Shown here: piece by piece, positions 1-64,000 of the stretch
How the letters are laid out: each line of letters starts with the position of its first letter
Position numbering within the stretch: position 1 is the first letter of the stretch
Made by a program: the position numbers and the translations under genes
IMG/VR virus record: IMGVR_UViG_3300025668_000786
Span: 6,751-70,750 of that record
Length of the DNA: 64,000 bases
DNA from: a virus
Reading direction: 5' to 3' (one strand)
The notes under the pieces: model-generated
What the model was told of the DNA's origin: nothing
Database searches by the model: none
The model's input: the letters and a program-made list of their open reading frames with translations, nothing else

Positions 1-879
1 ATCAATCAATTCACGGACTTCAACAACTTCACCTACAGGCCAAAGGTTAACTACAAGAATCAGATTTATTCATTTCCAATAAATTTGATGACCCTATATC
101 AAGTGTGCGGCGCGTCTACACCCAGCGAAGCAAAAGTCTATCTAGATAGTGTAAAAATTCATAATGAATCCCCCAAGAACCTAGAAGAGTGGATACTATC
201 ACAGGTCGGCAAAGAATTGTATGAAAAGTTTATTTATGGGTATACATACAAGCAATGGAATACAGATCCTAAAAATTTACCAGCATCAATCATAAAAAGA
301 CTACCGATTAGGCTAACTTATGACGATAACTATTTCAACGACAAGTACCAAGGCATCCCAACCGAGGGGTACTCTCAGATATTTAAAAATATGCTAGAAG
401 GAATTCCTGTAGAATTAGAAAAAAACTACTTGACAAACCGTGACTCATATGATAAAATGGCTAAAAGAGTGGTTTACACAGGGGCGATAGACGAGTTTTT
501 TGAATACGAATACGGAGAATTAGAATGGAGAAGTCTTAGGTTTGAACGTGTTGAACGAAAAAACCTAGACCTTCAGGGGGTAGCAGCGGTAAATTATACA
601 GATGTAGACACACCCCACACGAGAATAATCGAACACAAACATTTTAACAACGTAGGGCAAAAAGATACTGTTTTTACTAAAGAATACCCCCAGACATGGA
701 CGAGGGGTAAAGAAAGATTCTATCCAGTAAACAACAAAAAGAATCAAGATAGATTTTATAAGTACAAAAGCCTAATAGAAGATAAGTATATATTTGGCGG
801 TAGGTTAGCGGAATATAAATACTATGACATGCACCAAGTTATTGCATCTGCAATAAATACAGCAAAGAAAGAGTTGTAA
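1..879 (+). CDS. glf: UDP-galactopyranose mutase (5' partial; frame open from window start)
   Basis: Motifs YTYKQW, IIKRLP, YFNDKYQGIP, YTGAIDEFF, TRIIEHKHF, GRLAEYKYYDMHQVI; frame 1 is open from base 1 (INQFTDFNNFTYRPK...). Confidence 0.93.
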   Translation: MNQFTDFNNFTYRPKVNYKNQIYSFPINLMTLYQVCGASTPSEAKVYLDSVKIHNESPKNLEEWILSQVGKELYEKFIYGYTYKQWNTDPKNLPASIIKRLPIRLTYDDNYFNDKYQGIPTEGYSQIFKNMLEGIPVELEKNYLTNRDSYDKMAKRVVYTGAIDEFFEYEYGELEWRSLRFERVERKNLDLQGVAAVNYTDVDTPHTRIIEHKHFNNVGQKDTVFTKEYPQTWTRGKERFYPVNNKKNQDRFYKYKSLIEDKYIFGGRLAEYKYYDMHQVIASAINTAKKEL

Positions 880-880
880 A

Positions 881-2113
881 ATGAACAGACGAAATTTTAT
901 AGGACATTCAACGGGGCTTGCCGCTCTGTCTATGGCTTCGCTTACTTTTGGTCAGCAGATTATTAAGAATCATTCTAAACTTCATAAAGACCAAAAGGCT
1001 GCGATTCTCATATGGCTGGGCGGCGGCCCTCCTACTATTGATATGTGGGATTTGAAACCGGGAACTAATGAGGGCGGCCCCTTTAAACCCATCAGTACTA
1101 CTGGTGATTTTCAAATCTCAGAACATCTACCGCTCCTTGCTCAAAGAGGGGATGACTTCTCTCTCATTAGGAGTATGAGCACTCGTGAGGCAGATCATGG
1201 TCGTGGATCATATATGATGCACACTGGATTCTCTCCTAATCCCAATATGGTACACCCTTCTGTGGGAGCCGTAGTAGCTAATGAGATTGGCCCAACAAAT
1301 GATAACCTTGAGATACCACCTTTCTTTTCTATCGACTCACGCAGTTTTGGAGGCGGCTTTCTGGGTACTGCTTGGAACCCCTTCTCCGTGAGAAGCAATG
1401 GTACTATACAAGATTTAGGAGGGCAAAATCTAAATGTCAATAGACTAAAAATGCTTTCTATGATTGAAGACAATTTCATAAGAAGCAAGAGAGGGGACAT
1501 GCCCAATGATCACAAGAAGTTACTTGAGAGAACCATTAAGTTGAGCACAAGCCCGCAGATGGACGCTCTAAAGATTCAACAGGAACCCGCACAGGTTCTT
1601 GAGGCGTATGGAAATACGGGATTGGGCCGTGGAGCACTTATGGCTCGGCGTTTAATTCAGCAGGGCGTGCCTTTTGTAGAAGTTGGCTTCGGAGGTTGGG
1701 ATTTGCACAATATGACCCACGAAACCCTCCAGACAAAACTACCACAGTTAGATAGAGTTCTAAATTCTCTGATTTTTGACCTAAAAAGATTGGACATTTG
1801 GGAAAATACTGCTATAATAGTTATGGGGGAATTTGGTCGCACACCTCGCATCAACCAGAATGCTGGTCGTGACCATTGGGCTGCTACGTGGTCCTCGTTT
1901 GTTTCCGGGGGTCTGTTCAAAGGAGGACAGGCTATTGGAAAAACCTCACCTGATGGAAAAATGATTGATGGAAAGTCTTATGTGGCTGCTGATTTGGTAG
2001 CAACAACCCTTACGGCAATGGGAATTGACATAAATAGGAACCATACTGCCAAGAACGGAAGACCGATAAAAATTGCTAATGGCGGTAGCGTAATAAAAGA
2101 ATTGATTTCATAA
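881..2113 (+). CDS. DUF1501 family protein with Tat signal (sulfatase/alkaline-phosphatase-like fold)
   Basis: N-terminal MNRRNFI twin-arginine; ILIWLGGGP..IDMWDLKP, LMARRLIQQGVPFVEV, GWDLH, MGEFGRTPRIN..GRDHW are typical of the family. Confidence 0.9.
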   Translation: MNRRNFIGHSTGLAALSMASLTFGQQIIKNHSKLHKDQKAAILIWLGGGPPTIDMWDLKPGTNEGGPFKPISTTGDFQISEHLPLLAQRGDDFSLIRSMSTREADHGRGSYMMHTGFSPNPNMVHPSVGAVVANEIGPTNDNLEIPPFFSIDSRSFGGGFLGTAWNPFSVRSNGTIQDLGGQNLNVNRLKMLSMIEDNFIRSKRGDMPNDHKKLLERTIKLSTSPQMDALKIQQEPAQVLEAYGNTGLGRGALMARRLIQQGVPFVEVGFGGWDLHNMTHETLQTKLPQLDRVLNSLIFDLKRLDIWENTAIIVMGEFGRTPRINQNAGRDHWAATWSSFVSGGLFKGGQAIGKTSPDGKMIDGKSYVAADLVATTLTAMGIDINRNHTAKNGRPIKIANGGSVIKELIS

Positions 2114-2173
2114 CCTCGCGGTTCACCGCATCACTACGTCAGTTCGTAGTTCACGTTGCCACCGCGTTGTTAT
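2110..2173. repeat. Symmetric double-loop hairpin element, copy 1
   Basis: CGCGGT-TCACCGCATC-ACTACG-tcagtt-CGTAGT-TCACGTTGCC-ACCGCG, with outer extension ATAAC/GTTAT; same architecture at 6064 and 23344. Confidence 0.75.
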
Positions 2174-2193
2174 GTTTTTTATTGAGAAAGAAT

Positions 2194-3798
2194 ATGAAAT
2201 ACCCACTTTGTAATTACACACACTATTCGTTGCTGAAGGGCTTCTCTAAGCCTAAACAGCTATCCAAGAAATGCGTTGAGAACGAATACGTTGCCTGCGG
2301 CATCTCTGACTACAAGTCAATATCGGGGGCGGTGTCATTCCATAAGTCCTGTCAAGACAATGGTATTAAACCCATCATCGGGTGTTCGTTTGATCACTAT
2401 ACCCTGTTTGCAATAAATAAGCAGGGCTGGTTTGACTTGATTGAGATTGTGTCCTCGTTAAGCGCAGAGGGTAATGAGTATTTTCACATTACGAAAGAAA
2501 TCTGCAAGCGTAATAATTTGATCTGTGTGACTAACAGCCAGTCTCCGTGTGATGCATCTCTAACGTTCAAGCCCACTCCTCTCACGTCGCCTTCTCATTA
2601 CGTTGAACAAGCAGACGCTCATCTTCACAGAATCCTACTGTGTTCAGCTATGAAGACAACCCTGCCAAAAGTCAATACGCTTTTGAGGTCTGGCAACCTG
2701 GAACAAAATGAAGAATTCTTTTTAAAGGACACTTTCTATGTAAAGTCAAAAGACGAAATGCCCGACGATGAGTATGGTGAGCGATCCCTAGAGCGGATAT
2801 ACAACCTATGTGAAGACTATGAAATACTCAGTCCTCCAATGCTTCCGAAGTTCCCGACCCCAACGGGAGAGTCCGAAGAAGAATATCTAAAAAGTCTAGC
2901 TAGAAAAGGTTGGATAAAATTTCTACACAATACGGGAAAGGTAGAAAAGGAAGAAGACAAGCAAAAATATCTTGACAGATTTACTATGGAGTTTGATGTT
3001 ATTAAGCAGGCAAACCTTTTTGGTTACTTTCTAATCGTTCAAGACATCATACGTTATGTAAAGAGCCAAGGGTGGCTTTCGGGGCCGGGTAGGGGTTCTG
3101 CTGCTGGGTGTTTAATATCCTACATTGTTGAAATCACAGAGATAGACCCCATAGAATTCGACCTACTATTTGAAAGGTTTTTTAATGCCGCAAGAACTGA
3201 TGCCTTACCGGACATTGATATGGATGTCCCAGCTAACAAGCGTGATGATATCATTGAATATCTTAAAAATACTTACGGAAAAGATAACGTGAGTCAGATG
3301 CTTACATTTGGTAGACTACAGGGAAGGAGCGCCGTAAAGGAGGTTTTGAGGGTTAGCGACGTGTGCGGCTTTGGTGAGATGAATGAGATCACAAGCCACA
3401 TAGCAGACGAAGCAGCGATCTCTGACCAGCTACAGGAGATGGATGAAGAAGATAGGTCTATTATCAGATGGTCACTAGTTAATAATGCTGACGATCTGCG
3501 AGACTTTTGCTTTATCAACGAAGACGGGAAGCTAGACGGTGACTATGCAGAGTTCTTTGACCAGGCTATACAGATTGAGGGGACGTTTAAAACACAGGGC
3601 AAACACCCAGCAGGGGTTGTTATCTCGGCAGAACCCCTTTACAAAGTTTGCCCAATGGTAAATCAAAAAAGCGGAGGAGAAAAAATTGCAGGACTAGAAA
3701 TGGCTGATTTGGAAGCACTCGGACATGTTAAGTTTGATGTGCTTGGACTTACATTACTTGACAAGATTATGAAAATAGAGGAGCTAATAAATGGCTAG
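2194..3798 (+). CDS. dnaE: DNA polymerase III alpha, N-terminal half (degenerate PHP + palm/thumb)
   Basis: THYSLLKG, GPGRGSAAG, LLFERFFN, PDIDMD, GKHPAGVVIS, KFDVLGL; stops shortly after KFDVLGL. ATG 2194 preferred over TTG 2167. Confidence 0.92.
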   Translation: MKYPLCNYTHYSLLKGFSKPKQLSKKCVENEYVACGISDYKSISGAVSFHKSCQDNGIKPIIGCSFDHYTLFAINKQGWFDLIEIVSSLSAEGNEYFHITKEICKRNNLICVTNSQSPCDASLTFKPTPLTSPSHYVEQADAHLHRILLCSAMKTTLPKVNTLLRSGNLEQNEEFFLKDTFYVKSKDEMPDDEYGERSLERIYNLCEDYEILSPPMLPKFPTPTGESEEEYLKSLARKGWIKFLHNTGKVEKEEDKQKYLDRFTMEFDVIKQANLFGYFLIVQDIIRYVKSQGWLSGPGRGSAAGCLISYIVEITEIDPIEFDLLFERFFNAARTDALPDIDMDVPANKRDDIIEYLKNTYGKDNVSQMLTFGRLQGRSAVKEVLRVSDVCGFGEMNEITSHIADEAAISDQLQEMDEEDRSIIRWSLVNNADDLRDFCFINEDGKLDGDYAEFFDQAIQIEGTFKTQGKHPAGVVISAEPLYKVCPMVNQKSGGEKIAGLEMADLEALGHVKFDVLGLTLLDKIMKIEELING

Positions 3799-4471
3799 TA
3801 GAGATATAATTGTATTCGATTTTGAAACAGGCGGTAGAGACCCCAATACGTGTCAGCCGACACAGTTGGCGGCCATAGCCCTAGATGGTAGAAACTTTAA
3901 ACTGAAGGGGTCTTTCAATAGCGAGATCCGTGCAGAAGTAGATGACGAAAAAGCCGTCAAGAAAGGTTTAGGCCCAATCGAAGAAGGGGCGCTTAAAGTC
4001 ACCGGAAAGACACGGGCAGAAATTGCCAAAGCTCCGCACCTTAAAACCGTGTGGAAAAAGTTTACTCAGTTTGTAGACAAGTATAACTGGAAGGGTACAC
4101 CTTTCTTTGCCCCTATCCCAGCAGGATTTAATATCATTGGGTACGACATGGTTATCATTAATAGACTATGTAAAGAGTTTGGACCATACGATGATAAAAG
4201 AGAGCGCCAAAAACTGTTTAGTGCAGTATACAAGATTGATGTTATGGACAATGTTTTTATGTGGACAGAGGGCGACCCTAGTGTCAAATCTATCAGTATG
4301 GACGCGATGAGAGAAAGGATGGGAATGTCTAGTGAAAACTCTCACGACGCCCTACAGGACGTTAAAGACACTGCGAACATAATGATTAAGTTCATGAAGA
4401 CCCACCGTGCTGTATACAGAAATCTAAAAGTTGAAAACGCATTTGCTGACGCTGGAGACCTGTATGTCTAA
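3791..4471 (+). CDS. DEDDh 3'-5' exonuclease (DnaQ/epsilon-like)
   Basis: ExoI VFDFETGG, ExoII GFNIIGYD, ExoIII HDALQDV; 8-nt overlaps with both dnaE halves. Confidence 0.88.
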   Translation: MASRDIIVFDFETGGRDPNTCQPTQLAAIALDGRNFKLKGSFNSEIRAEVDDEKAVKKGLGPIEEGALKVTGKTRAEIAKAPHLKTVWKKFTQFVDKYNWKGTPFFAPIPAGFNIIGYDMVIINRLCKEFGPYDDKRERQKLFSAVYKIDVMDNVFMWTEGDPSVKSISMDAMRERMGMSSENSHDALQDVKDTANIMIKFMKTHRAVYRNLKVENAFADAGDLYV

Positions 4472-6014
4472 GGTCGATATAACAGACCAGAAAACTTGGG
4501 ATCTATTCAAGAACGGATACACAAAGGGTGTATTCCAACTTGAAAGTAATCATGGAAGAAATTGGTCTAGAAAATTAGCCCCATCAAACCTTGAAGAGTT
4601 GTCGGCATTGATAGCGATTATCAGGCCGGGAACCCAAAAGGATCAGCGTCAGCAATTCGTTGATAGAAAACATGGGCGTGAAGAGGTTACTTATACAGAT
4701 AAGTCGCTAGAGGACATCCTCAAAAAGACATATGGCATTTTAGTTTATCAAGAGCAGTCTATGCGTATAGCCCAAAGTCTAGCAGGGTTCGATCTTAAAG
4801 AAGCCGACGAGCTACGTAAAGCCATTGGTAAGAAAAAAGCCGACCTTATGGCTAAGGTCAAGACTAAGTTTGTCAAGGGCTGTATAAAACAAAGGGTCGT
4901 AACAAAGGATGCCGCAGAGGAAATCTTTAGTTTGATTGAAAAGTCTGCTAGGTATGCGTTCAATAAGTCTCACAGTGTGGCTTATGCCGTAAATGCCTAT
5001 AATACAGCTTGGTACAAAGCAAACCATACGACAGAGTTTTTCTTGTCTTACCTGTACTATGCCGCTGACAAGCAAGATCCTCACCAGGAAGTCTACGAAT
5101 TGGTTTCAGAGGCTAAACTATTTTCTATCGAAACAAAAATACCAAACCTGACACAGTTTAGTGAAAAGTTTGTTGCAGTAGGTAGAGATATATACTTTGG
5201 CGTTAAGGATGTCAAATCCCTGACGGGTGTTACTGGAGATAAAGTTATCTCATCGATAGCAGAGGTTGAGGAAGAGACCAAGATAAAGTCTAAAAATCTA
5301 ACATGGCTAGACGTTTTAATCTACCTGTCTCCTAAAATTAATGCTACGGCTTTTAAGGCTCTAGCGTCTATCGGGTTCTTTAGCATAAAGTCCACAAAGG
5401 TCTCACGTAACAAAGCCCTATACGAGTATGAAATATTCAAAATGCTCACCAAGAAGGAAAAGGAGTGGGTCTTAAATAACTACTCAGATAAAAAGTGGAC
5501 AACCCTAGAAGAGTGCATGATAGATCTATGTCCAACAAAGAAAAACGGCGGTGGGACACACAACGTAGCTCGCAGCCAACTGATTGAGAATGAATTAGAA
5601 ATGATTCGCAATCCACCGTTTAGCTTGGACGACGACCCGTCTTGGATCGTAGCTCAAGAGGTTAAGTTTCTGGGGTGTCCAATTTCCCTTGCTAAAATTG
5701 ATGCTGCCGACACATCGGAAGCTACTACGACTTGTAAAGAAATTGTAGACGGCAAGCATGGTAAGAACCTATGCGTAGCTGGAAACATAGTAAGAGAAGT
5801 GTCCTTCAAAACTAAGAATGGAAAGAGTGCGGGACAGCTAATGTCGTTCCTGACAATCGAAGATGACACTTGCACCCTTGACGGCGTTGTTGTTTTTCCA
5901 GAGGCTCGGAAGCTACACGAGTACATGTTATACGAAGGGAACAACCTGCTTTTCTGCGGAGAGGTCAAAAAAGGGGACAATTCCTTTATTATTGAGAAAA
6001 TTCACGAAATTTAA
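4464..6014 (+). CDS. dnaE: DNA polymerase III alpha, C-terminal half (fingers, HhH, OB fold)
   Basis: D.KTWDLF..G.TKGVFQLES, LIAIIRPG, TYGILVYQEQ.M, ADELRKAIGKK, YAFNKSHSVAYA, C-terminal OB (M.FLTIED...VVVFP). ATG at 4464. Confidence 0.92.
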   Translation: MSKVDITDQKTWDLFKNGYTKGVFQLESNHGRNWSRKLAPSNLEELSALIAIIRPGTQKDQRQQFVDRKHGREEVTYTDKSLEDILKKTYGILVYQEQSMRIAQSLAGFDLKEADELRKAIGKKKADLMAKVKTKFVKGCIKQRVVTKDAAEEIFSLIEKSARYAFNKSHSVAYAVNAYNTAWYKANHTTEFFLSYLYYAADKQDPHQEVYELVSEAKLFSIETKIPNLTQFSEKFVAVGRDIYFGVKDVKSLTGVTGDKVISSIAEVEEETKIKSKNLTWLDVLIYLSPKINATAFKALASIGFFSIKSTKVSRNKALYEYEIFKMLTKKEKEWVLNNYSDKKWTTLEECMIDLCPTKKNGGGTHNVARSQLIENELEMIRNPPFSLDDDPSWIVAQEVKFLGCPISLAKIDAADTSEATTTCKEIVDGKHGKNLCVAGNIVREVSFKTKNGKSAGQLMSFLTIEDDTCTLDGVVVFPEARKLHEYMLYEGNNLLFCGEVKKGDNSFIIEKIHEI

Positions 6015-6043
6015 TTGGTTTTTTTGCGTTTGTAGACTATAAT
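6015..6043 (+). promoter_or_regulatory. Sigma70-like promoter upstream of ssb/glycosylation operon
   Basis: TTGGTT (6015-6020), 17-nt spacer, perfect TATAAT (6038-6043). Confidence 0.5.
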
Positions 6044-6063
6044 AGGGTGTTGTTAAATATTAC

Positions 6064-6126
6064 AGCGGACCTAGATTCAGCCGATCATTTAGATCAATCT
6101 AAATTCAGTATCTTATCTAGGCCGCT
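6064..6126. repeat. Symmetric double-loop hairpin element, copy 2
   Basis: AGCGG-A-CCTAGAT-TCAGCCGATC-ATTTAGA-tcaa-TCTAAAT-TCAGTATCTT-ATCTAGG-CCGCT. Confidence 0.75.
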
Positions 6127-6156
6127 TTTCAAATTGCACCCTGTTGAGGACTAAGA

Positions 6157-6474
6157 ATGAACGTTTGTACTTTTACTGGATTTGTAGTTGACGCACCAGA
6201 GCTTTCGGTAGAGGATGGGGCCAGTGTAGTCGAACTGACCATCGTGTCGTATACATACCGCCGATCTAAAGCTACAGGCGAAAAAACCAGAATACCAACC
6301 TATATCAATCTAGAGGCTTGGTCTTCGGGAGCAGAGACTATAGAAAAGCTAGTAGACAAGGGTACAAAGATAACGGTGTACTGCTCTGCTAGAAACGTAT
6401 CTCAGGAGGACTGTTCCATAGTCTTCAGGATTAATGAATTTGACATTTGCCAGCCTGACTGTCAGCAAGAATAG
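6157..6474 (+). CDS. ssb: Single-stranded DNA-binding protein (short OB fold, no acidic DIPF-type tail)
   Basis: MNVCTFTGFVVDAPEL...YINLEAW..GAE.I.K.V.KG.KITV pattern of bacterial-type SSB. Confidence 0.75.
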   Translation: MNVCTFTGFVVDAPELSVEDGASVVELTIVSYTYRRSKATGEKTRIPTYINLEAWSSGAETIEKLVDKGTKITVYCSARNVSQEDCSIVFRINEFDICQPDCQQE

Positions 6475-6492
6475 CAGTTGTAAAGGATTAAT

Positions 6493-8178
6493 ATGAGAAA
6501 AAAGCGTATACTTTTTTGTAGCGAAGCTACCTTTTTAAACACGGGCTATGCCACCTACACTAGAGAAATCCTTAACTACTTGCATTCTACCGGCAAGTAT
6601 GAAATTGCAGAAATGGCATCCTACGGTCAACGTAACGACCCACGGGCAGCAAACATACCGTGGAAGTACTATGGGGTTATGCCCAATAGAGAATGTGAGC
6701 CAAAATCCTCGGAAGAAGAGTGTAGACAGTATGACTCAAAAGGTACTAACCAATTTGGTGAGTGGATTTTTGAACATGTCTGTTTAGATTTTTTACCGGA
6801 TATTGTATGTGATATACGTGACTTTTGGATGTTAGATTTTGCAGAAAGGTCGCCCTTCCGACCCTGCTTTAAATGGGCTATCATGCCTACTGTAGACGCA
6901 AGACCACAGGCTAGACAGTGGGTCGCTACATACGCCTCTGCTGATGCCTGTTTTACATATTCAGATTGGGCGGGTGGAGTCCTGGCGGATCAATCGGGAG
7001 GAAAGATTAATTATTTGGGAAGTGCCCCTCCGTCAGCCCACCCCGCCTATCATCCTGTTGAAGATAAGAAGGCTCATAAGCAAAAGCATGGGATTGATCC
7101 CAAATACAAGATCATTGGCACAGTAATGCGAAACCAACGTCGCAAGCTGTATCCAGATCTTTTTGCAGCCTTTAAGAAGTTCTTGGATCAGGCTGAGAGT
7201 AAAGACTATTATCTATACTGTCATACTAGCTACCCAGATCTAGGTTGGAATATTCCTGAGCTATTGCAAGAAAATGAACTATCGTCTCATGTATTGTTTA
7301 CATACATATGCAACGAAACTCAAAAACCATTCCCCTCGCTGTTTAAGGGGGCAGTAGCGCAATCTCCATTTACTGGCCAGTGGTGTGCTACACTGTCTAA
7401 TGTCAAGAATGGAGCTTCTTACGAAGACCTTTCTGATATTGTCAATCTCTTTGACCTCTATACTCAGTATGCCAACTGTGAGGGTTTTGGCCTGCCGTAT
7501 GTAGAAGCTGCGGCTTGTGGTATACCAGTGTGCGGCACTGACTACTCCGCTATGGAGAGCGAGATTAGAAAGCTGGATGGATACCCCCTTAAGCCAGCAG
7601 GCTTGTATAAGGAGCTAGAGACAGGTTGTTTACGCGCAGTCCCAGATAACGATAGGGCGGCAGAGTTTTTCTTGAATTTCTTTGAGAAAGACAAAAATGA
7701 CGAAGACAGATTAAAAATTGGCGAAAGAACACGAGAAAACTTCGAGAAACATTTCCAGTGGCACCTCAGTGGTAAAAAATGGGAAGATTACTTTGACAGC
7801 GTAGAACTGTTGCCTATTGAGAGAACCTGGGGCGCTCCACCAAGAGTACACCAGCCAGAAGAATTACCAAAAGAAATCCCAAAGAATGCAGCCAATGGAG
7901 ACATAGCAAGGTGGTTGATAGCTAAAGTTTTATGTGAACCAGAAAGAATGGGTACATTTTTTGAAATGAGGCTCACCAAAGACCTAACCTACAAAACAAC
8001 GACATCAATGACCGGAGGTATGTATTTCAACGAGTCGTCAGCGTCCTTTGACAATCCAAACCCCTTGCAACCATTTAGCTTGCAAGACGCTTATAATAAT
8101 TTAAGGAGCTTATGTGAGAGAAGAAACCATTGGGAGAATATAAGGATACAAAAGATAAATCAAATGAGAGGTGCATAG
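6493..8178 (+). CDS. Glycosyltransferase, GT-B/GT4-like
   Basis: IIGTVMRNQRRK, EGFGLPYVEAAACGIPV..TDYSAM. Confidence 0.85.
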   Translation: MRKKRILFCSEATFLNTGYATYTREILNYLHSTGKYEIAEMASYGQRNDPRAANIPWKYYGVMPNRECEPKSSEEECRQYDSKGTNQFGEWIFEHVCLDFLPDIVCDIRDFWMLDFAERSPFRPCFKWAIMPTVDARPQARQWVATYASADACFTYSDWAGGVLADQSGGKINYLGSAPPSAHPAYHPVEDKKAHKQKHGIDPKYKIIGTVMRNQRRKLYPDLFAAFKKFLDQAESKDYYLYCHTSYPDLGWNIPELLQENELSSHVLFTYICNETQKPFPSLFKGAVAQSPFTGQWCATLSNVKNGASYEDLSDIVNLFDLYTQYANCEGFGLPYVEAAACGIPVCGTDYSAMESEIRKLDGYPLKPAGLYKELETGCLRAVPDNDRAAEFFLNFFEKDKNDEDRLKIGERTRENFEKHFQWHLSGKKWEDYFDSVELLPIERTWGAPPRVHQPEELPKEIPKNAANGDIARWLIAKVLCEPERMGTFFEMRLTKDLTYKTTTSMTGGMYFNESSASFDNPNPLQPFSLQDAYNNLRSLCERRNHWENIRIQKINQMRGA

Positions 8179-8850
8179 GTGTTATTCTTAGACAAGGTTA
8201 AAGATAAATACCCAAACCTAAAAAATATATTTGAAGTTGGGGCACATCGAGGATATGACATATCAGACATTCTGGAAAAATGGCCAGATGCAAAAATTTA
8301 TGCGTTTGAAGCAGACCCATTCAACTATAAAATATGCGATGAAAAATTCAAAGATGTTAAGAACGTTGAAGTCCATCACCTCGCAGTGACATACAAGACA
8401 TCGCCGGTAATCTTTAACAGGTTCTACGACCTAGAAACAATTCCAGACGAAGAAACGCTTGTCGGTAAGAATTTGCAAAATACAGGACAAGGGTCGATAC
8501 TAAAATCTGGAAAAGGTATGACCGAAATTTTTAAAGTTAAGGATGTGGTTGAAGAAATAACAGTAAACGGAATTTGTCTATATGATTTCTGTAGGGAAAA
8601 TGCTATACAAAACATTGATGCTGTTTTTATGGACGTTCAAGGTGCAGAAATGCAGGTTTTATGCGGATGTAAGGACTTAATGGCCACCGTTAAAGCAGTT
8701 ATATTAGAGTGGTCTAGCAATTACGTGATGTATGAAGGTGAAACAGACTTCATCTATATTAAAAAATTTCTTGAAGAGGGGGGAATGGAAGAGATAGCTA
8801 GGGAGTATCAATTCGAGGGTATTTCTGGCGACTCACTATTCTTGAGGTAG
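8179..8850 (+). CDS. FkbM-family SAM methyltransferase
   Basis: IFEVGAH.G, YAFEADP, IDAVFMDVQGAEMQVL.G. Confidence 0.88.
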   Translation: MLFLDKVKDKYPNLKNIFEVGAHRGYDISDILEKWPDAKIYAFEADPFNYKICDEKFKDVKNVEVHHLAVTYKTSPVIFNRFYDLETIPDEETLVGKNLQNTGQGSILKSGKGMTEIFKVKDVVEEITVNGICLYDFCRENAIQNIDAVFMDVQGAEMQVLCGCKDLMATVKAVILEWSSNYVMYEGETDFIYIKKFLEEGGMEEIAREYQFEGISGDSLFLR

Positions 8851-8853
8851 ACA

Positions 8854-9978
8854 ATGAAAGTTTTGTATATATCACACTATAAAGAGCGCGGAGGTTGGGC
8901 GCAGGCAGCAATTGACAACATGTTAGCCCTAGATAAAATTGGGGTTGACGTGGTCTGTAGGCATGTTACTTTGACATCTGATAATGAAAATCTACCACCA
9001 AAGATAAAACAGCTTCAAGCTAAGTCCACAGAAGACTGCGATGTATGTATCCAACACGTACTTCCACACCATCTCGTAGGTACAGATAAATTCAAAAAGA
9101 ACATAGCCTATCTTGCCTCAGAGTCTACAAGTATTAAACATCTTGCATGGTTTGTGCATCTTCAACAAATGGACGAAGTTTGGGTTCCTAATGAACAAAG
9201 CAAAGGGTTCCTATTAGAGGATAAGCTTGGGAAGCCGGTAAAAGTAGTTCCCCACACGTTTAATATAGAAAACTACACCAAGAAGTATGAAGACATTCAG
9301 ATCCCACAGGCAAAAAACAGGTTTAAGTTTTATTACATCGGAGACTTAAACGACAGGAAAAACATTGATGCTATAATTAGGTGTTTTCACGCAGAATTTG
9401 ATAATTCCGAACAGGCTTGCTTGATACTAAAGATAAAGAAGTTTGGACATTCTCCTGAGCAGGTTCAGCAAGCGGTAGACAACAAAATAGTAGCAATAAA
9501 AAACTCATTGAGAATGTATCAAAATATTTCTGAATACAACAAAGATGTCATTATCTCAGAAGATGTAGATTCAGAAAAGATTTATGCTCTACACCAGGGT
9601 TGCGATTGTTTCATCTGCCCTTCACACGGAGAGGCGTGGTCTATTCCTTCATTCGAAGCGATGGCATTCGGCAATACACCCATCTGTTCAGACTTTGGTG
9701 GCCCTAGAGACTTCATAGATAAACAGGACCATCTTACTGGAAAACTGGTAGGAGGATCTTATGCTACTTGCCAGTGTTCAGATTCAGCTTTTCCCGACAT
9801 GTTCACAGGCAGAGAGTACTGGTTCAATCCATGCGACATGGAAATTAGGAAAGCGATGAGGTTTTACTATGAGAACCAAGACAAAAAGAGAGACAAAAAG
9901 GCTGGTGGACTAACAAGAGCAAAAAAATTCTCATACGAAAACATTGGCAATCTAATGAAAGGGTTTTTGAATGAGTAA
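8854..9978 (+). CDS. Glycosyltransferase, GT4-like
   Basis: FYYIGDLNDRKN, PSHGEAWSIPSFEAMAFG. Confidence 0.85.
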   Translation: MKVLYISHYKERGGWAQAAIDNMLALDKIGVDVVCRHVTLTSDNENLPPKIKQLQAKSTEDCDVCIQHVLPHHLVGTDKFKKNIAYLASESTSIKHLAWFVHLQQMDEVWVPNEQSKGFLLEDKLGKPVKVVPHTFNIENYTKKYEDIQIPQAKNRFKFYYIGDLNDRKNIDAIIRCFHAEFDNSEQACLILKIKKFGHSPEQVQQAVDNKIVAIKNSLRMYQNISEYNKDVIISEDVDSEKIYALHQGCDCFICPSHGEAWSIPSFEAMAFGNTPICSDFGGPRDFIDKQDHLTGKLVGGSYATCQCSDSAFPDMFTGREYWFNPCDMEIRKAMRFYYENQDKKRDKKAGGLTRAKKFSYENIGNLMKGFLNE

Positions 9979-10963
9979 CCAAACGTCATCAATTATAAGC
10001 AAAAGCACTTGTAAGAAAAAGACCTATAACATTCTTACATTCGACACCCACGAAAGATATCAAACCCAGCTAGCAAAGACCGGACATAACTTTTATGCCT
10101 TTAGATCTGATGGGTGTAAAGAATGGAATCAAGACTACGGTAAGCAACCAGAAAATTACTATACCCTCCCTAAAAATTCTATCTATCACGGTCTAGATTT
10201 TGATTTTATTTTGTCTCAAAGTAAATTTGGGCAGATACAAGCGTCCCGCCAAATAAATCAAATGCTGAAACTTCCAATTGTTTCTTTAGAGCATACGCTC
10301 CCAATACCAAGCTGGCCCGACGAACAATTTTCACAGCTAAGACAAATGACTGGAGACATAAATGTATTCATTTCTAAATACTCTGTGGGGCAATGGGGGC
10401 TTACAGGAGGGGTACATGAAGTAGTTCATCATTCTGTTGATACAGAACTTTTTAAACCAGGAGACGTAGAAAGACAAAAAACCGTACTAAGCGTAGTAAA
10501 CGACTTTAAGAATAGAGACTACTGTTGTAACTACGAAGGGTGGTGTCGTATCACAGAACCTCTGAAGGACAAGGTTAAGCTGGTAGGAGACAACCCAGGA
10601 ATTTCTGAAGCTATGGGTCCAGAGGGTCTCGTTAAGGAATACCAAAAAGCACTAATCTTTTTAAACACCTCTACGATTAGTCCGGTGCCGACCTCTTTGT
10701 TAGAAGCTATGGCTTGTGGGTGTGCAGTTGTAACTACTGCGACCTGCATGATCCCAGAGATAATTGCAGACGGAGTGAATGGATACATTTCTAATGACGA
10801 AGCCGTGCTAAAATCTCAGATACAAAACCTATTAAACAATCCCAGTATTGCTAAAGAGCTTGGTGAAAATGCACGACAAACAATATTAGAAAAGTTCAAT
10901 GAAGATTCATTTGTAAATAACTGGAACAACATCTTTAACAAAGCATATGGATTAAAAAAATGA
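9971..10963 (+). CDS. Glycosyltransferase, GT4-like
   Basis: HSVDTELFKP, PTSLLEAMACGCAVV, EIIADGVNG, LGENARQTI. Confidence 0.85.
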   Translation: MSNQTSSIISKSTCKKKTYNILTFDTHERYQTQLAKTGHNFYAFRSDGCKEWNQDYGKQPENYYTLPKNSIYHGLDFDFILSQSKFGQIQASRQINQMLKLPIVSLEHTLPIPSWPDEQFSQLRQMTGDINVFISKYSVGQWGLTGGVHEVVHHSVDTELFKPGDVERQKTVLSVVNDFKNRDYCCNYEGWCRITEPLKDKVKLVGDNPGISEAMGPEGLVKEYQKALIFLNTSTISPVPTSLLEAMACGCAVVTTATCMIPEIIADGVNGYISNDEAVLKSQIQNLLNNPSIAKELGENARQTILEKFNEDSFVNNWNNIFNKAYGLKK

Positions 10964-11382
10964 AATTACACGTATTAAAACAAGGTGAGATTGCTATAGA
11001 AGGATACAAAAAGGTGGAGCTTGGACCAGGGTTCACTCTATTTGGCTTAGAGGAGGTTTCAGACAATGAATCGGAAGAAATATTCGCCAACGACATTCTA
11101 GACGGCATACCACTGAACTTGACGCAACAGGTAGTTTCACAACTAGTTTCTAAGCTACGCATTGATGGCAGGCTCGTTATCGGTGGCACTGAATTAAGAG
11201 TCTTTCTTAGATCTTGTCTAAACCAAGGGATACCAGAGAGACAAGCAATAGAAACAATCGGCGCAAGTAGTTCTATGACAAACCTACAAACTTTATGCAC
11301 CTTGCTTTCTGGCGTAGGACTAGAAATAGAAGAGACAAGTATAAACGGCGTACACTGCGAGGTTCGATGTGTCAGAAAATAA
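10960..11382 (+). CDS. Hypothetical protein, degenerate class I methyltransferase-like
   Basis: EEIFANDILDGI...LVSKLRIDGRLVI resembles the DEIYASHVLEH...LKPGG.L pattern, but no clear SAM motif I; ATGA overlap. Confidence 0.5.
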   Translation: MKLHVLKQGEIAIEGYKKVELGPGFTLFGLEEVSDNESEEIFANDILDGIPLNLTQQVVSQLVSKLRIDGRLVIGGTELRVFLRSCLNQGIPERQAIETIGASSSMTNLQTLCTLLSGVGLEIEETSINGVHCEVRCVRK

Positions 11383-12181
11383 ACCAACTACAAACTGTAA
11401 ACATTGCGCATTTTCTATTAAAGATTCTAGCGATAGTAAACAGATTGGCTGTTTAGCGAATAGGATTTCTGCTTTTAGAGAGAATGGAAGTTCTGTAGTT
11501 GAAACGGTTAACGACAATGAATCGTATTATACAATACATGAGCTATGCAACCTCTTCAGAGACGAATCATGGAAGCACTATGAAGAAGCCTCTAATGTAC
11601 AGCTATTTGATAGAGAGGACATATACCTACACAAGGCTAAAGAAGAAATAACCACGTCTTTTGGTATTGTTGTCTATGACGAAGAAGAAGAATGCGAAAA
11701 ACTGAATCAGACAATAGAATCTATAAAATCATCTGTATTATGGGGGTCGGAATATCCAAAGAGTAATATAAGAATAGTAGTATCCATTTCGGAACAGAAA
11801 AAGAACTTGAAAGATTATCACAAACTTTTAGAATCATCTATAAGCGAGGGGTGGAATCTCTTTCTAGTTTTTAATTCTAAAGAAAGCCCCAAGGGCACAA
11901 GAGATTTTGACGCCTTTAAAAAGTGTGTCAGTGTAGATTACTTTGCGTACTGTAACAGCGGAGCTGTTTTGTCGAGTTCTACCCTGGGTAAAATCAACTC
12001 TAGTCTGAACCACAAGCTAGAAAAGATTATTACATTCTCACAAGACTCATTGTTCGGCCCTATAAACTTCGTCATGAAGAAAGTAGCAACATCCCAATAC
12101 CTCAAGTATAAAAATTTTCAAAACATGTTTGAACAAGTTAAGTCTGACTGTGTAGAAAACAGTATGCACAAGGAGCTTTAG
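11369..12181 (+). CDS. Hypothetical protein (N-terminal Cys cluster, possibly GT-A-like remainder)
   Basis: Coupled ORF in operon; CKHC..C..C at N-terminus. Confidence 0.55.
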   Translation: MSENKPTTNCKHCAFSIKDSSDSKQIGCLANRISAFRENGSSVVETVNDNESYYTIHELCNLFRDESWKHYEEASNVQLFDREDIYLHKAKEEITTSFGIVVYDEEEECEKLNQTIESIKSSVLWGSEYPKSNIRIVVSISEQKKNLKDYHKLLESSISEGWNLFLVFNSKESPKGTRDFDAFKKCVSVDYFAYCNSGAVLSSSTLGKINSSLNHKLEKIITFSQDSLFGPINFVMKKVATSQYLKYKNFQNMFEQVKSDCVENSMHKEL

Positions 12182-12192
12182 GTTCATAATAT

Positions 12193-12930
12193 ATGAGAAA
12201 GAAATCAGGCTTTATTACAACACCTATTGCTGAGGTTAGACAAAAAGAAGACCTAGTAACGTTTGTCTTGCTTGCAGAAAACTACGGATATAGAATGAAG
12301 TCGCGTGGCGCTCTTTCTTTAGTCGAAGTAAAAGGCAAAACATTGCTAGAAATACAAATGCAAGCAATTGGAGCCTTTTTTCCGAATTTTGAGATTATCT
12401 TATGTTGTGGATACGACTCGAAGAATGTATACAAGTTTATTAAAAATAAGATAAGAAAACCAGAAATAAGAATTGTAGAAAATCAAGTATATGAAAATTC
12501 CAACTGTTGTGAAACAGCAAGAATAGCACTAAACAACACCTTAAACGATAAAATTGTAATTATGAGCGGCGGCCTATTAATAACCCCCGAGCATTTAAAG
12601 TCTATAAATACGTCGAACACTTGTATATTAAGCCAGTCAGAGTTGAAGTCCGATGAATTCCAAGTAGGAGTCATAGAAGACAAAGGAGTGGTCCAAAACA
12701 TGTGCCTAGGGATAAAACAAAGAAGCTGGTTAGACTTCCTATACCTAAATGGAGAGAAGGATATAGAAGACTTTTACAATGTTATAAGTTCAATCGATTT
12801 CAAAAATAGGTTCCTATTTGAAGCAATCAACCAAATGATAAAGACCAACACGGTAGAAAACGTAGATGTAGACACTAATAAAACAATAAAGATAAATAGT
12901 ATAAAATCACTAAAAAGGATAGAATTATGA
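12193..12930 (+). CDS. Sugar/choline-phosphate nucleotidyltransferase-like protein (degenerate motif)
   Basis: VLLAENYGYRMKS.G.LSLV.V.GKTLLE.Q, IILCCGY, IVENQVYENSN. Confidence 0.65.
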   Translation: MRKKSGFITTPIAEVRQKEDLVTFVLLAENYGYRMKSRGALSLVEVKGKTLLEIQMQAIGAFFPNFEIILCCGYDSKNVYKFIKNKIRKPEIRIVENQVYENSNCCETARIALNNTLNDKIVIMSGGLLITPEHLKSINTSNTCILSQSELKSDEFQVGVIEDKGVVQNMCLGIKQRSWLDFLYLNGEKDIEDFYNVISSIDFKNRFLFEAINQMIKTNTVENVDVDTNKTIKINSIKSLKRIEL

Positions 12931-13781
12931 AGGTGCTCATAGAAAATTACTCCTCTACGACAAGTACGGAACCGATCTACTTCGAACAAACTATGAAGAG
13001 GGTTGGAATCGAGGCTATTGTGTGGAACAGAAATCAGATTAGTACATACGATGTGTTTGACAGGGTTCAGCCGGATCTCTTCATTACCCATCACAATCGC
13101 CTAGATAATGATATTGTAAAGTACCTTTTTGGCTCTACAAAACCGTTGGACCTAGTGCTAAATGTAACCGACCTTGATGAAGAAAAATCAGTGGCACTAA
13201 ACCAACTGTTGAAAGATTTAAAAGCAAAAAAAGTAAAGACACCATTTGTTTTTTCAAACACTCCAGAGGGAACACCAGAGGCTAGGTTGAAAGATTTTAA
13301 GACTCATAGCATACTACCTGGGGCAGACCTCTTTATTCCGAATCATTCGGGTTTAGATTTCGAAATAGATGCAGCTAGGGTCTATATGAGCGAGCTAGAC
13401 CACGACTTCAATGGTGAGCACGAGACGTATCACAATATAGAAATAGGAGAGAAAACTGAATTCTCTGACTTCTCTGCTACGGCTGTGGACATGATACCCC
13501 TCTACTCAAAGTACAAGCAGATATGCTTTATAGGAAGGCCAGAAGATCTTGTTTCTCAACTTTTGTTTGACGCTAAAATACGACACGATAATGTGAAACT
13601 AGTGTCAGATGACCAAGAAAGGCTCGATACCATCCTGAAGGACGTGTGTAAAACCAACTTTGCGTCCCCTCAAGATATAAAGACTAGACACACCTGTCTA
13701 CACAGAACAAAAAGATTGCTATCTAAGTTAAAAGTAAATGTCAACCAGCAGGCTCTAGAACAAATGATAGGGAGTTTATAG
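12927..13781 (+). CDS. Hypothetical protein (possibly degenerate GT-B-like)
   Basis: ATGA-coupled ORF; QPDLFITH and C-terminal HTCLHR.K.LL are reminiscent of GT-B termini. Confidence 0.5.
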   Translation: MKVLIENYSSTTSTEPIYFEQTMKRVGIEAIVWNRNQISTYDVFDRVQPDLFITHHNRLDNDIVKYLFGSTKPLDLVLNVTDLDEEKSVALNQLLKDLKAKKVKTPFVFSNTPEGTPEARLKDFKTHSILPGADLFIPNHSGLDFEIDAARVYMSELDHDFNGEHETYHNIEIGEKTEFSDFSATAVDMIPLYSKYKQICFIGRPEDLVSQLLFDAKIRHDNVKLVSDDQERLDTILKDVCKTNFASPQDIKTRHTCLHRTKRLLSKLKVNVNQQALEQMIGSL

Positions 13782-14497
13782 TGAAGCTGCTAATACAATT
13801 TCCAACACTAGCCAGACCAGAAAAGTTTTTGAAGTGTCTCGATAAATACGTAGACATGGCGAGCACTCGTCATCAATTGTTTTTTAACGTAAACTGTGAC
13901 GCCGATGACCTCAGTATGAACAGTAGCGGTACGAAGAGAATGATCGCGGACATTATCTATGGCTATCACTACACAGACGGCCAGATTAACTTTGACAAAA
14001 ACACCGAGAAGATTAGTGCCATAAATTCCCACATTGATGACTGTTATTTCGATTTTGACATTGTAATCTGCGCTTCAGATGATATGATACCACTTGAACA
14101 CGGCTGGGACGATGAGATAGCTTCGGCTATGACTGAACATTTTCCTGACCTTGACGGATGTACCCACTTTAACGATGGGTACACTCACAACAAACTAATT
14201 ACCTTTTCCATACTAGGCAGAAAGCTTTATGAACATTTTGGATACGTGTATCACCCAGACTATAAGAGTCTATACTGTGACAACGAATTCACACAAGAAG
14301 TCATTAGACTTGGAAAAGCTGCCTATATAAACAAAGTTATCATTAGACATGAACACTACGGCGAAGAGGGAAATAGCAATACTGGCGATGTAGACTTCGC
14401 GGCTCAGAAAACCCTACACTATGCAGGGAGAGACGGTTTAGTGTTCAAAAGCAGAGAAGAACGAGGGTTTCCTAGAGAGAGAATAACAAATGACTAA
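13781..14497 (+). CDS. Glycosyltransferase family 2-like (GT-A)
   Basis: PTLARP, DIVICASDDM (DxD region), YKSLYCDNE, IIRHEH. Confidence 0.78.
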   Translation: MKLLIQFPTLARPEKFLKCLDKYVDMASTRHQLFFNVNCDADDLSMNSSGTKRMIADIIYGYHYTDGQINFDKNTEKISAINSHIDDCYFDFDIVICASDDMIPLEHGWDDEIASAMTEHFPDLDGCTHFNDGYTHNKLITFSILGRKLYEHFGYVYHPDYKSLYCDNEFTQEVIRLGKAAYINKVIIRHEHYGEEGNSNTGDVDFAAQKTLHYAGRDGLVFKSREERGFPRERITND

Positions 14498-14660
14498 TAT
14501 ACTAATAAACTTTGCTCACGGTAAATATATAGACTCTCGCAAAAACAACTCAGAAACGGGCCTATCAATAGGTGGCTTTGATAAAGTTTGTGAATATGGA
14601 ATGTCAGATATAGATTCAAACTTTTACAAAAAGAACAAGCATATTCTAGTTTGGATATAG
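14490..14660 (+). pseudogene. 56-aa truncated remnant of a putative glycosyltransferase-like gene
   Basis: MTNILINFAHGKY...TGLSIGGFDKV.EY..SDIDSNFYKKNKHIL then VWI-stop; resembles (from recall) the N-terminus of a family that continues RG.GYW.WKP; start overlaps upstream stop. Confidence 0.55.
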
Positions 14661-14662
14661 TT

Positions 14663-15349
14663 ATGAATAAAGTCATTGCATTTAGTCTTTGGGGTAATAA
14701 CCCAAGGTATACTCAAGGAATGGTTAGAAACGCTGAATTAGCACAAGAAATATACCCAGACTGGATTGTAAGATGCTATACAGGCGAAGATGTGGACAAC
14801 GAGCTAAAAGTAAAACTCAAAGATCTTGGTGTGCAAATTGTCGAAATGGGAGGTGCAGACTGGAACGGTATGTTTTGGAGATTCCTAGCTGCTGACTCAG
14901 ACGATACCATGATGTCTAGAGACGCAGATTCAAGACTTAGCTACAGGGAAAAACTAGCTGTTGATGAATGGTTAGATAGCGATAAAGACTTTCACATCAT
15001 GCGTGACCACCAATATCACGGAATTCCAATTCTAGGAGGCATGTGGGGAGTCAGAAATGGTGCGTTGAAAGGTATGAGACAAATGATAGAAGACTACGAC
15101 AAGAGAGAGTACGACAACAAATACCAAGTAGACCAAAAGCTCTTAGAAGCTGTGGTGTATCCTCTTGTTGTAAATGTATCATACGTACATGATGAGTTTT
15201 TTCAGATTAACAGATTTCCCGGAATGGAACGAAATCCATCTTTCTTTGTTGGTCAGGCTTATAACGGGAATGATAAAATTCTAGACGCACCCGGAAACTT
15301 CAAGGATTACATATCGGAAGAAAGGAAATATTATGAAAGTGCAAGCTAA
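14663..15349 (+). CDS. Conserved putative glycosyltransferase-like protein
   Basis: IAFSLWG, MFWRFL, SRDADSR, FHIMRDH..H..PILGGMWG motifs; DxD-like. Confidence 0.65.
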   Translation: MNKVIAFSLWGNNPRYTQGMVRNAELAQEIYPDWIVRCYTGEDVDNELKVKLKDLGVQIVEMGGADWNGMFWRFLAADSDDTMMSRDADSRLSYREKLAVDEWLDSDKDFHIMRDHQYHGIPILGGMWGVRNGALKGMRQMIEDYDKREYDNKYQVDQKLLEAVVYPLVVNVSYVHDEFFQINRFPGMERNPSFFVGQAYNGNDKILDAPGNFKDYISEERKYYESAS

Positions 15350-16154
15350 TGTAATGATTCAGAACGAAGCACTGATTCTTCCACATGTATACGAATATTG
15401 GAAGGATTACCCCATTGACAAGTGGGTGTTTTACGACGATAACTCTTCAGACAACACTGCTGAGGTTATTAAAAGTCTATTTAAAGATAAGTCATTTGTC
15501 TTTGAAGGAAAAAGAGCAGAGTTTAATGAAAGCCATAACCGCTCACAGATGTTAGAATTCTCTAGAGATGCTGGGGCGGATTTTGTTCTATCGATAGATG
15601 CTGATGAGCTACTATCCACATCCTGGTTAGAAAATTGGGAATCCGTTACACAAAATAGTTCACGGTTTGATGTAGAGTATTACTGGTATAATGTAGTTGG
15701 AACAGTCAGAAAAATTAGACAAGACCCTATGTATCGTAATAACTATAGAACATTTCTACTGCCGATGAGTAAAACCGGAAAATTCGACATGACACAATAT
15801 AAGTACCACACTCCAAGAACACCGCCTGTTGAACTTGAAAAGGCGACTTGTAAAGATGCAGGGGTAATACATCTACAATCAATCAACACTAGATATTACG
15901 CCTTAAAACAGCTATGGTATAAGCACTATGAGTACAAAACATGGAATCATTCAACGGAATTTATAAACAATAGATATGACCCGGTAGTAAATAATTTGAA
16001 CTTCATGGAACAAGACACACCCGAGTACATCTATAGTGGCATAGAGTTTGACGCCTCAGTATACGATCAAATGGAAGAAACAAAAGGTTATAGAAAGTTT
16101 ATTTTGGAAAACTACAACGAAGAGTTGGTAACCTTCGGTAAAGAATACTTATAA
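15333..16154 (+). CDS. Glycosyltransferase family 2-like
   Basis: IQNEA..L, YDDNSSDNT, VLSIDADE. Confidence 0.8.
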   Translation: MKVQANVMIQNEALILPHVYEYWKDYPIDKWVFYDDNSSDNTAEVIKSLFKDKSFVFEGKRAEFNESHNRSQMLEFSRDAGADFVLSIDADELLSTSWLENWESVTQNSSRFDVEYYWYNVVGTVRKIRQDPMYRNNYRTFLLPMSKTGKFDMTQYKYHTPRTPPVELEKATCKDAGVIHLQSINTRYYALKQLWYKHYEYKTWNHSTEFINNRYDPVVNNLNFMEQDTPEYIYSGIEFDASVYDQMEETKGYRKFILENYNEELVTFGKEYL

Positions 16155-16163
16155 GGATAAAAA

Positions 16164-16247
16164 ATGATCGAGATAATACACGACCACAAGCGAGGCTGGA
16201 GAAATAATATTGACGACTGCTTATATGTTAGGAGGGATCTTCTATGA
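16164..16247 (+). pseudogene. 27-aa mini-ORF, possible internally deleted gene remnant
   Basis: AAGGA SD upstream, MIEIIHDHKRGWRNNIDDCLYVRRDLL, ATGA overlap with the next gene. Confidence 0.35.
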
Positions 16248-17164
16248 AAATACAAAAAATAATAACATCCGTAAATATTGCTAATGACTATTTAACTTTT
16301 GCCCCAACGCTTTGTAAGATATGGAGAGAGTTGCATGGCCTAGACCCGATTGTAGCATTTATTAAATCTGATAATGAAGACCTTAACTATATTTGCCAAG
16401 AGTATTTACTGAAAAGCTCGTGCAATCTGATCACCTTTGACAAAATCAATGATATACTAGACAACGAAACAGAATTAATTAGTAAGAGCCTTATAGACTA
16501 TGGAATACAAAGTAAAATATCAAGAATGTTCCTCGCCGCAGAGTTTACTGATTCCAATAATATGATTGTTGATATCGATATGCTCCCAATGACATCTAAG
16601 TTTCTAGAGTCTTATCATATTTCTCCTGAAGACCACTTGGTAAAATTTGGGAGTGATCACTTTTCTTTCCAGAAACACCCAGACATTGGAAAGTGGCCAA
16701 TGCACGGTACGGCAGCTAGAGGCAGTACCTTTAGAGAAATTATAAATCCTGACGGTTTGGCATACGAAGAATTAATAAGATCTTGGGTGGGATTTCCTCA
16801 AGATCCTAGATCAAATGTATTCAACCCTTTCCACGGGTTCTCAGACGAATCTTTGTTAAAATGTCTTCATGATCGCTGGTCTGGCAAAGATGATAGGTGT
16901 ACTACAATTCTAAGAACAGGCGTGGATGGAGATTACAACTCAGAACCAGTTTATGGTCGCTTATGCAGATCCCGTCATCATGACATTAGTAACACGGATT
17001 TGACTAAATATTACGAGTGTCATGGGCCAAGACCGTTTCATAAGAACTTAGAATGGTATAAGCAACTATTTAACTTTATGGGCTTCGAAAAGACACCAAC
17101 TCTTAGTTTTAGCGAGAAACAATCGATAGAACAGTCAATACTATTTGGGGCATCAACAGGATAG
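16244..17164 (+). CDS. Hypothetical protein, putative GT-A-like
   Basis: SRMF, IVDIDMLP (DxD), SDE..L, ECHGPRP; located in glycosylation island. Confidence 0.55.
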   Translation: MKIQKIITSVNIANDYLTFAPTLCKIWRELHGLDPIVAFIKSDNEDLNYICQEYLLKSSCNLITFDKINDILDNETELISKSLIDYGIQSKISRMFLAAEFTDSNNMIVDIDMLPMTSKFLESYHISPEDHLVKFGSDHFSFQKHPDIGKWPMHGTAARGSTFREIINPDGLAYEELIRSWVGFPQDPRSNVFNPFHGFSDESLLKCLHDRWSGKDDRCTTILRTGVDGDYNSEPVYGRLCRSRHHDISNTDLTKYYECHGPRPFHKNLEWYKQLFNFMGFEKTPTLSFSEKQSIEQSILFGASTG

Positions 17165-17167
17165 AAA

Positions 17168-17872
17168 ATGAATAAAATAAGCACAATATTTACGGTATAC
17201 AAAAGAGATTCTTTAGAAGAACAGCTAGACAGGATGTCAAATCAAACCGTAAACTCTGACTTTTACGTATGGCAAAACGAAAACCATGTAGATATCTCTG
17301 GTCTAAGAGAAAAGTACGACTTCTCACATATTCATTCATTAAATCGCAACTGGAAATATCACGGTAGGTTTACCATTCCCCTAATGCTCACCACGGAGTA
17401 CACGGTTATATTAGACGATGACACTCTACCTAACCCAAGGTGGTTAGAAAGTTGTATAAAATTATGTTCAGAGAAAAACTGTATTGTTGGAGGAAATGGA
17501 AGACTGTTACAACCATCAAATCTCAGGCATCAAATCGCGGTAGACCAGCCAAACAGGGATCACGAGGTAGACTTCGTCGGCCACGCTTGGTTTTTTAAAA
17601 CAGAATGGGCTAGAGACTTTTGGAAAGAACCAGTCATTTCCCATTATACAGCAGAAGACATTGCTTTCTGCGCTACATTAAAGACGATGAAGGGTATTCC
17701 ATCCTACGTCCCAGACTTTACAATTGAAGAACAGCGTGGTGATTCTGACAAGGCTAAATACGGAGTAGACCACAACGTAATACAGGATTCTGCCCATATA
17801 AATAAACACTTTGGTGAGAGATTAAAAGTCATAGAACATTGGATAGATAGAGGGTGGAAGCCATGCTCTTGA
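17168..17872 (+). CDS. Glycosyltransferase family 2-like
   Basis: TVYKR, VILDDDTLP..RWLE, VDFVGHAWF, EDIAF. Confidence 0.75.
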   Translation: MNKISTIFTVYKRDSLEEQLDRMSNQTVNSDFYVWQNENHVDISGLREKYDFSHIHSLNRNWKYHGRFTIPLMLTTEYTVILDDDTLPNPRWLESCIKLCSEKNCIVGGNGRLLQPSNLRHQIAVDQPNRDHEVDFVGHAWFFKTEWARDFWKEPVISHYTAEDIAFCATLKTMKGIPSYVPDFTIEEQRGDSDKAKYGVDHNVIQDSAHINKHFGERLKVIEHWIDRGWKPCS

Positions 17873-18879
17873 TAGCATTTGGAACAAGACCTGAGTGGAT
17901 TAAAATTAGACCTGTGGTAGAAGCCATACAGGGGAAGATCCCCCACAAGCTGCTATTTACCGGACAGCATACCGACTTAATAGACGAGGTAGCACAAGAG
18001 TTTACAAATATTACTCTTGAAATTGAAGACATGTGCAACGTCAGGCTTGACTCTATTGTTGCGTCGATACTAAAACAAATTCCTTCTGATATGTATGGTG
18101 CTACACGACTAATGGTACAGGGGGATACCACGACTGTTTTTGCTGTAGCTTTAGCAGCTTTTCATAGACAAATACCTATAATTCATTTAGAGGCCGGGTT
18201 GCGCACCTGGGATAATAAGCAACCGTACCCAGAAGAATTCAATAGGCAGTCCGTTGCCTCAATGGCTAGTATACATTTATGTCCAACCAGCCTTTCGATG
18301 AAGAATCTACTAAGAGAAGAACGACATCATAATTCTGAAATTCACGTTGTTGGGAATACCGCTTTAGACAACTTAAGAAACCAACTTCCGAACCAAGACT
18401 ATCAAGTTCTCATTACTTTACATAGACGCGAAAACCACAAGAATATTGCCGAATGGTTTAGTGTAATTAATAAGATAGCTGAAGAAAATACTGATTTGTT
18501 TTTTGTCCTACCGATCCACCCAAATCCAAATGTTTTAAAACATAGAGACATACTAACAAACGTAGAAGTTTGCGATCCTCTGCCCCACCATTACTTATTG
18601 AAGCATCTTAAAGACTCAAGACTGGTAATAACCGACAGCGGTGGAATACAAGAAGAGGCCGCATACTTTCATAAGCCTTGCATAGTATGTCGAGAAAAAA
18701 CAGAAAGGCTTGAGGGTGTGGGAGACTTTTCTTGGATATGCAAAAAGCCATCAGAGCTAAACGGTTTGTTTGACCAACTTAAAAACACAAAAATAAACAA
18801 ATCATGGCAATGTCCATATGGTGACGGATATGCTAGCGAAAAAATATTAAACATCTTGGAAGCCCATCAGGTCAATTAA
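17863..18879 (+). CDS. wecB: UDP-N-acetylglucosamine 2-epimerase (non-hydrolysing)
   Basis: FGTRPE.IK, TGQH, VQGDTTT, HLEAGLRT, PEEFNR, TLHRREN, TDSGGIQEEA, PYGDG.AS. Confidence 0.93.
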   Translation: MLLIAFGTRPEWIKIRPVVEAIQGKIPHKLLFTGQHTDLIDEVAQEFTNITLEIEDMCNVRLDSIVASILKQIPSDMYGATRLMVQGDTTTVFAVALAAFHRQIPIIHLEAGLRTWDNKQPYPEEFNRQSVASMASIHLCPTSLSMKNLLREERHHNSEIHVVGNTALDNLRNQLPNQDYQVLITLHRRENHKNIAEWFSVINKIAEENTDLFFVLPIHPNPNVLKHRDILTNVEVCDPLPHHYLLKHLKDSRLVITDSGGIQEEAAYFHKPCIVCREKTERLEGVGDFSWICKKPSELNGLFDQLKNTKINKSWQCPYGDGYASEKILNILEAHQVN

Positions 18880-18880
18880 C

Positions 18881-19687
18881 ATGAACGTAATACAGCAAAA
18901 TATACTTTCTAAGTTTCATGATGGTGAATGCTGTCACTTCACAAAGTACGAATACTTGGAAGAAACTATTGACAAAATATCAAAAGGTGATAAACCTTGC
19001 GTACTCATTAGTGGAAATTCGGACTTTACACACACCCAAAGGATGGTAGACTATGTAGCATCTAGTGTACCCCTTGTGAAAAAGTGGTTCGCTCAAAATT
19101 TAGATGCTGAACATGAAATCGCAGAAGCCATACCGCTAGGCATAACAAACACAGTCGAATGCAAAAGGGGCGAAAAGCACGGTGTGAAGAGGGTAGATAA
19201 AAAACACGTCGATAAATTAAAGTATATGAAAGGCACCAATGGAACGCCAATCGAAAACGTTTATGCAAACTTCAATGTCAATACAAGCCCCGGTAGAAGG
19301 ATACCTGTAGCTAAGATATGTCAAAACAGCAGTCATATAAATTCCCAAATTGGCCCCACTCTGACTCTAGATGAGTATTTCGATAACTGTAGGCGGCACA
19401 AGATGACGGTCTGTCCAGAGGGAAACGGTTTTGACACCCATAGATTCTGGGAAACTCTTTATGTCAATAGAGTGCCCATCACATTAAGGATCAAAGCGAT
19501 GAATCATTTCAAATCCTTACCAGTAGTTTGGCTAGATGAATGGGAACAATTAGAAGATTTAGATTTTCTCACAGGTGAATACGACAAGGTTAAAGATAAC
19601 AACAAAGACATGGCATATTTAAATTATTGGGAAGAAAAGATTGAAGGCTTAATAACGAAGATCAAACAGGAAGAAGTTTATGAATAA
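18881..19687 (+). CDS. Exostosin/GT47-like protein
   Basis: IPLG, VCPEGNGFDTHRFWETLY..RVPI. Confidence 0.65.
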   Translation: MNVIQQNILSKFHDGECCHFTKYEYLEETIDKISKGDKPCVLISGNSDFTHTQRMVDYVASSVPLVKKWFAQNLDAEHEIAEAIPLGITNTVECKRGEKHGVKRVDKKHVDKLKYMKGTNGTPIENVYANFNVNTSPGRRIPVAKICQNSSHINSQIGPTLTLDEYFDNCRRHKMTVCPEGNGFDTHRFWETLYVNRVPITLRIKAMNHFKSLPVVWLDEWEQLEDLDFLTGEYDKVKDNNKDMAYLNYWEEKIEGLITKIKQEEVYE

Positions 19688-20624
19688 CAAAAAGGACAAC
19701 CCTATGAAAGTTCTATTAACGGGGGCGACTGGTTTCCTAGGACAAAATTTAGAGCCGGTTTTGTCGAAAGATTATGAGGTGGTTGGGTATGGGTCCGAAC
19801 CGTGGGATTTGAGAAAACAGTCTTTGGTTGAGTATATCGTTCAAAAAAATAGGCCAGATGTTATTGTTCACGCTGCTGGTTCAGTTGGTGGCATTGGGGC
19901 GAATAAAGAAAATCCTGGTAAGTTTATGTATGAAAATCTTATCATGGGAACTAATTTAATCCATCAGGCGATGAAGTACGGGGTTCCAAAGTTTGTTTTA
20001 TTGGGAACGGTTTGTGCATATCCAAAACACACACCCGTTCCTTTTAAAGAAGAAGAGTTATGGAATGGATACCCAGAAGAAACAAATGCCCCTTATGGTA
20101 TCGCCAAAAAAACCCTCATGAGACTCGTAGAGGCTTATCACGAACAGTATGACTTTAATGGTATTAATCTAGTTCCCGTTAATATGTACGGACCTCACGA
20201 CCATTTCAATCTGACTTCTAGTCATGTAATCCCAGCCCTGATACTAAAGTTCGACGAGGCAATCAAATCTGGGAAAGATGTTACCCTGTGGGGTACGGGT
20301 GAAGCGTCTCGTGAATTTTTATACGCTCCAGACTGTGCCGAGGCAATTAAGTTAGCAATACAAAAAGACGTTGGGCCAGAACCGATAAACATTGGGACGG
20401 GTAAAGAAATTAAGATTATCGATCTTGCTGAGACAATAGCCGACCTTATGAGTTTTAATGGAACTATTTTCTTTGATAGCTCTAAACCTGACGGACAGCC
20501 TCGCCGCTGCTTAGACACGACTAGAGCCAAAGAAAGATTAGGGTTCGAGGCTACGACAGACTTAGAAACCGGGCTTAAGAGTACTATAGAATGGTTTTGG
20601 AAGCAAGTTATAAGGGGCGTATAA
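19680..20624 (+). CDS. fcl: GDP-L-fucose synthase
   Basis: TGATGFLG, VGGIGAN, GTVCAYPK, ETNAPYGIAKK, NMYGP.D.F, SHVIPALI, WGTG..SREFLY, KPDGQPRR. Confidence 0.93.
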   Translation: MNNKKDNPMKVLLTGATGFLGQNLEPVLSKDYEVVGYGSEPWDLRKQSLVEYIVQKNRPDVIVHAAGSVGGIGANKENPGKFMYENLIMGTNLIHQAMKYGVPKFVLLGTVCAYPKHTPVPFKEEELWNGYPEETNAPYGIAKKTLMRLVEAYHEQYDFNGINLVPVNMYGPHDHFNLTSSHVIPALILKFDEAIKSGKDVTLWGTGEASREFLYAPDCAEAIKLAIQKDVGPEPINIGTGKEIKIIDLAETIADLMSFNGTIFFDSSKPDGQPRRCLDTTRAKERLGFEATTDLETGLKSTIEWFWKQVIRGV

Positions 20625-20625
20625 T

Positions 20626-21051
20626 ATGAAATATGGATTTGTAGCAAGCTGTTTTGACATCCTACATCCAGGATACATACGTATGTTGATAGACGCAAAA
20701 GATCAATGCGACTATTTGATAGTTGGATTACAGGACGACCCATCCGTCGAGAGGCCAGGAATAAAAAACGCGCCTATTTTTCCTTTCCAAGATAGGTTTA
20801 TGATAATGTCTTCGATAGTATATGTAGATGAAATAAGACGCTACAATTCCGAAAATGAACTTTATCAATTGTTACAGGGGCTAATTTCTGAAAAAAAGAT
20901 AGATGTCAGGATACTCGGAACAGACTATGTTGGAAAAAGATTTACGGGGGACGATTTAAACATACCGTTACACTTTCACGAAAGAGACCACTCTTGGTCA
21001 AGCAGTGAAACAAGAAAAATAATCATAGACAGAGCAAAGGAGAACGTATGA
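20626..21051 (+). CDS. Cytidylyltransferase (TagD/glycerol-3-phosphate-like)
   Basis: FDILHPGYI, LIVGLQ.DPS, YVDEI, LG.DY, H..SSS. Confidence 0.8.
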   Translation: MKYGFVASCFDILHPGYIRMLIDAKDQCDYLIVGLQDDPSVERPGIKNAPIFPFQDRFMIMSSIVYVDEIRRYNSENELYQLLQGLISEKKIDVRILGTDYVGKRFTGDDLNIPLHFHERDHSWSSSETRKIIIDRAKENV

Positions 21052-21479
21052 ATATTGGATTTTACATAGACAGCCTAAAGGGCGAACCAGAGACAATCGC
21101 CCTCTATAAGGGGCTAAATAAACTAGCAGATAGCGGCGAAGCGGATGACATAAGTCTGTTTTACAATCAGGTAGAATTTAACCCAGAACAGCCAAAGTTT
21201 GGACTGTTCAACGCTGCCGAAGCCTGGTGCTTTACAGGTACATTAATTGCCAACAGCCTTAGAAACGCAAAGATGGCAGCGAATATGATAAACAAGTTCA
21301 AGCTATTCTATCTTTACAACAAAGGAGATAAGAATGTCTTTGATTTGATATCCTTGCCACACCACGTCCCGGTTCTGGCAAACACAAAAGAAGAAGCCGA
21401 ATATATTTATCGAGTATCAGGCAAACCAGTCCACTCAGTCGTTAATAATATAGAAGAAATCATAGAGGCCGTCAAATGA
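21048..21479 (+). CDS. Hypothetical protein
   Basis: ATGA-coupled ORF with GGAG SD; MNIGFYIDSL resembles a GT-B N-terminal strand. Confidence 0.6.
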   Translation: MNIGFYIDSLKGEPETIALYKGLNKLADSGEADDISLFYNQVEFNPEQPKFGLFNAAEAWCFTGTLIANSLRNAKMAANMINKFKLFYLYNKGDKNVFDLISLPHHVPVLANTKEEAEYIYRVSGKPVHSVVNNIEEIIEAVK

Positions 21480-22249
21480 ACGATTTAGAACAAACAGTAA
21501 TATCTATGTACGACGATCAGGATCTCAGTACGTATCAGATAGCAAAAGAACTAAAAACCTATCCCAACAAGATACGGCGAATCCTTATAAAGCACGGCAA
21601 GGAACTAAAGTCTAAGAGTGAGGCCCAGAAGGTTGCCCTCAAGACCGGCAGATCTAAACATCCCACAGAGGGTAGAGAGCGATCCCACGTAGAAAAGCTC
21701 AACATCAGCAAGTCCATGTCAAGCTACTGGGACGAGATGGACGAATCTGACAGAGAAGCAAGGGTTGAAGACTCTAAGGAACGCTGGGCAAAGATGGACC
21801 CAAACAAGAGAAAAGAAATGCAGGCTTTAGCCATCGAGGGTATTCGTCGCGCATCTACAGAAGGGTCAAAAATCGAAAACTTTGTAGTCAAAACCGTATC
21901 AGGAGGCGGCTACAGGGTACAGTTCCATAAAAAGGATCTAATTCCGAACCAAAATCTCGAAATAGATCTGTATATTCCCTCTCTAAAGACTATAATAGAG
22001 GTAGACGGTCCCTCTCACTTCCTGCCCGTTTGGGGGGAAGACCGCTTGAAAAAACAGATGAAGGCTGACCTAGACAAGAATGGTCTAATCCTAGCTAAAG
22101 GGTTTGTCATGATTAGGATAAAAGCCCTAAAAACACGACTTTCCCTTGTAGACGAGGAGGATTTAAAGGATCTTGTATTGAAACATTTGAATCGTATTGA
22201 AAGTAAATTTCCAAAAGAATCAGAAAGGTACATTGAGGTAGAATTATGA
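21476..22249 (+). CDS. HTH plus Vsr/DUF559-like endonuclease (putative free-standing homing endonuclease)
   Basis: N-terminal HTH (LSTYQIAKEL...IRRIL), central basic repeats, C-terminal EIDLYIP...IIEVDGPSHF...D..KN. Confidence 0.7.
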   Translation: MNDLEQTVISMYDDQDLSTYQIAKELKTYPNKIRRILIKHGKELKSKSEAQKVALKTGRSKHPTEGRERSHVEKLNISKSMSSYWDEMDESDREARVEDSKERWAKMDPNKRKEMQALAIEGIRRASTEGSKIENFVVKTVSGGGYRVQFHKKDLIPNQNLEIDLYIPSLKTIIEVDGPSHFLPVWGEDRLKKQMKADLDKNGLILAKGFVMIRIKALKTRLSLVDEEDLKDLVLKHLNRIESKFPKESERYIEVEL

Positions 22250-23013
22250 ATGATTTGTTTAGTGATGTTGAGCTTGAAGAAGAGGTTTCCCTTCAGTCTC
22301 CAGTGGATGGAAACTATGGCACTAAAGATGTTGTCGTGGGCGCCACACCAGAGATTACGGACCCAGAATGGAATGATTATGTAATATCCTTGTTTCAGGA
22401 TAATGAACTTATGGACGGTATGCCTCTGGCCGCAGGTTTACGGCGAGTGGCAGAACTTGTGCTTGGACCAATTGTATTCAGCGGTCCTGTACAAGTGTTC
22501 CCTCCAGCTAACGACAACGCACACGGCAGAGCCACCGTAGTGTTCAAAGTGGAGTTCAAAAGCGGTATGTGTTACTCTGAGGTGGCAGACTGCTGGGAGG
22601 GCAATACAGACGATGCCTTCTGTGCCTATGCGGTTGCTACAGCTAGTACAAGGGCAGAGGCTCGCGCTCTAAGAAAAGCCCTTAGACTGCGTGCTGTGGC
22701 CGCTGAGGAGATCACCAAAAAGAACACGGCTCAGATAGTTAGAGACATCAGTAAGTCCCAGGGTGCAGACAAAACAGGAGGTGAGTATGAAGATTCAGCA
22801 AGAATGAGTGATGCACAAGCTAACTTTATCAGTGTGAAGTGCAGGCAGTTAAATGTCAACGCAAAAACCCTCATTGGGGAGGTTTTAAAGGTCAAAGGGA
22901 AGGTAACAAAGAAGAAGGCGAGTGAAGCAATCGAGGTGCTAAACAAGTACCAGAGAGAGCCGGTTAATATTCCAAGTTCAGTTCTAGGTTATGTAGAGGA
23001 GTGGCAGTCTTGA
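22246..23013 (+). CDS. Putative single-strand annealing/recombination protein (Rad52/Sak-like fold?)
   Basis: AGLRRVA, ATVVFKV, ATASTRAEARALRKAL helix motif; short C-terminal helical domain. Confidence 0.5.
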   Translation: MNDLFSDVELEEEVSLQSPVDGNYGTKDVVVGATPEITDPEWNDYVISLFQDNELMDGMPLAAGLRRVAELVLGPIVFSGPVQVFPPANDNAHGRATVVFKVEFKSGMCYSEVADCWEGNTDDAFCAYAVATASTRAEARALRKALRLRAVAAEEITKKNTAQIVRDISKSQGADKTGGEYEDSARMSDAQANFISVKCRQLNVNAKTLIGEVLKVKGKVTKKKASEAIEVLNKYQREPVNIPSSVLGYVEEWQS

Positions 23014-23345
23014 AAATCACATATACGACTAAAAATGGCAGAATTTCCGCAGAAATAGAGGGAGAATCGCAAAGAGACCTGTTCGAGAACGTGAACAAGT
23101 TCCAAGACGTTTTCGAAGAACTCAACTGCGGCAAGTGTGGCTCTGACGATGTTAGATTTGTCGTCAGAAACGTGGATGACAACCTTTACTACGAATTAAG
23201 ATGTAAGGGTTGTGGTGGTCGCCTTAACTTTGGAGCGAATAAGTCAGGAGGTGGTTTATTTCCCAAGCGAAAGGATGGAGAGGGTAACTGGCTACCCGAT
23301 AACGGTTGGGTAAAATGGAACCCTAAGACAGAGAAGAATGAATAG
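23001..23345 (+). CDS. Hypothetical zinc-ribbon protein
   Basis: CGKC...CKGC; last gene before terminator. Confidence 0.7.
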   Translation: MAVLKITYTTKNGRISAEIEGESQRDLFENVNKFQDVFEELNCGKCGSDDVRFVVRNVDDNLYYELRCKGCGGRLNFGANKSGGGLFPKRKDGEGNWLPDNGWVKWNPKTEKNE

Positions 23346-23405
23346 GTATTGAGATTCAAATTGTCATCTAAGCTAGACTTAGATTCACGTCATCATCTCA
23401 GACCT
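23344..23405. repeat. Symmetric double-loop hairpin element, copy 3
   Basis: AGGT-AT-TGAGAT-TCAAATTGTC-ATCTAAG-ctaga-CTTAGAT-TCACGTCATC-ATCTCA-G-ACCT. Confidence 0.75.
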
Positions 23406-23406
23406 G

Positions 23407-23430
23407 GGGGGCAGAAATGCCCCCTTTTTT
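23407..23430 (+). terminator. Rho-independent terminator ending the + strand block
   Basis: GGGGGCA-GAAA-TGCCCCC followed by T6. Confidence 0.88.
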
Positions 23431-23872
23431 ATTTCTTCTTCTCTAACTCCAATTCCTTTATCTTTTTCAATAAATCTTCGTATTTATGGTCCTGGTCCTC
23501 TACTTTTTCCTCTATAACGGCCTCGTCTCCTGTTATAGAATCGACAACGGCGCTACCTCCTACGCTTCCTCCCATTACCATAGCTATACCGGCTAGCAAA
23601 GTCTTAGGGCTTAGCATTTTGAGCATCTTCTTAGCAGACTCTACGTCTTCTTGGAGGTCTTCCACGGACACGAGACGAGCCTTAAGCTCAGAAACTTTGC
23701 ACTTTAGCTCATCCAGCTCAATGCGTATTTTGACAACATCATCAGAGGACTCTTGATTTTTGTCGATTTTATCTTCAAGGCTTCGACAAAAAGTTTCTAA
23801 TTTTGCAATTCCAATAGCAAGCGAAGTGGGATCATTTGGATCACCGCTCCATCCTAATGTGGACCCGCTCAT
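23429..23872 (-). CDS. Hypothetical coiled-coil protein with one hydrophobic segment
   Basis: Strong AGGAGG SD; heptad region followed by LLAGIAMVMGGSVGG. Confidence 0.7.
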   Translation of the reverse strand: MSGSTLGWSGDPNDPTSLAIGIAKLETFCRSLEDKIDKNQESSDDVVKIRIELDELKCKVSELKARLVSVEDLQEDVESAKKMLKMLSPKTLLAGIAMVMGGSVGGSAVVDSITGDEAVIEEKVEDQDHKYEDLLKKIKELELEKKK

Positions 23873-23908
23873 AGGACACCTCCTTTAAAAGTGATAAATG
23901 TCCTATCG

Positions 23909-23937
23909 AAAAGGGGTGGACGATTCCACCCCCTTTT
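23909..23937. terminator. Bidirectional intrinsic terminator
   Basis: AAAAGGGGTGGA-CGAT-TCCACCCCCTTTT. Confidence 0.8.
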
Positions 23938-23970
23938 GATTTGATCCAAAGGTCTAAGCTAATTGTACTT

Positions 23971-24426
23971 TTAAGCAGGGTCATAAAGAACAGAAACGGT
24001 AAGCGTACCCGTAGTACCAGGAGTCTGGCCAGCATCAGGCACTAATAAGAGCATATCGGTAGCGTCCACCATCGGGTTTGCAGTACCAGGAGGGAAACTA
24101 GTGCCACCGTTATAAGACCAAACATACGGCTCTCCATCGACCAAAGCTTTCATTGTGGAAGCACCGTCTACTCCACCCTTAAGAGTACCATTATAACCGT
24201 CAAGTCTTAAATAAACAGATTTTGCCTTTGCCTTGTCAGTAAATTCAAAGTACTCCAAGGTAAGAGGAGTCTCTGTAGGGGTGCCTAAGACATACTCTTC
24301 AGATACGTTCATTTCTGCGGAATCTGTCTCAGTTTTGCTGATTGTTTTGACTTTCTTTTCTCCACCAGAGTTGTAAGTATATCTAAGTTCATTAGTATGT
24401 GATAATGACATTATTTGCATCTCCAT
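23971..24426 (-). CDS. Hypothetical (probably virion) protein
   Basis: Beta-rich G/T/P composition, in structural block. Confidence 0.65.
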   Translation of the reverse strand: MEMQIMSLSHTNELRYTYNSGGEKKVKTISKTETDSAEMNVSEEYVLGTPTETPLTLEYFEFTDKAKAKSVYLRLDGYNGTLKGGVDGASTMKALVDGEPYVWSYNGGTSFPPGTANPMVDATDMLLLVPDAGQTPGTTGTLTVSVLYDPA

Positions 24427-24466
24427 TAAAAGTGTAAAAGGTTGAACTAACTACTATAGAGTGGTA

Positions 24467-25171
24467 TTACAGGTATTCGCAGGTAAAATAAAGTCCATAG
24501 TCTGTTTTGCTCCCAATGCTATCTGGCTCTGCTGACATGGCTACATACCAGTCGTGCCGTTGTGTCACATGGGCCGCACCATCCGTAGTCAAAACCCCCG
24601 TTTTGCCCTGATCGGACTGTACGGCGTTTGTACCACTTGTACCTGGAGAGTTTGTAAAGGTCGTATTGAACATCGTATCGCCAGGGTCATACTCTTTCCA
24701 GCCGTGACTATCAACTTCTCCACGATTTACCAATACGTTAGTGTCAGTTTCAGCGCCATCGGGGTGTCTAACTTCGTAAACATAGGTTGTGACACCGCTG
24801 GCCTGTTTGTTTATGTCGTTTCTGTCGAAAATTCTTAGTTTACAGTTTTGAACTCTTACCTCATCCTCGTGAGTAAACCTAATATTAAGAGGGGCGTAGT
24901 AGTTTGGAATCTTCTCATTATCAATTTCTGTATTTCCATTATGAGAAACTCCGCTGACTGAAGCCCATTTTGTATTTTGTAGCTTAATACCCTGGACCGT
25001 TCCGTTTGAGTTGGTCAAAAATGTGCTATCTTGCCTCTGTCCCACAGGAACAGAAATGCCAAACCCAGCACCGTAAAATCCTATTCCAGACCCTAAATCG
25101 TGTCGTATGAGGGTAGGATTATCGCCAGTTGCAGCGATTTCTAGGTTTGCATAAAATTTTATATCAGCCAT
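24467..25171 (-). CDS. Hypothetical virion structural protein
   Basis: MADIKF start with AGGAG SD; preceded by GTGTATAAT motif. Confidence 0.7.
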   Translation of the reverse strand: MADIKFYANLEIAATGDNPTLIRHDLGSGIGFYGAGFGISVPVGQRQDSTFLTNSNGTVQGIKLQNTKWASVSGVSHNGNTEIDNEKIPNYYAPLNIRFTHEDEVRVQNCKLRIFDRNDINKQASGVTTYVYEVRHPDGAETDTNVLVNRGEVDSHGWKEYDPGDTMFNTTFTNSPGTSGTNAVQSDQGKTGVLTTDGAAHVTQRHDWYVAMSAEPDSIGSKTDYGLYFTCEYL

Positions 25172-25200
25172 TTTTATCTCCTATTTAAAGAGTTCTACTT

Positions 25201-25210
25201 TATTATACAC
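25201..25210 (-). promoter_or_regulatory. Putative late promoter motif GTGTATAATA
   Basis: Same core recurs upstream of other structural genes (60063-60071, 62452-62458, 36802-36811). Confidence 0.55.
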
Positions 25211-25214
25211 AAAA

Positions 25215-28200
25215 TCATTCTGGAAGAGGGTTAACTGTAAGCCACTGTTGGTACGATGGCCCGTGTCCCCCATAATCGCCGTGATATTGAAAGGTGTGTG
25301 AAATATCGTTATGAAACCACATCATAACATCGTATTTATCATCAGGCGACTTATCCTCTGCGTCCCAAGCGACAGACTGTCTAAGTCCACCTAGAGTCAC
25401 GTAACTTGAATTTTTTGTCGATGGTGAAATTAGATTACTTCCACACTCAGCCGGTTTGGCGTGTGTAACCTCCCTTTGGACCACTTCTCCGTAGACTACC
25501 CATCCCTGCAACCCCTTTCCTAAACCTTTGAGTTTTAGAGGTTTTAACTTGACGGGTGAGGTGCTATTTACGTTGAATGTTCTAGCAACGGGGTTTGACG
25601 TATCGGTCACGTTGTACTGTTTCATAAAATCTATAGGGGCAAATCCGTGCCCGCCGTTGATTACCTTAAACTGTGTAACCGCTCCTAACAACGTTGTGGA
25701 AACCTCTAATATAACATCTTTGCCGCTACCACCAGAGGTGGTAAATCTATCGCCCACCTGATACCCAGTCTGGGCAGCGGTTGACACAAGGATTCGAGCA
25801 CTGGGTATATTGGAACCCAAGATCGCACCAACTCGTTTCACGACGGTAATTAATTGATCATCTTCAGCAACACCAATCGTATTTCTATAATGTTTAAATG
25901 GAAGTAATTTCAGCCTGCACTTTGGGTTAACCCGCCATTGAGCTATGTCCCTAAAGGGTCCATCACGTAACACCTTAGTACCCACAGGCACTAACGAGTT
26001 ATCTGCTGTCGTCCCTACGTAGTCTCTATTAGAATAGGTTGGTTCTTTATAATCTACCTCATACTGCCTGGAATTTGCAGGGGTGTAAGAAACATTATCC
26101 ACGGGATAAATAATGTTTCCCTCTCCTACATAACCGTCGGTTTTATCAGTGTTGGGTAACTCTAGATCATTGTCTATGCTCCAAATTGATCCTTGTCGAT
26201 ACAAGTATTCTGCTATATATGAAGGTCCATAAACATCAGAAGTAAACCCCGCTACCACAGCAGCGTTGCGAAGATTATCTGGTATATTTACGGCATCAAG
26301 CACCTTATTGCCGAGATAAAGAGTTTTAGTAACATATTTATCAACCCCCTTAGCATTTAGTCCAGCGTTAAAGTGGTGGGCTACAAAGAATCTTGAGTCA
26401 AACACTGTTAAGTTACGGGGCCATGCCTGCCATACTTTCGCGTGGCAATTAGTCGTGTTGAAACTCCAAGGGTTGTCACCACCTCCCCAATAGAATGAAT
26501 CACCTGCATCGAATGTTGGGCCGGTACTTACATTTATATTAACGCTACCACCAAGTATGAGGCTAAAATTATTAAAAGCCCCGCCAAAAGTATTCTTTTG
26601 AGAAGGTACTCCTATGCTACAGTCCACCTCAAAAGAAACAGAATCCTTACCTACTGATTTTATTGTAAAAACAGCAGAACTGATACCAATGGCGTTTGGG
26701 TTGCCTACTCTAGAAGAGTTAGTATCACCCCAAATGCTTTTGTTAAAATTGCCCGCTGCGTAATACGTGTGGGGATCATCTGCCCATTTTATATGAGTAC
26801 CAACTGGAAATCCATAAGCATATGGAGAGTAGGGAGGGTTAGTTCCAACAAGAGTAGATGAGTAATCGACTGGACTGTTATGTTCCTTGAATTCATCAGA
26901 CGCTCTATTGTAAAGATTAGCTCCTAAAACTGGAGTACGTGAAGCTTGAGTTGACCGGCTTCTTTCGGACATGTGAAACATGTTTTTGAGGTACTCAACA
27001 CCATTAGCTCTATTATCTACGAGAACACTTTCGTAAGTGCCACATCCAAAAGTAAGATATGTTTCAGCCATAAGGGGCCTGAATTGTACCTTATTTCCGG
27101 CATTTGGTCTTAAATCCCACGACTCGTTTGCAACGTCTATACCCCCCTCTTGGGTAACCCTTGCGAGCCAAGAGTATCTTAATGGTTGATCTTTGTATAG
27201 AGGTTTGGGCACTGACCCAACTTGGAAGGTTTTAAAATACTCATCCGTATTAGTACTGCTAAGAGTCATATACTTATTTAGATACTCAATGTTAGTAATA
27301 GGTCTACCGTTGTCACCGTTTGGGCTTGAATGTACAGCAATGTCTGCGGGTATCATTCCTCCGTTGGTTTTTATTATGGTTTCCCCTTTAAGAAAACCCA
27401 AAGGATTCGTTTTGTAGATATGGCTACAGGAAGCCTCTTGAAAGGGGCTACCTCCGTCAGGTGAAATGGGTGCTCCCCATAGGGATTTTACGTTGCCAAC
27501 CATAGGACTTCCATTTGTATCAAATTCTATAGCATGAAACTTGTTCGAACCAGCAGGACGACCTAAAAAGTAATTAACCGTGTCATCATCAGCTCCATTA
27601 ATTGGGTCAAGCTTGTAACCGTTTGGAATTAAAGATCCGAAAAACGGAGCGGCGTCAAAACCCTGTATTCTTGACGGTTCGTAGTCTTCGCCGTCTCCAC
27701 CTTTAGCGATCTCTCTTTCTTCCCACGTATCTCCATCTGGAGTCAACTCAGCCACGGTAGTTCCTATCGAAGTTTCGCCTCTTGTGCCCCCCATACTCTT
27801 ATGTAAAAAATCCCAAGATGTCATCTGAACATAGCCTTTACCATTAACATTAAAATTAATGGCTCGTGGGTTGTTCGATGTCGTGCCATCAAATATTAAA
27901 TTTCTAGCATAATCATCCTTTTCAGGAGCACTCGCAGCAGTAGCAGCGTTCCAAAGGTCCGTATAATACTTCTGCCTAAACTCCGTTTCGTACTCCTGTG
28001 GAGTAAATGTTTCATATTTATTATTATTAAGAGGCTCGCTTCCGTCAGGTTTAAATTTCCTGAAAAACCCATTTCCGTTTGCTATCAGGGTTGTAAAATC
28101 CCACCTCCCCTCAAAAGTTTGGCTAACTGGAATTGTTGGGTCTGCTCCAAAATCTATAACGGCCCAGATAACACCGTTTGGTGGACTTCCTCCCATTTGG

Positions 28201-29459
28201 TTCAACATTACTGTTGTACCTTTAGCGTATGTTCTTTTGGCAAAGTTCCAAACTACAACCGCATCAGGCTTGTTGCTTGCGCCGTCGTTGCATTTTGAGT
28301 TCCTCCAAACTGGAGTCCACTGGTTGGGATTTTTGTTTTGAGCCTGAAGAGGCGTGGCTTTTCCCGTAGTGGGTTGATACTTTTTTAGCACATCGTCTAT
28401 GCTAAAATTATCATCGGCAGCGTTTGTATTTGATATCTCATCGATGTTCAATAAGTTTTTACACGGCCCTAATTCATCGTTAAGTATCGCAATACACTGT
28501 AGACTTCCACTTCTGCCCTTTCCACTAATAGAGTCGGCAACAACGTCCAGGGGTTGTGCCGTTTCGGTTTGCCCATCGGTAGGAACCCCATCGACGGTTT
28601 TGCCCACCGGTCCAAATTCACGAACTGGCACGCTCACGTTGGTTAATGGTCCCCTTTGAACGATTCTGTTTCTTGCGTCTCTCGATACGGCGTGGTCATA
28701 TAGACGTAATTTGAAGTTAACATCCTCAGTTTTCTCACATCGCTTTGCGTGACCCATCGGTAGACCTGGTGTTAAGTTAAAAGTAACCTTGGTCGTCCAT
28801 TCTAGACAGTTATTCTTGCTTGCTTTTATACTTGCCAAAAACCCCATTATAGCTTGAAATTGCTGCTGACTCCATGAACCCTCATCTGTCCACTCGTGCA
28901 TTGGTGTACTTTGGCCTTCTTTAGAAACCTTGTAACAGGCCCAATTGTTCATTTCTATAAGTGTTGCAAGACTAGATCCACCATAACCAAAAACGTCAGA
29001 CATTGGAAGAGGAACAAACGGATTAACAGGCCATTTGAGATCTGTCCATCGTACAAGACTGAAAGGAGGAAGTTCAGACATAGACGTACATGCTTTATCT
29101 ACAAAGCTACCTAGCGGAACGTCCCCTATTGTTAGTGTCGATTCATCTGCAAGCCGAAAGGTCCAATTATTAAAAATGTCTGTTATTTCCTCATGAGTAT
29201 TTTCAACAATGTCGTAAATTATAGAATGGTACTGTTTCGGGTTCCCCATATCTTCGAATAGAAAGCTCGGAGACGCAGCCTGTCCATATCCAAAGTAATT
29301 TCTGTTAATAAAATTAATAGAATTTGGAGGTTGATAATTCCAAAACTCCATAGCCGAACCGGTAGTAAAGACCGACAAGGCTAATTTTTCAAAAAGCGGA
29401 TGGTCCGTAGAAATTGAGTGATAAGAATCCTGTACTTTTCCAGTTCCTTGGTTGCTCAT
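25215..29459 (-). CDS. Large tail-associated protein (1414 aa)
   Basis: Long ORF in tail module; C-terminal TGYQVGD...G.V....VINGGHGF repeat-like motif seen in phage tail/baseplate proteins. Confidence 0.65.
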   Translation of the reverse strand: MSNQGTGKVQDSYHSISTDHPLFEKLALSVFTTGSAMEFWNYQPPNSINFINRNYFGYGQAASPSFLFEDMGNPKQYHSIIYDIVENTHEEITDIFNNWTFRLADESTLTIGDVPLGSFVDKACTSMSELPPFSLVRWTDLKWPVNPFVPLPMSDVFGYGGSSLATLIEMNNWACYKVSKEGQSTPMHEWTDEGSWSQQQFQAIMGFLASIKASKNNCLEWTTKVTFNLTPGLPMGHAKRCEKTEDVNFKLRLYDHAVSRDARNRIVQRGPLTNVSVPVREFGPVGKTVDGVPTDGQTETAQPLDVVADSISGKGRSGSLQCIAILNDELGPCKNLLNIDEISNTNAADDNFSIDDVLKKYQPTTGKATPLQAQNKNPNQWTPVWRNSKCNDGASNKPDAVVVWNFAKRTYAKGTTVMLNQMGGSPPNGVIWAVIDFGADPTIPVSQTFEGRWDFTTLIANGNGFFRKFKPDGSEPLNNNKYETFTPQEYETEFRQKYYTDLWNAATAASAPEKDDYARNLIFDGTTSNNPRAINFNVNGKGYVQMTSWDFLHKSMGGTRGETSIGTTVAELTPDGDTWEEREIAKGGDGEDYEPSRIQGFDAAPFFGSLIPNGYKLDPINGADDDTVNYFLGRPAGSNKFHAIEFDTNGSPMVGNVKSLWGAPISPDGGSPFQEASCSHIYKTNPLGFLKGETIIKTNGGMIPADIAVHSSPNGDNGRPITNIEYLNKYMTLSSTNTDEYFKTFQVGSVPKPLYKDQPLRYSWLARVTQEGGIDVANESWDLRPNAGNKVQFRPLMAETYLTFGCGTYESVLVDNRANGVEYLKNMFHMSERSRSTQASRTPVLGANLYNRASDEFKEHNSPVDYSSTLVGTNPPYSPYAYGFPVGTHIKWADDPHTYYAAGNFNKSIWGDTNSSRVGNPNAIGISSAVFTIKSVGKDSVSFEVDCSIGVPSQKNTFGGAFNNFSLILGGSVNINVSTGPTFDAGDSFYWGGGDNPWSFNTTNCHAKVWQAWPRNLTVFDSRFFVAHHFNAGLNAKGVDKYVTKTLYLGNKVLDAVNIPDNLRNAAVVAGFTSDVYGPSYIAEYLYRQGSIWSIDNDLELPNTDKTDGYVGEGNIIYPVDNVSYTPANSRQYEVDYKEPTYSNRDYVGTTADNSLVPVGTKVLRDGPFRDIAQWRVNPKCRLKLLPFKHYRNTIGVAEDDQLITVVKRVGAILGSNIPSARILVSTAAQTGYQVGDRFTTSGGSGKDVILEVSTTLLGAVTQFKVINGGHGFAPIDFMKQYNVTDTSNPVARTFNVNSTSPVKLKPLKLKGLGKGLQGWVVYGEVVQREVTHAKPAECGSNLISPSTKNSSYVTLGGLRQSVAWDAEDKSPDDKYDVMMWFHNDISHTFQYHGDYGGHGPSYQQWLTVNPLPE

Positions 29460-29478
29460 TTTTTTCTTTTCCTATCTA

Positions 29479-32400
29479 TTATGGTGCTGAAGGGTTGTGC
29501 CAAATGTTTACATCAAAATTACCGAATTCTGGACTTGGAAAATTAGGATGATCTGGAGTCATAGACACTCCTTGACTAGTATCTGCAATATCTCCCCCCG
29601 CCGTGGTCATGTCGTTATATTTTTCTGTTCCCCAGTCCCAAGCCCCTTTTGTAAATTCAACCGTATCACTGTCCATTGTAGTTGCAGACTGTTCGACCTC
29701 CTTCGAATCAGCATTGTCGTTTGGCAAGGCTGAGAGGAATATTTTGTTTGGCATCTCTTTAATTTCCTCTCCTATATTCTCCGCTGACGAAATCATTCCA
29801 GAAAATTTACGCTCTAGGCCACCAAAAATGTCTGCTGATGTTGCAGACTTGACCATACCCTTTCTAATTAGGGCGTTCTTTTCGTCTATCATTTTTTGTC
29901 TCTCTCTGGCGGCACGTCCTATAGCGTCTTCTTTTTGTTTTTGCATCTTTCCAAATCTAGCAGTGTACAAGTCCATCTTAACGGTTGTCTTAACGCTGTC
30001 CCCAATGCTAACGGATACAGAAGTTACTAACGGGCCTTCATTCCGCAAGGCTTTTGCTAAAGAAATTCCCGTTGGAGCTTCCGGCATAACAAATCCGCCC
30101 CTCTCCATAAATAGCAACATGCTGTTTGAAAACTGAGCTTTCAACGATCCTGCTTCATTCATAAGTTGATAACCGGTATAGTTCCAGGGCGCTAGACTTT
30201 CATCCTTTACAAACTCTATCTTACCCCCTATATCGGTATACCTAACACGGCTACCTCCACTGGAATTTTGGATAGACTGAGACTGCCAAGGTCCATAGCA
30301 ATTTTCCATAGACATCAATGGCAAAGCAACAACATCGGGGTGAACAGGAGAAGGGCTAGCAAAACCAATGGCAACATCAATCTGGCCCATAACCATATTC
30401 TTTTTATTATTCCTATAATACATCATCGCTTCATTTATCTCGTTTGCGGAAAATCTGTCGTCATTACATGCCCTGGCAAGTAAATCGACCTGTGAGGATT
30501 TGGATCTTGGCTTATCAAACCCCGCAACCCCTCCCTTGACCACGTCAACGGTTAGAGCGTTTTTAAGGTTTGGTGCATTCATAGACTGCATTATGCCGTC
30601 CATGTATCTCTGATCTTGAGTAGCTTCAATTTTACCCGGTACTGTAATTATTGCGTATACATTATCGTCATCTAGGTTTTCTAGATCGGTATTTATAATA
30701 TCCCCATCCAGCATCGAACTGTAATATCTGACAAAGTCTTCGTTATTCACCTTCTTTCCATCGTAGCCACCGTTAGACCTTTTTGGGACGAAGGTTAAAT
30801 TAATTTCAGACGCCGAAAGGAATGGAACCTTACAGCCACTGTCATTTACTTTTTCACCTTCGGTATATATGGGGTCATGAGTAACAAGTTCGGTATCTCT
30901 ACCAAAAACCTTGGTCCTAACCTTGTGGGTTTTAGGTGGCATGTAAAATTTTTCACTTAATTCACACTTAACAAAAGCTACAGCGGGCTGAGGAGGTAAG
31001 GACTGAGACATTCGTTTACCGACAGCGTCAAAGTTAACCTTGTTGTTTGCATCCATATTGTTTACTTCTTCACATATGTCTGGAATTAAACCCGCCGCCG
31101 TTTTTTTCTCCTGTGCTACACTATCCTTGGGTATTGATGAAAGATTTAAAAATTGACTATTATTGTATCTTACGTAACAGGAAATTCTTCCATTGTCGCC
31201 AACAAAGTTAGTTAAGTCTTTTGGAGTTAGAAGGCTTTGTGTAGATAGTGGCAGTTGTGAATTTGGCGCACTTCTAGCTTCTGTAAAAGAAAGACTCTTA
31301 TCAAAGATAGCATAGTTAAAGAATCCACCCTGTGGCTCTGGCTTGTAATTAAAATCCCAATTTTCCGATATTGGATTGAAGTTTCCTTTTAAGGCTCCGT
31401 ATTTATACCTAGGGGTGACAGGGCTATTTGGGCCTAAAAGTAATTTGTTATCAAGGTAATGTTCGTATTCATTACCAGCGTTCAAAGTACTTCTCTTCGC
31501 CAACATTTCCTGTTGAAATGCTACTGAGCCATAATAATTCAACTCGCTACTAATTGGCTGAGGTCTAAACCCAAACGGACCCTGTTTGATATTAAATGTA
31601 TTATCTGAATAATCTGATATTTGCTTATTGTATCCTAGGTTGCACATTTTTGGAATTTTAACCAAAAACTTTTTGCCAAGATGTTTGCTTGCTACTTCTT
31701 TTACAAAATTAAAAACCTTCATGGAGTTTTTTTTGCTCGCTTCGCCAATTCTGTCTATCGATGGTGAAAGATGTTTCGCTGCGTCTTTACTTTGTTTAGC
31801 CCTAGCTTTAAGCGATCCAGCAGAAGCAATAGCGGCATCGTTTAACTTCGTTTTCTCCTTTATTTTCACTATCATTTCATCAATTTTTCCTGACTCAAAC
31901 GGACTAATCCCCGCCTTCTTTTTTTCAAGACTCGCTATTAATACCTCATTTTGAGTGTTTTTTTCAATATATTTATCTTCTAGGTTTTTTGCTTTTTCAT
32001 GATTCGTTTGAATTTGAGTTCTTGCTACTACCAACTCAGTGTACCCAGCCTGCGGTATTCCTATTTTTTCTGCTCGCTTGAAATATAAGGGATATCCATA
32101 TGGAGGAGAACACTGACTGGCCGGATAACCATCTGAATCGACATAATTTCTATCAGAATTAAAAACACACCTAGGAACATCTACAGCATACTCGTTGGCG
32201 GCGTATTGCGCGTGAGCACTTGCAATACTATCCTCGGTTCCAGGAAACATTTCAGATGCATCTAAAGTCCTAACAATTGCACCATTTAAAGCCTGGTTCT
32301 CCCCAACCTCAGAAACGTATCTCTCATTGTACTGTAGTAAAAACTTAACCCACTGTTTATATCCGGCTAGTGCTGCACGTAGCTCCATTTCGGTTGCTAT

Positions 32401-34221
32401 GTAATAATTACCAACGCCAAAAGCATCCAAACTTGTAGAGTCTAATAGTATTTGCTGATAAGAACCCCAACCTCTAGGTATCGTTACGGCGTCTTTACCC
32501 AAAAAACCGTAAAAGGGTAAAACCTGCTGTTTTAGAGATGTCTCCAAAGCCCATTGGTTTCTTTGTAGCAGTTGGTATTTATTTGACAGTCCGTTGTCAT
32601 GCCTCCTTAATTGTAAGTTGTCCCTGTCTTTATTGGAGTGGAAGTAGTGCATTTCTACTTCTTGTGCGCCCACCACAAACTTATTCGTGGTAACGTTTGA
32701 AACTTCGTATCCAACATTCCTATTCTCTACATAGATGTCTCTATTTTCAAGGCCGTCAAGATAGCCTGCAATCGCCCCGTAGTTAGGCTGTTTAGATTTA
32801 TCTATTGTATCTATACGAATTATCCCAGCGATAATTTTATCGGTTTGCCCCGTATTAATATAGTGTTGATTTTTGCTATACAACCAGCTTTGCCCTGGGT
32901 GATTTATAACCGGAAGCAGGCTAACGCTCATATCGTAACTAATAATGTCACACAGCTCTTGGGCGAATGACAGCAAGTCTATCTGGTCAAAATCCATAAA
33001 GTACATGCTCGGAATTTTCTCAATCGGTATCCCCGTCCAGTCCACTACGTATTTAAACCCGCGAAACTCTATAGCCCCACCGAAACCCTTGTCCTTGAAT
33101 TCATCTGGCAGATTCCCGTTCATTTCAAACAGGGTCTCCATCGCTTGAAATATTCTATAAATTGGTATACCTTGGTCGGACCTCCTCGAAAGTCCCTGTC
33201 CGGTAACTGGGAATTTTGGCGGATAGTTCTGTAGGCCAAATACTAGGTAGTCTGGAAACTTGTAAAGGTCTGGAAAATAAAATGGAGATGGAACAGTTCC
33301 GTCAAGAATTATCGACGTGTCCTCTATCCTTGGACCGTATGAAACTTCACCACTGCTTTGGTCAACATACTTTTTAAGTGTGGTTTTGCTTTCACGAACA
33401 GAATCTATATCTGCCTGCAAGGCTTCGCTTATGTCATACTCTAAAAACCCAAATAAGTTAAACAGATTTTTGTTGTTATAGGTAGTGCCCGCATAATTGT
33501 TTAGGACAATCGTAGCATTAGATAGTATTTCTCGTGGGTCTTGTACAGAAACACTATAAACAGGATTTCCAGTAGGGCCACGGTTTTGGGTGTAACTTTG
33601 TAGCACCCCACCAAAAACAAAATGGCCGTACCCGCGCCTGTAGTCATTTAACTGGTTGTCATACATGATGGATTTATTTTCCCATGTATTTACTTGGGCC
33701 GGTCCAGTACCGGATTTTGACTTCAAGAAATGAAAGTGACTTGGTATAGAGTCTATCTGACCGTTTGTTGTCGTTGTAGGGAAAACAATTGGTAGATTTA
33801 AAGTGTTATACCCATACGTGTCATCGAAGGTCTTTCTCCAAGCCTGTTCTATGCTAGCTAGATTTTTTCCAAATTTAAAGAAAACTGGCGTACCAGGTAT
33901 GAGTGATGAAAACTGATCTTTAGTACCATCATGATAGATGTCATCACCAGTCCCAAGTGTGGTTGTGTCAGATTTATTATATTCATCCTCTACCAAGGAA
34001 ACCGAAAGTGAACTAGTGGTGTCGCCAAACCCAGCGTTAAGATCAAAGTTTCTAATAGACGCCCCAAGAAAAGTTTGTTGAACAAAGCCTTCATTACCAA
34101 CGGTCCATCCAGCAGAAGAGGTCATACCGCCAGACCCTTGTGTTAGCACAAGGTTGGCAGGCCAGTTTAGACCATGATCACCCGATGGTGATATTATCGA
34201 TTTTTGATTAGCAAATGGCAT
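29479..34221 (-). CDS. Putative tail tip/baseplate hub protein (1580 aa)
   Basis: N-terminal TFLGASI..F....GF....SSLSV.LVED, FVFGG.LQSY, YSVSV.DPR; C-terminal VTSVSVSIG...TTV; position in tail module. Confidence 0.55.
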   Translation of the reverse strand: MPFANQKSIISPSGDHGLNWPANLVLTQGSGGMTSSAGWTVGNEGFVQQTFLGASIRNFDLNAGFGDTTSSLSVSLVEDEYNKSDTTTLGTGDDIYHDGTKDQFSSLIPGTPVFFKFGKNLASIEQAWRKTFDDTYGYNTLNLPIVFPTTTTNGQIDSIPSHFHFLKSKSGTGPAQVNTWENKSIMYDNQLNDYRRGYGHFVFGGVLQSYTQNRGPTGNPVYSVSVQDPREILSNATIVLNNYAGTTYNNKNLFNLFGFLEYDISEALQADIDSVRESKTTLKKYVDQSSGEVSYGPRIEDTSIILDGTVPSPFYFPDLYKFPDYLVFGLQNYPPKFPVTGQGLSRRSDQGIPIYRIFQAMETLFEMNGNLPDEFKDKGFGGAIEFRGFKYVVDWTGIPIEKIPSMYFMDFDQIDLLSFAQELCDIISYDMSVSLLPVINHPGQSWLYSKNQHYINTGQTDKIIAGIIRIDTIDKSKQPNYGAIAGYLDGLENRDIYVENRNVGYEVSNVTTNKFVVGAQEVEMHYFHSNKDRDNLQLRRHDNGLSNKYQLLQRNQWALETSLKQQVLPFYGFLGKDAVTIPRGWGSYQQILLDSTSLDAFGVGNYYIATEMELRAALAGYKQWVKFLLQYNERYVSEVGENQALNGAIVRTLDASEMFPGTEDSIASAHAQYAANEYAVDVPRCVFNSDRNYVDSDGYPASQCSPPYGYPLYFKRAEKIGIPQAGYTELVVARTQIQTNHEKAKNLEDKYIEKNTQNEVLIASLEKKKAGISPFESGKIDEMIVKIKEKTKLNDAAIASAGSLKARAKQSKDAAKHLSPSIDRIGEASKKNSMKVFNFVKEVASKHLGKKFLVKIPKMCNLGYNKQISDYSDNTFNIKQGPFGFRPQPISSELNYYGSVAFQQEMLAKRSTLNAGNEYEHYLDNKLLLGPNSPVTPRYKYGALKGNFNPISENWDFNYKPEPQGGFFNYAIFDKSLSFTEARSAPNSQLPLSTQSLLTPKDLTNFVGDNGRISCYVRYNNSQFLNLSSIPKDSVAQEKKTAAGLIPDICEEVNNMDANNKVNFDAVGKRMSQSLPPQPAVAFVKCELSEKFYMPPKTHKVRTKVFGRDTELVTHDPIYTEGEKVNDSGCKVPFLSASEINLTFVPKRSNGGYDGKKVNNEDFVRYYSSMLDGDIINTDLENLDDDNVYAIITVPGKIEATQDQRYMDGIMQSMNAPNLKNALTVDVVKGGVAGFDKPRSKSSQVDLLARACNDDRFSANEINEAMMYYRNNKKNMVMGQIDVAIGFASPSPVHPDVVALPLMSMENCYGPWQSQSIQNSSGGSRVRYTDIGGKIEFVKDESLAPWNYTGYQLMNEAGSLKAQFSNSMLLFMERGGFVMPEAPTGISLAKALRNEGPLVTSVSVSIGDSVKTTVKMDLYTARFGKMQKQKEDAIGRAARERQKMIDEKNALIRKGMVKSATSADIFGGLERKFSGMISSAENIGEEIKEMPNKIFLSALPNDNADSKEVEQSATTMDSDTVEFTKGAWDWGTEKYNDMTTAGGDIADTSQGVSMTPDHPNFPSPEFGNFDVNIWHNPSAP

Positions 34222-34245
34222 TCCTTGGTAACTCCAATTGTTTAA

Positions 34246-34557
34246 TTATTTTTTTCCTGATGGTTTAATAGGCGTTCCGCTACTAGTGGTATCTTCAACA
34301 TCAATAACGTTATCAAGATTAGATATGTCATATGGATTCAATGGACGTTGTGACATTTTTATGTTGCCAGCAAAACCAATAGAAACCAAAGTATCTGCCT
34401 GAGATACAGAACCATCAGTAGCTTTTTGTTGGTAATAGTGATTATATTTATTAGCGGTTGAAAAATCAGCAGCACCCGACAATGCAGCGCTAGAATCAAA
34501 GGAAAAATTTGTTGTCCCGGTTAATCCGTAACTGCTAGAGCTGGAAAATCTTAACAT
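34246..34557 (-). CDS. Small hypothetical virion protein
   Basis: Fills gap in tightly packed - strand operon. Confidence 0.55.
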   Translation of the reverse strand: MLRFSSSSSYGLTGTTNFSFDSSAALSGAADFSTANKYNHYYQQKATDGSVSQADTLVSIGFAGNIKMSQRPLNPYDISNLDNVIDVEDTTSSGTPIKPSGKK

Positions 34558-34559
34558 TC

Positions 34560-34868
34560 TTACACTCCATCTGCATGAAATATGCCACTAACATCTTGAA
34601 TTATTAAGTCGGAGTTTTGAGTGTTTTCTTCTGCACCGTGGGTTTTGTATACACCAGACATTTTAGGTTGATTAACAATAAATTCAGGAGGCTTAGGGAA
34701 AACTAAATTAATACCACTTCCTTGTTGGTCATGAGCTTGAGAAACATCAAAATAATTAGCCTCTCCAGACGGAAGAATCCCACTGGTTGGAACTTGAACC
34801 TTTTGAGCCGGAAGAAGGGGTATTCTCGGACCCATATCGACATCAGCGAAATCTTGCCAGGTAACCAT
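34560..34868 (-). CDS. Small hypothetical virion protein (SG-rich)
   Basis: Tightly packed; 5 of 7 Ser are followed by Gly. Confidence 0.6.
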   Translation of the reverse strand: MVTWQDFADVDMGPRIPLLPAQKVQVPTSGILPSGEANYFDVSQAHDQQGSGINLVFPKPPEFIVNQPKMSGVYKTHGAEENTQNSDLIIQDVSGIFHADGV

Positions 34869-34870
34869 GA

Positions 34871-36616
34871 TTACTTATCCATTTCATAAGTCCAAGAAAG
34901 ATTTATGCTGTAGTTTCCAGCTTTTGGATTCCAACTTTCGCTAGGAGGTGCCAAGAAGTACTTTCTTATACCTGGCTCGCCAGCCGGGCTTAATTCTGTT
35001 AAAAGCTTTGCGATTTGATTTGCTGTTGGTTGAACAACGCTTGGTTTTTTTAGTAGTAGATCGTTCCTTTGTGACCCATATGGAACTTTTGTATAGTCCA
35101 TAGTTAAACTTAAAGACACATCCCTTTTATACTCTGTTCTACCTCCTATGTATTGCAATACCGGCCCCGTCCTCCTACCAAGTACAGGAATGACAGCAAA
35201 AACATCTCCAGGGTATGTATCATTAACACTAATTGTTTCCGATAAAACCCCAGGAATTATATTGGTGGGCCTGTTGTCAAACTGTAGATTGTAAGTGAGT
35301 TCTCCTGTATAATGATTAGCACCAAGGGTTACAGACTTTGGTTGGGAATTTAACTCAACCGCTACAGAGTTGTTAGCCCTCTTGTATACATCCGAACCAA
35401 CTCCAAAAACCCCATCTTTAGAAATTTTATTGTATTTGCCTCGGGCATTTTCAAAGGCTCCGCTTGGAGGGGTATTAGGGTCTTTTCCTCCATTGACTCC
35501 ATGTCCATAGCTCTTATCGAAGTCAAGGCCACCAAAACCACTAGGGCTATACTCTGACAAACCCTTAATATTGCCGTCTATTGAAACGCTTACAAATGGA
35601 CTATCCGTAGAGCTTGATATAGACAGGTTAAAATTTTCATACGCGCTATCTTGGGCTATTAGCCAATTTTCAGAAACGCTAAAGGTTCCAGCAGACTCAC
35701 TCAAGTTCTCAGTTCGTATATGGTTAAACCCACGATATGTATCAATTAGGTTCAAAGTCCCACTACCAATCCGACCCATTATATTTGGATAGCTTGGATA
35801 ATCTCTTCCTGCGGGGTTGTCTGCTAGCCTGTCGGTTACAAATTTTTGAGCTTGCTCCCAAGCTGGTTTCTTTCCATTTGGTCCATAGTGAGTTTTACCC
35901 GTAGCATTTATGTTGTGAGATATTCTATAGCTTCTAGGCAATCCTACGGATTCGCCCTGCGCTTCATCAACCTCTAGCGACCAGTCTTCACTAAAATCAG
36001 AAATAAAAGCGCCTGACATAGAGGTCAATAAATCTTGTTCGGTTTTATTGCTATGTATCCCAGGAGCGCGGGCTATTAATGACCCTTCATCGCTAACAAA
36101 GTCTCCAGGGCCACCTTCGTTGAGCAACAAGGTATCAGCCTCAAGGGTTATCGTATACTCAGCACGCTCTACATATACACCCTCTTGGAAATCGACACTT
36201 GTCACTCTGGGGTAGCAAACAAAGTTTGGGACTCCGGTTTCCCAATCTGTAATGGCTAGCTTTTGACCGTCTTCAGCAAATAAGGCTCTCAGTGCCGACT
36301 GTTTAGACAGAACGGCGGTTAAAGATTCTTTATAGGGAACAAGTTGCACGTCGGGTATGGTAGCACTTGTGAAAGCTCCATAGGGACCAGATCCTTGTGG
36401 GAGACTACCATCCCCTTTTGGAAAGAGAGTGTTGGTAGGTCCATAGAAAGCATATGGAGATCCCATGTTATCAATGACTGAACCTGTTAACGTTATAGAG
36501 TAACTAACGCCAAAAGCTTCGCTTGCTCCGTTTTTCAATATTTGTGTAGAAACCGACACCAATGGGGCTGGCGTAATTTGTACTGTAGTACCCTTATGAT
36601 CTATTTGTACTGGCAT
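34871..36616 (-). CDS. Putative distal tail/baseplate protein
   Basis: Repeated beta units ending Y.I.L/W.Y (YSITLTG, YTITLE, YRISHNINATG, YSINLSWTY); abuts giant gene. Confidence 0.55.
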   Translation of the reverse strand: MPVQIDHKGTTVQITPAPLVSVSTQILKNGASEAFGVSYSITLTGSVIDNMGSPYAFYGPTNTLFPKGDGSLPQGSGPYGAFTSATIPDVQLVPYKESLTAVLSKQSALRALFAEDGQKLAITDWETGVPNFVCYPRVTSVDFQEGVYVERAEYTITLEADTLLLNEGGPGDFVSDEGSLIARAPGIHSNKTEQDLLTSMSGAFISDFSEDWSLEVDEAQGESVGLPRSYRISHNINATGKTHYGPNGKKPAWEQAQKFVTDRLADNPAGRDYPSYPNIMGRIGSGTLNLIDTYRGFNHIRTENLSESAGTFSVSENWLIAQDSAYENFNLSISSSTDSPFVSVSIDGNIKGLSEYSPSGFGGLDFDKSYGHGVNGGKDPNTPPSGAFENARGKYNKISKDGVFGVGSDVYKRANNSVAVELNSQPKSVTLGANHYTGELTYNLQFDNRPTNIIPGVLSETISVNDTYPGDVFAVIPVLGRRTGPVLQYIGGRTEYKRDVSLSLTMDYTKVPYGSQRNDLLLKKPSVVQPTANQIAKLLTELSPAGEPGIRKYFLAPPSESWNPKAGNYSINLSWTYEMDK

Positions 36617-39600
36617 TTAAAATCCTCGAACTCTAAGATTAAGTGGGTCGTCTGTGTCTACCTGTACAACACCACTTGTAAATAGATTTAATGTACCGGA
36701 GACCGCTGTGGGTTCAGCCCCAGAAACCGCTAAACTTAGAGGGGTGTTACCACTGCCAACCTGAGTTAATGTCCAATCCTTGCCCGTATGTAGATTCATA
36801 CTATTATACACGATTCCCCCATCTGGACCGTCAATAAACAGATTCATTCCAGAGGGAAATTCTCCACTCTGGCTAGAATCTACAGATATTGGCTTACCAG
36901 AGATAAGAAGAGACATGTACCCTGTGGTTTCTATACCAGGCAGCAATTCTGCAATAACAGAAGTGACATAGGGGCGATGTGCTACAAATCCACGTACAGC
37001 AGGATCGTACCCAGAAGCCTCTAAGAATATATCGCCATTACTATTGGCATTTATCAAACCGCTTACGGAATACTCTATGGAAGGGCCAGAGGTGTTTTGA
37101 TACACCCTCGCATGTAGATCGTTTTCATCGCCATCGCCTGTAAAGACTTTGGCGTCGATCCAAGATCCAGTATTTGGTATAGCTGGAATTTGTTCTCTTA
37201 ACATTAAATCGTTAGTATATACAGCCCCTGCGTCACCAGACGGTTCACCAAACATTCCATAGTCATGTTTTGGCGCTCCTGCAACTAGGGTGTAATCACT
37301 ATCTCCACGGCGTGCTCTATCAAGAGATACGCTTCTGCCAAACAAATCGTTTTCATTCCCACTAGATCCGGGTAGTACTATGGTAGAAATTTCACGAGAA
37401 TTATATCCTTGTGAAACTATTTTGTCTTTGTATCTCCACTCTTTTTTTCTACTTGGCCAATCAGTAATGCTATGCTCGTACATGAATACAGCACCGTTGT
37501 TTAGCACGAATCGGCTTAAATCATTTATACCACTTGCGTTGTTAAACTTATCAATTCGAACTCCAGAGCTACCTAGATCATAAAAGCTATGATTAGGTAT
37601 TGTAAACGAAGCATTGAATTCTTTTCTTATAAATGCTGAATCACCTTCATAAATATGATGGTGTAGAGTGCCCATGTCATGACCCGGAGCACCAATGGCG
37701 ACAAAGTCAGCATCTATACTAACTGAATAACCAAGTTGATCTGTAATTGGAGCCTTGTCAAAATCTTTACTAGATACAACAGCTTGATTTCCAAATTTTT
37801 CTGTAAAGCTATCCGAGGTGGCATTATCAATTCCCACATTAATGCTACTCGGCTTAATTTTTTGCTTATATTCCCACGGCAGTCTCTCGGAAACTGCATT
37901 CCGACCCTTTTCTGTTCTTTCGAAGTAGAAGGCTGCTCCAGCGCCACCGTTGTTGCTGAGTTCCAACCCGGAACCTAAATCTCCCGCGTTGTAGGCGGCC
38001 ACAATTCCAGACCAAGAAATCGGCTTCTCCCCGACAAATGCATTGAATGGACTTCCCACAACGAGTTTATCTTTGTGTAGACTTACGGAGTAACCGAATA
38101 GATCCCCCGGATACCCCGAATAAGAAACGTTAAAATCGAGATGGTCTTCCCCGTACTTTCTCATAAAATTAGAGGGCAGACTCGTAAAACATACCCCACT
38201 TTCCAGAGTCATGAAGGCAATCGGTCTGGTTGTCGGGAACCGTGGAGGAGGATCAGCAGGGCAATCCTTAGTACCGCCATTAAAACCATACCCCGGCATA
38301 ACACTCTCTGCAAAGGTCTTGATGTGCCCACACATCTGTGGGGGGCTTGGTTCTTTTGGCCTACCGACATCTCCAGGGTTTAAAACATCTTCATCGTCTG
38401 AAAACGACGTAATGGCTGGCCTTGATGTGGACGACTCAAAGAGATCCATAATGCCATCTAGGCCACTCGCTGCCCACAGCTTAGAAGGGCTGCCTCTTTC
38501 AGGCGCTCTTAATTTTTGTGTGAAATCAAAATTTCTACCAGAAAGTCCACGTGGCGACACTGGATATAAGCTTCTGATAAACGCCTGATTAGACCCAACT
38601 GAATCATCCCTATATGTATTTGGACCTTGTATCATAGAAGAGTCGGCCAATACAACGATTCTAGATCTTTCAGAACCATTAGATCCAGGTGAAAAGTGTT
38701 CGAACTCTTCGGCTGCTACAACCGGGCCGTCTTCTATTAACTGGCCTCCTTTGTCTTCGCATTCTTTTTCCACGACTGGGAATCCGGGGCAATATTTAGT
38801 ATTATCTGTCTTTATGGGTCTCATGTGTCCAGGAACTGTTACGTCCTTACCGGGATCTACCACCCAGACACCAGAACATTTTTCTCCAATTATCTCCGTC
38901 TCTGAACGACTTACGATCTCATGTTCTATCGGCAATAAACATCCCGATATATTAAGAATTCTTGGAGTAAACGGCTGAGGACCGCTGCGGCGAAAAGAGC
39001 TTGAGAGGTAAGACAATGTAATTTCATCAGAGTGAGCTTTAAAGTCTATAATGCCTGTTCGAGTTGATCCGGCGTATTTTACTGCAACGTTAGAATGGTT
39101 ACGATGCTTTTTCACATAATAAGGCTTACCGTCATGAAGTATTTTGTCGTCTGTTCCATGAAGACGTACATTTATAGGTATGTTTTCGTTAGCATTTTCA
39201 GAAACGTAGTCTAAATACAATCTATAACCAGAACCCGGCTGAACGGTAAACTTCGTTTCGCCTGCCCCTCTAATAGTCCAATCTATATATGGAACTTCAT
39301 AGCTTTCGTAAATAGGCTCATTATAATGAATTATTTTTCTTGATCTGTCTCCAACCTTGATAGCGTAAAATTCATATGCATCCGCTACTTCATCCAGTGA
39401 ACCAGGATTCGTGTCTAGATCTACCTCCAGCGTATTGGTGCCTTCATCCTTTGCTGGGCCTATTACAAGCTTATCTAACGAATCATAATTAATGGTAAGT
39501 TCTTTAGTACCCTCTATTGTTTCAATTTCGCAGATAAACGAATCGCTGCCACATCCATATATTACTGGATTATCCCTATTGACTTTTTGTCTTGAATTTT

Positions 39601-42600
39601 GATGGTATTCATCCAGATCGAAGCACAACCCCCTTCCATTAAATCCATCTTGATTTCCCTCTTTAACCAGGCCGATGGCTGAATTCTTAGACGGTCCCCC
39701 TTGTAGAGCAAGTTTATCATTACTCTTAACAAACGGCTTTGTGTTCAACCCAAGCAAACCACACAGCTCAACAATATTTCTAGCAGACGATTCTTTGTTC
39801 GTATACGTAATGATAAGCTTTCTCTCGCCTGCATTTAACCAACTTTTTATTTGTTCCACTTCAGAGGCAGAAGGTAAACCTACTGGATTAGCAACCCAAG
39901 CTACCTTCAAGTGTTCCATATCCTTAGTGAAGTTTTCTTCGATTTCTGGAGTTCCCCCTGGGTTGTAATCGGTAATGGTAGAAATTCTATCGGCAATACG
40001 TGAGTATTCATAAGCATCTTTAAAGCTGGTTCTTCCCGTCCAACCCCCCAACTGACCAACGTCGCCTATGCCTGGGTTGTCGCATGTCGCGTTTGGCAGT
40101 TTGATAAGATTTCTATAGAACTTTATGTTTTGATCTTCATTAAGATTGACTGGACGCTTCTCATCATAGAATTCCGCTCCGACATCTTCACCACCCAGTA
40201 CGTCTTTATTTTCTGAATGGGTAGTAGCTATCAAATAGACTTTAGAGTCTTCTTTGTCCGGGTTGTCCGGGTCGTCGCTGGGCCAGTCTTCCTCTGAGAC
40301 TAACACACTTTCATCGGAAACCTTTTTTCTTTTTGTCTGGTATGTAAGTTCAGAGTCTGCGGCACCTTGCAAGAACCCGTCTCTGGGTCCGTATTTGCCT
40401 GGATTGTAAAACGAAAGATGGTCCGATAGGTTCTGTTGCGAACTAGTAAGGGTGTTACTGACAACATTTAAGTCAGCAGTTTCAGTACCATTAATGCCAG
40501 ATATAGCAAACTCTACATTGTCTACCTGGTATTTAGCAAAATAATACGACCTGTCATTAATTACAGTAGTTTCAAAAATATCCTGACACGTTTCTTCATA
40601 ACCGCTAGTGGGCACAGCCGGGAAGAACTCGTCCTCTGTCCACTCAGCCGCAGTTAGAAGGGGTCGCGGTTCAAGTGTTGGTCTATTTATTGCACCGAGA
40701 GGTGGGCCTCCACAGCCTTTAGAGGGGTTGTCATTACCAAAGTGGAACGGCCAATTTATCTTATAGGGAATGCGACCACACTTCTCGTTCCATTCGGCTC
40801 TTAAATCCCCGCCATGTTCTAGCGGCATGTTGCATCTATCGTTAAGCTTGTTACAAGGAGCTTCGATTCGGAGCTTCGGCTTACTTACGTCCACGCCATC
40901 AAGATGTATACGAATATCTCCCACTCCACTAGCGTACATATTTGGATTTTTTATTTTTGTATTATGAGCATAAGCAGGAACCCTCGCTGCCGTAACGTTG
41001 TATCTGTCATCTACAGTATCGGGGTTGAAATTTATAGACTCATATTCATTTCTAGCTGCATGAATTCGCATCCTAGAGTCAAGCTTTTCAAGAATCTTGT
41101 TTATAATCTCGTTAGACTGTCGGTATTTCCCATGTTCTTCAAACGTTGGGTCGTTACCAACAAGTACTAAGGTTCTATCACCAAGGGCTAACCAGTCTTT
41201 TATGTTATCTATAACTTCGTCGCTGGCAGCGTCTATCTCTGGAGTAATTATGAATGCTAGTCCGGCCTCTTGTGGGATGTCGTTCTCTTCAAAAGCTGTT
41301 CTTCTGAATGGCTTGCCTTCAATGTTCTCAAAAATATACCCTAGGTCGTCATAACCCTTAGCGCCGGGGTGACTATTTTTATCAAGATTTCCAAACCGGT
41401 AAAATTCAACAGCGAGATTGTGCGGGTATTTTTTTTGGGATTCAAAGACCCTGACGGCTCCAGCGTTAACGTAGGAAGCCCAAGTATTATACCAAATGTT
41501 GTGATCGTCAAACTCGTTAAAGGAATCTGTAGGAGCGCCAAAGGCGGCGATGTCTCCGTTTTCACTCACGTCAGTGCTCCAACCCAGTCGTGGTATTGGG
41601 GCAAAATGATTCGAAATAAAGCTCCAGGTTCCAATAGGAGAGAACTTGTGATAGTCATATACCTTTTTATAGATAGAAGGCGGCGTCCCCCAGAACAGGT
41701 TGTCTGATCTAAATTTCCACTTATTATGTTCTGAAAGGCTGTTGTAGACCAATCTTTGTCCAGAGGCAGCCCCATGAACACTTGTTTGCTCTTGTAGGTC
41801 TACTAGCTCCTCCGCAAAATCATAACGGGTTAACCATCCGCCTAGCCCATTAAACAACCTAGACTCTTCTGTTGCTGACCTTTCGTAAATTGTACAGTTT
41901 TCAGATCTAGCAAACGGAGAGCCGATAGCAATAACCTCTGAATTATCACTAATAGCTACAGAGTGTGCAAATCTATCAATCGTATCTTCTGCGCCTAATG
42001 TATATCCACGCTCAATATTATACCCTGGTTGATAACCTGCTTCGATTTCTTGTATTAGATTGAATCTATCGTTTTCTTTTTCAAATACGTAAGCCCTGCC
42101 GGTGTAGATTGGCTTTTTGTTAAACTCTGTTAAGCTTGTTTTGGCCCACTCTAATCCTATTCCACTAGTAATAAAATTAAGGGCACCGTTTGCTATGAGG
42201 TTACCAGTGGCTAAAGTGTCGTTTAATAATTGCGCAGAAATCCCACCCCAATCTTCAGAACTGCCTGTGGATCTTTTTACGTATCCAGATCCGGCGGTTG
42301 GACCAGACAGATCAATAACTCCGCTAGCATAGCTGTATTCCTTATAGTAATCTATAAACTCATTAACAGAAGCCTCGGTGCCGTCAGTATATCTGCCGTT
42401 AACGTTATTACTATTGGCTGAACTGCTGTCGTCTTGGAGTATTCCTACAATTGGTGGTATGTTATTGTGTAAAATAGACGTATCTATTGGGAATGCTTTA
42501 TGGAACGCTTCTTTAATGCCACTAGTCATGAAATTTTTGTCGTCAAAGGTCTTAATTTGTGGTACATAGCTGTGCGTTATCCAGTCTTCTTTAAAATCTA

Positions 42601-45600
42601 CTGACGGTGTTTCTTCGTCTGCTTCAGTTATAATTTCAAATATCAATAGTTTTATATCTAACTCTGGTTGAACTTCGTTACCCCCAACATTCAACGGAGC
42701 AGAAAAGTATTTATATAGTGTGTATTTACTGTTTGCTGCTCTTTCAACACTAGCCGCGCCATCTTCCGAATTAATCTTGTCAACAAATACCATCATTGCA
42801 ATGGGCACGCCGGAAGTGGTAACAGAATCAAACTCTGATGAGAAACTTGCACCCGGAGCGCCAACCACGACAACCTCTTTATTACCGCTAGAAGTCGCAC
42901 CTAAAGAGTATCCGAATTCTCTACCTTCTTGACCCGGATACCACTGTCTACCAGAAATCGACCCAATACCTGGGAACTTAACGATTTCTCCCGGCAAGTT
43001 CTCAAAATAATTACCACGAAATCCACTCGGAAGAACCAATTTTTGTTCCGCTGCCCATGTCGCCTTTTGCCCTGCTACATCTTCATTTCTTCTGTAAAGA
43101 TACACAGCACCTGCTTTAGCTAATCCAGAACCTTCTTCATTTGCTACCGTCTGGTTTGGAGCACTAACGGCCATTAGGTCGCCCTTAACAACTACAGATT
43201 TTCCATAGTTATCATCTGGGTTTCTTCCAGATATAGCGATGTATGGGTTGTCACCAACTAGTTTTGCACCTGAGAAATTAATATCTGAATTTGTTCCGTA
43301 TTCCGTTTCTTCCCACTCTCTAGGTAGCTTTATGGACTCGGTAGACCCTGTAGAGATTTTTAATTCTGCGTTGTAGGCAGCACCCGGTGCCAGCCCGGTA
43401 TACTTTCTAATGTCATAGTAATTGCCACTCCAAGAACCCGAGGTGTAGGTTCCAATAGCCCTAAATATTCCACCGTCGTTGCAGGTTTCTTCTCTCCAGG
43501 TTGTATCATGTGTAATGATAGCGGGGTCAATTGCTTTTTCTGGACTGTCACCACTACAAGATCCGTAGCCTACAATGTCAACACCGCGAATATTATCATC
43601 AACGGGAACGCTAGCTAAGTAGTTATCTTCTAGGTCTATTCCAGTTCCATGATGACTATTAAACCATCTTACATAATTGCTACCGGTTCCAACAATGTTG
43701 TAATTAGCAGTATAAAGATTTATCTGTTCGTTTAAGGTCTGAGGTTCATAATTGTCACCATATAGTGTTAAGTTTAGCGATCTAGAGGGTCTATTGTTGA
43801 ATGTGAAAAGATTCATAGAGCCGTCAGGATACCTAGAGAACAACGCCTGACTTGCTATTGTGTGTAGATTCAACAGACCTGATGGCTTACCCTTTTCTCT
43901 ATCTTGGTTGCTTCCGTGAGAAATATCAACAGTAGTAAATATTGGCATCGCAGCAAAAGCTGCTGACACACCACTATCTCCGTGAGTAAATAAGGATAGT
44001 GGGTCACCACTTGGTATGTAAGAACTGTCCACGTTCAACGCAGTCATCGACATGCCAAGATGACCGTTCCCACTAGATGTAACCGTAGCTTTACCAAGCG
44101 TATGTAGATTTAACCAGCCGTTTGATCCTACGATGGTTGCCTCTGGACTACCAGAAGCAATCAAACATAATCCAGAACCAAGATTAGAAGCTGTTGCAAT
44201 TTGTCCACTAATACTAAAACCCAACGTGCTGGAAAGGTCTTCTATGGTTACAATTATACCACTAGTATTTAAAAACAAGCCAGAGTTTTCAATCTGCCTA
44301 GGTCCAACCGTGTAAAGGTTTAACTGACCAGAAGATTGTAAATGTTGAGATGTTGAGGTTAAATTTAGATATTCGGCAATTGGATAGCCCCCACTAGAGG
44401 CTAAATTCATCGCTCCAGAAATATTAACCCCGGTAACATAAGCATCCTCAAGCCTAATATGAGTAGTATGAATATCAATTCTAGATTCAAAAGGAGACCC
44501 AGATGGATACGCAACGTCATACTGTACAAACATATCATTAATGTCTTGGGAAAAATACTTCTCCTTAAACTCTTTTTGTCGTGGCTCAGTCGGGAACTTT
44601 GCCCACTCTTCTGATTCGTCTATCAGGCTATCATAATCAAAGACGCTCTTCAGTTTCGTCATGTAGCTAGACGGAGTAAGATAGTGATAATCTCTGTTTA
44701 CTAATCCCCAGTTTGGTTCATCAGAAACCCAATACGGCTCTTGATTTTTAGTATACAAACTAACAATAAGCTTGGGGCCAACCTCTCCGTCTTCCCACAC
44801 GATAGACTCAGAACCCTTGTGTTGTATGATGGTATCAACAACCAAAGCCTCTTCTGAGAACTTATACCCGCGAGGCAAGTTCTTGGTTATTCGACGGTTT
44901 GTAGAATAGAAAGTATCAACGGCTTCGCTAAGGTTGAATCGCAAGAAGTCGTTTTCAATCTGAGTATGATAAGCTAGATCGTTGTCTACATTAGTGGGCA
45001 GCGTTATGTCTGTAGTCTGTGAGTAGCCAGAACCGTGATGGTCTATATTGAAGCTGATTAGGTCACGGCCAGTTCTTTTGGTCCAGCGGTCAAAGGCTTG
45101 GTTGAATTCGGCGTACTTGAAGTCGCCAAGATGCCAATCGGTGACGCTATCTTCATTGACATAATCCCACAGCTTGTAAGAGTCGTCAGTGTAGGCGTCT
45201 GAGTCATCCCACCACTTAACTCTTGCATTCTCTAGGAATCTCTGGGCGGTCACTTCTTTGAATGTTAAGTCGGCGTTTTCATAGACCATGTTGCCACTAT
45301 TAGACAGGCCAAACTCACACAGGAACATATTGAACCCAACACCAGAGCCGGTTGAGTTACCAACTACCAGGTTGCTGTTACCAGTCGCCAGATCGAAGTC
45401 TGCAACGGAGCTAGCTCTCAGGGTCGTCCAATCGTTTTCAAATTCGTTATCTGTATAGAGCTTAAGCCCGCTTGAATAATGATCGTTGTATGTCAATATT
45501 ACACTTAGTGGGTATTGGTAGCTAGTATAGTGGGCGGTATCTATAACTTCGTGTGTTCCGCCACCTGTATCTTTGGCTATTCCGCGTAAATAACCGCCAG

Positions 45601-48600
45601 AGTATCCGAGGGCAAACTCTAGATCGTTACCAGAATCCCACTTCGATACAAGCACTCCGCTTTCGAACAGGTCGTATCCAACTCCAGAGACGTTAGCGTC
45701 TGGAGAGAAGCGTGTGTACAGACTGAATTGATCCTGTATATCAACGTCACCAAAGTTAATATAAGAGTTATGTCCAGATGTCCTGATAGTGGTATCAAAA
45801 GCGTCTGCAATCTGGCCGTATAATGGGTGTGATTCAAAGTTGTCACCACCGTTTACTAAAGATGTCCAGTCTATGGTTTGGTAATCGCCAGTGTATCCTG
45901 GTAGTTGATCTGTAAACAGCGTGTTATCAGTAAATCTCCAGCCAAGGTTTTTGAAACGGTAATCAGAATATGTACTACTTAATACACCAGTAAGCGTGCC
46001 ATGTCGAGGTGTGATGTCTGTACCCTGACCGTCTGTAAAATCAAAGTAGCCAGATACAAATGGGGAGTCCAAAAGTGGATTTTCATAACCAAAACCAAAC
46101 ATTTCGGGGTCGAATGGACCGTTAGCAAGTCCCGTGTGACCACGCCACCTTCTAGAGTAGTTAGACTTGATTGTAGTAGGCGTACCGTAGGACTGTGGAA
46201 TACCCTCTATCTTAGATAGTGGAGCATAACCAGATCCTGCATTTATAATATCGTCGCTAGACTGACGGGATATTGGATAGATTTTAGATTCTGACCTACC
46301 AGCAGCGAGAGTATTCAAGGATTCACCACCCTGGGTAGAAAGGTTAAGACCTCCTTGTGGCTTGTACCTTACTACGAGTTCTACCTCTCCGATGCTAGCT
46401 CCACTTGGTAGCGGGAAAATATCAAGATATAAATGTTCAAAGCTAGAACTCATGGTGTAGTCTTTAGACTTTCCAAGAGTTACCGTATCTTCGTAAACCT
46501 GTAGCGGTATCTCGTGCCACTTAAACTCTGTTGTTGTTACAACCTCTGGAGATAACAGGTAGTGGTCTCCACCAGCATTGTTTGTGCCGCTTGTCTCGTA
46601 GTATTGATCGGCGTCGGCTAGTGTCTCACTCGAAATACCAAGGTCATCAACCGAATTGAATCCAGATGTTACTGGGATGCTACCGTCGCCGGATGTGTTT
46701 TGTAAGAACCCACCAATCTTTCTGGTGACATTCAGTATTTTATCGTCACTATATCCAACGACATCAATTGCATAGTTTCTACTACCAACCTTTTTCTTAG
46801 CTAAGACTCGTAGGAAAACACAGTCTACTACAAAGAAGTTATCAGTTGTGTTTAATTCATTTTTATTGACAGTGTTGAACGAGCCGGATACATTGTGGCA
46901 ACCTGGAGACTGATCAAAGGCAAAATTAAATGCACCGTTTTCAACTTCATTAACAGAGCCAACTCGACCATGACCGAACTTTAAGGTTAATTTACCAGAA
47001 TCTGCAACTGGAGATGTAGAGTCTAGAGTAATATAATGTGTTAGATAATCGTTATTTAATAATTCTATATTCTTAATTGCGCCGGATTTGGTTTCGTTAG
47101 AGATGTTTTGGTTTCCGGTTCCATACCAAATACTGCTAACCGCTGGGTATATACTGCTTTCTTGACCGTATAGCGGCATGGCGGTTGGCCGAATGCGCCT
47201 TTCTATACGCTTGCCTTTCGTTGGCACCTCGCAATAAATTTGTACGCGGTTTTCAATGGTCGGACCTGGGTGGTTACCTGTTAAAGATCCAGTTCCACTG
47301 TTGCAAATTTCTATTGCAGAAATACGTATTGACCTATCTGGTCTAAAGCTATCTTGCACACGAGTAGACACTGGAGCACCATCTAAGGCTAGATAGTCAT
47401 CACCGTCACCTATTTTATCGTGAATCGTATGGCTTTCCTCAAACCCCTCGCTAAATCCCTCTTCAAAAGCGTCACTTAGATCGTACACTGTTACACTAAA
47501 CCTTAAGGTATATCCACTTGGTTCGTGTAGCAGTGGGTATTCTTTTTCCCACTCCCGCAGGGCGCCCTTGTTGACCTTCGGTGCCGATGAATAATTAGCA
47601 AAGTTTGTAATTGGGTGTTGATCGTAGTCCGCGTCTCCTCTCATTGTGATATCATCGTAGTGTGTAACTAGATTTCCAGACGGGTCTTCAAATTTAATAT
47701 TGTGAATTTTATATCTCGGTGGAACCTTAGCTTCTCTTGTAGCAAGAGGACCGGCCATTCGGAATCTAACCCTAGTGTCTTTTACGGTAACCAAAGGCTT
47801 GGTCATTTCACATTTAAAACTAAATGTTCCTTCGGTGTGCCTACCGAAAGGCTGTATGTAAGAGTTTATATCGTCTGATATAAGATCTCCACCACCCCAG
47901 TTTTTATAGTAATCAAGGGAAAATACACCCTCATCAATATAGTCGTAAAGATTGCCGCTTGATCTTTCTATCCCACCTCTAAAATCTGCAACACTGACAT
48001 CTGTTATAGGATAAAGCTTTTGTACGCATTTGGCAATATCAAAATCGCCTTGTATCTTATCGGTGTAAGTGGGTTTTAATTCTGAATCCGCCTGGATCGT
48101 CTGTTTGATTTTATAGTTTGCCGTTAAAGCTGTTCTTACGTTCCCAAGTCCATTCATGGGGGGATTCAAGACTAGTTGTATCTTTAACACGTTAGAGGTA
48201 CACGTTGTAGTACTTTCGTATCCACCATACCCATACCCATACCCATACCCATCGGATGAACTAGTCTCCGTGTAGTGCGAGCATAAATCGCATAAGGCTA
48301 AATCTCCAAAGCCTGCTGTGTCTGACAAATACTTAAGAGAAACAACGTCACCTAGTATGTCAGAAATTTCATAGGTGTATACAGATTCTAAATTGTTTTC
48401 TAAATCAACGTCGTCTATAGTAACTGTAGATCCAATAGAATCATAGAAAAGCTCGTTCCTGCTAAAGTCGTCAATCACGACGTTGTAATATGGCCCGCCC
48501 CCTAGACATGTATGATACGAAAAGCTGAACTCTAAAACATTTCGTTTTGATGTTAATGTAAGGGGGGCTGCACTTAGCTTGGATTTAACTTCTGATGTAG

Positions 48601-48817
48601 ATATTAGACTATTATTACCAAGACTTCTAAGTGGTGTCATCTTAGGTCTATCGGGATTTACGCTCCTCGGAGAGTCAACAGAACCAAGGTGTAGTAGCGA
48701 CGACTTTATCGAAGCTGCATTGCAAGAAATTTTAGCTTTTACAACACTAGCAGTCGCAACCGTTGTAGCTTCTACGGCTTTGTGACATAAGCATTGTAGC
48801 TGTATAGGGCTTCCCAT
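36617..48817 (-). CDS. Giant virion protein (4066 aa): LamG-like domain, LNL repeats, dispersed FG-GAP beta-propeller
   Basis: Seven FG..V....(V/A)GAP-like blades, LamG-like segment (SYINFG..FSLYTRF..LVSKW..FALGY..LKLY), immediately downstream of tape measure gene. Confidence 0.8.
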   Translation of the reverse strand: MGSPIQLQCLCHKAVEATTVATASVVKAKISCNAASIKSSLLHLGSVDSPRSVNPDRPKMTPLRSLGNNSLISTSEVKSKLSAAPLTLTSKRNVLEFSFSYHTCLGGGPYYNVVIDDFSRNELFYDSIGSTVTIDDVDLENNLESVYTYEISDILGDVVSLKYLSDTAGFGDLALCDLCSHYTETSSSDGYGYGYGYGGYESTTTCTSNVLKIQLVLNPPMNGLGNVRTALTANYKIKQTIQADSELKPTYTDKIQGDFDIAKCVQKLYPITDVSVADFRGGIERSSGNLYDYIDEGVFSLDYYKNWGGGDLISDDINSYIQPFGRHTEGTFSFKCEMTKPLVTVKDTRVRFRMAGPLATREAKVPPRYKIHNIKFEDPSGNLVTHYDDITMRGDADYDQHPITNFANYSSAPKVNKGALREWEKEYPLLHEPSGYTLRFSVTVYDLSDAFEEGFSEGFEESHTIHDKIGDGDDYLALDGAPVSTRVQDSFRPDRSIRISAIEICNSGTGSLTGNHPGPTIENRVQIYCEVPTKGKRIERRIRPTAMPLYGQESSIYPAVSSIWYGTGNQNISNETKSGAIKNIELLNNDYLTHYITLDSTSPVADSGKLTLKFGHGRVGSVNEVENGAFNFAFDQSPGCHNVSGSFNTVNKNELNTTDNFFVVDCVFLRVLAKKKVGSRNYAIDVVGYSDDKILNVTRKIGGFLQNTSGDGSIPVTSGFNSVDDLGISSETLADADQYYETSGTNNAGGDHYLLSPEVVTTTEFKWHEIPLQVYEDTVTLGKSKDYTMSSSFEHLYLDIFPLPSGASIGEVELVVRYKPQGGLNLSTQGGESLNTLAAGRSESKIYPISRQSSDDIINAGSGYAPLSKIEGIPQSYGTPTTIKSNYSRRWRGHTGLANGPFDPEMFGFGYENPLLDSPFVSGYFDFTDGQGTDITPRHGTLTGVLSSTYSDYRFKNLGWRFTDNTLFTDQLPGYTGDYQTIDWTSLVNGGDNFESHPLYGQIADAFDTTIRTSGHNSYINFGDVDIQDQFSLYTRFSPDANVSGVGYDLFESGVLVSKWDSGNDLEFALGYSGGYLRGIAKDTGGGTHEVIDTAHYTSYQYPLSVILTYNDHYSSGLKLYTDNEFENDWTTLRASSVADFDLATGNSNLVVGNSTGSGVGFNMFLCEFGLSNSGNMVYENADLTFKEVTAQRFLENARVKWWDDSDAYTDDSYKLWDYVNEDSVTDWHLGDFKYAEFNQAFDRWTKRTGRDLISFNIDHHGSGYSQTTDITLPTNVDNDLAYHTQIENDFLRFNLSEAVDTFYSTNRRITKNLPRGYKFSEEALVVDTIIQHKGSESIVWEDGEVGPKLIVSLYTKNQEPYWVSDEPNWGLVNRDYHYLTPSSYMTKLKSVFDYDSLIDESEEWAKFPTEPRQKEFKEKYFSQDINDMFVQYDVAYPSGSPFESRIDIHTTHIRLEDAYVTGVNISGAMNLASSGGYPIAEYLNLTSTSQHLQSSGQLNLYTVGPRQIENSGLFLNTSGIIVTIEDLSSTLGFSISGQIATASNLGSGLCLIASGSPEATIVGSNGWLNLHTLGKATVTSSGNGHLGMSMTALNVDSSYIPSGDPLSLFTHGDSGVSAAFAAMPIFTTVDISHGSNQDREKGKPSGLLNLHTIASQALFSRYPDGSMNLFTFNNRPSRSLNLTLYGDNYEPQTLNEQINLYTANYNIVGTGSNYVRWFNSHHGTGIDLEDNYLASVPVDDNIRGVDIVGYGSCSGDSPEKAIDPAIITHDTTWREETCNDGGIFRAIGTYTSGSWSGNYYDIRKYTGLAPGAAYNAELKISTGSTESIKLPREWEETEYGTNSDINFSGAKLVGDNPYIAISGRNPDDNYGKSVVVKGDLMAVSAPNQTVANEEGSGLAKAGAVYLYRRNEDVAGQKATWAAEQKLVLPSGFRGNYFENLPGEIVKFPGIGSISGRQWYPGQEGREFGYSLGATSSGNKEVVVVGAPGASFSSEFDSVTTSGVPIAMMVFVDKINSEDGAASVERAANSKYTLYKYFSAPLNVGGNEVQPELDIKLLIFEIITEADEETPSVDFKEDWITHSYVPQIKTFDDKNFMTSGIKEAFHKAFPIDTSILHNNIPPIVGILQDDSSSANSNNVNGRYTDGTEASVNEFIDYYKEYSYASGVIDLSGPTAGSGYVKRSTGSSEDWGGISAQLLNDTLATGNLIANGALNFITSGIGLEWAKTSLTEFNKKPIYTGRAYVFEKENDRFNLIQEIEAGYQPGYNIERGYTLGAEDTIDRFAHSVAISDNSEVIAIGSPFARSENCTIYERSATEESRLFNGLGGWLTRYDFAEELVDLQEQTSVHGAASGQRLVYNSLSEHNKWKFRSDNLFWGTPPSIYKKVYDYHKFSPIGTWSFISNHFAPIPRLGWSTDVSENGDIAAFGAPTDSFNEFDDHNIWYNTWASYVNAGAVRVFESQKKYPHNLAVEFYRFGNLDKNSHPGAKGYDDLGYIFENIEGKPFRRTAFEENDIPQEAGLAFIITPEIDAASDEVIDNIKDWLALGDRTLVLVGNDPTFEEHGKYRQSNEIINKILEKLDSRMRIHAARNEYESINFNPDTVDDRYNVTAARVPAYAHNTKIKNPNMYASGVGDIRIHLDGVDVSKPKLRIEAPCNKLNDRCNMPLEHGGDLRAEWNEKCGRIPYKINWPFHFGNDNPSKGCGGPPLGAINRPTLEPRPLLTAAEWTEDEFFPAVPTSGYEETCQDIFETTVINDRSYYFAKYQVDNVEFAISGINGTETADLNVVSNTLTSSQQNLSDHLSFYNPGKYGPRDGFLQGAADSELTYQTKRKKVSDESVLVSEEDWPSDDPDNPDKEDSKVYLIATTHSENKDVLGGEDVGAEFYDEKRPVNLNEDQNIKFYRNLIKLPNATCDNPGIGDVGQLGGWTGRTSFKDAYEYSRIADRISTITDYNPGGTPEIEENFTKDMEHLKVAWVANPVGLPSASEVEQIKSWLNAGERKLIITYTNKESSARNIVELCGLLGLNTKPFVKSNDKLALQGGPSKNSAIGLVKEGNQDGFNGRGLCFDLDEYHQNSRQKVNRDNPVIYGCGSDSFICEIETIEGTKELTINYDSLDKLVIGPAKDEGTNTLEVDLDTNPGSLDEVADAYEFYAIKVGDRSRKIIHYNEPIYESYEVPYIDWTIRGAGETKFTVQPGSGYRLYLDYVSENANENIPINVRLHGTDDKILHDGKPYYVKKHRNHSNVAVKYAGSTRTGIIDFKAHSDEITLSYLSSSFRRSGPQPFTPRILNISGCLLPIEHEIVSRSETEIIGEKCSGVWVVDPGKDVTVPGHMRPIKTDNTKYCPGFPVVEKECEDKGGQLIEDGPVVAAEEFEHFSPGSNGSERSRIVVLADSSMIQGPNTYRDDSVGSNQAFIRSLYPVSPRGLSGRNFDFTQKLRAPERGSPSKLWAASGLDGIMDLFESSTSRPAITSFSDDEDVLNPGDVGRPKEPSPPQMCGHIKTFAESVMPGYGFNGGTKDCPADPPPRFPTTRPIAFMTLESGVCFTSLPSNFMRKYGEDHLDFNVSYSGYPGDLFGYSVSLHKDKLVVGSPFNAFVGEKPISWSGIVAAYNAGDLGSGLELSNNGGAGAAFYFERTEKGRNAVSERLPWEYKQKIKPSSINVGIDNATSDSFTEKFGNQAVVSSKDFDKAPITDQLGYSVSIDADFVAIGAPGHDMGTLHHHIYEGDSAFIRKEFNASFTIPNHSFYDLGSSGVRIDKFNNASGINDLSRFVLNNGAVFMYEHSITDWPSRKKEWRYKDKIVSQGYNSREISTIVLPGSSGNENDLFGRSVSLDRARRGDSDYTLVAGAPKHDYGMFGEPSGDAGAVYTNDLMLREQIPAIPNTGSWIDAKVFTGDGDENDLHARVYQNTSGPSIEYSVSGLINANSNGDIFLEASGYDPAVRGFVAHRPYVTSVIAELLPGIETTGYMSLLISGKPISVDSSQSGEFPSGMNLFIDGPDGGIVYNSMNLHTGKDWTLTQVGSGNTPLSLAVSGAEPTAVSGTLNLFTSGVVQVDTDDPLNLRVRGF
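48225..48248. repeat. (CCATAC)4 microsatellite encoding GYGYGYG
   Basis: Four perfect hexamers. Confidence 0.85.
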
Positions 48818-48831
48818 TTGTTTGTTTTCCT

Positions 48832-51800
48832 CTAAACGACTGCGTCAGGATCGTATGTATTATCTCCAGACAAATTTAAACCTACATTTGGCATTTGATT
48901 TTTTACTTGAGCAAGGACTTCGTCTCTGACGCTATCTCTAAGGGTCGCTAAGAATGAAGTATTTTCGAAGTTAACAGTGACAACGGTTGGGTCTAACTTT
49001 ACACCGAGTTTGATTCCGACAAGCTTATTTACGGCTGTATCAAACACGGCGAATGCGCTATTGAGACTAGTTACGGTTTCTGCTGATATCCCAACCCCTG
49101 CACCTCCACCTCCTGGTGCTACGTGATCGCCGTCATGATAATACCTAACGCTACCACCGCGATTCATGGCGGGGCCGGGAGCAGCCTGTTGTCCGTTGTT
49201 CATAGCTTGTAGAATTGCGAGGTTATTTCCCCTTTTAACAGAAGCGCGATTTACTACAAACTCACCAGGGGTCAACATCGCTGGAACTGTATCCGTACCG
49301 CGTGGAACAAAAATTCCACGATTGGCATAGACGGGTCCACCTTTATATAGTCCTTCTACTTCTTTATCTGGGTCGGGTCTTGAACCAGGCATCTTGCTGG
49401 ACATCTTATCTAGAACATCGGACTTTTTGAGCATTGCTCCTTCAAGTATAACAGTTTGCGCCACAACGTTCATTTGGGCAGCTTCTACCATTTGTTCGGC
49501 AGTTGATCCTATTACACCTCCAAGACCTCGACCCTCTTCTCTGAGTCGTTCTTCTTCTGCCGATGTGCCAGAAAGTGTTTCTACCGCTGATGGATTGGTA
49601 ACGCCAGCAGCGGCCATAGAAGCCTTAGCGAATTTGGCCATTTCTTGTGGAGGTAGACCTTGAGATTGAGCGTCTTTAAATGCAGCGCCAATTGCATCTG
49701 CCCCAAACATTTGGGCGGTTTGTGTGTCGCCCATACGAATGGCTGAAGCAGCCCCAACGGCAGCTTGACCCTCGATAAAACCTTGTATGTCTCCAGATAC
49801 TAATTTTTCCAAACTACTCTTTTCAAGAGCGTTTTTCTTCTTGATGATATTAAGTTCTTCTCTGATCTGGCCAACTCTCGCTTTAGCAGCCGTAATTAAA
49901 TCCTTTTGGGCTGCTGCAAGCTCTTTTCTTTTGTCGTTGTCTACTCTATCTTTCTGGCTTCCAAACCCTCCTGGGGTAGCACCCTTAGCAATCTGATTGG
50001 ATAGAGCTTGTTGAATCTCATTTCCGACCCTAGCAAAATCCTCCACAGAGCCGGTTGTTAGCCCAGTAACACCAGCGGCCTGCGCCGAGGTGTTGAACTT
50101 CGCTATGTTGGCGGCTTTTTTATCTTGAGGTGTAACCTTGGCTCCACCAAACTCTTGTATAATCTTAGCAGCTTCGAGTTGTACATCAATAGCCTGTTTT
50201 TGTGCGGCCAGATACTGTAATTCTGACTCTTTCCTTCTGGCTGTCAATCCAACTATCTGCTTGTTCATTTTGTCAAGGGTTTTCGCAGACTCAGTAAATC
50301 CCTTACTTAAAGTAGCGGCACCAGATTGAATGCTCTGTATAAACGTGGTAATGTCCACGTTTTTAAGTTGTTCATCTGATAATTTAGCAAGCTCGGCCTG
50401 CGCTATTTTTTCTAACTGCTCGTTTCCTCCAGCCGCACCACGAATGGAATCACTAAGTTGTTGTCTAGCTTGACCTGGGTTGTTGGCACTCAACTCTACT
50501 GACTGAAGACTTTCTTCCAGATTAGTATTAAAATCAGCGACGGCTCTTGCCTGATTGGCTTGACTCTTAATCAACTCGGCCCCAGGACTTCCATCTGGCA
50601 GTGTGGACACCAATTCCTTTTCGATAGCGTTGATTGCATCACTACCGTCGATACCGATGTTGCTTTGGGCAGCCTCCATCATAGCTATGTTTTGAGAAAG
50701 CACAGAAGAACTGCCGTCTACCGATCCGATGAAATTATCCAAAGCTACAGAAGCGGCGTTAAAGGTCGAGGTGATTTGAAGACTTTCGTAGTTAGCCTTG
50801 GTGAGTTCTTCTTGGGCGGCTTTAAGGGCTAAAGATGACTGAGCGGCCTTTTGCATAGCCTTTTGTACTTCTGCGCTGCCACCTCCAACGTTTTTAATAA
50901 AATCTTCAATCTCTTTTTCTGAGGCTCCAGACTGAACCATAGCCGTTGTTTGAGCAACCGCGTCAGTCTTAAACTCTCTCATCATTTGCTTTTTAACTTC
51001 TGGATCGTCAACCCGACTTATAGCAGCTTTGGATTCAGAAAAACCCCTTTGGCTAGCGCGCATTGCTTTTTGTATGTTTAGATTACCCTGACCGTCTCTA
51101 AATTCATCTCTACTTGAGTCTGTAAGACCCTTTGTAACATCTGCTTGTAATGCTTTATTTGTAGAAACAGCAGCATCTGCCGCCTTTCTATTGCCTGTGG
51201 CTTTTTCGCGTTCAACAAACCCTTCGGGGTCTGCCATCATCTCAACAAAACCACCAACAGTAAACGCTTTAGCCGAGGACTCAGAAGCAGCAGCCCTCCT
51301 AGTTGAGTCAGCGGCTCCCCCCACGTCCATCCTTCTGCTCGCTAGATCTGCATCTCTTTGTTGGAATTCAGCCATGCCACCAAACACTTGCTGACCAACC
51401 ATTCCTATACTAGCAGCCATTCCACCAACCTTCCCCACCGCTCCACGCACCGCACCGGCACCCATCCCCCGACCCTCTTTACCAGCAGACTTAGCAGACT
51501 TTGCCGCTGCCGCACTCTTCTTTCTAGCCTGAGCTAACAATTTTTCTGCTTTGATACCTATTTTTGTTTGCCTGACAGTTTTAGCAGTGGATCGACCCGC
51601 TGAAGCAGTCCATTTACCCACACCTTTAAGCGCTTTGGTGTACCATTTGGTCGGATGCCTTACCTCGTCTATAGCCCGTTCATATGCCGTGGTTGACTTT
51701 TTAGCCTGAGTAATCAGAGGATCATAACCGGCAATGACAGCGTTCCAGTCGCCTCCGGCAGCAGCCGCCTGTTTTTGGAGGTTGGTTACGTTTGCAATAA

Positions 51801-54800
51801 TTGATTTTTGTCTTTGTATGACCTGTAGATTTTTTTGATATTCTGCTCTAATCTCGGCCAAGCGTTTAATTTGCGCTTTTGTAGCTTCACCTGATTTCTT
51901 TGTCTCAGCTACTATACTTTTATGTTCTGCCTTGAGGCTTTTGTTAGAGGTCTCCGCGCCCCGGCCCTTTTCCTTGGCTGCTTTCTTGCTCTCCTTAGCG
52001 TGCTCTTCCCCTTTCTTTACTTCGTCCCTTGATCTTTCAATATTCCTTAATGTTTTCATCCCCTCTGATCTTTCGGGGGCAGGGTCTGAGGCTTTTTTTC
52101 TAGCCTTTCTTCTCTCTGATGCTGCTGCCTTCTGTGCAGCAAGTTCTTCGCTTACAGCCTTTTTTTTGTCTGTCGCGGCTTCGGCAGATTGCTTAGCGGC
52201 TTGAAGATCAATCTCCGCAGCCTCTACCGCTTTACGAGCTGCATCCTGTCTTTGTTTTGATGCTTTAAATTCTTCGTTGTCTTTACCTTGATCCTCTTGC
52301 AGGCTTGCTTTCATCTCACCTGTGCCTTGGTCAAATTCAGACAACGTTTGACGATTAGCAGCTTTTTTTCTCTTTAGATCTTTAATATTTTCTTTTGATA
52401 CTCTTCTCTGTTCGGCGGAGTCTTCACCGGCCTTACCAGAGGCATCGCCAAGTCTCTGTCGCTCTTGTTCAATCTCGGCGTCTATGTCTTTTTCTCGGAC
52501 ACCTACCCTTTGCTTTAAGGAACTCCCTTCAGCCTGACGACTACTTAATGCTTCATTTCTTTGTCTGTTTGTTTCCTCCAGTTCAGCTTGAACATTACCT
52601 TCTCTCAGTGCGACTTCCTCTGAACGGGATTTTGCGGCGAACACTGCTGATTCTTGTTCCCCAACCTTCTTTTTTTTCTTAAATTCCTGACTATGAGCCG
52701 AGAGCATATCCAATTCTACTGCTTCGCGGCTTCGAGGCTTCTTTTTGGGTCTGGCAGGTTCCTTATCGGGTTCGGCAGGTTTAGAGGGTTCGGCAGCTTC
52801 AGTGGGTTCTCCAGTCGCTGCGGCCCGCCTCTGTATTTCGGCATCTATAGCACTTTCCTTTTTCTTCCTATCATGCACTTTTCTCGATGCTGCATCAAGA
52901 TCCTTCCCCGGACCCTTTGAAGCTTCATCCGCAGCTTTAAACCTCTCGTCTGCCTCTTCTTTTGCATCGATATCTGCTCCTCTGGCGCCTTCTATTTTCT
53001 CTCTTTCTTCAGTGTTTTTTTTCTGTTTGTCCTGTACGGTCTTTCTACGTTCTTTGATCCTATTCTGGTTTTTTTCAGTTTCTTCGAGGATCTCCTCGGG
53101 ATAGTAACCCGCGTCGTCCATGCCTTCACCCGCATCCTTAGCGGCTTGCGCAGCCCGCTGACGCTTCATGTTTGCTCTTGAATCCGCGTTAATTTCCTCC
53201 AACTCACCTATGTTTTGTGCCTCTTCAGAATTTAGCGTTTTTACCCTAGCTGTCCTATCCTTTTCCCTCTCCTTGGCTTCCCCGTGTACCTTGCTTCTGT
53301 CGGCTTTCGCTTCGTCCCTTTCTTTCTCCTCCGGTCTTTGACTAAGTCCTTCAAGTTCTTTTTCAGCGGCCTTTGTTTTCTTGGCAGCGTGAGCAAGGCC
53401 CTTCTCTAATTGTTCGTCATCCGCCTCTGCCAAGCTCACCCTCTTCTTCTTTGTACCTTCACTAGCTTTCTCAACAGATTCGACTGCCGCCTCTACCTTG
53501 TGTTTAACAGGGGCTGCGGCTTCAGAAGGAGAATCAGAAACCTCGGCTATCGACGCTGCCTCCTTCTTGTTCGCATCTGCTACCAGCTTTGAAGCAACCT
53601 CTTCTTGAGCCTTCATAGAGTTTAACTGCTTGCCAGCTATCCAAAGCCCTCCCCAAATAGCAACGAGGCTGGTTGCAATTTTTGCCCCTCTCTCGGCAGC
53701 AATAGTATTGAAAGCAACTTTACTAGAAGCTTCTAAGCTCTTATCTCCAAAATTCTCAATGGCAGCGTTAACCCCGCCCAAAGTAGCCGTCAAAGCCATC
53801 ATGACCATCTCTAGCTTGCCAAAACCACCCATTAGACCGGGAGACACCATTCCAGCCTGAGCAGTACCCCCGTCCTTAAACTTCTGTATTCCAACGCCTC
53901 CACCTTTGGCAAAACCAACGACGCCCTGTTTGTTCATCTTGTTTAAATTGCCGTAGCCAATGCTTTGCGAGGCTTTCTTATTAATAACAAACTCGCCGGG
54001 GGTGAGCATAGCGGGAACGGTGTCGGTAGAACCGGAAATGCTACCTCCTGATGCGGCAAATGTGACAGCCCCATCTTTCGCCCCAACGCCACGTTTATTT
54101 AAATCTTGTTCTATTTTGTCTATTATACTATTCCAGGATTTTGAACCGGCAGTTCTTTTTGCATCAGCCTTTACTAATGCGTCTATCTCACCCTTGCCTC
54201 CAAACATTTGGCTAAGTCTTTTTTTGGACTCTCCCGTGAACGATTTATAGTCAAAGGCTGCTGTACCCCCCTGTAGTTTAGCGTTTGAAATTGCCGAGAT
54301 TATCCCCTCTAAAATATAACCTTCTACCGTAGATTGAGCACCCCCTTCTTCAAAAAGATTTTTCATACTTGATTCAAAAACGCGATTTTCGTTAGCATTT
54401 ATAGGATCAGCGTCTATTAATTCTTTACTACGTATTTTTGCTACTGTATTCTTGATAGTATCGGTTAGACCAGATTTTGTTTCGTCTGAAACCACCTGGG
54501 CTATACCCCCAGTAGCCACATCATTCTTGCCAACAAAAAACCCCTGGATAATACCTTTTATGTCAAATTTTTTATCTGTTCCTATTTTGTCCTTACCTGC
54601 TTTTTTTCCTTTTGCAAAAGCAGCATCCATCTCTGGACCCACTTGGGACTGAGCTTGAACACCAAGACCCTTACCTCCCGATTTCGGGATGCTTAATTTA
54701 GGTTTAGTTTTACCAGACGCCGTTCTTCCTATGATCCCGGCATTTGCCTGTTCTTCTGCCGTCATCGAGGAGACAAATTGGTCTCTTGACAAGCTTTTAG

Positions 54801-56451
54801 ACTTTACACCTTTGATATCAGGGTTATTGATCGTAATTTGTTTACCCTTGGGTATCTTATAGTCTCTATCCTCTCCTTGTGTCGGTCTTAAGAAAAATCC
54901 ACCAATAGCTCCTGGGTTTATTTGTACAGTCCCTCCACCGGCATACTTATTCTCATTCATAGCCGCAAGTGTACCAGCCCCAATCTTATTCACACTACTC
55001 TTGCGAATAACAAACTCACCCGGAGTTAACATAGCCGGTACAGTGTCCCTATTGCCAGTACCTGGAACCGTACCCCCACTAGCAAAGGCGTGTATCTTAC
55101 CGCCCTCGTTTTTCTTTGTGATACCGGCCCCAATACCGCTTACAAAGCTACCGATACCGCGTGTAAATTTAACGGCAGCAAAGGCAGTTATCAATGGAAG
55201 TATTGGTTTTATAGCATCAGCCATAGCAATAAAAGCATTTGCAATTCCCAGCAAGCTTTTAATCATTATCTGAAAACTTGCCGTTTGAGAAATGTCTCTG
55301 ACCAATGCAAGAAATTTTTCCCTGGTTTTTTCAAACTGTACTGCCAAAGATTTTTGAGCCGCCTCTGCATCCTTATTTAGGCTGTTCCCACCCGCCAGAG
55401 CAGCCTGTCTAGCTTCTTCAGCAGTAGCAAACTGTTGTAAGAGAGGAATAACTTTGCCAATTTGTCGGAAACCACCAAGCTCCTCCGCTATCTGAACAAA
55501 TCTAAGATCCCCTTGCGGCAAGTCTCCAAAAGCCTTACTTAGCCTTCTGACGGCTTCATAGGGGCCAACAAATCTGCCGTTTAGATCGGTTAATTCTACA
55601 CCTAGCTGTTTCAAATAACTAATAGTCGCCGGTCTTTGAATACGAGTAAAAATCGTTCTCAAACCAGTAGCAATGCTCTCCGCGTTTTCACGGGTTGTAG
55701 CGCGAACACTAGTAAACAGGGCAATCAACTCTTGAAGATCCCCACCAGCCTGTTTGAATACACCGCCTGTACGACGAACTACACTGATTAAGTCTCCAGA
55801 CTCTACGGCAAACTGACCGGCTACAGCATTAATAGCCCCCAGTTGTCTCTCAAGTGCTCCAACACCCTCTCCAAACTGAGCTAGAATAGCAACAGCCCCT
55901 TCAGCCGTTTGCGCAATATTGTCAAACGTAGGAGCTAGGGTTGTTTTTGCTAGGGCTGTCAAGGCTACATTGAGGTCACCAGCTTTAATACCCGCCTGAG
56001 CTAGAACTCTACTGGTTTCTAACAAAGCCGTAGAAGAAACACCTAATCCAGTAGCTAAATTAGTAATCGTTTGTGTAAGTTTACCAAGCTGCTGTACCGA
56101 TTTGCCAGTCACCTGAGAAATCTTAATAAGTTCTCTTTCGAACTTAATAGCTTCATCAACTGCACTAGATATCTTACTAGCAAAAAGACCAACTGCTCGT
56201 GTAGCGATATTAAAAGCAGCAAACTTCTTTATTGACGCACCAAAAGCCTTGCCCATATTATGAGCGGCTGTTGTAGCCTGTTGTGTTTGTTGCGTAATCT
56301 GCTTTATCTGTTTTGTAGCTTGAACGCTACCAGTAACACTAACAGGTATGTTAACCTGCCCCTGAAGCTGACTTCGGAGCTGATTAACAACCTGCTGTGT
56401 GTTCGTTGGTGCTCGTAGCTGTAGCTGTGCAGTCAGTACGAATTTAGACAT
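48832..56451 (-). CDS. Tail tape measure protein (TP901-like core) with inserted domains
   Basis: N-terminal TMP core (FEREL.KISQVT, INAVA..FAV...DL, IATGLRTIFTRIQ), A/G/Q-rich helical body, three DTVPAMLTPGEFV motifs. Confidence 0.9.
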   Translation of the reverse strand: MSKFVLTAQLQLRAPTNTQQVVNQLRSQLQGQVNIPVSVTGSVQATKQIKQITQQTQQATTAAHNMGKAFGASIKKFAAFNIATRAVGLFASKISSAVDEAIKFERELIKISQVTGKSVQQLGKLTQTITNLATGLGVSSTALLETSRVLAQAGIKAGDLNVALTALAKTTLAPTFDNIAQTAEGAVAILAQFGEGVGALERQLGAINAVAGQFAVESGDLISVVRRTGGVFKQAGGDLQELIALFTSVRATTRENAESIATGLRTIFTRIQRPATISYLKQLGVELTDLNGRFVGPYEAVRRLSKAFGDLPQGDLRFVQIAEELGGFRQIGKVIPLLQQFATAEEARQAALAGGNSLNKDAEAAQKSLAVQFEKTREKFLALVRDISQTASFQIMIKSLLGIANAFIAMADAIKPILPLITAFAAVKFTRGIGSFVSGIGAGITKKNEGGKIHAFASGGTVPGTGNRDTVPAMLTPGEFVIRKSSVNKIGAGTLAAMNENKYAGGGTVQINPGAIGGFFLRPTQGEDRDYKIPKGKQITINNPDIKGVKSKSLSRDQFVSSMTAEEQANAGIIGRTASGKTKPKLSIPKSGGKGLGVQAQSQVGPEMDAAFAKGKKAGKDKIGTDKKFDIKGIIQGFFVGKNDVATGGIAQVVSDETKSGLTDTIKNTVAKIRSKELIDADPINANENRVFESSMKNLFEEGGAQSTVEGYILEGIISAISNAKLQGGTAAFDYKSFTGESKKRLSQMFGGKGEIDALVKADAKRTAGSKSWNSIIDKIEQDLNKRGVGAKDGAVTFAASGGSISGSTDTVPAMLTPGEFVINKKASQSIGYGNLNKMNKQGVVGFAKGGGVGIQKFKDGGTAQAGMVSPGLMGGFGKLEMVMMALTATLGGVNAAIENFGDKSLEASSKVAFNTIAAERGAKIATSLVAIWGGLWIAGKQLNSMKAQEEVASKLVADANKKEAASIAEVSDSPSEAAAPVKHKVEAAVESVEKASEGTKKKRVSLAEADDEQLEKGLAHAAKKTKAAEKELEGLSQRPEEKERDEAKADRSKVHGEAKEREKDRTARVKTLNSEEAQNIGELEEINADSRANMKRQRAAQAAKDAGEGMDDAGYYPEEILEETEKNQNRIKERRKTVQDKQKKNTEEREKIEGARGADIDAKEEADERFKAADEASKGPGKDLDAASRKVHDRKKKESAIDAEIQRRAAATGEPTEAAEPSKPAEPDKEPARPKKKPRSREAVELDMLSAHSQEFKKKKKVGEQESAVFAAKSRSEEVALREGNVQAELEETNRQRNEALSSRQAEGSSLKQRVGVREKDIDAEIEQERQRLGDASGKAGEDSAEQRRVSKENIKDLKRKKAANRQTLSEFDQGTGEMKASLQEDQGKDNEEFKASKQRQDAARKAVEAAEIDLQAAKQSAEAATDKKKAVSEELAAQKAAASERRKARKKASDPAPERSEGMKTLRNIERSRDEVKKGEEHAKESKKAAKEKGRGAETSNKSLKAEHKSIVAETKKSGEATKAQIKRLAEIRAEYQKNLQVIQRQKSIIANVTNLQKQAAAAGGDWNAVIAGYDPLITQAKKSTTAYERAIDEVRHPTKWYTKALKGVGKWTASAGRSTAKTVRQTKIGIKAEKLLAQARKKSAAAAKSAKSAGKEGRGMGAGAVRGAVGKVGGMAASIGMVGQQVFGGMAEFQQRDADLASRRMDVGGAADSTRRAAASESSAKAFTVGGFVEMMADPEGFVEREKATGNRKAADAAVSTNKALQADVTKGLTDSSRDEFRDGQGNLNIQKAMRASQRGFSESKAAISRVDDPEVKKQMMREFKTDAVAQTTAMVQSGASEKEIEDFIKNVGGGSAEVQKAMQKAAQSSLALKAAQEELTKANYESLQITSTFNAASVALDNFIGSVDGSSSVLSQNIAMMEAAQSNIGIDGSDAINAIEKELVSTLPDGSPGAELIKSQANQARAVADFNTNLEESLQSVELSANNPGQARQQLSDSIRGAAGGNEQLEKIAQAELAKLSDEQLKNVDITTFIQSIQSGAATLSKGFTESAKTLDKMNKQIVGLTARRKESELQYLAAQKQAIDVQLEAAKIIQEFGGAKVTPQDKKAANIAKFNTSAQAAGVTGLTTGSVEDFARVGNEIQQALSNQIAKGATPGGFGSQKDRVDNDKRKELAAAQKDLITAAKARVGQIREELNIIKKKNALEKSSLEKLVSGDIQGFIEGQAAVGAASAIRMGDTQTAQMFGADAIGAAFKDAQSQGLPPQEMAKFAKASMAAAGVTNPSAVETLSGTSAEEERLREEGRGLGGVIGSTAEQMVEAAQMNVVAQTVILEGAMLKKSDVLDKMSSKMPGSRPDPDKEVEGLYKGGPVYANRGIFVPRGTDTVPAMLTPGEFVVNRASVKRGNNLAILQAMNNGQQAAPGPAMNRGGSVRYYHDGDHVAPGGGGAGVGISAETVTSLNSAFAVFDTAVNKLVGIKLGVKLDPTVVTVNFENTSFLATLRDSVRDEVLAQVKNQMPNVGLNLSGDNTYDPDAVV

Positions 56452-56486
56452 CTATAAACCTTTTGTCTAGAGACTACACGCTGTCT

Positions 56487-57314
56487 TTAACTATCCGTGG
56501 TTTTCTTTTTGGTTACTTTTTTTCTCGTTGGCTTTGGCTTTTCGTCATCTACTTCCTGATATAAACCTTCTCCATCTAAGGGGTTTCCATCCAGGTCTAC
56601 TCTGTTTCCATCTGCATCAATATAATAACCTTCTTCACTGATGAGTCTCCCTTTTATGTCCACTCTCTTTCCATCGTCGTTGATTAGTGACATTTCATCA
56701 TCGACCATAGACTTGCTTTTAAGCCACCTGTTTTCTGGTAGATTTTTCTCAAAATCAGAATCTAAAGCGTAGAGTATTTCGGCTAACGCTGAGGCCGCAG
56801 AAAACGCTATCTCGTCTGAGCTTTTTGAATTATAATCTACTATATCTTTATACACTTTTTCGCCAGCTTCTTTAAAAGTACAATTTGCCACTAAGAAGTC
56901 AAACCTAGCATTGTCAGCAAGGGCTTCCGCAGTGTTTTCCTCTAGGGCCATCTTTTCTGAAATTAAATCTCTGAGTTTTACCCGTTCCTTTCTGATATCA
57001 ATTGCTAACTTTTTTCCCTCTTCTTGTTTGGATTTTCTTTTACCACACTCTAAATAGAGCTTCTGTTCTAATTCCGATATTTTACTTACAACTTCTTTTT
57101 GTTGGGTATCCTTTTCCTCGTCCCATATTCCCCTTTTGCGCATGAGTTCTGTTAGCTCTTTTTTGGTAATAATGTCGTCTGTTACACACTCGTTCCAAGC
57201 TTTGGCTCGAACTCTGTCTGCCCTTTGTATCGTTTGATTGTCTGGTTTTTGAACATAAATCTTAACGGGGGTTTTAGCCTTGTCTGCAAACTCGACTGTT
57301 ACTTCTTTTTTCAT
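56487..57314 (-). CDS. Putative tail assembly chaperone
   Basis: Directly upstream of TMP; charged helical protein; C-terminal D..G.. repeats. Confidence 0.55.
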   Translation of the reverse strand: MKKEVTVEFADKAKTPVKIYVQKPDNQTIQRADRVRAKAWNECVTDDIITKKELTELMRKRGIWDEEKDTQQKEVVSKISELEQKLYLECGKRKSKQEEGKKLAIDIRKERVKLRDLISEKMALEENTAEALADNARFDFLVANCTFKEAGEKVYKDIVDYNSKSSDEIAFSAASALAEILYALDSDFEKNLPENRWLKSKSMVDDEMSLINDDGKRVDIKGRLISEEGYYIDADGNRVDLDGNPLDGEGLYQEVDDEKPKPTRKKVTKKKTTDS

Positions 57315-57338
57315 AGCTTCTTTGTCCTTCCTGAAAAA

Positions 57339-57689
57339 TTAAATAGATTTTACGGGGATAAATACATTGTTCTTTAGCCAGGTAACGTCGTATTGACTCA
57401 ACTCCGCATCGACGTTGCGAGCCTGTGTATTGCCCCTGTCCAGTATTTCCGATCTTACCTTTTGGTAAAGATCCAACATCATTTGTTGTTCGGGAGTAAT
57501 CTGATCTGAATCAGACTCCCACAAAAAACCCATATGCTCCTCTATACTAGAAAGAGCGCCTATCATTGTTGTTTCTACTTTTTTCTTGAGTATCTTAGAT
57601 AACCTTTCTTTTGAATCGTTTTTGAATTTATCACCACGTTTCTTTTTATAGTCAGACTGTTGTCTAACCAAGTCGTTAAAGTCTTCCAC
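57339..57689 (-). CDS. Hypothetical protein (tail chaperone region)
   Basis: GTG start with GGGAGG SD. Confidence 0.65.
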   Translation of the reverse strand: MEDFNDLVRQQSDYKKKRGDKFKNDSKERLSKILKKKVETTMIGALSSIEEHMGFLWESDSDQITPEQQMMLDLYQKVRSEILDRGNTQARNVDAELSQYDVTWLKNNVFIPVKSI

Positions 57690-57695
57690 TTTTAC

Positions 57696-58742
57696 CTACC
57701 TCCCTCTAAAGTTATCCTTGAACATTTGATTGGATTTATCTTGCATTGTTAATTTTACATCCTGGAAGTCTAAATCTGAAACCGCTTTACCTTTTGATCT
57801 AACGGTTTTTAGTCTTTGTTTTCTAACCATGTCTCCATTAATATCATTAAGAGACTCTACTCTTTTAGCCTCTTTTCGGTCAGAAGCCATAACGAATATT
57901 TCGCCTGAATTTTTAATCTTCTCGTTCTTTGTGTCGTTTTCAAACTCTGACTCAGCTCGCTCTTTATCTCGTTTTTTACGTTGTACTATAAACCATCCGT
58001 CTAATAAGTCGTCGTCTTCTATAACATCGTCTGTTGGGCAGTCCATAGACTCTTGTATGTTTTCATACATTTTAGACCAGACCAAGAGATTTTTCTGGTC
58101 TACAGAAAGCTCTCGGTCTTTTTGTGAAAATAGCTGGATACAATTGGTATCCCTAAGCGCCCATAGTGACCTCCAGGGTTCTTCTCTTGCTATTTCTCTT
58201 GTTTGCTTTTCAGTTAAAAGCTTTCTTTGGAAAAGGCTCAAAACAAACTCCATTGAAAGTCTATTAAAATCATACTTCTCTCCACCGTAAAACGTACATG
58301 TTTTTATGTACTCATAAGATCTAGCCACTGTGGCTACACCTTCACAGGTATTCTGAATAAATACATTTTTTCTGTTGGATTCTTCTGATAGCTTTTTCTC
58401 TGCCGCTCTTATGTATTTACGAATTTGCTCACGCAACCCAGCTTGGTTTCTGTTGTTAAAAATTTCTACTTTAAGTTTCTCTAAGTCTTTTTCTACTGTT
58501 TTGATTGTGTCTTCGTCTTCTCCTGTCCATAACCCCCTAGAGTCCATCCATTTTAGGTTTTCATCCTCTGTCATAAAATCGTCTTCAATGGCGGATTCGT
58601 ATGCGATGTTATAAGCTTCGTTTAACTCCATTTCCCCCTCTATCGTTGGGGTAACTATTTTTAGCCTTATCCCATCGTATTCTATGAAATACGCTCCAGA
58701 CCTCACCCTGGAAACAAAAAGCTCCCGCTCATAGTGTTTCAT
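57696..58742 (-). CDS. Putative tail assembly chaperone
   Basis: Between tail tube and TMP; W..MY.NI.ES.DCP...VIEDDD.LDGW motif; shares M..RG.W motif with 56487-57314. Confidence 0.55.
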   Translation of the reverse strand: MKHYERELFVSRVRSGAYFIEYDGIRLKIVTPTIEGEMELNEAYNIAYESAIEDDFMTEDENLKWMDSRGLWTGEDEDTIKTVEKDLEKLKVEIFNNRNQAGLREQIRKYIRAAEKKLSEESNRKNVFIQNTCEGVATVARSYEYIKTCTFYGGEKYDFNRLSMEFVLSLFQRKLLTEKQTREIAREEPWRSLWALRDTNCIQLFSQKDRELSVDQKNLLVWSKMYENIQESMDCPTDDVIEDDDLLDGWFIVQRKKRDKERAESEFENDTKNEKIKNSGEIFVMASDRKEAKRVESLNDINGDMVRKQRLKTVRSKGKAVSDLDFQDVKLTMQDKSNQMFKDNFRGR

Positions 58743-58791
58743 GGTTACACCTATGGCGGGAGCTATTCATTGTCTCTTGTGTCCTTTCCTG

Positions 58792-58845
58792 AAAAGCAAC
58801 ATGACGCACTTGCCACTATCCCAATGCTATCGCAAGTCACGTTGC
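58792..58845 (-). terminator. Hairpin plus U4 downstream of tail tube gene
   Basis: On - strand GCAACGUGAC/GUCAUGUUGC (one GU pair), inner UUGC/GCAA, followed by UUUU. Confidence 0.5.
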
Positions 58846-58874
58846 CAAAACCTGGTAATTATTCCTCACCAGAA

Positions 58875-60026
58875 TTAAGTATTCGAGCCTAGTCCTAGAT
58901 TCGTATAATTAAACCCAACATCTAGATTATCAGGGCTTTTATGTTGTACGTCTAGGTCGTTAAAGTTAGTATAGGAATAGGTAGTAGTCACGTTTCCACC
59001 ACCAGCGTCACCCCCTCCGTAGCTTACGCTTGAGAGTCTGTTCTTTGTTCCTAAATCGAAAGCATATCCAGCCCTCATATGAATGAAAATCGTTTCTTCA
59101 GCAGTATTGTTTCCTACCTTGACGGGGTCTGCATCGAAAGATGGATTACCTTTTTCACTCGCTCCAACATAATCGCCAAGAGTTGTGATGGCTTCGATTT
59201 CACAAGAGACCTCGATGGGAAAGTTGGCAGGCCGGTAGTAAGGAACCTTACGCCCAAGCTCAAGAATTTCCTCTCGGGAAAAGTCGGTACTAATACTTAT
59301 GCTCTGAAGGTGAACAAGAGGTTCCGCAGTTCCAAGGTCTGCTGTGGTCGCACCGTTTGCTGCACCCGCGCCATTAACCCCTTGGATGCCTTCGGGAAGG
59401 ATAGACGACACGAGAATAACATCTTCGCGTCTTTGTACCCCTCCAGCACCACTACTCGCTGGCATATCTAATGAATCGAAGGCAAGTAAATCATCCGCTT
59501 CCATCTTGTGGTCCAATACGTCGGTAAGCCATTCCTTCTCGTTACCAACAAGGGTCATAGACTCCGTACAGTTACCGTCTGTAGGAATGGAATAACTAAC
59601 ACTAGATACATACATACCAGAACAATGGACTACAACCTGAGCCTCTTGACCAGTCAATACCCCAAGTACTTCTTTGGCTAGAGCGTTTTCGCCTTCGTCA
59701 AAGATACCAAGCCTTAAATCTGTTCTTTGTTTTGATCTATTTGCTAACTTTTTCGAACCGCCAAACACTCCAGTGGTAGCCAAATGGTAAAGCAAAGGGT
59801 TTCCATCCAGAACCTTCTCTAGTGTTACTTCAATGTCTGGAGTACCCTCGATGTTTTCGTAAATTTCAAGCTGACCAAGCTCAAAAGCTTGCTCTAGGTT
59901 AAAATTAGTAGTCATGCCAACGCTTTGCAAGCCGTGAACCACCTGGTCGGGATTTGGACCCGGTACTACACCACATTGGTTAAGGCTCACCCCTTGGCAG
60001 GCGTAAAATATTCTTTTGTTAGGCAT
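58875..60026 (-). CDS. Major tail tube protein
   Basis: Two duplicated units (GLQSVGMTTNFNLEQAFELGQ / HLQSISISTDFSREEILELGR); AGGAG SD, own promoter motif; synteny. Confidence 0.7.
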   Translation of the reverse strand: MPNKRIFYACQGVSLNQCGVVPGPNPDQVVHGLQSVGMTTNFNLEQAFELGQLEIYENIEGTPDIEVTLEKVLDGNPLLYHLATTGVFGGSKKLANRSKQRTDLRLGIFDEGENALAKEVLGVLTGQEAQVVVHCSGMYVSSVSYSIPTDGNCTESMTLVGNEKEWLTDVLDHKMEADDLLAFDSLDMPASSGAGGVQRREDVILVSSILPEGIQGVNGAGAANGATTADLGTAEPLVHLQSISISTDFSREEILELGRKVPYYRPANFPIEVSCEIEAITTLGDYVGASEKGNPSFDADPVKVGNNTAEETIFIHMRAGYAFDLGTKNRLSSVSYGGGDAGGGNVTTTYSYTNFNDLDVQHKSPDNLDVGFNYTNLGLGSNT

Positions 60027-60062
60027 TTTGATCTCTCCTTATGGAAATAAAGGTTACATTAA

Positions 60063-60071
60063 ATTATACAC
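60063..60071 (-). promoter_or_regulatory. Putative late promoter motif GTGTATAAT
   Basis: About 37 nt upstream of tail tube start. Confidence 0.55.
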
Positions 60072-60082
60072 AAAAAAGGCTT

Positions 60083-61051
60083 TTAAATGCTCGTCTTGAT
60101 ACCCTCAGTAGTAAACCTGACAACACCCCCGTATAGCTCACTCCCAAGAAATACCATCTCCTGTGTACTTCCCTTGGTAAGTCTTAGTGAAATACCGCCA
60201 TATTGATTTACCAAAGACGGATACCTTAAGGCTCCAGAGACTGGAACCCCCCTATAGTCTAATGGGAACTTAGAGGCTGCATTTATTGAGTTGCTATGGA
60301 AAAGCTCTATCTTTTTATCGTTTTGAAATGAGACTATATCCACCAGCTTGTTTCGAGTCATCTCATCTTCAGCGATGCAGTGGAAAATAACATCTGTATA
60401 CACCCATTGCCCACCACCAAGTTGATACCCCTTAAAAGACCTACCCGGAGCTATTTCTATGGCGATTGCAGGCAACTGTAATCTTGACTGTGGCGGCGTA
60501 TCCCACTCACCCTCTCCTTTACTAGAAAATGCAGAAGTAGGCTGATAAGTACTACGTTGTATCTCTCGCAACCAAGGTACATTATTGGCATAAACAAGAT
60601 TTATCCACTTGTAGCTATATTCTGCCTGAACTTTAGACCCCGTTGGTATAGCAGAATCAAACACTACACGACCATTAAAGTAATCTACGTGGTGTCCATA
60701 TGTACCAGTCGAAGTAATAGGATGAAAAACATCGTCCACATAAACCCCAGAAAGTCCTGGGTTTGTATTATCATCACCAACTATAGGGTTTGGAGAATAA
60801 GAAATTCCACTTTGCCAAACCCAATTTTTTCTAAAACCCTCCCAGACCTGACCTGTAGCATAATTGTCATCAGAAGAGAGTCTTAGATTGCTCACGTCTT
60901 CACCGTTTGGCGAAGTTTCTCCAAGTTCTACATTAAAATAATTACCCTTTTCCAGCAGGCACCAATCAAAGTATTCCAACAGACCGTCCTGAATTTCGTT
61001 GCTCAGGGTGGTGTCGTGTACCGATGTAAAACCTTTGAGTTGTGAAACCAT
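60083..61051 (-). CDS. Putative tail terminator/completion protein
   Basis: QLPAIAIE......GYQLGG....DVIFHC.AE....RNKL.DI pattern; upstream of tail tube. Confidence 0.55.
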   Translation of the reverse strand: MVSQLKGFTSVHDTTLSNEIQDGLLEYFDWCLLEKGNYFNVELGETSPNGEDVSNLRLSSDDNYATGQVWEGFRKNWVWQSGISYSPNPIVGDDNTNPGLSGVYVDDVFHPITSTGTYGHHVDYFNGRVVFDSAIPTGSKVQAEYSYKWINLVYANNVPWLREIQRSTYQPTSAFSSKGEGEWDTPPQSRLQLPAIAIEIAPGRSFKGYQLGGGQWVYTDVIFHCIAEDEMTRNKLVDIVSFQNDKKIELFHSNSINAASKFPLDYRGVPVSGALRYPSLVNQYGGISLRLTKGSTQEMVFLGSELYGGVVRFTTEGIKTSI

Positions 61052-61057
61052 TTGTTT

Positions 61058-61690
61058 TTACCTAAAAATTTGTTTGAATAGATCTTCTAGCGCCTTTTCC
61101 CTACCAATAAAGGCCCGTGTTATAAAGTTGTTTTCTGCCGTACCGGAAAATTGAGGAGGAACCCTCCAGGCTCCTTGTCTTACCATAATTCCGCCCTCTG
61201 ACCTACCAGAATCTGACTTTGGCTCGTATTTGTATCCAACCACAATCGTGGTATCGCCCTTAAGCATAAGCCACTCTAGAAAGTTTAACCTTGCAAAAGG
61301 ATAGTTTATTATCGAGCTAGCTGAAGAAATGATGTTATTGAAGTCTGTGGGTTGTATCTCTATATTGAGTCCACCTCTTAGTTTATTATCTACCTTTAAT
61401 ATTTTAACGTCTGTAGCCTGTATGACGGCCTCTGCTATGTCGTCCAGTACTCGAACCCCTTGACCCCCAACTAGACCAAATTGAGCATTAAGAGACAAGG
61501 AATCGCCCTCTGCTAGTAACGATGCTATCTCTGGCTGGACCCTAATCCACGTTGGGATAAGTCTCCGTAGAAGCATTTTGGCCTTAACCGTGTTCTTTTG
61601 TATGGTTTTGTTTATATCAATGGCGGCTGCTTGTAGTATGCGCCTCTCTATTTCTCTGTCGTTTTCAAGTATTTTAATGGATATGGACAT
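61058..61690 (-). CDS. Putative neck/head-tail protein
   Basis: C-terminal W.VPP..SGT..NNFITRA; TAATG overlap supports ATG at 61690. Confidence 0.5.
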   Translation of the reverse strand: MSISIKILENDREIERRILQAAAIDINKTIQKNTVKAKMLLRRLIPTWIRVQPEIASLLAEGDSLSLNAQFGLVGGQGVRVLDDIAEAVIQATDVKILKVDNKLRGGLNIEIQPTDFNNIISSASSIINYPFARLNFLEWLMLKGDTTIVVGYKYEPKSDSGRSEGGIMVRQGAWRVPPQFSGTAENNFITRAFIGREKALEDLFKQIFR

Positions 61691-62172
61691 TATGCGCGCT
61701 CCCAGAAACATCCAAAGTATCTATTTTGCCGTAGTCCCATTGGGAACGGCTCTCCTGTGCGCTGAAATCTCATTTCTTTTTTATCTTTTATATCTTTGTG
61801 AGCTATCAACTCTTTCGCCCTAACTATCTTCCCCAGGTCTGACGCAAAGAATATTGTTTGTATGGAATTATCAGGTAGGACAATGTTTCCACCCGTTTTT
61901 ACAAAGCTTTTACTATCCCAGTAAACTTTAAGTTTGATGTCTTCAGTCTTTTCCACCTCTTTAATGACCTTGTTTTGCCTTTTGTACTGCTCCGGCCCCC
62001 GTTTTCTATGTGAATTTATAGATTTGTTACTGGGGATATTATCGAAGGTGTTGGAGATTTCTTCGAACTTTTCCACATAAACAAGCTGACACGTAACCCC
62101 AAATATGGTAAATGTAGAATCTACCACATCGTAGTACTTGTCAAAAACACTTTCTGGGATTGAAACGGGCAT
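61690..62172 (-). CDS. Putative head closure/adaptor protein
   Basis: Size and synteny; C-terminal GEP.PMGL...RYF...WER. Confidence 0.5.
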   Translation of the reverse strand: MPVSIPESVFDKYYDVVDSTFTIFGVTCQLVYVEKFEEISNTFDNIPSNKSINSHRKRGPEQYKRQNKVIKEVEKTEDIKLKVYWDSKSFVKTGGNIVLPDNSIQTIFFASDLGKIVRAKELIAHKDIKDKKEMRFQRTGEPFPMGLRQNRYFGCFWERA

Positions 62173-62186
62173 ACTAAATTCCTATG

Positions 62187-62390
62187 CTAGGTAGTGGAGT
62201 CGCCGGTGTAGTATCTAACACCGCTGAATCTCGTGTCCAGCCTGGAGAATAGGGTTCCAGAAGACACAATAAGACCCGAAGGTTCGGGGTTATAGTCTTT
62301 GTACTCCCCTGTTTTTTGCACACTGACAACAACCGCACCGTTAACGATGGTGGTTATTGAACTATGAGCATGTGTTATTACGTCAGACAT
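62187..62390 (-). CDS. Small hypothetical protein
   Basis: GGAGAG SD; GTGTATA motif upstream. Confidence 0.6.
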   Translation of the reverse strand: MSDVITHAHSSITTIVNGAVVVSVQKTGEYKDYNPEPSGLIVSSGTLFSRLDTRFSGVRYYTGDSTT

Positions 62391-62497
62391 GATTTCTCTC
62401 CACAGAGTTAAAAGTTAATACTGATATCATATTTAAAAATCCTACTGTATGTATACACCTAATTGAAATTTTAATACGTTTGAATCTTACGTTTGGC

Positions 62498-62962
62498 CTA
62501 ATCTACGAACATTATAAATGGACTATAAACGTCTCTTTTTATCGTACAAAAAACGATGTCTGAAGCACAAGAGACTATGTCGTAATCGACCTCGAACCCT
62601 TCTGTACACAATAAGCATGGGCTTGTATCAGCAGTCGTGGCCCCAGATGGGGAATTTAGCAAGGCATCAGTTATTGCTAACATGGTGTAGGACGCGGGGC
62701 TGCTGCTTAAATCAATAGCTGTAATAAGATACGGATGGGTTTCTTCGTATGAACCTGGGACGGGCAACTCCATATCGTCTATGTAAACATAATCTCCTAC
62801 AAGAACCCGAGAGAAGTTTTCTTGTAAAGACACGGACATAGCTACGTCGTAATACGGTCCAGTTCCACCGCAATCGCCACCGCTACCGCCTGCGTCGGGT
62901 TTTGTCATTTCACCAGTCGCTACAACCTCTTGATATTTTTCTTTTCTTAAGTCGGTAGTCAT
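62498..62962 (-). CDS. Hypothetical Cys-containing protein, paralog of an N-terminal domain of the giant protein
   Basis: CGGTGPYYDV...YIDDMEL...CLLC...SC; TAATG overlap. Confidence 0.7.
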   Translation of the reverse strand: MTTDLRKEKYQEVVATGEMTKPDAGGSGGDCGGTGPYYDVAMSVSLQENFSRVLVGDYVYIDDMELPVPGSYEETHPYLITAIDLSSSPASYTMLAITDALLNSPSGATTADTSPCLLCTEGFEVDYDIVSCASDIVFCTIKRDVYSPFIMFVD

Positions 62963-63999
62963 TATTGTAGATCCTGTCCTATAATAAATCCGTCGAAGCT
63001 GGTTCCGGTGCTATTTGTACACAAAAATCCATAAACATCAACACGTGATCCGCCAGTGCTCATAACCGGCACTAAACCACGATCCCATTTTATTGAAGGG
63101 CCACTAGCCCAAGATACAGTTTTAGCTGATGCATTTTGTGTTATTCTTAAGATAAATCTCTGGCCCCTTTGGGCGTTTGAGAAGCTGATTGAAGTAACGT
63201 CAACACCTAGAGATACATTGTGGTAACTTCCACGACTTAGATCCAAAGCGATGGTTGCGTCTTCTACTGTGGGGGTATCGCTAGCTGGTATAGCTTCGTT
63301 TACATACACCCCTTCTTTGATAGCTAGTGTTGATTGTTCGCCGTGAATGCCTCCAGCAGGGTTAACGTTCCACGTTAGGACACAGTCAGTGTTGAAGCCG
63401 CTTGCCTGAATGAATGAATTAAGAGAATGTTGCAACTTAAGAGTATGGAACTTCCCCGCGCCTGAGAATGAACAGTCTGCATCACCGTAAACATTGCCAC
63501 CCATGCCCCCGATGTTCCAAACATTAATGTTGCCGCCATGCGCCTGAATCCCACTTGTCGACAAATTCCTTGTTATGGTCGCTCCACCCTGTACTATGAG
63601 GACTCCACTGTTATCAGCGGCACTGTTCCAGTTTCCTAACGTTTCCTTCGAGCTGGGTTGTGCTGAATCATCCGCAATGACGAGGCGACCACTAACTGTC
63701 ATCTCTTGCGCGTATGGGTAAGCGGTACTATAATTATCTCCATCACTAGTCGGAAGTCCATAAGCAATTCCTGACTCTACAGCAAAACTCTGATTGCTTG
63801 TTACCCAGGTGACTAGACCGTTGTTGGTAGTCGATGGGCTTACGGTTCTACCACCATTAGCGTCTGTGTAACCCCTTGCCCAGCCACTAATCGCCATGCC
63901 ACTTTCACCGATATCATTAGCCAGCGTGGTGCCGGTGCTGACAATAGTGCCATTCGCCCAACCGCTCACAGCATTACCGCTGGTGTAAAGCTTGTCGAT
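62962..63999 (-). CDS. Tail fibre-like protein (5' partial)
   Basis: Frame open to window end (IDKLYTSGNAVSGW...); C-terminal domain IALDLS.G.YH.V.L...F.N...GQ.F.L...Q....TVSW...IKW..G..P..S.....DVYGF is typical of phage fibre ends. Confidence 0.7.
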   Translation of the reverse strand: MDKLYTSGNAVSGWANGTIVSTGTTLANDIGESGMAISGWARGYTDANGGRTVSPSTTNNGLVTWVTSNQSFAVESGIAYGLPTSDGDNYSTAYPYAQEMTVSGRLVIADDSAQPSSKETLGNWNSAADNSGVLIVQGGATITRNLSTSGIQAHGGNINVWNIGGMGGNVYGDADCSFSGAGKFHTLKLQHSLNSFIQASGFNTDCVLTWNVNPAGGIHGEQSTLAIKEGVYVNEAIPASDTPTVEDATIALDLSRGSYHNVSLGVDVTSISFSNAQRGQRFILRITQNASAKTVSWASGPSIKWDRGLVPVMSTGGSRVDVYGFLCTNSTGTSFDGFIIGQDLQ

Positions 64000-64000
64000 G

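What the first reader, a model, noticed from the sequence alone, without database searches (positions are those of the whole stretch)
2110..2173. Novel two-fold symmetric hairpin motif repeated three times with covarying stems (copy 1; others at 6064-6126 and 23344-23405)
Seen: three intergenic elements share one architecture: outer stem, 10-nt arm, inner hairpin, 10-nt arm, outer stem. Stems differ in sequence (copy 1 is unrelated to copies 2 and 3) yet pair perfectly: outer CGCGGT/ACCGCG, CCTAGAT/ATCTAGG, TGAGAT/ATCTCA; inner ACTACG/CGTAGT, ATTTAGA/TCTAAAT, ATCTAAG/CTTAGAT. All six arms read T-[TCA NNN NN YY]-A. Arm positions 7-8 are complementary between the two arms in every copy (CA/TG, GA/TC, TG/CA), giving a covarying 2-bp core between two symmetric 6x2 internal loops. 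Read on the - strand, each loop resembles a kink-turn (bulge ending in U, then tandem G.A/A.G), so the element looks like a head-to-head double k-turn. All copies have the same orientation and lie beside or near DNA-metabolism genes (dnaE, ssb, end of the annealing-protein operon). Inference: an undescribed structured RNA or ssDNA site bound by a homodimeric protein, such as a regulator, processing nuclease or replication/priming factor. I do not recognise it as a known family.
Basis: partly seen in the sequence, partly recalled or inferred. Interest (0 to 1): 0.88.

Follow-up and report, generated by a model that had tools for sequence, protein, structure and literature searches.

The report
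Symmetric double-bulge phage RNA hairpin
The three hairpins are real members of an undescribed family of about 100 two-fold symmetric structured RNA modules that uncultured marine phages carry on their own transcripts, beside promoters, tRNAs, terminators and even inside a tmRNA gene; what binds or cuts them is not known.

Summary
The window has exactly three copies (2117-2166, 6070-6121, 23350-23400), all on the + strand, which is the sense strand. Each has an outer stem P1, a 10-nt arm, an inner hairpin P3, a second 10-nt arm, and P1 again.

Covariance models and pattern scans found 41 further distinct copies in related IMG/VR phage contigs and 62 in marine metagenome contigs. Neither Rfam nor 26 pattern hits in cellular genomes gave a match.

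- **Covariation:** P1 and P3 are 99-100% paired.
- **Arm consensus:** U|UCA-NNN-[NN]-U-Y|A. The NNN triplets are unconstrained and change far faster than their flanks.
- **Folding strand:** G.U pairs occur only on the TCA strand, so the minus-strand double k-turn reading fails.
- **Context:** copies lie just after sigma70-like promoters, 3-7 nt from tRNAs, before or inside terminators, in tandem arrays, and inside one tmRNA gene.

Best reading (about 0.4): a cis-acting RNA module recognised by a dimeric dsRNA-binding protein, with host RNase III the leading candidate, serving transcript processing or stability. No partner was shown. An ssDNA recombination site, a protein-free stabiliser and a ribozyme remain open. 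The scan had noted this only on this window.

The parts
2110..2173 (+). Copy 1: P0 ATAAC 2110-2114 / GTTAT 2169-2173; P1 2117-2122 / 2161-2166; arm 1 2123-2132; P3 hairpin 2133-2150 (loop 2139-2144); arm 2 2151-2160. It lies between the DUF1501 stop and dnaE.
   Evidence: orthologues in L002, L003, L004 and L030 with compensatory stem changes
2175..2180 (+). T6 run directly after the copy 1 P0 helix, a terminator- or attenuator-like context. The probable dnaE start ATG is at 2195.
   Evidence: the same arrangement occurs in L002 and L004
6015..6043 (+). Sigma70-like promoter, TTGGTT-N17-TATAAT, about 20 nt upstream of copy 2.
   Evidence: conserved in the orthologous loci L002, L045 and L048
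6064..6129 (+). Copy 2: P0 AGCGG 6064-6068 / CCGCT 6122-6126; P1 6070-6076 / 6115-6121; arm 1 6077-6086; P3 6087-6104 (loop 6094-6097); arm 2 6105-6114; T-run 6126-6129. It sits in the ssb 5' leader (ssb ATG at 6157).
   Evidence: P0 covaries in orthologues (AGCGG/CCGCT, AGCGA/TCGCT, GCAGC/GCTGC)
23344..23405 (+). Copy 3: P0 AGGT 23344-23347 / ACCT 23402-23405; P1 23350-23355 / 23395-23400; arm 1 23356-23365; P3 23366-23384 (loop 23373-23377); arm 2 23385-23394. It follows the last + strand ORF.
   Evidence: the same position before a terminator is seen in L080
23406..23431 (.). GC-rich hairpin with a T-run (GGGGGGCAGAAATGCCCCC TTTTTT) at the convergent junction, immediately after copy 3.
   Evidence: the ORF map shows + strand genes up to 23345 and - strand genes from 23429

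Best explanation
The three sites belong to a family of 50-60-nt cis-acting RNA modules transcribed as part of the sense transcripts of a clade of uncultured marine phages (estimated genome size about 160-170 kb).

Shown:
- The fold is P1, then U-C-A plus three unconstrained nucleotides, a 2-bp Watson-Crick core and U-Y, then the P3 hairpin, then the same arm again, then P1. This gives two identical asymmetric 6x2 loops related by a pseudo-dyad through the core.
- If the invariant A3 pairs with U9 of the other arm, the loops become two 3-nt bulges on opposite strands, 2 bp apart.
- The helix ends next to the loops are also alike: (R)AU|UCA and UY|AUC.

Inferred:
- Such symmetry is what a homodimeric RNA-binding protein reads.
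- The leading candidate is the host's RNase III. It is a dimer that takes substrates of about two helical turns, and its two cuts lie 2 bp apart.
- It could cut across the core, or bind without cutting.
- The module would then punctuate early or middle polycistronic transcripts and tRNA or tmRNA precursors, and leave or form protective hairpins at new 5' and 3' ends.
- Copies with an extended lower stem and a U-run would also act as terminators or attenuators.
For: Fold and covariation:
- In A8 (41 distinct copies), P1 is 100% paired and P3 99.2%. 12 of those 13 pairs show changes on both sides. No shuffle of 500 reached the observed paired share or covariation score.
- This was replicated on 62 distinct metagenome copies: P1 99.7%, P3 99.0%.
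- Core pairs are paired in 32/40 and 38/40 cells, and in 58/62 and 60/62.
- Mutual information between arms is 1.36 and 1.23 bits for these two position pairs. No other pair exceeds 0.27, and the shuffled maximum is 0.18.

Sense-strand RNA:
- The G.T versus A.C test gave 44 versus 26 hits, from a Watson-Crick-only base of 25.
- In 29 of 29 descriptor hits in element-bearing genomes, ORFs on the element's strand are at least as many as those opposite. G010 has copies on both DNA strands, each matching local genes.
- One copy lies inside a full-length tmRNA gene (RF00023, 105.6 bits).
- Copies lie 3-7 nt from tRNA ends in L078, L064, L053, L174 and L179.
- TATAAT boxes lie roughly 5-25 nt upstream in several independent loci. 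P0 stems with T-runs follow in others.

Symmetry: both arms share the same consensus.

Literature (passages read):
- E. coli RNase III substrates typically span two helical turns. Internal loops or bulges restrict cutting and leave protective 3' hairpins. A bulge-helix-bulge motif permits binding but inhibits cleavage (PMC1540722, introduction).
- Most T7 transcripts carry at least one RNase III site (PMC3867540, section 8).
Against: - No partner was identified. There is no RNase III, dsRBD, EndA or L7Ae domain in 5 element-bearing contigs, which are 34-75% complete.
- A presence/absence profile of 9 element-bearing contigs against 3 complete element-free relatives gave only a PAP2-like phosphatase (5 of 9 against 0 of 3).
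- No cleavage evidence. The one metatranscriptome contig that crosses copy 1 is uncut. The data are contigs only, and DNA carry-over is possible.
- A copy inside a tmRNA argues against obligatory destructive cleavage.
- The two 6x2 loops interrupt the helix more than in known RNase III sites.
- Model R2 finds nothing in the T7 early region (best 7.5 bits). T7 intergenic hairpins fold as a single 9-13 bp stem and are not two-fold.
- The fast-changing triplets and the mosaic junctions at the element are not predicted by this model.
Confidence: 0.4

Rival explanations
1. A single-stranded DNA site. The + strand folds when it is transiently single-stranded, as lagging-strand template or non-template strand. 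It then serves as a structure-specific recombination, exchange or insertion point, in the manner of integron attC, REP or PeSL elements. The module would spread by copy-and-paste.
For: - Mosaic boundaries coincide with the element. Upstream of copy 1, L004 is unrelated (0.38-0.53 identity per 50-nt bin) while downstream it is 0.90-0.94.
- Five orthologous doublets split into two upstream classes and become identical about three bases before the first element's P1, from ATG-ACGGAT onward.
- An identical framework (P1 and P3) occurs inside a tmRNA and elsewhere in the same contig, L229.
- Tandem arrays reach 4-5 copies.
- tRNA ends are classic insertion targets (recalled).
- N4-N6 triplets differ at 124 of 198 positions between orthologues whose flanks differ by 4.5%.
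- Arm 5-mers are shared between non-orthologous loci slightly above chance: 8 against 4.15 expected, with 13 of 300 shuffles at least as high.
Against: - No tyrosine recombinase and no Y1 transposase in 5 element-bearing contigs, though these are incomplete.
- The AAC/GTT R-box of attC is absent in 2 of the 3 window copies.
- Placement tracks transcription signals (promoters, U-runs, tRNA ends) rather than gene-cassette ends.
- Copies within a genome differ in their arms, unlike recent transposition products.
Confidence: 0.15
2. A protein-independent RNA stabiliser or insulator. A compact fold at transcript 5' ends, 3' ends and tRNA flanks blocks exonucleases or 5'-end-dependent decay. The symmetry would reflect the fold itself.
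For: - Positions right after transcription starts and before or within terminators.
- Tandem reinforcement in arrays.
- Tolerated inside a stable tmRNA.
- No partner protein found.
Against: - Invariant UCA and U-Y in both loops, and sequence-conserved helix ends, suggest specific recognition rather than mere stability.
- A plain GC-rich hairpin would do the same job.
- Copy 3 is not unusually stable (z = -1.35).
Confidence: 0.15
3. A small self-cleaving ribozyme, or a bulge-helix-bulge-like excisable module cut at both bulges.
For: - The contexts resemble those of phage ribozymes: tRNA flanks and tandem arrays. Theta ribozymes lie next to viral tRNAs (PMC10879173 and its preprint, search listing with the start of the abstracts only).
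- About 14 conserved nucleotides.
- The bulges lie 5' of the central helix on each strand, as I recall for the archaeal BHB motif.
Against: - No conserved G, and few conserved positions beyond UCA and UY.
- The central helix is 2 bp, not 4.
- No EndA in 5 contigs.
- An uncut, unspliced RNA-library contig spans copy 1, and no joints were reported.
- No Rfam ribozyme hit.
Confidence: 0.06
4. One reading: a head-to-head pair of kink-turns formed by the - strand and bound by an L7Ae-type protein.
For: On the - strand each long loop strand ends in UGA. The short strand is GA in 4 of the 6 window arms.
Against: - The - strand would carry A.C mismatches where the + strand has G.U.
- All copies are sense to their genes.
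- No L7Ae family match in 5 contigs.
Confidence: 0.02

Closest known systems
Phage T7 RNase III processing signals (R0.3, R0.5, R1, R1.1, R1.3)
   Same: Both are repeated intergenic hairpins on phage transcripts, found after promoters and between genes. Both have conserved unpaired nucleotides and variable stems, and both are read by a dimeric enzyme. Internal loops limit cutting and leave protective hairpins (PMC1540722 and PMC3867540, passages read).
   Different: Not homologous: R2 scores at most 7.5 bits on the T7 early region. T7 sites fold as one 9-13 bp upper stem with asymmetric flanks (site positions recalled, because the record does not annotate them). They have no duplicated UCA arm, no 2-bp core and no two-fold symmetry.
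Bulge-helix-bulge 'uncoupling' motif for E. coli RNase III (Calin-Jageman and Nicholson 2003)
   Same: Two bulges flank a short helix inside an RNase III-sized hairpin. The motif allows binding without cleavage, which would fit a copy inside a tmRNA.
   Different: I know it only from one sentence in PMC1540722. The original paper is not held, so its geometry could not be compared. It was selected in vitro and is not a natural repeated family.
Archaeal bulge-helix-bulge splice motif
   Same: Pseudo-two-fold symmetry, with bulges on opposite strands, each 5' of a short covarying central helix. Bulge sequence is free. It occurs in tRNA and rRNA contexts and is read by a dimeric or tetrameric endonuclease (recalled).
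   Different: The central helix here is 2 bp, not 4. There are extra 2x1 mismatches with invariant UC/Y. Promoters are bacterial in type. No EndA was found. No splice joints were seen.
PeSL promoter/terminator cassettes of T4-like phages
   Same: [quoted passage not shown]
   Different: PeSLs are defined by a conserved promoter-plus-terminator sequence and act through homology. Here the conserved thing is a covarying nested fold with a free triplet. Many copies have no promoter, for example those between tRNAs or inside a tmRNA.
Integron attC sites
   Same: Nested inverted repeats (outer and inner boxes) with unpaired spacer or extrahelical bases. Structure is conserved more than sequence. They are strand-specific and lie in arrays at gene ends (recalled).
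   Different: No AAC/GTT R-box in 2 of the 3 window copies. No integrase in 5 contigs. Both arms are the same length (10 nt) and begin with UCA. The elements are tied to transcription signals.

Membership tests
Kink-turn (Kt-7 or box C/D type) | On the folding strand, a 3-nt bulge followed by tandem sheared G.A/A.G pairs | tested here: not met
   The folding strand is the TCA strand, and it has no conserved G in or next to the loops. The UGA/GA pattern exists only on the non-folding strand.
Kink-turn (Kt-7 or box C/D type) | An L7Ae-family binding protein is available | tested here: inconclusive
   PF01248 matched 0 of 5 element-bearing contigs, but these are 34-75% complete and the host is unknown.
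Archaeal bulge-helix-bulge motif | Central helix of 4 bp between two 3-nt bulges | tested here: not met
   Only 2 covarying pairs. The neighbouring candidate pairs are paired in about 42-55% of cells, close to the roughly 36-42% seen when partners are slid by one column across the whole structure.
Archaeal bulge-helix-bulge motif | A splicing endonuclease (EndA) is present | tested here: inconclusive
   PF01974 matched 0 of 5 contigs. The promoters are bacterial in type. The host genome was not available.
RNase III substrate | A quasi-continuous helix of about two turns, with loops or bulges at the target site | tested here: inconclusive
   P1 of 6-12 bp, 10-nt arms with a 2-bp core, and P3 of 6-7 bp give about 20-25 stacked positions. 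Whether the loops stack could not be tested.
RNase III substrate | Binding or cleavage by RNase III | not testable with these tools
   Needs an enzyme assay or RNA end mapping. The RNA data were contigs only.
T7-type RNase III signals (homology) | Sequence and structure similarity to the T7 R sites | tested here: not met
   R2 with filters off on T7 700-6700 gave a best score of 7.5 bits. The folds differ.
Any Rfam 15 family | A covariance-model match | tested here: not met
   0 matches at gathering score in the window. At E <= 5 in L001, L078 and L083, which hold 9 full copies and one cut off at the locus end, the only hits were 2 tRNAs and 1 chance miRNA hit elsewhere.
Integron attC | Conserved R-box (RYYYAAC / GTTRRRY) and an IntI recombinase | tested here: not met
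   AAC...GTT flanks only copy 1. PF00589 matched 0 of 5 contigs.
REP/RAYT or IS200/IS605 hairpins | A Y1 HUH transposase and near-identical copies | tested here: not met
   PF01797 matched 0 of 5 contigs. Copies within one genome differ in arms and often in P1.
PeSL-like regulatory cassette | A composite promoter and stem-loop at exchange points | tested here: inconclusive
   A promoter lies directly upstream in some loci but not in tRNA, tmRNA or array copies. Mosaic junctions at the element were seen in 2 comparisons.
Intrinsic terminator | A stable stem followed directly by a U-run | tested here: inconclusive
   Copies 1 and 2 and roughly a third of the loci have P0/P1 followed by T4-T7. 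Copy 3 and most array or tRNA copies do not.

The most novel reading that the evidence does not exclude
Marine phages of bacteria carry a bulge-helix-bulge-like system. A dimeric endonuclease cuts both 3-nt bulges of the module, so the module behaves as an excisable or processable insert. It can sit harmlessly next to tRNAs, in 5' leaders and inside a tmRNA. The same cut-and-repair or copy-and-paste activity, on RNA or on the folded DNA strand, would keep randomising the bulge triplets and shuffling gene modules at these sites.
Probability: 0.07. Interest if true: 0.9.

Novelty: new variant of a known kind. Interest (0 to 1): 0.7.

Why it matters
This would add a well-supported structured RNA class. 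It has about 100 distinct copies and covariation in three helices, and it is absent from Rfam. It comes from abundant but uncultured marine phages.

Its strict two-fold design, with a 2-bp core between two free triplets, gives a concrete and testable handle on how these phages process or protect early transcripts, tRNAs and a tmRNA.

Two side observations could connect RNA structure with phage genome mosaicism, if they hold:
- The bulge triplets change several-fold to about 20-fold faster than third codon positions next door.
- Mosaic junctions fall at the element.

Tried and rejected
**Minus-strand k-turn.** Rejected by the strand test.

**Alternative fold as two tandem hairpins with 10-nt loops.** Only 78% of cells are paired against 72% in shuffles. 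Only the 3-4 pairs next to the arms are pairable, which follows from the symmetric helix ends. Solo hairpins of that form are not enriched in 7 genomes: in G000, 2 were observed against 2.4 in shuffles.

**Arm triplets pairing with each other or with other arm positions.** No signal in mutual information.

**Cellular homologues.** 26 pattern hits in 596 Gb of species genomes, none real by R2. The best was a partial match of 24.7 bits.

**Cultured relatives.** megablast found none. DnaE identity to any phage record is below 34%.

**Type-A pattern scan.** It returned only contigs already known.

**Partner by presence/absence.** Only a PAP2-like phosphatase and antisense ORF artefacts came out. 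The family searches for RNase III, dsRBD, EndA, L7Ae, integrase and Y1 transposase were all empty in 5 incomplete contigs. The first MAFFT alignments of the three copies were not structure-consistent and were not used.

**RNA runs.**
- Four metatranscriptome runs are held as contigs only.
- One contig (X19 no. 17, 300 nt) spans copy 1 uncut. 17 of its 19 differences lie inside the element (18 substitutions and one inserted base in all; one substitution, at 2077, lies outside it and one is not listed in the output).
- Other contigs start at 6082 and 6142.
- No ends, strand or level can be read from contigs, and no weight is put on parts without cover.

**Literature.** The searches found no description of this motif. 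Supplementary files were not opened and could hold motif lists that I did not see.

**Ascertainment caveats.**
- The pattern used fixed GATTCA, the P3 sequence and the second TCA. Their conservation in A8 and A10 is therefore partly due to ascertainment. P1, the core, arm 2 length and positions 9-10 were not fixed.
- A8 and A10 were fitted to the model, so pair counts lean towards its structure.
Full report
**1. The observation**

Each has an outer stem P1 of 6-7 bp ending in T, and a 10-nt arm beginning TCA. Next come an inner hairpin P3 (6-7 bp beginning with A, loop of 4-6 nt), a second 10-nt arm beginning TCA, and the other half of P1. All three also have a further outer helix P0 after a 1-2-nt interruption: ATAAC/GTTAT, AGCGG/CCGCT and AGGT/ACCT.

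Evidence that this is more than chance:
- A strict descriptor finds exactly these three loci on the + strand and none on the - strand of the 70,750-nt record.
- Fifty block shuffles gave 0.02 hits per genome.
- Predicted + strand folds reproduce the nested stems. Copies 1 and 2 have z = -6.3 and -5.8. Copy 3 is weak on energy alone, with z = -1.35 and 19 of 200 shuffles as good.
- A covariance model seeded with copy 3 and two elements from other contigs recovered copies 1 and 2 at 28.4 and 25.9 bits. The next window hit scored 14 bits.

**2. What the window is**

The window is 64 kb of a 70.7-kb IMG/VR phage record that CheckV puts at 42% complete. It has no close cultured relative. Near-identical DNA occurs in marine and seawater metagenomes.

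Genes run on the + strand up to 23345 and on the - strand from 23429. The three copies therefore lie on the sense strand:
- Copy 1 lies between a DUF1501 gene and a split dnaE.
- Copy 2 lies in the ssb leader, behind a TTGGTT-N17-TATAAT promoter.
- Copy 3 lies after the last + strand ORF, directly before the hairpin and T-run at the convergent junction.

I could not confirm an annealing protein near copy 3.

**3. The family**

Thirty-seven loci encoding relatives of the DnaE N-terminal part were fetched.
- Elements sit upstream of dnaE in the four closest or selected relatives, with compensatory changes. P1 reads CGCGGT/ACCGCG, CGCAGT/ACTGCG, CGTAGT/ACTACG, TGGGCAT/ATGCCCA and ACGGGAT/GTCCCGT.
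- A second model, R2, found 14 copies in five records and none in the 13-kb dnaE loci of the other relatives searched.
- Three complete relatives of 159-174 kb and one 63%-complete relative have none.
- A sequence pattern of the commoner subtype brought 32 stretches from IMG/VR and more than 118 from metagenome contigs.
- R2 confirmed 43 copies (41 distinct, alignment A8) and 63 copies (62 distinct, alignment A10).
- The same pattern hit 26 places in one genome per prokaryotic species. None was confirmed; the best was a partial match of 24.7 bits.
- Single records hold 1-7 copies.
- Rfam 15 has nothing: no match at gathering score in the window, and none at E <= 5 on three loci holding nine full copies and one cut off at the locus end.

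**3a. Contexts**

Contexts seen:
- About 5-25 nt behind TATAAT boxes with TTGACA-like -35 boxes.
- 3-7 nt after or before tRNA genes. In L078 the element fills the gap between tRNA-Glu and tRNA-Asp. In L179 elements flank both sides of tRNA-Met.
- Directly before terminators.
- As the upper part of terminator-like hairpins, for example AGAGG...CCTCT followed by T7.
- In tandem doublets to arrays of 4-5 copies, with a 61-74-nt period.
- Inside a tmRNA gene in L229, with an orthologue in L183. Rfam recognises that gene over its full length at 105.6 bits. The element lies in the 3' pseudoknot region. Three other phage tmRNAs lack it there.

**4. Structure**

On A8, P1 is paired in 100% of cells and P3 in 99.2%. 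Twelve of those 13 pairs change on both sides, and no shuffle reaches the observed paired share or covariation score. Sliding the partners by one column drops pairing to about 36-42%. A10 replicates this, with 99.7% and 99.0%.

- Arm 1 position 7 with arm 2 position 8, and position 8 with position 7, pair in 32/40 and 38/40 cells (A8), and in 58/62 and 60/62 cells (A10). All four Watson-Crick types occur.
- The next candidate pairs are near chance.
- Mutual information between the arms is 1.36 and 1.23 bits for exactly these two position pairs. Elsewhere it is at most 0.27, and the shuffled maximum is 0.18.

The arm consensus is T|TCA-NNN-[NN]-T-Y|A in both arms. Positions 4-6 look unconstrained: 58 of 64 triplets occur among 196.

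The invariant A3 and the mostly-U position 9 of the other arm could pair. That would make the loops two 3-nt bulges on opposite strands, 2 bp apart. This is inference, because invariant columns cannot covary.

The helix ends next to the loops are also conserved and alike. This is why an alternative fold into two tandem hairpins is partly pairable, but it is much weaker: 78% against 72% in shuffles.

Caveat: part of the TCA and P3 conservation comes from the search pattern, and both alignments were fitted to the model.

**5. Which strand folds**

- With Watson-Crick-only stems the descriptor finds 25 hits in 1.36 Mb. Allowing G.T on the TCA strand gives 44. Allowing A.C instead, which is G.T on the opposite strand, gives 26.
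- Nearly all non-standard cells in P1 and P3 are G.U.
- All 29 clear descriptor hits in nine records are oriented with the local genes. This includes G010, which has copies on both DNA strands.

So the TCA strand folds, and it is the transcribed sense strand. This rules out the minus-strand double k-turn. The sense strand has no conserved G to make G.A pairs.

**6. An unexpected property: fast-changing triplets**

Orthologous copies differ mainly in arm positions 4-6.

| Region compared (16 orthologue groups, 33 pairs) | Positions differing |
|---|---|
| N4-N6 | 124 of 198 |
| Flanks | 4.5% |
| P1 | 0.8% |
| P3 | 2.5% |
| Core | 13.6% |

- Window copy 1 against L002: the element is 66% identical and the surrounding 800 nt are 97.6% identical.
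- A metatranscriptome contig carries a third arm variant in the same conserved background.
- Five orthologous doublets upstream of dnaE are nearly identical over about 200 nt. The differences fall almost entirely in the four arms, mainly in the triplets.

The excess is smaller than that picture suggests. Third codon positions of dnaE differ by 0.11-0.35 among the distinct doublet phages (two of the five are identical), and by 0.046 between the window and L002. The corresponding N4-N6 differences are 0.58-1.0 (my counts). The excess is therefore about 3- to 20-fold, not orders of magnitude. The pairs are not independent.

Arm 5-mers recur at non-orthologous loci slightly more than expected: 8 against 4.15, with 13 of 300 shuffles at least as high. 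Short-patch conversion between copies is therefore one candidate cause. A mutation hot spot in unpaired DNA, or diversifying selection, are others. I leave this unexplained.

Mosaic junctions coincide with the element in two comparisons.

**7. Mechanism**

Shown: a sense-strand, structure-constrained, pseudo-two-fold module placed at transcript starts, ends, tRNA flanks and inside a stable RNA.

Inferred: a homodimeric reader. RNase III is the best candidate for these reasons:
- It is a dimer.
- It takes substrates of about two helical turns.
- Loops at the target site limit cutting and leave protective hairpins.
- A bulge-helix-bulge motif allows binding without cleavage (PMC1540722, introduction read).
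- T7 places such sites on most of its transcripts (PMC3867540, section 8 read).
- The 2-bp core matches the 2-bp stagger of its two cuts (recalled).

Against this reading:
- No partner was found in incomplete contigs.
- There is no end or joint evidence.
- There is no homology to T7 sites.
- A copy inside a tmRNA fits binding or a structural role better than cutting.

I put 0.4 on 'RNA module read by a dimeric dsRNA-binding or -cutting protein'. The rivals are:

| Rival | Weight |
|---|---|
| Folded-ssDNA exchange or insertion site | 0.15 |
| Protein-free stabiliser | 0.15 |
| Ribozyme or excisable BHB-like insert | 0.06 |
| k-turn pair | 0.02 |

**8. Comparison and novelty**

In behaviour and placement the element is closest to phage RNase III signals and to PeSL cassettes. 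In topology it is closest to the bulge-helix-bulge motif. It fails the defining tests for k-turn, canonical BHB, attC, REP/IS200 and every Rfam family (see the membership table).

I rate it a new variant of a known kind, namely a repeated cis-acting structured RNA signal on phage transcripts. The unusual features are strict two-fold design, free fast-changing triplets, and use inside a tmRNA.

The earlier notes of this scan on the same window (copy 2 in the ssb leader, copy 3 before the terminator) agree with what I found. No other window in the scan had this motif.

Noticed in passing
L229:10068-10407 (element at 10258-10307); orthologue L183:8304-8353: A phage-encoded tmRNA (RF00023, 105.6 bits, full length) carries an intact copy of the element in its 3' pseudoknot region. 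The tmRNAs in L053, L064 and L206 do not; L206 has a copy 23 nt downstream instead.
   Followed up: partly
A9 (L054, L066, L071, L059, G006 doublets); window 2126-2131 and 2154-2159 against L002: Arm positions 4-6 differ between orthologous copies at 124 of 198 positions, while flanks differ by 4.5% and stems by 1-2.5%. That is about 3-20 times the third-codon divergence of the adjacent dnaE. The cause is unknown.
   Followed up: partly
L174:4320-4622: A roughly 140-nt unit is repeated in tandem. Each unit has one free element and one element embedded in a GGGG...CCCC-T5 terminator. The spacers are identical between units, but the arms and P3 differ.
   Followed up: no
window 2167-6014: DnaE is split into an N-terminal gene (PHP and polymerase core) and a C-terminal gene (finger domain), with a DEDDh exonuclease gene between them (Pfam).
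   Followed up: partly
G002:19695-20366, G004:72465-73151, G006:105589-106290, G007:74358-75098, G009:48657-49361: A 223-246-aa protein with PSGH and HYPSDN motifs (PAP2-like by recall, not scanned) is the only family found in 5 of 9 element-bearing contigs and in none of 3 complete element-free relatives. In G006 and G009 it lies just upstream of the dnaE doublet.
   Followed up: no
window 6030-6050 and orthologous loci (L002, L003, L045, L048, L051): A recurring promoter-like block, GACTATAATAGRGTG, lies in front of several early genes of this phage group. It is also present in relatives that lack the element.
   Followed up: no
L085:623-674 and L084:8131-8221: Other viral contigs carry tandem direct repeats of a simple TAGAT-TCA-N7-ATCTA hairpin without the nested form. 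They score only 15-18 bits with R2. They may be a related simpler unit or chance.
   Followed up: no
window 21476-22249: An ORF matches the HNH/homing endonuclease PHROGs (phrog_559, E = 1.1e-14) near the end of the + strand gene block.
   Followed up: no
L083:10900-11010, L067, L186: The gene directly downstream of a triple-element array begins MLYDYGCTNCGE...CPSCG, a small CxxC...CxxC zinc-ribbon protein. It was not scanned.
   Followed up: no
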